NCBI GenBank assembly: GCA_964591795.1
Contig: CAZQEL010000014.1
Location: forward strand, 1-26,112
From: an uncultured archaeon
Lineage (GTDB): Archaea > Iainarchaeota > Iainarchaeia > Iainarchaeales > CSSED10-239
Reading direction: 5' to 3'
DNA length: 26,112 nt
Within the stretch, counting starts at the first letter, position 1. Every line of letters begins with the position of its first letter. Positions 1 through 26,112 of this stretch are shown here, one piece after another. The notes beneath the pieces were generated by a model. That model searched no databases and was not told the origin of the DNA. It saw nothing but the letters and a program-made list of their open reading frames with translations. A program made the translations under genes and the position numbers.

Positions 1-110
1 TCAGTATAAACTGATTTATAAACAACAAAAGTAACAAGTCCTAAAAAAATTAAAAATATAACTACAAAATAAAGAGTAGTAATTGTAATAATATATCCTT
101 TATTATTCAT
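1..110 (-). CDS. Partial (N-terminal part only) small pilin-like/membrane protein that runs off the left edge
   Basis: Absent from the ORF track because it is truncated. ATG at 110..108. Translation is MNNKGYIITITTLYFVVIFLIFLGLVTFVVYKSVYT...: a short basic N-terminus ending in KG, then ~22 hydrophobic residues. Its ATG overlaps the TGA of the upstream ORF (ATGA at 107..110), suggesting translational coupling. Confidence 0.4.
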   Translation of the reverse strand, partial: MNNKGYIITITTLYFVVIFLIFLGLVTFVVYKSVYT

Positions 111-622
111 TGCCACACCTTTAAATTTATTTGTTCAATGGTATTCATACTAGGATTTAAGCCTAAATAACTCTGAACATAATTTCGTTTTAAAATAGAT
201 CTATTTGTAACAATAGAAACATTAAAATCAATTTCATAAAAATGAGAAGTTGAGGCCATATTTAAAACATCTGTACATTCATTAATATTAAAAGTACTTG
301 TAGTTGGAGTTATTAAACATTTATAATTACTTGGAATTCCAAGATTTTCCTTTGTAAGTTCAGAATTATTTATTGCAAGACAACTAGGGATATTAAAACT
401 ATTACTGCTATCTTTTGCATAACAATTAATATTAGGATTATTTATAAGTCTTGTAAATGCAAGATTACCTATCATCTCAAATTCTTGATTAATACTATCT
501 GTATTTGTTTGATAAGTTCTTGCTTCAACTATATTAAACAATAAAAAAAACATAAGTATGACTAAAACAACTGAAAACAAAATGTCAATTGACATTATTT
601 GAGCTCTATTATTTTTAATCAT
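107..622 (-). CDS. Archaeal type IV pilin-like protein (class III signal peptide)
   Basis: ATG start. The N-terminus MIKNNRA|QIMSIDILFSVVLVILMFFLLF has a basic stretch, a small residue, Q at +1 and a hydrophobic helix, as in prepilin-peptidase substrates. The rest is N/S/T-rich with 4 Cys, typical of a secreted protein. It is the second of three tandem genes of this type. Confidence 0.55.
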   Translation of the reverse strand: MIKNNRAQIMSIDILFSVVLVILMFFLLFNIVEARTYQTNTDSINQEFEMIGNLAFTRLINNPNINCYAKDSSNSFNIPSCLAINNSELTKENLGIPSNYKCLITPTTSTFNINECTDVLNMASTSHFYEIDFNVSIVTNRSILKRNYVQSYLGLNPSMNTIEQINLKVWQ

Positions 623-642
623 AAATTATCTTTTTAAAAATA

Positions 643-1104
643 TTAATCACAAGAAACCATGCCATCTTGTAAAGTACAAGTTAAAGTATCACCACAAGAT
701 TTTATAATTGTTTTAGAAAAATTTATTTTTGTAAAATCAAAATTTACTTTTTTATTAATGGTTACAACATCATCATAGGTATAAGTATTCATTGTTAAAC
801 TACTTGAAGTAATATAAACATCACAAAATACATTTTTAGAAGGCACCCTTATCTCAGGAACATGAAAACTTATATTGAAATCAGATATATCTAAATCAAC
901 AGGATTATTTATTAATCCTTCTTGAACTTTTAAAAAAGAATGTAATGTATCTAAAATTAAACTTTCTTGTTCTATAATTTTAGTTGTTTCCAAAGTCTTT
1001 GCTGTGTCACCAGCAAGATTATTAAAAATACTCAAAAATATAATTAAAAATATAACAATTAAAATAACTTCAATTGAAGCTTGACCTTTATATTTTCTAA
1101 TCAT
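643..1104 (-). CDS. Archaeal type IV pilin-like protein (DUF361-style QxSxE motif)
   Basis: Internal ATG at 1104 gives MIRKYKG|QASIEVILIVIFLIIFLSIF. This matches the KGQxSxE class III signal-peptide pattern of archaeal pilins. The track start at 1155 would put 17 odd residues ahead of the signal peptide. The C-terminal part carries 4 Cys. Confidence 0.6.
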   Translation of the reverse strand: MIRKYKGQASIEVILIVIFLIIFLSIFNNLAGDTAKTLETTKIIEQESLILDTLHSFLKVQEGLINNPVDLDISDFNISFHVPEIRVPSKNVFCDVYITSSSLTMNTYTYDDVVTINKKVNFDFTKINFSKTIIKSCGDTLTCTLQDGMVSCD

Positions 1105-1245
1105 GAATATCAAAAACTTATCTTTAAATGTATATATTAAAATAGAATAAAACATTTATAAACATTAACTATTTGAACTAAAACAAAAACTAGTTATTTT
1201 TCATATAATTAAATTAATTAAAAAGAAAAAGAAAAAAAGAAAAAA

Positions 1246-1512
1246 TTAAAGTAAAGTTGACACTTCAATTTCAATATCTTTAACACCAGGAATTGCTTTA
1301 ATCATATCCTCTAGTTTATCTAAAAGACCATCAATTTTATCAGGGAAAACAACCCCAAGTTTAATAACTTTTAAACCAAATGCAATTGGTTCAAGTTCAA
1401 TTTTAACAATTTTAAAAGGTTCTTTAAAACCATTTTTTAAAGATAATTCTATTTTATCAATATCTTCAATTTCTTCAGGATATACCTTGTACACTGAAAG
1501 AATGTCACCCAT
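1246..1512 (-). CDS. ef1b: Translation elongation factor aEF-1 beta
   Basis: 88 aa with the family pattern MGD..VYKVYPE...EPIAFGLK...IPGV..IE. ATG preceded by AGAGGT. Sits downstream of the Zn-ribbon gene that usually accompanies it in archaea. Confidence 0.9.
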   Translation of the reverse strand: MGDILSVYKVYPEEIEDIDKIELSLKNGFKEPFKIVKIELEPIAFGLKVIKLGVVFPDKIDGLLDKLEDMIKAIPGVKDIEIEVSTLL

Positions 1513-1580
1513 AATTAATCTACCTCTTTAAATAAAAACTCTAAGATTTTTTTGAACTTTCTTAGACTATTTGTTTTTCA

Positions 1581-1611
1581 TTTAAATTGAAAAAAACATA
1601 TTCAATTTAAA
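1581..1611. repeat. Perfect 11-bp inverted repeat (hairpin) between the Zn-ribbon gene and ef1b
   Basis: tttaaattgaa (1581..1591), a 9-nt loop, then ttcaatttaaa (1601..1611). The arms are exact reverse complements. Confidence 0.5.
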
Positions 1612-1627
1612 CAAAATATTAATCCCC

Positions 1628-1783
1628 TTAAGGACCTATAAATGAACAATTAGGACACTTATACTTTTTTGTTGTAGATTTACATCTATTACATCTAATA
1701 ATTTCAACTTTACCACAACTTGGACATTTGAACTTAGTATAATCACTTGTAACTTCTATATTACAACTACTGCATCTTTCCAT
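1628..1783 (-). CDS. Small double Zn-ribbon protein (COG2888-type, translation-associated)
   Basis: 51 aa, below the ORF-track cutoff: MERCSSCNIEVTSDYTKFKCPSCGKVEIIRCNRCKSTTKKYKCPNCSFIGP. It has four CxxC pairs and GAGGTG 7 nt upstream of the ATG. Adjacency to aEF-1beta is conserved in archaea. Confidence 0.75.
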   Translation of the reverse strand: MERCSSCNIEVTSDYTKFKCPSCGKVEIIRCNRCKSTTKKYKCPNCSFIGP

Positions 1784-1871
1784 TATTATGCACCTCTTAA
1801 TTTTTAAAAAGAAAACCTTTTATTATATTAAATATATATAATAATTAAGAAACAATCATTTTTAAAACAGT

Positions 1872-1944
1872 GGGGTTGTAGCATAGTGGATAGTGCAGTT
1901 GGCTTCGGACCAACCGGTCGTGGGTTCAAATCCCACCAACCCCT
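1872..1944 (+). tRNA. tRNA-Arg (anticodon UCG)
   Basis: Folds by hand into a cloverleaf. Acceptor GGGGUUG/CAACCCC, D stem GCAU/GUGC, anticodon stem GUUGG/CCAAC with loop CUUCGGA, T arm GUGGG-UUCAAAU-CCCAC. No encoded CCA and no intron. It is a GC-rich island in AT-rich DNA. Confidence 0.9.
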
Positions 1945-1958
1945 TTAATTTTAAAAAA

Positions 1959-2633
1959 TTAGATTTCTTTTACTTCTAAAACATCAAAAACTAATACAAC
2001 TGGATTATTGAGAATACTACAGTCTATCTTTTTAAGTTCTTTTACTAACACATCAGGTGTACCTGTCAAAATATCCCATGTACCATAGTGCATTGGAATA
2101 ATTATTTTTGGTAAGAGTAATTTGACTGCATAAGCGGCTTCTTTTGGGCCCATATTAAATCTCCCATCTATTGGAAGCATAACTATGTTAGGATTATAAA
2201 GTTCTTTAATAATTTGCATATCAGAAAAAACATTAGTATCTCCTGCAAAATAAACTGTATTATCTTCAAATGTAATTATAAAACCTACAGGAACCCCATT
2301 AGTTGAAGAATGCTCAGCTTTTACAAAAGTAAAATTAACACCTTTATATTCAATTGTACCTCCAAGATTACCACCAATAGTAGAAACGCCAAATTTATTT
2401 AATTCCTGTGCAATATCAAAAATAGTAATAACTGGTGCACCAGTTTTTTTAGAAATCTCAATAGCATCACCCAAATGATCTTCATGATCATGAGTTACTA
2501 AAATTACATCTGCTTCAATACTCATTACATCCATTTTAATTAAAGGATTCTGAGTAATAAAAGGATCTAATAAAATTTTAAGATTATTATTTTCAATGGT
2601 AAAACAAGAATGTCCAAAATATTTAATTTTCAT
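1959..2633 (-). CDS. Metallo-beta-lactamase-fold metal-dependent hydrolase (UPF0173 family)
   Basis: MKIKYFGHSCF..., HxHxDH motif (THDHEDHLGD), AGDT and PMHYGTW. Length of 224 aa is typical of the archaeal UPF0173 family. Confidence 0.85.
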   Translation of the reverse strand: MKIKYFGHSCFTIENNNLKILLDPFITQNPLIKMDVMSIEADVILVTHDHEDHLGDAIEISKKTGAPVITIFDIAQELNKFGVSTIGGNLGGTIEYKGVNFTFVKAEHSSTNGVPVGFIITFEDNTVYFAGDTNVFSDMQIIKELYNPNIVMLPIDGRFNMGPKEAAYAVKLLLPKIIIPMHYGTWDILTGTPDVLVKELKKIDCSILNNPVVLVFDVLEVKEI

Positions 2634-3490
2634 AAAGATTTAAGCTCCAAATTTTTTTTTTTAATTTTAGTAATTATTGAAAAAGGACCAAAGAAATAAA
2701 CCTTTCCAAAACTAAATTTAACCAATACATCATTTAAATAAATTTTAAACCTAATAGATAAACTTCTTTCAAAATCCTTTAAAAGAAGAGACTTTAAAAT
2801 TTCAAAATTTTTTAATTGTAATTTAAAAGTAAAATTATTTTTTTTAACAAACACTTCATTAGATTCAAAAAAACTAATGGTTTGAGGATATTGATTTGAA
2901 CAATCAATTGTAAGTTCCTTAATATTATAAAGTTCAATTAAAAAATAAAAAGTTAAAAAAAGATTTTCATCAAGATTAAGTACAAAATAATCTTCAAAAT
3001 TTTCATTCTGTAAAATTTTTATGTGATTTGTAAGAACAGAAGAAATATATGTGTAATGAGCTACACTAGAATCTATTTCTTTTTTTAATATTTCAAGATC
3101 AGATATATAAAAACTAGATCCAGTTTTACCTGTTTTTAAAAAACTAACATCTTGTTTACTTCTTTCTAAAAAAATTTGTAGATTTTTAACAATATCATCA
3201 ACATGCTCTAAAGAACTTTTTTTTCTAGATTTATTTAAAAGCTCATTTATATTAATTAAAATTTTATTTTTTAATTTAGATTCAATTGTTTGACGTCCTT
3301 TTTCAGTTAAAAAATAATCATTTTTATTTTTTTCAATTTCACCAAAAGCAACTAAATTTTTTAAAGCTCTAGAAAGTGCAGCTTTAGCTGAATTAACACT
3401 AACATAGTTTGAAACCATCTTTGTTAAAAGATCATTATAATTTGTTTTCTTTTGACTTATTTGCAAAAGAATTGAATCTGATAAAGCCAT
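2630..3490 (-). CDS. Hypothetical protein with an N-terminal winged-HTH-like region and an unknown C-terminal domain
   Basis: The first ~70 aa (…YNDLLTKM…AKAALSRALKNLVAFGEIEK…YFLTEKGRQ) look like a wHTH. I recognise nothing in the remaining ~200 aa. Its TGA overlaps the ATG of the MBL hydrolase (ATGA at 2630..2633). Confidence 0.55.
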   Translation of the reverse strand: MALSDSILLQISQKKTNYNDLLTKMVSNYVSVNSAKAALSRALKNLVAFGEIEKNKNDYFLTEKGRQTIESKLKNKILININELLNKSRKKSSLEHVDDIVKNLQIFLERSKQDVSFLKTGKTGSSFYISDLEILKKEIDSSVAHYTYISSVLTNHIKILQNENFEDYFVLNLDENLFLTFYFLIELYNIKELTIDCSNQYPQTISFFESNEVFVKKNNFTFKLQLKNFEILKSLLLKDFERSLSIRFKIYLNDVLVKFSFGKVYFFGPFSIITKIKKKNLELKSL

Positions 3491-3651
3491 ATTTAATCAT
3501 TTTTAATAAATATACATGAAAAGAAAAGAATATAAGTGTTAACTTAATTAAAAAATAACAATTAAATGTTAATCTTAAAAAGAATAGTTTAAAAAGCCTT
3601 TTGCAAAATAAATACATATAACTTGTTAAATTTAAAAAAGAGGTGCAAAAT

Positions 3652-3861
3652 ATGTCAGAATTAGCAATAGCGGCAATTGATAGACTTATTAGAAAAGCAG
3701 GAGCTGAAAGAGTCTCTGAAGATGCTGCCGAAGAACTTGGTAAAATATTATCAGATGTGGCAATTGATATTTCAAAACAAGCAATTGAACTTGCAAGACA
3801 CGCAAAAAGAAAAACAGTTACTTCAGAAGATATTAAATTAGCAACAAAAACAATGCAATAA
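3652..3861 (+). CDS. Archaeal histone (HMf family, single histone fold)
   Basis: MSELAIAAIDRLIRKAGAERVSEDAAEELGKILSDVAIDISKQAIELARHAKRKTVTSEDIKLA aligns along its whole length with HMfB-type histones (AGAERVS, ARHA.RKT, EDI). GAGGTG at 3639..3644 favours the ATG at 3652 over the GTG at 3643. Confidence 0.92.
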   Translation: MSELAIAAIDRLIRKAGAERVSEDAAEELGKILSDVAIDISKQAIELARHAKRKTVTSEDIKLATKTMQ

Positions 3862-3879
3862 AGAAAAATTAATTTTTTT

Positions 3880-4716
3880 ATGAAAAAATACGATTTACAT
3901 ACACACACCCATTATTCAGATGGAGTGTTATCACCAATAGAACTTTTAAAAAAAGCAGAAAAACTAAAACTTACTGGTGTAGCAATAACAGATCATGATA
4001 GTATTGATGGTTTTTGTGAAATTTTTAAAGAAAGTAAAAAACACAATATAGAATTAATTCCAGGTGTTGAAATACAAGGACTTGAAACTGAAATACTTGG
4101 TTATTTTTTTAACAAAGAAGATAATGCATTAAATTTACTTCTTGAAAAACATAGAACACAAAGAAAAAAATATGTTTTTAAAAAAATTGAAGGTCTTTCA
4201 AATTATGGAATCGATATTGATTACAAAGAAGTTTTAAATAAATCTGGAGTTGGACAAAATCCAAATGCATATCATATAGCTAAAACAATAGTAGAAAAAG
4301 GATATGCTCAAGATATTGATTCTGCATTCAAAGAATATATAAGAAACATACCTGTAAGACTTGAAGTACCTCCAACAAGAGTAAAAAGAATAATTCAAAT
4401 TATTAAAGATGCTGGAGGAAAGGCAGTTTTACCCCATCCATGGTATCTTAAAAATTTTCAAAAATCAGAATTAGAATCATTTATTATTAAACTAGTTCAA
4501 GATGGTCTTTCTGGAATTGAAGTAATTGGATATATACCAGAGAAATTTAAAAATTTTAAAAATAACTCATTTATTGATAAAATTAAAGAACTAACCAAAA
4601 AATATGAACTTATTGAAACAGCTGGATCTGATTTTCATGGAGATAACACACATGAAAATAATATTTTAGGAAAATACACAACATCACAAAAAACAATTGA
4701 TCTTTTAAAAAAATAA
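3880..4716 (+). CDS. PHP-domain metal-dependent phosphoesterase (COG0613-like)
   Basis: N-terminal DLHTHTHYSDG and ITDHDS, C-terminal HP...GSDFHG. This is the standard PHP metal-ligand pattern. It lies 18 nt downstream of the histone gene. Confidence 0.85.
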   Translation: MKKYDLHTHTHYSDGVLSPIELLKKAEKLKLTGVAITDHDSIDGFCEIFKESKKHNIELIPGVEIQGLETEILGYFFNKEDNALNLLLEKHRTQRKKYVFKKIEGLSNYGIDIDYKEVLNKSGVGQNPNAYHIAKTIVEKGYAQDIDSAFKEYIRNIPVRLEVPPTRVKRIIQIIKDAGGKAVLPHPWYLKNFQKSELESFIIKLVQDGLSGIEVIGYIPEKFKNFKNNSFIDKIKELTKKYELIETAGSDFHGDNTHENNILGKYTTSQKTIDLLKK

Positions 4717-4720
4717 AAAT

Positions 4721-5620
4721 CTATTTTTTAAATCTATTTTTAATTACTTTTCTTGCTTTTTTATCTTGTGTTAATTTTTTCATATTATGTTTAAAATTAG
4801 TAATATTTGTTTTAACTTTTTTATTTGAATATGCCATTAAACTAGTTTTAATTTTAGATCCAACTTCAAACACATTATAGAATTCATTATAACTCGGATT
4901 TTTAGCTATCTTTTTTTGCAAATCAGAAAAGCTAATAAAGATATAATCAGATAGACCTGATGATGCTTTTTTAACAGAATGTGTAATTTTACCCTTTACA
5001 TTCTCTGAATTAATAACATAAACATCTAAAGTTTTTGGTTCCATACCTAAAATATTTGTTCCAATCTTTCCATATTTATTATAACCAGAATTACTTTTAA
5101 CTATTAAATTAACATTTTTACTTTTAAATTTGGCTTTTATAAACTTAAAAGCACCAGAAGATATGGCTCTTAGAAAACCATCATAGGTTTTATCACATAC
5201 TGATGAAAATTTTTTGAAAAAAACTTTATTTGTAATTACTCCATTTTTAATTCTTAAAACATCAATTAAAGGATTAAACTTAGGATTTATTTTTTTATTA
5301 AAAGATGCAAGTTCTAAAAATAATTCTAACTGAGAAATATTCAAAGTAGATAACTCCTTTTTAAGTTTTAAATTAAACTCTTCACTATAGTTATTTAATA
5401 AATTTAAATAATCATTTAAAACAGATATTGAAATTCCCTGTTTAAAACTCACCTTTTTTGAATAATGAGAAAAAATAATATCTAAATGAGGTAAAATACT
5501 ATTTTTACAAAAATCAACATTATGTTTTGATACGAATAAATCACATTCATTATTAGCATTAGGAATTATAGAAATTGAATTATCTTCTTTTGAGCTTGCG
5601 TGTAAATAATAATTAATCAT
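4721..5620 (-). CDS. Hypothetical protein (299 aa) with a lysine-rich C-terminal tail
   Basis: Long uninterrupted ORF with an ATG start, 14 nt downstream of cmk on the same strand. I recognise no motif. Confidence 0.55.
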   Translation of the reverse strand: MINYYLHASSKEDNSISIIPNANNECDLFVSKHNVDFCKNSILPHLDIIFSHYSKKVSFKQGISISVLNDYLNLLNNYSEEFNLKLKKELSTLNISQLELFLELASFNKKINPKFNPLIDVLRIKNGVITNKVFFKKFSSVCDKTYDGFLRAISSGAFKFIKAKFKSKNVNLIVKSNSGYNKYGKIGTNILGMEPKTLDVYVINSENVKGKITHSVKKASSGLSDYIFISFSDLQKKIAKNPSYNEFYNVFEVGSKIKTSLMAYSNKKVKTNITNFKHNMKKLTQDKKARKVIKNRFKK

Positions 5621-5634
5621 ATTTTTTTCAAAAA

Positions 5635-6204
5635 TTATAGTTTATTTTTAATAAAAGCTAAAGTACATTCAAATACTTCTTGCATATTCAAATTAGTTGT
5701 ATCTAAAACATAATCAAAAACAGATAAATCCTTACCAAAATCAAAACCATAAATTGCTCTATAATGGGTTATATTAAAATTATCTTTTTTATTCAAATGT
5801 TTTAGTGCTTCATTATAAGTCATTACATCTCTTTTAGACATCCTATCTACTCTAACTTTTTTTGTAGCATTAAGCCAAATTTTAATAACACCTTTTTTCT
5901 TTTTCAAAAGATAGGGTAGAGTTGATGAATCTAAAATTAAATTGGTATTTTTATTTACTAAAGATAATAAATATTTATCTAAATTTTTATCAAAAGAAAA
6001 ATCGTTTTTTCTAAGTTCAATTAAATTTGACCTTTCATACCAACCTTTATTCATTTTAGTTTTAATACTAATTTGAGTTTTATTAGTAGTAAATTGTTTT
6101 AAAATATCTGATGTATAAACAATTTTATACTTAAGTTTTTTTGAAACAAACCTAGCCACATAGCTTTTTCCTGAAGCTGAATACCCACAAATTAATATTA
6201 TCAT
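5635..6204 (-). CDS. cmk: Cytidylate kinase, archaeal type (P-loop NMP kinase)
   Basis: Walker A at the N-terminus (MIILICGYSASGKS). The C-terminal half, IWLNATKKVRVDRMSKRD...YRAIYGFDFGKDLSVFDYVLDTT, matches the archaeal Cmk pattern (IW..AP.EVRA.R...R...Y...Y.ID..D.S.YDLVIDT). Confidence 0.7.
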   Translation of the reverse strand: MIILICGYSASGKSYVARFVSKKLKYKIVYTSDILKQFTTNKTQISIKTKMNKGWYERSNLIELRKNDFSFDKNLDKYLLSLVNKNTNLILDSSTLPYLLKKKKGVIKIWLNATKKVRVDRMSKRDVMTYNEALKHLNKKDNFNITHYRAIYGFDFGKDLSVFDYVLDTTNLNMQEVFECTLAFIKNKL

Positions 6205-6306
6205 ATATTATCAAATAAATATAAAGATAAAAAGATTTATAAACTAATATATTAGTATATTTATATTTACTTCAATCTGGGACAAAAATATGGAGCGGAA
6301 TACAAC

Positions 6307-6723
6307 ATGGTAAATTATAAAGATTCTTTAAATAATTTTAAAAAAATTGGAAAAATAAACACTGCTTGTGAAGAATTACACATAACAAAAGCTTTTTCTA
6401 TTAAATTAATTAAAAAAATATTAGGTAGATGTAAAAGATTAAAAATAATCACATTATCTAAATCTACAAAAAATAGAATGGGAATTAAGACAAAAAGCTT
6501 ATTAAGAAGTAAAAAAATTGGGTTACAAATTAAAAATGAACAAGGAAGACCAATTGATATTACTGCAAGTAAGATTAAAAAAATATTTGAAATGCATAAA
6601 GATTTTTCATACAGAGAGCTTGAAGAAAAATTAAAAGTTCCTAAAAGTACAATACACTATTTAATAAAAAAAGCAAAGAAAAAAAAAATAAAAAAAGGAA
6701 ACAAGATTATTTATTTAAAATAA
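6307..6723 (+). CDS. Small lysine-rich protein with a resolvase-like HTH
   Basis: FSYRELEEKLKVPKSTIHYLIKKAKK resembles an HTH_7/resolvase-type helix-turn-helix. A second HTH-like stretch lies near the N-terminus (INTACEELHITKAFSIKLIKK). It is a stand-alone gene on the opposite strand to its neighbours. Confidence 0.5.
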   Translation: MVNYKDSLNNFKKIGKINTACEELHITKAFSIKLIKKILGRCKRLKIITLSKSTKNRMGIKTKSLLRSKKIGLQIKNEQGRPIDITASKIKKIFEMHKDFSYRELEEKLKVPKSTIHYLIKKAKKKKIKKGNKIIYLK

Positions 6724-6743
6724 TCTTCTATTTTAGTTAAAAA

Positions 6744-7097
6744 TTAAGCAATACCTTCAACACTAGGATCTTCTTTAACTGGAGAAGGTTCTTTTTTTGT
6801 TTCTTTTGAAAGTTCATTTAATCTTTTAACAGTATCGCTTTCTTGTTTTTCAACAGTTTTAAGTCTTAATTCAACAGTTTCTTTTGTTTCTTTTGTTTGT
6901 TTTAAAACGTCAGACTTATCTGAAAGAATAAACACATTACCAACACCTTTGTAAACTCTTGTTTCTTTTGTATTTTCAAGTTCTTTTAATGTATTTTCTA
7001 AAACAGTAACTTGAACATTTAATTGTTGTTTTTGTTGAGATAAATACATTAATTGTTGTCTATATGTGTTTATCATTGTTGCATTTTTATCACTCAT
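6744..7097 (-). CDS. pfdB: Prefoldin beta subunit
   Basis: 117 aa in coiled-coil / beta-hairpin / coiled-coil order (…VYKGVGNVFI…). It occupies the terminal position of the exosome superoperon. ATGA overlap with Pcc1. Confidence 0.85.
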   Translation of the reverse strand: MSDKNATMINTYRQQLMYLSQQKQQLNVQVTVLENTLKELENTKETRVYKGVGNVFILSDKSDVLKQTKETKETVELRLKTVEKQESDTVKRLNELSKETKKEPSPVKEDPSVEGIA

Positions 7098-7324
7098 AGT
7101 TCCACCTCATAAATTTTAGATATTAGTTCTAAAAGATTTATATAATTATTAACTGTCGCTTTAAAGGCAATTAAATCTTTAGCATAAATTTCAATAACTA
7201 ATATTGAATCTTTAATATATATTTTTGAATCAGACCTATTATATTTCTTTCTATCCATTTCAAGATCTAAAAGTTTCTTTAAGTTTAAAGGATTACTTGA
7301 TTTAATTTCAAGTTTAGTTGACAT
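7094..7324 (-). CDS. pcc1: KEOPS subunit Pcc1 (CTAG/Pcc1 family)
   Basis: ~76 aa. DLIAFKATVNNYINLLELISKI matches the Pcc1 signature (DL.ALRA.LNSYLR.L). The track start at 7339 is a TTG, so I prefer the ATG at 7324. The position between Brix and prefoldin beta is conserved. Confidence 0.75.
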   Translation of the reverse strand: MSTKLEIKSSNPLNLKKLLDLEMDRKKYNRSDSKIYIKDSILVIEIYAKDLIAFKATVNNYINLLELISKIYEVEL

Positions 7325-7331
7325 TAATTCT

Positions 7332-7802
7332 TTAATCAAATTTAGTCACAGTTAAAATTTTAAATTTAAAACCCAAATAAAATTCATCTTCTAAAAAAGA
7401 ATAAATATTTTCATCAGACAAAAACAATTGGTATTTAGCTTTTGCAGAAATATTTTTTTTTGGTAGAAAATAAAATACTTTTTTATTATCCAAAATTAAA
7501 TTATTAATAGATTTAATATATGAAAAATATTTTAAGTGTCTTAAATCAATAATTTCAATTAAATATTCTCTATCTAAAAAAAAATTATTTTCCCTAAAAA
7601 CATACATTGATAAAATAACATTTCTTTGATTAAAAGATGATTCAAGAAAATATTGATGTCCAAAATATTTTGCTTTTTCAAAAAATTTAAACAGAGGAGT
7701 TTTACCTCTCGGAATAAAATTAACCCCTGGTAAATATTTCGAAAGATATTTTGAAAATCTTTTTGATAAAATATTTGATTTTCTCGAAGTTGTTATAAAC
7801 AT
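7332..7802 (-). CDS. Brix-domain (Imp4-like) ribosome biogenesis protein
   Basis: The N-terminus MFITTSRKSN...RF...L...IPRGK matches the archaeal Brix consensus (M.ITTSRKPS.R.R.F...L....RGK). Size and superoperon position fit. Confidence 0.8.
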   Translation of the reverse strand: MFITTSRKSNILSKRFSKYLSKYLPGVNFIPRGKTPLFKFFEKAKYFGHQYFLESSFNQRNVILSMYVFRENNFFLDREYLIEIIDLRHLKYFSYIKSINNLILDNKKVFYFLPKKNISAKAKYQLFLSDENIYSFLEDEFYLGFKFKILTVTKFD

Positions 7803-7804
7803 AT

Positions 7805-7933
7805 TTAGTAAGCTTTTATTTTCTTTGAGACAGGTTCTCTTTTTTTATAAAAAATTCTAGAATTACAAATACCACATTTATCATTTTCTGGAATTTCTGG
7901 GTACTCTGTCTTACATCTTGCACAATAATACAT
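7805..7933 (-). CDS. rpoP: DNA-directed RNA polymerase subunit P (Rpo12)
   Basis: 42 aa, below the ORF-track cutoff: MYYCARCKTEYPEIPENDKCGICNSRIFYKKREPVSKKIKAY. Two CxxC pairs and the C..C..RI..K.R pattern. The slot between L37ae and Brix is conserved. Confidence 0.75.
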   Translation of the reverse strand: MYYCARCKTEYPEIPENDKCGICNSRIFYKKREPVSKKIKAY

Positions 7934-7945
7934 TATTTTTCACCT

Positions 7946-8170
7946 TTATTTTTTTGAAGAAAGATTGTATGCAGCTCCAGCGATTTGAGTTTTACATTTT
8001 GAGCATTTATAAATTGCAGAATCTTTTTTAGTTATTTTTCCTTTATATCCACAATTAGGACATACATAAGATGCTTTATCAGTTTTAGTTGCCAAAAGAT
8101 ATTTTTGTCTAATACCTCTTCCAGCTCTAACACCAAATTTACCGGTTTCTTTTACTTTTTTTGTTGCCAT
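7946..8170 (-). CDS. rpl37ae: Ribosomal protein L37ae (eL43)
   Basis: MATKKVKETGKFGVRAGRGIRQK...CPNCG...CSKC...AGAAY. The track start at 8176 is a TTG; the ATG at 8170 follows a GTGAT box. Confidence 0.92.
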   Translation of the reverse strand: MATKKVKETGKFGVRAGRGIRQKYLLATKTDKASYVCPNCGYKGKITKKDSAIYKCSKCKTQIAGAAYNLSSKK

Positions 8171-8192
8171 CTTCAATCACGTTTAAATTTTT

Positions 8193-8987
8193 TTATTTTA
8201 ATTCCTCTATTTTTTTAACCATTTCATTATATTTTTTAACAGAAATATCAATCATTGTAAAGATTTCTTTTTCAGAAAAAACACCACCTTTACTTTTTTG
8301 ACAAGAAACAATTTTATCTTTTGTAAGACCAATACTAAATCTTGCATCAGATGCAAATTCTTCATCTTCAGTAGGATCTATTATAATTTTATTTTCTATC
8401 TTTTCAAAAGTTATACTTAATGGAAGATTTAAAAGTTCAATTTTTTTATCACTATATTCATTTGAAATTATTTTAAAATTTTTATCAATCTTTGGAATTC
8501 GTGCATTTTTAATTGCAGCAAGTGCAGCAATTTCAGTTGCATCAATTAAATTACCATCGGCATTAATTGCAATACAATCAATAAACATTATTAAAACTTT
8601 TTCACCAGGAACTATTGAAAGTTTTTTAAAATCAATACATTCAGCAGATCTTATTGCTCTATCTGCAACTCTACCATATTCTACTGCTTCAATTTTTGGA
8701 GGACCTGTTGAAAAATCAGGTGAAGAAAGACCAGTTAATTCTAAATTAATACTCATACTACCTTCATTAGGTGAGTCTGGATATGGAGTTCCTACTATAA
8801 ACTTGATTCCAGCAACAATTTCTGTATTACCAAGTTTAACCCAAGCAGAACCATCAGCAGAATTAATTACAGAAGTTTTAATTTCTAAATTTCTAAATTC
8901 ATCAAAACCTCTACTGCCTTCTCTTTTACCATTTTTTATACTTTGTTTTATACTACTTGCATTTATTAAGTTTAAAACTTTACTCAT
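8193..8987 (-). CDS. rrp42: Exosome complex component Rrp42 (inactive RNase PH-like subunit)
   Basis: RNase PH fold pattern (REGSRGFDEFRNLEIK...ADGSAWVKLGNTEIVAGIK). Follows rrp41. GGTGAT at 8998..8993 with a 5-nt spacer supports the ATG at 8987 rather than 8999. Confidence 0.88.
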   Translation of the reverse strand: MSKVLNLINASSIKQSIKNGKREGSRGFDEFRNLEIKTSVINSADGSAWVKLGNTEIVAGIKFIVGTPYPDSPNEGSMSINLELTGLSSPDFSTGPPKIEAVEYGRVADRAIRSAECIDFKKLSIVPGEKVLIMFIDCIAINADGNLIDATEIAALAAIKNARIPKIDKNFKIISNEYSDKKIELLNLPLSITFEKIENKIIIDPTEDEEFASDARFSIGLTKDKIVSCQKSKGGVFSEKEIFTMIDISVKKYNEMVKKIEELK

Positions 8988-9684
8988 TAATATCACCATT
9001 TATAGGGTATTTTTCTAAAAGTGCTTTCTTTTGTAATTCAAAAACTTTTTCTGCACCCTTAAAGCCCATTGAAATTATTTTTTTCCAATCATCTTTATCT
9101 ACAAAACCATCCATTTGAAGAAGAGCAATTTGTTTTTGAGGCATTGAAATAGCCATAGCTGTATCCACTGCGTCAGGTGCATCTTCATCATCTTTAGTTA
9201 AATCCAATAAAAATTCACCATTTGCACGGCCAGAAGAAATTGCAGTTAAAAGACCAGTCATTGGAATTCCAGCATCAGCACAAGCTAATGAAGAAGCAAC
9301 TAATGCAGCAACTCTTGTTCCTGCATCTGCAGAAAGAATTAATGCATCAACATTAATAACTGTGTTTGGAAACTTTTCAGTCATTATAACTGACTCAAGT
9401 GCAAAACCTGAAACTAATGAAATTTCCTTATCTCTTTTTCCTGGAACAGGAGATTTTCTATCAGAAACTGAAAAAGGTGCCATTCTATATCTATAATCAA
9501 TAACAGCCTTTGTTGAATCTGCTAAGTGTTTTGGAAAAATTGGTCTTGGACCGTGAACTGTTGCAACAACAGTATTTTTTCCCCATTCTAAATGGCATGA
9601 ACCATTTGCTGTTTTTACTACGCCAAGTTTAATTTTAATTGGTCGTAATTCATCATTTTTTCTACCGTCTTTTCTTGTACTCAT
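8980..9684 (-). CDS. rrp41: Exosome complex exonuclease Rrp41 (RNase PH)
   Basis: RKDGRKNDELRPIKIKLG...ANGSCHLEWGKNTVVATVHGP...SADAGTRVA is the classical Rrp41 pattern. GTGAT lies upstream of the ATG. Confidence 0.93.
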   Translation of the reverse strand: MSTRKDGRKNDELRPIKIKLGVVKTANGSCHLEWGKNTVVATVHGPRPIFPKHLADSTKAVIDYRYRMAPFSVSDRKSPVPGKRDKEISLVSGFALESVIMTEKFPNTVINVDALILSADAGTRVAALVASSLACADAGIPMTGLLTAISSGRANGEFLLDLTKDDEDAPDAVDTAMAISMPQKQIALLQMDGFVDKDDWKKIISMGFKGAEKVFELQKKALLEKYPINGDINE

Positions 9685-9695
9685 AATTTATCACT

Positions 9696-10313
9696 TTAAT
9701 TTTTATTTTTTTCTAAAAAATCCTTAACACTATTTGTGAGGTTTGATTTTTGAGAGTTATTTACAACTAATAAAAATGCTCTTTTTGCTAAATCTGCATT
9801 ATCACAAGTATACCAAATCCAACCATTTTTTCCAATTAATATATTTCCTTTTAGATTTTCTTTAAAAAGATTTAACATGGATTCATTTTTACCTATAAGT
9901 CTTGGTATTTTTACTGGAGAAGTTTCAAAAACTCTTCCTTTTGGTAAAATATTTATATTATCAAACTCTAATGAACCATTATCTGCAATATTTTTTATTC
10001 TTAAAAAAATAACAGTACCAATTGAAAGTGGTTTACTTATTGATGATTTTGTTAAAAAACAATCATCAAAAGAATTGTACTCTAAGATATATCCGTTTAA
10101 TACTTCATTCTTAACAACAACAACAATACCATCACCAACTACAGGGGTATATGCCCCATTTAAAGAAATTACTGAAACAAAATCATTTGTTTCAGATAAA
10201 ATACCTGTAGCTGTACTATAAATATTATCATTTTTAAGATAAACATTTAAACCTAATTTTTTTGCCTGATTTGTAATGATCTCTCCAGGCACAACAATTT
10301 TTTTTTCATTCAT
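9696..10313 (-). CDS. rrp4: Exosome complex RNA-binding subunit Rrp4 (S1 + KH)
   Basis: N-terminal VVPGE...; S1-like core (GDGIVVVVKNE...Y.L); KH-like end with GKNGWIWY (compare NGRIWI). At 205 aa it is short for the family. The position fits the superoperon. Confidence 0.85.
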   Translation of the reverse strand: MNEKKIVVPGEIITNQAKKLGLNVYLKNDNIYSTATGILSETNDFVSVISLNGAYTPVVGDGIVVVVKNEVLNGYILEYNSFDDCFLTKSSISKPLSIGTVIFLRIKNIADNGSLEFDNINILPKGRVFETSPVKIPRLIGKNESMLNLFKENLKGNILIGKNGWIWYTCDNADLAKRAFLLVVNNSQKSNLTNSVKDFLEKNKN

Positions 10314-10330
10314 ATTTATTCACATTTTTT

Positions 10331-11056
10331 TTAATTTTCTTCTTCAACTCTAATTACTAAATTACCATGAGTTACAGTATTTAAATCAGAAACAAGTTGT
10401 TGTTTAACACCAGCAGGAACCTTTAAACTTACAACTAATGCTCCACTTGGAAGCCATTTTTGATCTGCAACTTCATATTTGTAAACTACTGAAGAAACTT
10501 TCCCTGCAAAATTTGCAGGAATTTCTGCTATTACAATTATTTTTTCAAAAGAAATTGGCATTATTCTTTTTAGTTTATCTACAATTTCTTCTATTTCTTT
10601 TTCTTTTTGTTTATTTAAATTAACTTTTATTTTTAATTCTTCAAAAGCATTTAATATTCTTTGCTCTGGAATTGGTGTTTTGTTTTTAGGATCATGAGCA
10701 TTTTGAGTAATATAATTAATTACTTCTTTTTCTCTTTTTTCATGTAACATTTGTCTTTGTGCTGTTGTTAATTGAACATCACCATCTCGTACAATTTTTT
10801 CAGCAATTTTATAAATATTATCTGTATCAAAAACTTCTAATAAAACTTCTTTTGATGCAATATTTGCCTTTTGAACATCTGAATAAACCTCTTCAAATGC
10901 AACAACTTGCTCAATAGTAACATTCTTATAATTATGTCTAAAATCCCAGGCAATAAAAGGATAAACTAATACTTCAAAAGTATGTTCTCCTTTTTTTATT
11001 CTTGCAACAACAGTATTTTCTAAATTACCCTTATTTTTTTCGCCCTTGTAAAACAT
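10331..11056 (-). CDS. sdo1: SBDS-family ribosome maturation protein
   Basis: VVARIKKGEHTFEVLV...AFEEVYSDVQKA.....L..VFDTD at the N-terminus, a three-domain length of 241 aa, AGGTGA SD, and the conserved position between psmA and rrp4. Confidence 0.88.
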   Translation of the reverse strand: MFYKGEKNKGNLENTVVARIKKGEHTFEVLVYPFIAWDFRHNYKNVTIEQVVAFEEVYSDVQKANIASKEVLLEVFDTDNIYKIAEKIVRDGDVQLTTAQRQMLHEKREKEVINYITQNAHDPKNKTPIPEQRILNAFEELKIKVNLNKQKEKEIEEIVDKLKRIMPISFEKIIVIAEIPANFAGKVSSVVYKYEVADQKWLPSGALVVSLKVPAGVKQQLVSDLNTVTHGNLVIRVEEEN

Positions 11057-11067
11057 AATTTATTCAC

Positions 11068-11463
11068 CTAATTAATATATTTTATTTTTTTAAAAGCAAC
11101 TTTTAAAATATCAAAAACTTCTTTTCCTTCACGTCTATTAATTGCTTTTGTTAACTCTTTTGTAAATTCAAAATATTTTGAATTATGCATCTTACCACCA
11201 GATAACATTTTATTATATATCTCTCTAATAAAATGAGATGCATCAGATTGTTCTTTTTTAGATAACATTTTTGTTTTTTCTACAATTCTTACTTGTAAAA
11301 TTAAACTGTTTGCTAAAAATTTTTGTTCAAAAACATATTTTTTTAAAGCATCAGGACTATATTTTTTTGCTTTCACTAATTCTTTGTAAACTCTAATATC
11401 ACTAGTTTTTTTTACATCTTTTAAAAGTTTATTTTTTACAAGTGATTTTTTTGGAATAGTCAT
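11068..11463 (-). CDS. Hypothetical basic, probably helical protein inserted in the exosome superoperon
   Basis: 131 aa with no Cys. ATG preceded by a GTGAT box. Gaps are 25 nt after psmA and 11 nt before SBDS, so it is almost certainly expressed with the operon. I cannot assign a family with confidence. Confidence 0.6.
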   Translation of the reverse strand: MTIPKKSLVKNKLLKDVKKTSDIRVYKELVKAKKYSPDALKKYVFEQKFLANSLILQVRIVEKTKMLSKKEQSDASHFIREIYNKMLSGGKMHNSKYFEFTKELTKAINRREGKEVFDILKVAFKKIKYIN

Positions 11464-11488
11464 AAATTCATCACTATTTAAATTGTAC

Positions 11489-12217
11489 TTATATTAATTT
11501 AGAATATTTTTCAAAAGGAACAATAGCATCATTCTTTTCAGTAATATTTATTACTTCTAAATTATTTCCATCAAGTTTTTGTTTAGCTTCTAAATTTAAT
11601 GAAATTGTTTTAATTGCAAGTTTTAAAGCATCTTCAAAAGACATATTCTCTTTATAACTTTTTTCTAAATGTGCCATTAATTTAGGTTTGTTTTGACCAA
11701 TTGAAACTGCTTTATAGGCAGTTGTAGCGCCACTAGGTTCAATTTCATAAATATGTTTACCTAAAGTATCTATTCCAGCAACAATTAATGAAACACCAAA
11801 CGGTCTTGCTCCACCATACTGTGTAAAATATTGTACAACTCCACCAATTTTTTTAACTAAAATATCTATTTCTATTGGATCATCATAATAGGCTTTATTT
11901 TCTTGTGCCATTTGTCGTGCATAATCTACAAGACGTCTACCATCACCAATAAGTCCTGAACATGAAACCCAAACATGTTTATCTATTTTAAACACTTTTT
12001 CAACAGACTCTGGAACTACTAATGGAGAAAATATTTTTTTATCAGCAACAAGAACAATACCATCTTTATAAACAATTGCTACCGCAGGACTTCCTTTTTC
12101 AATTATCTTTGACGCGTAATCTACTTGGTATAAATGTCCTTCTGGACTGAAAACTGTTATTGACCTATCATATGCTTGAGCCACAGAGTTGTTATTAGAA
12201 ATTGGAAACACAATCAT
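11489..12217 (-). CDS. psmA: Proteasome subunit alpha
   Basis: AYDRSITVFSPEGHLYQVDYA is the hallmark alpha-subunit N-terminal motif. Full-length similarity at 242 aa. Confidence 0.95.
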   Translation of the reverse strand: MIVFPISNNNSVAQAYDRSITVFSPEGHLYQVDYASKIIEKGSPAVAIVYKDGIVLVADKKIFSPLVVPESVEKVFKIDKHVWVSCSGLIGDGRRLVDYARQMAQENKAYYDDPIEIDILVKKIGGVVQYFTQYGGARPFGVSLIVAGIDTLGKHIYEIEPSGATTAYKAVSIGQNKPKLMAHLEKSYKENMSFEDALKLAIKTISLNLEAKQKLDGNNLEVINITEKNDAIVPFEKYSKLI

Positions 12218-12411
12218 TCACCTTTTTTATTTTTTATAAATATAATTTTTTTAAAAACAGTTTTAAAAAATATAAATTTTAAAACAAACTCATAACAAAC
12301 TACTATTTTTAATAAAAGAATAGTAAGTTTTCTCCTTTTCTTTCTTCTTTATTTAATATATATATTATAGCAACAGATATAAAAACATTATGATTAACTA
12401 AAAATAACTAG

Positions 12412-12765
12412 TTATTTTAAAGATTTAAGAGTTGAAGCTTCTTTTAAAATAGATATAAGTCCAAAATCATCTTTTAAAAAGAATAAAGAAGATAAAAATA
12501 AACTTCTATAATTATTATTAATCCTAATTACTACTGTTTTATTTTCAAAATTAAAATCCATAACTGTTAAATTACATTCAATTAATGAAAATAAACCATG
12601 TATTTTTTCAAAATTTTTTAAAAATAAAGAATATATTTTTGTGTTTAAACTAAGTTCTTTTGTAAAGGTAAGTAAAAAATATCTTTTTCTATGCCTTAAA
12701 GTTGGCCTTATAACATTTAATTTTTTTTTAATCTTACTCATATTTATCAATAATCTAAATTTCAT
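12412..12765 (-). CDS. rnp2: RNase P protein component 2 (Pop5/Rpp14)
   Basis: IRPTLRHRKRYFLLTF matches the Pop5 N-terminal motif (LPPTLR.K.RYI.FE). Size and position next to psmA and Rpp30 fit. The start is either the ATG at 12765 (ATGA overlap with the upstream gene) or the ATG at 12741 (MSKIKKK). Confidence 0.75.
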   Translation of the reverse strand: MKFRLLINMSKIKKKLNVIRPTLRHRKRYFLLTFTKELSLNTKIYSLFLKNFEKIHGLFSLIECNLTVMDFNFENKTVVIRINNNYRSLFLSSLFFLKDDFGLISILKEASTLKSLK

Positions 12766-13385
12766 TCATTTTTTAATATATCTTTATCTAAAACTCTATT
12801 AATTAAAGATTCTTCAAAAATATAATTTTTAAGCATACAAAATAAAATATCTCTTGGAACCAAATCAGTTGTTGTTTTTGCAAAACTTGCAAAAATCATA
12901 TCCACTTTATGTTCTTTTAAAATATTTGTAATAAATAAAGTTTGTTTAATTGATTGATTTCTAAAATGGTTACACCTTAATAAATTAAAATTAAAAACAA
13001 CTTTTATTTTATTATGAAGACAAGACCTTGCATTTTGTTCATCAAAACTAAGTTTGTCAGAAATTGGATCTTTTAAAAAGTTTATTTTTTTATTTGTAGA
13101 TATATAAGTATTATTTTTTAAAGATTTAGATTCAACTAAAATTAGATCATTTCCTTTGTATAAGTGATAAATAGTAGGGTCCTTTAAAAGAAAAGCACGC
13201 TTGTAAATTACATTTTTTGAAGGCGAAGAAGGAACAATGAATTCATCATTAAAATCTTTTTTGGATTTAATCTCTCTTAATACATAAACAACATTTATTT
13301 TAAAAGAATTAAATATATCTGTAATTACATCAATAGGATAATTCTCAATTAAATTATCCATTACAAAATCAAAACTTTTTTTCAT
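12762..13385 (-). CDS. rnp3: Probable RNase P protein component 3 (Rpp30), highly diverged
   Basis: The call rests mainly on conserved synteny (Rpp30-Pop5-PsmA in archaeal superoperons) and on size (207 aa). I cannot pick out residue-level motifs by eye. Confidence 0.5.
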   Translation of the reverse strand: MKKSFDFVMDNLIENYPIDVITDIFNSFKINVVYVLREIKSKKDFNDEFIVPSSPSKNVIYKRAFLLKDPTIYHLYKGNDLILVESKSLKNNTYISTNKKINFLKDPISDKLSFDEQNARSCLHNKIKVVFNFNLLRCNHFRNQSIKQTLFITNILKEHKVDMIFASFAKTTTDLVPRDILFCMLKNYIFEESLINRVLDKDILKNE

Positions 13386-13389
13386 AGAA

Positions 13390-15123
13390 TCACATTTTAA
13401 TAGGTATATTTATACCTAAAAGGTCTAATGCATTTTCAAGAGTAATTAAAAAAGCCTTAATTAAAAGAAGTCTTGAAGTTTTAGTATTTTCATCCTCTAC
13501 TAAAACAGGGCAATTAGTATAAAATTTATTAAAAGTATGTGCAAGTTCTAAAACATAATTTGCAATAATATGGGATTTATATCCATTATAAGCCAAAACA
13601 ACTTTATCCTTAAATTCATTTATTTTAGAGCATAGCAAAACTTCATCTTTTTCAATAACATACTTTGGATCAAACAACTCTAAATCAATATCTTTAAATT
13701 TAGATTTGTTTAAAATACTTTTTGCTCTAACTCCACTATATTGAACATATAAAGATGAATCTCCTTGAAAATCAAGAGCTGAAATAATATCAAAAATTAC
13801 ATTTTTATTAAGATTAGTTTTAAGCATTTCAAATTTTATCACACCAAAAGATATATCATTTACAATAGTATCATCAACATCTAAACCATTTTCAATTAAT
13901 TTAGCCTTAACACTTGAAAATAATTTATCTCTAAAATCCTCATACAAAAAACTTTCACCTGCTCTTGATTTCATTTTACCATCAAGAGTATTTACAAGTC
14001 CATGACTTATATGAAAATGATTTGTGTCAGGATAAATAAATTTATATAATGCAAATAATTGTTTAAAATAAAAATCTTGTTCAGAAGCAGTTACATACAA
14101 AAAATGTTTTGCTAATGGATATATTTCTTTTTTAAGTAAAACTAAACCAATATCTTTTGCACCATATAAAGGTGCACCATTTTGTTTAATTAAGATAAAA
14201 TTACCTAAAATTTTATCTTTTAAATCAGCAACAATAGCACCATCACTTTCAATAAATAAATCTTTATTATCAGAAAACAATTTTTCTTTAATAGATAAAA
14301 ATTTATCTTCAGAAGCAGATTCAAAAAAACTATTATCAATATAAACATTAAGCTCCTTACCAATCTGCATATAGGCATCATGACTTTTCATTGCAAGAAG
14401 TTTAATTTCTTCTTGAAGAGAAACTGAATTCATAATTTTTACTTGAATATCATCAATTTCTTGTTTATAAACATCAGGATTTGTTTCTACTAACTGTCCT
14501 GCTTTAATATAAATATTACCAAACCATTTAGAAACATCTTTTTCAGGAATTATTTTTTCTTTATCTGATAACTTAAGATAATACCAATACCATTTTGCAA
14601 TATGTGTACCTATATCCCCACCATATGATGCTGGTTTTGGATCGGCACCTACAAATTTTAAAATATTAGATACAAAATCACCAGTAACTATATTTCTTAA
14701 ATGACCTATATGAAGCATCTTTAAGGGATTTGCATTAAAAGTATCTATAACATATTGATTATTATCAAGATTTGACTTTCCATAATTTTTATTTTCTTTA
14801 ATTACAGTAGAAATGGTTTCTTTAATTAAATACTTTTCATTAATTTTTGCATTAATATATCCATTAACCTCAGAAAATTCAAATAAATCTGATTTAGGTA
14901 ACTTTAAAATAAGTTCTTTTGCAAGCACCTGTGGTGCTTTTTTATAGGTTTTAGCTAATTGAAAGGTTGGAAAAGATAAGTCACCTAACTCTTTTAAAGG
15001 TGGGACTAAAACTAATGCATTAATTTCATCAATAGTGTTATTATTATTATTATTATTAATACCACTTATAGAATTGTTCAATATTGAAAAAATTAATTTA
15101 GAAAATTCTTTTTTATAATCCAT
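13390..15123 (-). CDS. argS: Arginine--tRNA ligase
   Basis: Class I HIGH motif in NANPLKMLHIGHLRN, MSK-type loop GKMKSRAG, a DALR-like anticodon-binding C-terminus and the characteristic terminal Met. Confidence 0.95.
   Translation of the reverse strand: MDYKKEFSKLIFSILNNSISGINNNNNNNTIDEINALVLVPPLKELGDLSFPTFQLAKTYKKAPQVLAKELILKLPKSDLFEFSEVNGYINAKINEKYLIKETISTVIKENKNYGKSNLDNNQYVIDTFNANPLKMLHIGHLRNIVTGDFVSNILKFVGADPKPASYGGDIGTHIAKWYWYYLKLSDKEKIIPEKDVSKWFGNIYIKAGQLVETNPDVYKQEIDDIQVKIMNSVSLQEEIKLLAMKSHDAYMQIGKELNVYIDNSFFESASEDKFLSIKEKLFSDNKDLFIESDGAIVADLKDKILGNFILIKQNGAPLYGAKDIGLVLLKKEIYPLAKHFLYVTASEQDFYFKQLFALYKFIYPDTNHFHISHGLVNTLDGKMKSRAGESFLYEDFRDKLFSSVKAKLIENGLDVDDTIVNDISFGVIKFEMLKTNLNKNVIFDIISALDFQGDSSLYVQYSGVRAKSILNKSKFKDIDLELFDPKYVIEKDEVLLCSKINEFKDKVVLAYNGYKSHIIANYVLELAHTFNKFYTNCPVLVEDENTKTSRLLLIKAFLITLENALDLLGINIPIKM
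15037..15057 (-). repeat. In-frame (AAT)n microsatellite encoding Asn7 in ArgRS
   Basis: The plus strand reads gtt(att)6. It translates to NNNNNNN at residues 23-29. Confidence 0.9.
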
Positions 15124-15149
15124 TTTTTAAAACCCACATTAAAAATAAG

Positions 15150-15222
15150 CGATTCCGGTGGGATTCGAACCCACGACCCACAGCTTAGAAGGCTGTTGCC
15201 CTATCCACTAGGCCACGGAACC
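15150..15222 (-). tRNA. tRNA-Arg (anticodon UCU)
   Basis: Hand-folded cloverleaf. Acceptor GGUUCCG/CGGAAUC with one G-U pair, D stem GCCU/GGGC, anticodon stem ACAGC/GCUGU with loop CUUCUAA, T arm GUGGG-UUCGAAU-CCCAC. No CCA and no intron. It ends 26 nt upstream of the argS ATG on the same strand. Confidence 0.9.
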
Positions 15223-15251
15223 TAAAATATATATATTTATGAGTAATTAAA

Positions 15252-15259
15252 TATTTAAA
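15252..15259 (-). promoter_or_regulatory. Candidate TATA box for tRNA-Arg(UCU)/argS
   Basis: The minus strand reads TTTAAATA (consensus TTTAWATA), centred ~33 nt upstream of the mature tRNA 5' end. AT-rich background makes chance matches common. Confidence 0.35.
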
Positions 15260-15301
15260 TGAAAGCTATTTTTAAAAAAACAAAAAAGTAAGAAAATTAA
15301 A

Positions 15302-16924
15302 TTAATTTCCTTGTAAAGTTCCAGTTATTTTTGCATATTCAGCTTCAAGAATAGATAATTCATCAGCATATTTAACACTTATAACATCATAAACTGACTT
15401 AACTCCAATAACAGGATTTAACTCAAATATTTTTTTATGTGTTTTTAATGTTGCATTTTGAGCTTCAGCACATTTTAAAAAAAGTATTGGATATATTGAA
15501 AATACATCATTTGTAACTACTGGTTTAATAACTACACTTACTTTTCCGGTATCAACATAATCAGTATAAAATTGATTAGTTAAAGTTTCATTTTCTAATT
15601 TCAAACTATTAGGTTCATCATAATCAGTAAATAAAACCATTGATACTTTAGCATCAGAATCTCCAATAAAAATAGTGTTACTGTCAATAATTGATTTATA
15701 ATCAATTAACTTGTAAACCCCATTAATTGGTTGACCTAAATTAAATTGCAAAAGAACATCTTGTTTTATAACAAAACCATTATTAACTGGTTCTTTATTA
15801 AAAATTAAATTAAATACTGTTTTATCTGCATCTAAATTAAAATCTAAATAATTAATATCTCCAGTAAGATAAAAAGCAGGTAATGCATTTACATCTATTG
15901 TTTGAAGAATACTTTTTCCTTTTTCAGAATTATATTGAACATATTCTACAGATGCAGTTGTAAATGTTTCAGTGAAAATTTCTCTAACACTATCAACTAA
16001 TGTATCTGAATTTTTAAGATAGTCTATAAACTCTAAATTTGCGTTATTTATTAATTCATTATTAACATCATAAACAGCATATAATTTTAATGAATTAGAA
16101 TCAGATACAAATGATTTATTTGTATAGTCTAAAACTAAGCTATCTGTGTTATCTACTGCAGATATAAAATTTGTAACTGTGTTATAATCATTAAAACCTA
16201 ATAATGAATAACCATTTACAAAAAGTGTTGGAGTTTGAGAAACATATAATGATTGTGAAAGAATAAAATCTCTTTGAATTGAACTAACTTCTTTAAAATC
16301 AAACATATTTGCATCTTTTTGAAGATATTTGTTACTTACAAGACAACTATTCATTTGTTCTTCATTAAGATTCAAATCAAAATATGCATTTGATAAAATA
16401 TTTTGTTGATAATCTTTCATATCATTTAATATGTTTAAATTTAATTCCAAAGCTCTAGCTTGAAAATCGTCTACATTAATATCTGACACATTAGTATCAG
16501 TAAAATTATTATCTACAATAACTGTGTTTAAATTATTATCAGTATTATTAACTATAGAGTTAGGATCATTTGCAGGAATTAAAAAAGAAACAACTACAAT
16601 TGCAACTATTAAAAATAATAAAATCCCAATAATTAAAAAATCTTTAGATTTTTTTCTTACTTTTGTTTTATGTTCTTTATGTTTATGAGTTTTTGAAACT
16701 TTAACAACATGAGAAACAGGTTTATGCTTTTTGTTAATAGTTGATTTTTTAGAATGTACTATAAATTTGTTTTTTTTAACAACCTTTTTAATAATTGGTT
16801 TTTTAGAATGCACTATAGGTTTGTTTTTTTTAACAACCTTTTTTGAATCTCCAAAAACAACTTCTATTTTTTTAGAATTTTTTTTTGAAGTAATTTTTTT
16901 AGAAACTTTTTTTTTCACTGCCAA
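15302..16924 (-). CDS. Single-pass membrane protein with a Lys-rich repetitive cytoplasmic tail and an extracytoplasmic region of cysteine-less DsbA/thioredoxin-like modules
   Basis: Starts at a TTG 5 nt downstream of a perfect GGTGAT. There is no ATG before the TM segment. TM helix at residues 96-116 (FLIIGILLFLIVAIVVVSFLI). SQTPTLFVNGYSLLG and AKVSMVLFTDYDEPNS...YVDTGKVSVV...LKCAEAQN resemble DsbA-family segments, but the CxxC is replaced by EPNS. Confidence 0.65.
   Translation of the reverse strand: MAVKKKVSKKITSKKNSKKIEVVFGDSKKVVKKNKPIVHSKKPIIKKVVKKNKFIVHSKKSTINKKHKPVSHVVKVSKTHKHKEHKTKVRKKSKDFLIIGILLFLIVAIVVVSFLIPANDPNSIVNNTDNNLNTVIVDNNFTDTNVSDINVDDFQARALELNLNILNDMKDYQQNILSNAYFDLNLNEEQMNSCLVSNKYLQKDANMFDFKEVSSIQRDFILSQSLYVSQTPTLFVNGYSLLGFNDYNTVTNFISAVDNTDSLVLDYTNKSFVSDSNSLKLYAVYDVNNELINNANLEFIDYLKNSDTLVDSVREIFTETFTTASVEYVQYNSEKGKSILQTIDVNALPAFYLTGDINYLDFNLDADKTVFNLIFNKEPVNNGFVIKQDVLLQFNLGQPINGVYKLIDYKSIIDSNTIFIGDSDAKVSMVLFTDYDEPNSLKLENETLTNQFYTDYVDTGKVSVVIKPVVTNDVFSIYPILFLKCAEAQNATLKTHKKIFELNPVIGVKSVYDVISVKYADELSILEAEYAKITGTLQGN
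16745..16852 (-). repeat. Tandem direct repeat, 2 x 54 nt, inside the CDS
   Basis: Unit 16745..16798 is close to unit 16799..16852, with a few mismatches. They encode KKVVKKNKPIVHSKKPII and KKVVKKNKFIVHSKKSTI. Confidence 0.85.
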
Positions 16925-16936
16925 AAGTAATCACCC

Positions 16937-16944
16937 TTTAAATA
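16937..16944 (+). promoter_or_regulatory. Candidate TATA box for taw1 (possibly a leaderless transcript)
   Basis: TTTAAATA centred ~26 nt upstream of the ATG at 16967. No SD precedes either candidate ATG (16967 or 17000). Confidence 0.3.
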
Positions 16945-16966
16945 TATAAATAAATTTAAAACAATA

Positions 16967-17986
16967 ATGTTTTTAAATACTACCAAAAATAACATAATTA
17001 TGGATACTGAAAATAAAATAATTACAAAAGAAGAAATATTTAAAGATTTAAAACATAAACACTATGGAATATATGGTAATCACTCAGCAGTTGAAATTTG
17101 TAGTTGGAATAAAAAAGCGCTTATTGGCGAAGGAGTTTGTTATAAAGAAAAATTTTATAACGTAGATTGTCATAGATGTGCACAAATAACACCAACAGCA
17201 ATTGTATGTCATCTTAATTGTAGTTTTTGTTGGAGGCCAACAGCATACATGAAAGATTGGACTATGACTGGCACAATTGATGAACCAGATGATATTATTG
17301 AAGGATTATTTAAAGAAAGAAAAAAATTATTAACTGGATTTAAAGGTAATGATAAAGTAGATATTAAAAAATATGAAGAAGCAATAGTTCCATCACATGT
17401 TGCAATATCATTATCAGGAGAACCTACCATTTACCCAAAACTTGCAGAAATGGTTCTTTATCTTAAGAAAAAAAAAGAAATGAGAAGTATATTTATTGTA
17501 ACAAATGGAATGGAACCAGATAGACTTGAAGAATTACAAAATAAAAATGCACTTCCAACACAATTATATTTATCAATAATTGGAGCAACAAAAGAAATGC
17601 AGTTAAAAATAAATAGACCCAAAATAGAAGATAGTTGGGAAAGATTAAATAAAACAATTGATTTATATCCATCACTAAATTGTAGAAGAATAATTAGATT
17701 CACATTAATAAAAGGACTTAATGATTCAAAAGAAGCTATTGAAAAATTTATAAAAATGTTTGAAAAAAGTAACACTGATTTTTTAGAAATTAAATCATAC
17801 ATGCATCTTGGTGCATCCAGAGACAATTTAACTAGAGAAAATATGCCTACACATAAAGAAGTTTTAGATTACTCACAAGAAATTGAAAAAAACTCTAAAC
17901 TTTTTAAAATTCACAATGAACAAAAAGAATCAAAAATAGTTCTTTTAAAAAATATTAATAGTAAATATAAAGATTTTATAAAATAA
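16967..17986 (+). CDS. taw1: tRNA 4-demethylwyosine synthase Taw1/TYW1 (radical SAM)
   Basis: Radical-SAM CxxxCxxC (CHLNCSFCWRP, 17207..17230). Upstream auxiliary-cluster cysteines (EICSW, GVCYKEKFY, CHRC), AISLSGEPT and FLEIKSYMH all follow the archaeal Taw1 pattern. An alternative start is the ATG at 17000. Confidence 0.9.
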   Translation: MFLNTTKNNIIMDTENKIITKEEIFKDLKHKHYGIYGNHSAVEICSWNKKALIGEGVCYKEKFYNVDCHRCAQITPTAIVCHLNCSFCWRPTAYMKDWTMTGTIDEPDDIIEGLFKERKKLLTGFKGNDKVDIKKYEEAIVPSHVAISLSGEPTIYPKLAEMVLYLKKKKEMRSIFIVTNGMEPDRLEELQNKNALPTQLYLSIIGATKEMQLKINRPKIEDSWERLNKTIDLYPSLNCRRIIRFTLIKGLNDSKEAIEKFIKMFEKSNTDFLEIKSYMHLGASRDNLTRENMPTHKEVLDYSQEIEKNSKLFKIHNEQKESKIVLLKNINSKYKDFIK

Positions 17987-18001
17987 AAATGCGTATTACA
18001 A

Positions 18002-18868
18002 ATGGAAGATAACCAAGAATTAATTAAAATATTAAAAACAATAAATAAAGAAAAAACAATTTGTCTTTTAGCCCCAAGTTTTGTAGTTGATTTTAAATAT
18101 CCAAAAATTATTATTGAACTTAGAAGAATTGGATTAAAAAAAATAGTAGAATTAACCTATTCGGCTAAATTAATTAGCAAAGAAATACATTCTGAAATTA
18201 TAAAAAACAAAAAAAAACAATATATCTGTGCAAACTGCCCTAGTGTTGTAAAATATATAGAAAATAAATATCCAAACATTAAAAAAAAAATAATGGATAT
18301 AGCATCACCCATGGTACTTATGGGTAGATTTATGAAACAAAAATACCCTAAATATAAAGTACTCTTTATAGGTCCATGTATTTCAAAAAAACAAGAAGCA
18401 AAAGAAAACCCAGAAGTTGATTTTGCAATTACTTTTAAAGAAACATTAGATATAATACAATATGCAAAAAAGAACGGACTTTACATAAAAAAAGAAAATG
18501 AAAAAAAACAATTTGATCAATTATATAATGATTATACAAAAATATATCCTTTATCCGGTGCAGTTGCAGAAACAATAAACAATCGAGAAATACTTTCTTA
18601 CGATGAAATTATTGTAGCAGATGGAATCTTAGAAATAGATAGGGCAATACTAAAATTTAAAAATAATAAAAAAATTAGATTTTTAGATATGCTATTCTGT
18701 AAAGGTGGTTGTGTAGGTGGTCCTGGCATAATTTCAACAGAAACATTGGATCAAAAAGAAGACCGTGTAATACATTATAGAGACAAATCCAAAAAAGAAA
18801 AATTAGGTAAACATCTTGGTAAATTTAAATATGCAGGAGACCTAAATCTAAAAAGAAAAAAAAGTTAA
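18002..18868 (+). CDS. Minimal [FeFe]-hydrogenase H-domain-like protein (Fe_hyd_lg_C-like), with no N-terminal ferredoxin domains
   Basis: By-eye alignment to the HydA H-domain finds four motifs. LLAPSF matches the APS motif. ICANCPSV matches TSCCP (C79 kept; the first Cys is Asn78). IGPCISKKQEA matches MPC..KK.EA (C126). DMLFCKGGCVGGPG matches E.M.C.GGC..G.G (C233, C237). It lies 15 nt downstream of taw1. Confidence 0.8.
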   Translation: MEDNQELIKILKTINKEKTICLLAPSFVVDFKYPKIIIELRRIGLKKIVELTYSAKLISKEIHSEIIKNKKKQYICANCPSVVKYIENKYPNIKKKIMDIASPMVLMGRFMKQKYPKYKVLFIGPCISKKQEAKENPEVDFAITFKETLDIIQYAKKNGLYIKKENEKKQFDQLYNDYTKIYPLSGAVAETINNREILSYDEIIVADGILEIDRAILKFKNNKKIRFLDMLFCKGGCVGGPGIISTETLDQKEDRVIHYRDKSKKEKLGKHLGKFKYAGDLNLKRKKS

Positions 18869-19281
18869 ATTTCAAAAAGATATGTTTTTGGAAAAATAGG
18901 TTTTTTTTTAAGAATATCTTTTGCAACTTCTTTTAAAAGATTTAAACCTAAAAAAGCACACCTAATTCTTGTTTGTAAAACCCCACCTAAATTATCAGTA
19001 ATTAATTTATCATCAAAGAATAATATTTGATCTAAAGACTTATTTTCTAAAAGCTCAGTTAAAACACACATACCTGCTTTTGAAATTACACATCCTGAAT
19101 GTTCAAAACTAATTTTTTTAATAACAAAATCAGTAGATAATTTTAAATAAATTGAAACAATATCAGTACAATTTTTATTTTTACCAATTATTTTTATATC
19201 AAATGGTTTTAGCACACCATAATTAACTGGATTTGTGTAATAATCTAAAATAATTTGAGATGGAATATAATCTTCGGTCAT
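18865..19281 (-). CDS. sufU: SufU/IscU-like Fe-S cluster assembly protein
   Basis: ILDYYTNPVNYG, NCTD (compare CGD), SGCVIS and TRIRCAFL give three conserved Cys plus Asp. Arg rather than His precedes the last Cys, which is SufU-like. ATGA overlap with sufD. Confidence 0.75.
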   Translation of the reverse strand: MTEDYIPSQIILDYYTNPVNYGVLKPFDIKIIGKNKNCTDIVSIYLKLSTDFVIKKISFEHSGCVISKAGMCVLTELLENKSLDQILFFDDKLITDNLGGVLQTRIRCAFLGLNLLKEVAKDILKKKPIFPKTYLFEI

Positions 19282-20159
19282 AATTTACTCTTAATTTTAG
19301 CTAAAATATAACTTTTTATAAATTCAGAATAACTAGATATATTTGCAGTAAGAAAAGAAGTTAAAATTAATTTATTTGCATGCTTTTCAGATAAACCTCT
19401 AGATCCTAAATAAAATAATTCATCTAAAGTTACTTGCTCAACTGTTGCTGCATGAGTTGCCACAACATTCTTTGGAACAATTTCAAGCATTGGAATATTT
19501 ATGGATTTAGTGTTCTTTGATAAAAACATTGTGTTTGTTTCAAGATAGGCTTTTGAAAAATCAGCTTTTTTTAAAATATTAATAAGTCCATCATACCTAA
19601 CAAAAGAAAAATCTTTTAAAACATTTTTAATACTTGTGTTTGATACTATTTCTTTTGATAAATGAGTATTTATTATACTTATATTATTTTTTTGCTGTTT
19701 AGATAATAACAAAATATCATTCTCAGAAAAATTAGATTTGTTTACTAAAAAATTTTCTTGAAAATAAGTTAAATCATTAGAATCTAAAAAAAGATTTGTA
19801 AAATTAATAGAAGATTTATCCACTATGACGTTATTTTTTGAAATTAAATTTTTCGATAAAATATTTTTTAAAAAAGTAATATTAGAAGAATTATAAAAAT
19901 AATAAACTATATTTTTATTTTTTAAAAAATTACTTTCTTCTATAACATTTAAGTCTTTACAATTTGAAAATATAATAATTGAATTATTTGTAACTTTATT
20001 TAAATTTAAATAAATGTTTTTTGATTTTAAAGATAAAAAATATACTGAATTATAATTTAGATTAAAATTTAATTTAGATAACATCAACTTATATTTATTT
20101 TTTAAATCACTAAAGTTTAATTTATAAAAACTTAAATTTAAATTATTTTTATTTACCAT
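19278..20159 (-). CDS. sufD: Fe-S cluster assembly protein SufD (short, diverged)
   Basis: The C-terminus ATHAATVEQVTLDELFYLGSRGLSEKHANKLILTSFL is the SufB/SufD signature. It sits after sufB. The N-terminal half is N/K/S-rich and diverged. Confidence 0.75.
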   Translation of the reverse strand: MVNKNNLNLSFYKLNFSDLKNKYKLMLSKLNFNLNYNSVYFLSLKSKNIYLNLNKVTNNSIIIFSNCKDLNVIEESNFLKNKNIVYYFYNSSNITFLKNILSKNLISKNNVIVDKSSINFTNLFLDSNDLTYFQENFLVNKSNFSENDILLLSKQQKNNISIINTHLSKEIVSNTSIKNVLKDFSFVRYDGLINILKKADFSKAYLETNTMFLSKNTKSINIPMLEIVPKNVVATHAATVEQVTLDELFYLGSRGLSEKHANKLILTSFLTANISSYSEFIKSYILAKIKSKL

Positions 20160-20165
20160 AAACTA

Positions 20166-21611
20166 TCAACCTACTGAATTTTCAAACTCCATTTCAATAA
20201 GTCTATTTAATTCAATAGCAAACTCTAAAGGAATTTGCTTAGAAAAATCACTAATAAACCCTAAAACAATTAATGTTATGGCCTTTGATTCCTCAATACC
20301 TCTTGACATTAAATAAAATAATTGCTCTTCACCTATTCTTCCAACTGTTGCTTCATGAGAAACTTCAGCGGTTGGTTCATCCACAATAATTACAGGATAA
20401 GTATCAGTTTTACTTTTTGAATCCATTAAAATTGCATCACATTTAACATTTGATTTAATATTTTTTAATCCTTTAGATATTTTTACTATTCCTCTATATG
20501 CAGAAACACCGCCATCCTTAGAAATTGATTTTGAAACTATAATACCTGTAGTATTATTGGCTTCATGAATTATTTTTGCACCAGCATCCTGTTTTTGTCC
20601 TTTTGATGCAATGGCAATTGATAATACTTCACCTCTTGCGCCTTCTTCTTTTAAATAAATTGCAGGATACTTCATAGTAAGCTTAGAACCTAAATTTCCA
20701 TCAACCCACTCAACAGTTGCATTCTTATAAGCAAAAGCCCTTTTAGTTACAAGATTATAAATATTATTAGCCCAATTTTGAATAGTTGAATACCTTATGG
20801 TAGATCCTTCTAAAGCAATAACCTCAACAACTGCAACATGAAGTGATTGAGAAGAATATCTTGGAGCAGTACATCCTTCAATATAATGAATTTTACTGTT
20901 TTTTCCCGCAATAATTAATGTTCTTTCAAATTGTCCCATATTTGATGAATTTATTCTAAAGTACGCCTGTAAAGGAATATCAACTTGAACATTTTCTGGA
21001 ACATAAACAAAAGAACCGCCAGACCAAACTGCTGAATTTAAACTTGCAAACTTATTATCATCAAAAGGAACAATTGATCCAAAATATTTTTTAACAAGCT
21101 CAGGATATTGTTTAAGGCCTTCATCCATAGATAAAAAAATTACTCCCCTATCAGCAAATTCTTTTTTAGTTTTATGATAAACTACTTCAGAATCATATTG
21201 TGCACCAACACCTGCTAAAAACTTTTGTTCAGCTTTAGGAATACCAATTCTATCAAATGTTTTTTTAACAGAACTAGGAACCTCTTTCCAATCTTTTCTT
21301 TCCTTTGAATCAATTGACGCAAAATAAGTTATGCTATTATAATTAATTTCATTTAAAGCACCAATGCCCCACATAGGCGTTTTCTTCTTTAAAAATACCT
21401 TATAACTTTTTAATCTAAAATCAAGCATCCACTTAGGTTCTTTTTTATATTTTGATATTTTTCTAATAACTTCTTCTGATAAACCCCTATTAAACTTAAC
21501 ATTATAATTGTCTGTAGAGTATAGAAAATTATACTTTTCAATCTTTGTTGCTGTTTTAATTTTTTTAAAAGAATTTTTGTTGATTGTTCCTTTAGTTTTA
21601 TTTCTATTCAT
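20166..21611 (-). CDS. sufB: Fe-S cluster assembly scaffold SufB
   Basis: Full-length SufB pattern: GVIFLSMDEGLKQYPELVKKYFG, NSAVWSGGSFVYVP, HEATVGRIGEEQLFYLMSRGI. Confidence 0.95.
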   Translation of the reverse strand: MNRNKTKGTINKNSFKKIKTATKIEKYNFLYSTDNYNVKFNRGLSEEVIRKISKYKKEPKWMLDFRLKSYKVFLKKKTPMWGIGALNEINYNSITYFASIDSKERKDWKEVPSSVKKTFDRIGIPKAEQKFLAGVGAQYDSEVVYHKTKKEFADRGVIFLSMDEGLKQYPELVKKYFGSIVPFDDNKFASLNSAVWSGGSFVYVPENVQVDIPLQAYFRINSSNMGQFERTLIIAGKNSKIHYIEGCTAPRYSSQSLHVAVVEVIALEGSTIRYSTIQNWANNIYNLVTKRAFAYKNATVEWVDGNLGSKLTMKYPAIYLKEEGARGEVLSIAIASKGQKQDAGAKIIHEANNTTGIIVSKSISKDGGVSAYRGIVKISKGLKNIKSNVKCDAILMDSKSKTDTYPVIIVDEPTAEVSHEATVGRIGEEQLFYLMSRGIEESKAITLIVLGFISDFSKQIPLEFAIELNRLIEMEFENSVG

Positions 21612-21613
21612 AA

Positions 21614-22384
21614 CTATTTTTTAAATTGTTTTTTATAATCATTAATTATTTTTGTAAAACCATGTTTTTCAATATAATTAGCAAAAGTATGATTACCACT
21701 TTTAATTATTTTGCCATCATACATTACATGAACAAAATCTGGTTTTAAAAAGTCTAATATTTTTTTATAATGAGTTATTATTATTGCAGAAAATTCTTTT
21801 TTTTCTTTTTTCAAACTAGATATAGATTTACAAACAAGTTTTAAAGAATCAATGTCAAGCCCAGAATCAGTTTCATCAAGAATTGCTAATGATGGGGTTA
21901 ACAAATTCATTTGTAAAATTTCAGCTCTTTTTTTCTCACCACCAGAAAAACCAACATTTAAATCTCTAGATAAAAATGAATCTTCAATATTAAGAGTCTT
22001 TGTTTTTTCTTTAACAAGCATATTAAATTTTAAAGCAGTAATATTTTTATTATGAGTATTTGTATAACTATTTTTTAAAAAAGAAAAATAATTAAGACCA
22101 GATATTTCTAAAGGAGTTTGAAAAGATAAGAAAATACCTAATTTTGCTCGCTTATCAGGAGATAATAATAAAATATTTTTATTTTTAAAAATAATTTTGC
22201 CTGAAATCACATTATATTTAGGATGACCCATAATAGTATAAGCTAAAGTTGATTTGCCTGAACCATTAGGACCCATAATTGCATGAATTTCTTGATTTTT
22301 AATTTTCAAAGAAAATTTAGATAATATTTTTTTATTTTCAACATTTACAGATAAATTAGTAATACTTAATATTGGTTTAGTCAT
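21614..22384 (-). CDS. sufC: Fe-S cluster assembly ATPase SufC
   Basis: Walker A GPNGSGKST, ABC signature FSGGEKKR, Walker B LAILDETDSGLD. GTGAT SD. First gene of sufCBDU. Confidence 0.95.
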   Translation of the reverse strand: MTKPILSITNLSVNVENKKILSKFSLKIKNQEIHAIMGPNGSGKSTLAYTIMGHPKYNVISGKIIFKNKNILLLSPDKRAKLGIFLSFQTPLEISGLNYFSFLKNSYTNTHNKNITALKFNMLVKEKTKTLNIEDSFLSRDLNVGFSGGEKKRAEILQMNLLTPSLAILDETDSGLDIDSLKLVCKSISSLKKEKKEFSAIIITHYKKILDFLKPDFVHVMYDGKIIKSGNHTFANYIEKHGFTKIINDYKKQFKK

Positions 22385-22413
22385 ATATAATCACAAATGA
22401 AATTCTAATCATA

Positions 22414-22421
22414 TATATAAA
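22414..22421 (-). promoter_or_regulatory. Candidate TATA box for the suf operon
   Basis: The minus strand reads TTTATATA, ending ~30 nt upstream of the sufC ATG. The spacing would leave only a very short leader, so this is uncertain. Confidence 0.3.
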
Positions 22422-22496
22422 CAACAAAAGAATTTAAAAAGATAACTAAATAATTAAAAAGGCAAAAAGAAAAAGAAAAAAAAGGTGTAAAAAAAA

Positions 22497-23567
22497 TTAA
22501 TCTACAACACCATTTTCTGTTACATTATAAGCTACTTCACCATCAGGAAGTGCAGGAGAATCTACAAGCTTTACAATTCTTTTAGTTCCAGAACTTTTTC
22601 TTAAATAAAGTCTAGTCTTTGAAGCATGTTTTACAACATTACCACCAATAGCATCTGTAGGATCACCAAACAAAACATCTGGTCTTGACATTACTTGGTT
22701 TGTAACAAATACGGCAACATTATAAAGCTCAGCAACCTTTTGTAAAAGTCTCATATGCTTATTTAATTTTTGTTGTCTATCAGAAAGTTGACCTCTTCCT
22801 GTAAACTCTGACCTAAATTGACTTGTTAATGAATCAACAATTAAAAGTTTAATGTTTTTTTCTTTAATTAAATCAATTGCTTTTTCAGCCAATAACATTT
22901 GATGATCACTGTTATAGGCTCTAGCAACATAAATATTTTTCATAACTTCATCGGGATTAAGTCCTCTATGTAACGCCATTTGAGATACTCTTTCAGGTCT
23001 AAATGAATTTTCTGTATCAATATAAAGAACTGAACCTTCAAGACCCCCTTGATCTTTTGGAAGTTGAGTCATCACACACAATTGAAAACACCATTGTGAT
23101 TTACCTGACGCAAACTTACCATAAACTTCAGTAATTGATTGACTTTCAATTCCACCAGCTAAAAGAGCATCAATACTTTTTGAACCTGTTGAAATTTTAT
23201 CAATTAACTTTCTTTTTTCTAAAAGTTTATCTGCACTTTCAAAGCCCATCTCTAAAGAATCTCTTGCGGCTTTAATACATTTAATTGCTGTACCCTCACC
23301 TAAACTTGCTATTGCAACAAGCTCCATTGGGGATGCAACTGCAATTGCCTCATAACTATCAAATCCAGCTGATTTTAATTTTTCTGCAGAAGTAGGTCCA
23401 ATTCCTGGAAGATCAATAATGTCTTTTGGTTTAACTTTTTCTTTAATAGGATCAACAACTTTCTCTTTAATAATATCATTAGAATCATCATCTAAAGACA
23501 AATCATCTTCAAAAAATTCATCCTTTTTTGTTTCGTCAACACCTTCAACATTTTTATCTTTCTTCAT
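22497..23567 (-). CDS. radA: DNA repair and recombination protein RadA
   Basis: HhH region DLPGIGPTSAEKLKSAGF, Walker A GKFASGKSQ, Walker B LLIVDS, then GGNVVKHASKTRLYLRK. A GTGATG box 5-6 nt upstream supports the ATG at 23567 (MKKDKNV) over 23585. Confidence 0.93.
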   Translation of the reverse strand: MKKDKNVEGVDETKKDEFFEDDLSLDDDSNDIIKEKVVDPIKEKVKPKDIIDLPGIGPTSAEKLKSAGFDSYEAIAVASPMELVAIASLGEGTAIKCIKAARDSLEMGFESADKLLEKRKLIDKISTGSKSIDALLAGGIESQSITEVYGKFASGKSQWCFQLCVMTQLPKDQGGLEGSVLYIDTENSFRPERVSQMALHRGLNPDEVMKNIYVARAYNSDHQMLLAEKAIDLIKEKNIKLLIVDSLTSQFRSEFTGRGQLSDRQQKLNKHMRLLQKVAELYNVAVFVTNQVMSRPDVLFGDPTDAIGGNVVKHASKTRLYLRKSSGTKRIVKLVDSPALPDGEVAYNVTENGVVD

Positions 23568-23772
23568 ATACACATCACATTTCATTTATTTAATATAATT
23601 ATATTATAAGATTTAAAGAATATATGTTTTTTGGTACCCCTCTTGTCCGAGTAAATAAATTTAAATAATCATTATTTTCCAAAAATAAAGAAAAACAAAT
23701 AAATAGGTTTCTATATAATATAAGATAAGAAAATAGTAAGAAGATATTACAAATTACTAATTACGACTAAAT

Positions 23773-25920
23773 ATGTTTGAAACTAATGTAAAATGGGTAA
23801 AAGAAATTTCAGATCACGAGATCTTAGATGTTGGATATAAAGCATACATATTATCAGAACTTTCAAAAGCAAACATATCAATCCCAAGAGGATTTGTCAT
23901 AAACTACAAGAACTTTTTTAATTTTTTACAAACTGGTAATTTAAGAGAAAAAATTAATGATATTTTAAAAACAATAGATTATACAAATAAAGAAGATATT
24001 AAAAGTAAATCCAACCAAATACAAGCACTTTTTTTAAAAGCAAAATTTGATGATGATTTTACATCTAATGTGCTTAAAATGTATACAAAAGTTGGAGAGA
24101 CAAAAATTGGTTTCATTAATAGTAAAGTAGATGAGTATATAGCAGTAAGAATTTCAATCTCAAGTGAAGAATATCCTTTAAAGGAACTTGATTTTATAGA
24201 AAAAAATATTGGTTTTTTAAATATAAAAGGAAGAGAAAATGTATTAAATAGTGTTAAAGAATGCTGGGCAGATCTTTATAGTCCAGATATATTAGAATAC
24301 AAATTCAAAAAAGGATTTGAAGAAAATAAAATACATTTATCAGTAATTATTCAAAAAATGATACCCGGTAAAAAATCAGGAATCATGTTAACATCTAAAG
24401 AAGACAATAAAGAAATTACAGTAATTGAAGCAATACACGGTTTTGGTGGAAAAAGTCTAATTAAAGAAGTTACACCTGATCATTATGAATTAAATAAAAA
24501 AACATTTACAACTATTAAAAAAACAAAATCAAACCAAGAATGGATGCTTAAAAGAATAATAGGTAAAACTACAAAAGCAAACATTGATCCTAAAGAAAAT
24601 GAAAAATTCAAACTTGATCAAAGAGATTTAAATGAACTAATTCAAATTGGCCATAAACTTGAAATGATATATGGAACTGTATTGGAAGTTAATTGGGTTA
24701 TTGATTCTAATGATGAAATATTTATAGTAAGTGTATTACCTGTTGATTTAAATCTTAAAAAAATTAAAAAAAGTAAAACAATTGATGCAACAACCTATCA
24801 AGAAAAAATGGACACTTTTAAAAAAGAATTAATTTTAGAAGGAATTGGTGTATCAACTGGAATTGCAATAGGTACAGTAAAAATAGTAAACACAAAAGAA
24901 GACTTAAAACAAATTGATGAAAATACAATCTTAGTGACAAAAATGACAAGTCTTGAAATGTCTCAAACACTTAGAAAAGCAAAAGGAATTGTAACCGATG
25001 CCGGAAGTACTATTTGCCACGCTGCTTTAATATCTAAAAAATATGATGTTCCATGTGTAGTTCACACTGAACATGCAACTGAAAACTTAAAAGATGGCCA
25101 AGCAGTTTTAGTAAATGGTTTTAATGGAAGAATATACAGTGTTTCAGGATATATATCCCCACCTAAAATTAAAGCACCAGAAATAAAAAGAGAAAATGAA
25201 GTAGTTATTGAAAGACCTTTAAAAAAAGATCCAGATTATCCTAAAACAATTACACAAACTTTAATTAAAATATCTAATTTAGATGAAGTTAAAAAAATAA
25301 ATTTAGCTGATATTGATGGAATAGTTGTAACTATAGATAGCTTGTTTAATAGCTATCAAAAAGGAACAATGCTTGAAAATATAAGTTCATTAGTCCCTGC
25401 AATAAAACTAAAACTTAATTCTTTATTAAAAATATTTGAAGAAAAAAAAATCTATTATATAATAAACACACACACTAGAAATTTAATTACTGAAAACGTT
25501 TCCAGTTATGAAATTGAAGCAATCTTAGAACTTTCAGGAAAAATAAATATAATTTTAGAAAATATAAAATCACCAGATGAAATAATACCAATTAAAGAAA
25601 GTTCAGAAACAAAAATAGGTGTGATGATTGATTCATTAAAAGAAAACATGGTTAAAGAATACCTATCAAGAGGTGCTGAATTTATTATTTTTAATATTGA
25701 TGAAATTGATTTTATAAAAATAAAAGAAATTACTAACATCTGTAAGGAAAATAAAATACTTAGAATAGCAAGAATAAATTCCAAAAACACAATTACTGAT
25801 GTTAAAAAATATATTGATTCAGGTATAAATGGACTAATAATTAATAAAGAACAAATAGAATACAAAGATACAATTTATAAAAAAGAAAAAGATCTTTTAA
25901 GAAACCTTCTTTCAATTTAA
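23773..25920 (+). CDS. Phosphoenolpyruvate synthase-like PEP-utilising enzyme (pyruvate, water dikinase family) with an atypical C-terminal domain
   Basis: The N-terminal ATP-grasp follows the PpsA pattern (VGYKAY, IAVRISISSEE, ECWADLYSPDILEYKFKKGF, SVIIQKMIPGKKSGIMLT). The swivel domain has the phospho-His motif TDAGSTICHAALISKKYDVPCVV (His at 25018..25020). The last ~220 aa only loosely resemble the PEP/pyruvate-binding barrel. Confidence 0.8.
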   Translation: MFETNVKWVKEISDHEILDVGYKAYILSELSKANISIPRGFVINYKNFFNFLQTGNLREKINDILKTIDYTNKEDIKSKSNQIQALFLKAKFDDDFTSNVLKMYTKVGETKIGFINSKVDEYIAVRISISSEEYPLKELDFIEKNIGFLNIKGRENVLNSVKECWADLYSPDILEYKFKKGFEENKIHLSVIIQKMIPGKKSGIMLTSKEDNKEITVIEAIHGFGGKSLIKEVTPDHYELNKKTFTTIKKTKSNQEWMLKRIIGKTTKANIDPKENEKFKLDQRDLNELIQIGHKLEMIYGTVLEVNWVIDSNDEIFIVSVLPVDLNLKKIKKSKTIDATTYQEKMDTFKKELILEGIGVSTGIAIGTVKIVNTKEDLKQIDENTILVTKMTSLEMSQTLRKAKGIVTDAGSTICHAALISKKYDVPCVVHTEHATENLKDGQAVLVNGFNGRIYSVSGYISPPKIKAPEIKRENEVVIERPLKKDPDYPKTITQTLIKISNLDEVKKINLADIDGIVVTIDSLFNSYQKGTMLENISSLVPAIKLKLNSLLKIFEEKKIYYIINTHTRNLITENVSSYEIEAILELSGKINIILENIKSPDEIIPIKESSETKIGVMIDSLKENMVKEYLSRGAEFIIFNIDEIDFIKIKEITNICKENKILRIARINSKNTITDVKKYIDSGINGLIINKEQIEYKDTIYKKEKDLLRNLLSI

Positions 25921-26112
25921 AATAAAATGTTTTTTTATTATATTTTTAATAAAAATAATATAAAATTTATTATATTCTTTAAAGAATAGAATTATAAATA
26001 TAATCTAATATATAATATTTATTAAAATATGTTAAAAAGAAAATAAATGTTAAGAAGAAAAAAAAATTAAAAAAAAAACTAAAAATAAACAAAAAAAAAT
26101 AGATTTACATAC

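Follow-up and report, generated by a model that had tools for sequence, protein, structure and literature searches.

The gene hydA, at positions 18002 to 18868 of a 26,112-nucleotide stretch of DNA from an uncultured archaeon (the whole of which is called here the window), is considered, with a probability of about 0.85, to encode an ultraminimal [FeFe] hydrogenase of group E, orthologous to the enzyme Fm of Ca. Forterrea multitransposorum and working as a bare H-domain fed by ferredoxin. By analogy with Fm, its product would most likely be a hydrogenase that reoxidises ferredoxin and evolves H2.

Group E was defined by Greening et al. in 2024 (Cell), who described ultraminimal [FeFe] hydrogenases with a mean length of 286 aa in DPANN archaea, found them in 30 genomes, placed them as the sister group of group C and reported that their proton-transfer residues differ from those of canonical enzymes (PMC11216029). 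Fm, purified from Ca. Forterrea multitransposorum, is a protein of 33 kDa that contains 4.2 Fe per protein, a value that fits one [4Fe-4S] cluster, and that gives sharp CO/CN infrared (FTIR) bands with synthetic [2Fe]adt, which it binds in a well-defined pocket and with which it turns over (PMC11216029). H2 production was recorded in lysates, and protein-film electrochemistry revealed a bidirectional enzyme with a bias towards proton reduction (PMC11216029). As one more orthologue of a class defined and characterised in 2024, hydA matters little alone; the interest of group E lies in its being the smallest known H2 catalyst, built via an alternative route that is free of HydEFG.

The hydA gene and the fold of its product

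18002..18868 (+): hydA, probable group E ultraminimal H-domain-only [FeFe] hydrogenase, 288 aa, 33.4 kDa (PF02906, AF2, Foldseek, Forterrea homologue)

Translation bears out the 288-residue frame proposed in an initial annotation of the window, which runs on the forward strand from an ATG at 18002 to a TAA at 18866-18868. With a GC content of about 24%, the window is rich in stop codons, and a long open frame would hardly arise in it by chance. Furthermore, contigs assembled from four other samples carry an identical copy of the gene in the same setting of neighbouring genes, which excludes an assembly artefact.

The product matches PF02906, the profile of the C-terminal (H) domain of the [FeFe]-hydrogenase large subunit, far beyond chance (E = 1.2e-40, 140 bits, profile positions 2-245 of 245), and a Pfam scan of its 288 residues returned no other domain. 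Since PF02906 is the sole Pfam domain, F-cluster domains are absent, as the initial annotation had claimed for the N-terminus. The best NCBIfam model is TIGR04105, monomeric [FeFe] hydrogenase (E = 6e-43), with a score below the full-length cutoff because only the C-terminal half of the model is matched, and a sequence search of solved structures retrieved [FeFe] hydrogenases only. The AF2 model, built from a 42-sequence family alignment, is a confident one (pLDDT 92.8, pTM 0.90). The best 50 matches listed by Foldseek against the PDB are all [FeFe]-hydrogenase H-domains, including those of CbA5H, CpI, HydABC and HDCR, with TM-scores, normalised to the query and describing the global fold, of 0.69-0.78. 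The profile search and the structure prediction, both suggested in advance as checks, agree in this way that the protein has a full-length profile match and the fold of the PF02906 H-domain superfamily.

Residues of the predicted H-cluster site

The following motifs would form the H-cluster site:

18071..18079 (+): A24-P25-S26 (APS) motif (translation and family conservation)
18227..18241 (+): L1 motif C76-A-N78-C79-P80, CANCP (alignment and translation)
18305..18313 (+): S102-P103-M104, aligned with CpI S323-P324-Q325, lining of the H-cluster pocket (alignment)
18371..18391 (+): L2 motif G124-P-C126-I-S-K129-K, GPCISKK (alignment and translation)
18692..18727 (+): L3 motif L231-F-C233-KGG-C237-VGGPG, LFCKGGCVGGPG (alignment and translation)

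The protein contains six cysteines in all (21, 76, 79, 126, 233 and 237) and thus no accessory cluster. In alignments with the CpI and HydA1 chains, C79 corresponds to CpI C300, a ligand of [4Fe-4S]H, C126 to C355, C233 to C499 and C237 to C503, the cysteine bridging to the 2Fe subcluster; K129 corresponds to K358. These four cysteines, the APS motif and the lysine of the PC..KK motif had already been recognised in the initial annotation, and alignment, translation and family conservation uphold them all. The APS motif we take to be the counterpart of CpI A230-S232, a contact to a CN ligand of the 2Fe subcluster; the alignments with CpI begin at residue 28.

The four cysteines, A24-P25, S102-P103 and K129 are invariant in the conservation alignment of 87 sequences, which comprises 79 short-family loci and 8 long relatives (87/87 for A24, P25, S102 and P103). 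M104 is kept in 86 of the 87, and S26 is Ser in 84 and Ala in the remaining 3.

The residues of proton transfer differ from those of CpI. N78 occupies the position of the proton-relay C299 of CpI, G124 replaces M353 and L231 replaces M497; the Asn at the relay cysteine and the Gly at the Met of MPC had been read correctly from the start. I62 and M98 stand at the positions of CpI E279 and S319, which means that the remaining canonical proton pathway is also absent, and position 65, that of the pathway residue E282, is unconserved. The protein lacks, then, the marks of prototypical group A, both the relay Cys299 of TSCCP with its E279/S319/E282 pathway and the Met353 and Met497 that flank the 2Fe subcluster. 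C76 is an extra cysteine specific to hydA's clade.

It can be proposed that Cys79, Cys126, Cys233 and Cys237 would hold the [4Fe-4S] part of the H-cluster, with Cys237 bridging to a 2Fe subcluster whose CN and CO ligands would be anchored by A24-P25-S26, S102-P103 and K129. Since accessory clusters are absent, electrons would have to enter directly at a surface-exposed [4Fe-4S]H. With Asn78 replacing the relay cysteine, Cys76 is a candidate member of the proton path.

Orthology with Fm and genomic context

16967..17986 (+): TYW1/Taw1, radical-SAM 4-demethylwyosine synthase (TIGR03972 at 355 bits, cutoff 318)
18865..22384 (-): sufC-sufB-sufD-sufU, Fe-S assembly operon, downstream of hydA and convergent with it, stop codons overlapping
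23773..25920 (+): PEP-utilising enzyme, PEP synthase or pyruvate-phosphate-dikinase-like (PF01326 and PF00391)

A homologue scan of one genome per GTDB species yielded 252 loci with a relative of hydA. One of them lies on the complete Forterrea chromosome CP045477.1, where it is the only homologue found, and encodes a protein of 286 aa and 33.5 kDa, in agreement with the 33 kDa reported for Fm. This protein has its six cysteines at the same positions as the hydA product, to which it is 78% identical, gap-free over 286 aa. Around the two genes, about 15 flanking genes are collinear, with products 43-86% identical; the set includes SBDS, PsmA, Pop5, ArgRS, a thioredoxin-domain protein, TYW1, hydA, the suf operon, RadA and the PEP-utilising enzyme. 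The gap-free identity and this collinearity identify hydA as orthologous to the gene of Fm, the enzyme characterised in a sister species. The first of the options raised in the initial annotation, an ultraminimal hydrogenase, is supported in this way, and its caution that the class might already be known from DPANN genomes was well founded, since group E was published in 2024 (PMC11216029).

The host is archaeal, as the window encodes proteasome alpha, exosome Rrp4/41/42, Pop5, SBDS, RadA and prefoldin, together with ArgRS; these markers and the synteny with Ca. Forterrea (Iainarchaeota/Diapherotrites) place hydA in a DPANN genome. The other features of group E are present too: an H-domain-only protein of about 286 aa (here 288, with six cysteines) without accessory Fe-S domains, the four cysteines that ligate the H-cluster, and a position in the clade of the defining members (Fm, Na), given by the identity to Fm and by the neighbour-joining (NJ) tree of the short family. 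By analogy, the hydA product would bind an H-cluster and turn over H2, as demonstrated for Fm only, after maturation with [2Fe]adt.

The genes immediately beside hydA in the window serve housekeeping or Fe-S functions and not fermentation. TYW1, the sole radical-SAM gene of the window, ends 15 nt upstream of hydA on the same strand, and both are probably co-transcribed. The junction, with gaps of -17 to +45 nt, is kept in 17 loci of the Forterrea clade; TYW1 is the context of hydA, a functional partnership between them being putative. The PEP-utilising enzyme gene is also syntenic in Forterrea-clade loci. The adjacency of the suf operon is limited to the four closest genomes (L001-L004), the other members of the clade having lost it, for which reason the operon was rejected as a dedicated maturation partner of hydA and its adjacency is regarded as incidental.

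Two other genes of the window deserve mention. That at 15302-16924 (-), divergent from TYW1 across a 42-nt spacer, encodes a protein of 540 aa in which no domain is recognisable except a DsbA-like thioredoxin domain (PF13462) at the C-terminus; its position is kept in the Forterrea clade, with an identity of only 26-48%. An unannotated 207-aa ORF adjoins the Pop5 gene with a 4-nt overlap (12762-13385 and 12412-12765, both on the minus strand) and is probably the Rpp30 subunit, given a weak match to RNase P p30 (PF01876, E = 0.002).

Distribution and phylogeny of the short family

When 1.84 billion cluster representatives were searched with a profile, the threshold of E <= 1e-3 was passed by 3513 matches and that of E <= 1e-30 by 255. 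About 30 clusters of 250-310 aa score at least about 195 bits, and below them come multidomain proteins of 480-1035 aa, with the H-domain at about residues 60-330, a pattern consistent with the published sister relationship to the sensory group C. Among the matches, P0126, a predicted protein of 4122 aa, contains 14 separate matches to the group E profile (322 bits), which a tandem array, a mis-assembly or a wrongly called gene might explain.

Among the best 80 of the 252 loci are 32 in which hydA contains 3-11 in-frame TGA codons. These codons fall at conserved Gly positions, rendered as "W" in database translations, which indicates genetic code 25 (Absconditabacteria/SR1, Gracilibacteria). 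Another 13 of the best 80 belong to Dojkabacteria, Saccharibacteria and Microgenomates. To judge from these sequences, a group-E-like hydrogenase of about 290 aa is common in CPR bacteria and is not archaeal only (loci L015-L048, L051 and L072, with hydA at about 8001-8870 in most of them). The relay cysteine is kept by no member of the short family, its lineages differing as follows:

Forterrea clade: relay position Asn (19/19), M353 position Gly
Code-25 CPR bacteria: relay position Asn (30/30), M353 position Gly
Code-11 CPR bacteria: relay position Pro, M353 position Gly
Nano-/Woesearchaeota: relay position Val, Thr, Ala or Pro, M353 position mostly Ser

In an NJ tree of the short family and the long relatives, the short family is monophyletic in 100 of 100 bootstraps, the Forterrea-clade archaea, including the hydA of the window, group with the code-25 CPR bacteria in 98, and the monophyly of all archaea is recovered in none. 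The CxNCP motif (C76 and N78) is exclusive to Forterrea-type and code-25 CPR proteins (L001-L048) and constitutes independent support for their grouping. This suggests a gene transfer between the domains, that is, between DPANN and CPR, with the caveat that NJ is a simple method and that both lineages are AT-rich, so that they may attract each other artificially.

The 2024 Cell paper makes no mention of CPR homologues and describes group E as archaeal (PMC11216029), and a limited literature search found no report of group-E-like hydrogenases in CPR/Patescibacteria, which is not proof of novelty. The abundance in CPR, the grouping of Forterrea with code-25 bacteria and the adjacency to radical-SAM genes described below may be new. 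Being widespread in CPR and DPANN, the family may be a common trait of ultra-small symbionts.

Maturation and the radical-SAM neighbourhood

No HydE, HydF or HydG was found among the window ORFs of at least 90 aa that were scanned (all minus four that overlap other called genes), in line with the initial annotation, and none was recognised in 80 related loci. The closed genome of Ca. Forterrea multitransposorum also lacks HydEFG, which led Greening et al. to postulate an alternative maturation pathway (PMC11216029). The possibility that TYW1 is a HydE or HydG in disguise was rejected as the primary reading, since its score exceeds the cutoff of the TYW1 equivalog and the wyosine domain is present.

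A radical-SAM gene directly adjoins hydA in 42 of 79 loci, from three lineages and with four families involved (TYW1, RimO, HemW and an unnamed radical-SAM protein). In the Forterrea clade TYW1 lies upstream of hydA; in code-25 CPR bacteria (L015-L044) the order is UvrB-RimO-HydA-HemW-NusA, with RimO at -1 and HemW at +1; and in two other archaea the unnamed radical-SAM protein is encoded downstream (L056, 8887-10008; L076, at +1). Among recurrent neighbour families, radical-SAM proteins account for 4 of 23 at positions +-1 and for 0 of 45 at +-2 to +-4 (Fisher p = 0.011, in a post hoc test that rests on three lineages).

This adjacency may only reflect the embedding of hydA among housekeeping genes, and at the same time it constitutes the best lead to an electron partner or a maturation route of hydA, the radical-SAM neighbours being candidates for whichever of these partners is missing. 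A functional coupling of the CxNCP-subclade hydrogenase to the adjoining radical-SAM enzymes (TYW1; RimO/HemW), in a subclade transferred between domains, is a long shot that could take two forms. The hydrogenase could act as an H2- or ferredoxin-linked supplier of low-potential electrons to radical-SAM enzymes in cells where other redox machinery is near-absent, or the adjoining enzymes could build the 2Fe subcluster in place of HydE and HydG, which are missing.

Assembly of the H-cluster of the hydA product in vivo is putative, the activity of Fm having been demonstrated only after artificial maturation, and because of this another reading has been retained, although we hold it to be unlikely. 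According to it, the hydA product never receives a 2Fe subcluster in vivo and is a small redox protein with a [4Fe-4S] cluster, serving for instance radical-SAM enzymes, TYW1 among them, as a low-potential electron donor or partner. The lack of HydE/F/G in the window and in the closed Forterrea genome, the absence of the relay cysteine throughout the short family and the radical-SAM gene beside hydA would all fit such a protein. However, the conservation of K129, A24-P25-S26, S102-P103 and the bridging C237 in its GGC context is sensible only for contacts to a 2Fe subcluster, Fm does accommodate [2Fe]adt in its pocket and turn over (PMC11216029), and the neighbour statistic, post hoc as it is, comes from few independent lineages in mostly housekeeping surroundings.

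Proposed physiological role

If the hydA product is a group E hydrogenase with a complete H-cluster, as favoured here, it can be inferred from its relatives which donor supplies the electrons and in which direction catalysis runs in vivo. Forterrea encodes PFOR and ferredoxin, and its only identified source of ATP is a RuBisCO-based nucleotide salvage that leads to pyruvate, acetyl-CoA and acetate (PMC5905446). In Woesearchaeota-type loci (L054, L061, L064, L075 and L080, at about 5600-8800), OFORalpha-OFORbeta-(histidine phosphatase)-hydA units end with hydA, and the start and stop codons of their genes overlap. The hydA of Saccharibacteria and Dojkabacteria shares 1 nt with a gene for a TadA-like deaminase and lies facing ACD-OFORbeta-OFORalpha. 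These three observations point to a fermentative role, in which the likely electron donor would be ferredoxin reduced by pyruvate/2-oxoacid:ferredoxin oxidoreductase. The electrons would leave as H2, whose release would keep running the only ATP-yielding route of the organism, from pyruvate through acetyl-CoA to acetate.

In the window itself there is no OFOR gene, and a six-frame scan for the ferredoxin motif CxxCxxCxxxC[PAG] gave no match. These absences weigh against the reading favoured here, as do the lack of HydE/F/G and that of the canonical proton relay. The PEP-utilising enzyme would belong to the PEP/pyruvate node, from which the predicted ferredoxin-reducing pathway is supplied.

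The opposite direction has also been taken into account. The hydA product could work mainly in uptake, passing electrons from environmental or host-derived H2 to ferredoxin for a reverse PFOR, for radical-SAM enzymes or for desulfoferrodoxin. Fm is bidirectional (PMC11216029), the ferredoxin and the desulfoferrodoxin of Forterrea are encoded with no known mechanism that reduces either of them (PMC5905446), and hydA adjoins radical-SAM genes. However, the catalytic bias of Fm lies towards proton reduction (PMC11216029) and the OFOR/ACD operon contexts of other lineages point to fermentation, so that a main function in uptake appears improbable, and H2 evolution is preferred.

Comparison with known systems

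Group C/D, to which T. maritima HydS belongs, is the sister group of group E, with 28% identity to Fm (PMC11216029). That the hydA product is an H2 sensor akin to these putative sensory enzymes is very improbable. In its favour are the sister relationship and the nearest relatives outside the family, the multidomain proteins of 480-1035 aa, which share with the hydA product the Gly at M353 and the Leu at M497 and usually lack the relay cysteine. Against it, these relatives are extended at the N-terminus and carry C-terminal domains, whereas the hydA product is a single H-domain of 288 aa that has neither an extra N-terminal cluster motif nor a C-terminal output domain such as PAS. Moreover, hydA has no linked regulator gene, and TmHydS prefers H2 oxidation while Fm prefers proton reduction (PMC11216029).

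For want of a signalling domain, the H2 or redox sensor put forward in the initial annotation is not favoured, and its third option, a Nar1-like maturation factor, fails on the missing N-terminal cysteine cluster; the conservation of the 2Fe-subcluster contacts in the 87 aligned sequences also tells against both. Nar1/NARFL proteins are eukaryotic CIA proteins of the PF02906 superfamily, present in organisms without HydE/F/G, with an N-terminal ferredoxin-like cysteine motif and no bound 2Fe subcluster. The hydA product, set apart from them by this description, comes from an archaeal genome, has only C21 on the N-terminal side of L1, where Nar1 has a four-cysteine motif, and conserves the 2Fe contacts.

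Chlamydomonas HydA1 and the archaeal group A1 enzymes (M1 type) resemble the hydA product in being H-domain only, without F-clusters, and in having the same four cysteines, the lysine and APS. They are longer, with 457 aa in HydA1 and a mean of 363 aa in group A1 (PMC11216029) as opposed to 288, and they keep TSCCP, M353, M497 and the Glu/Ser pathway where the hydA product has N78, G124, L231, I62 and M98.

Its closest counterpart is Fm. This enzyme comes from a different species; the two are of nearly equal length (286 and 288 aa) and have in common the CxNCP, GPC..KK and FC.GGC motifs.
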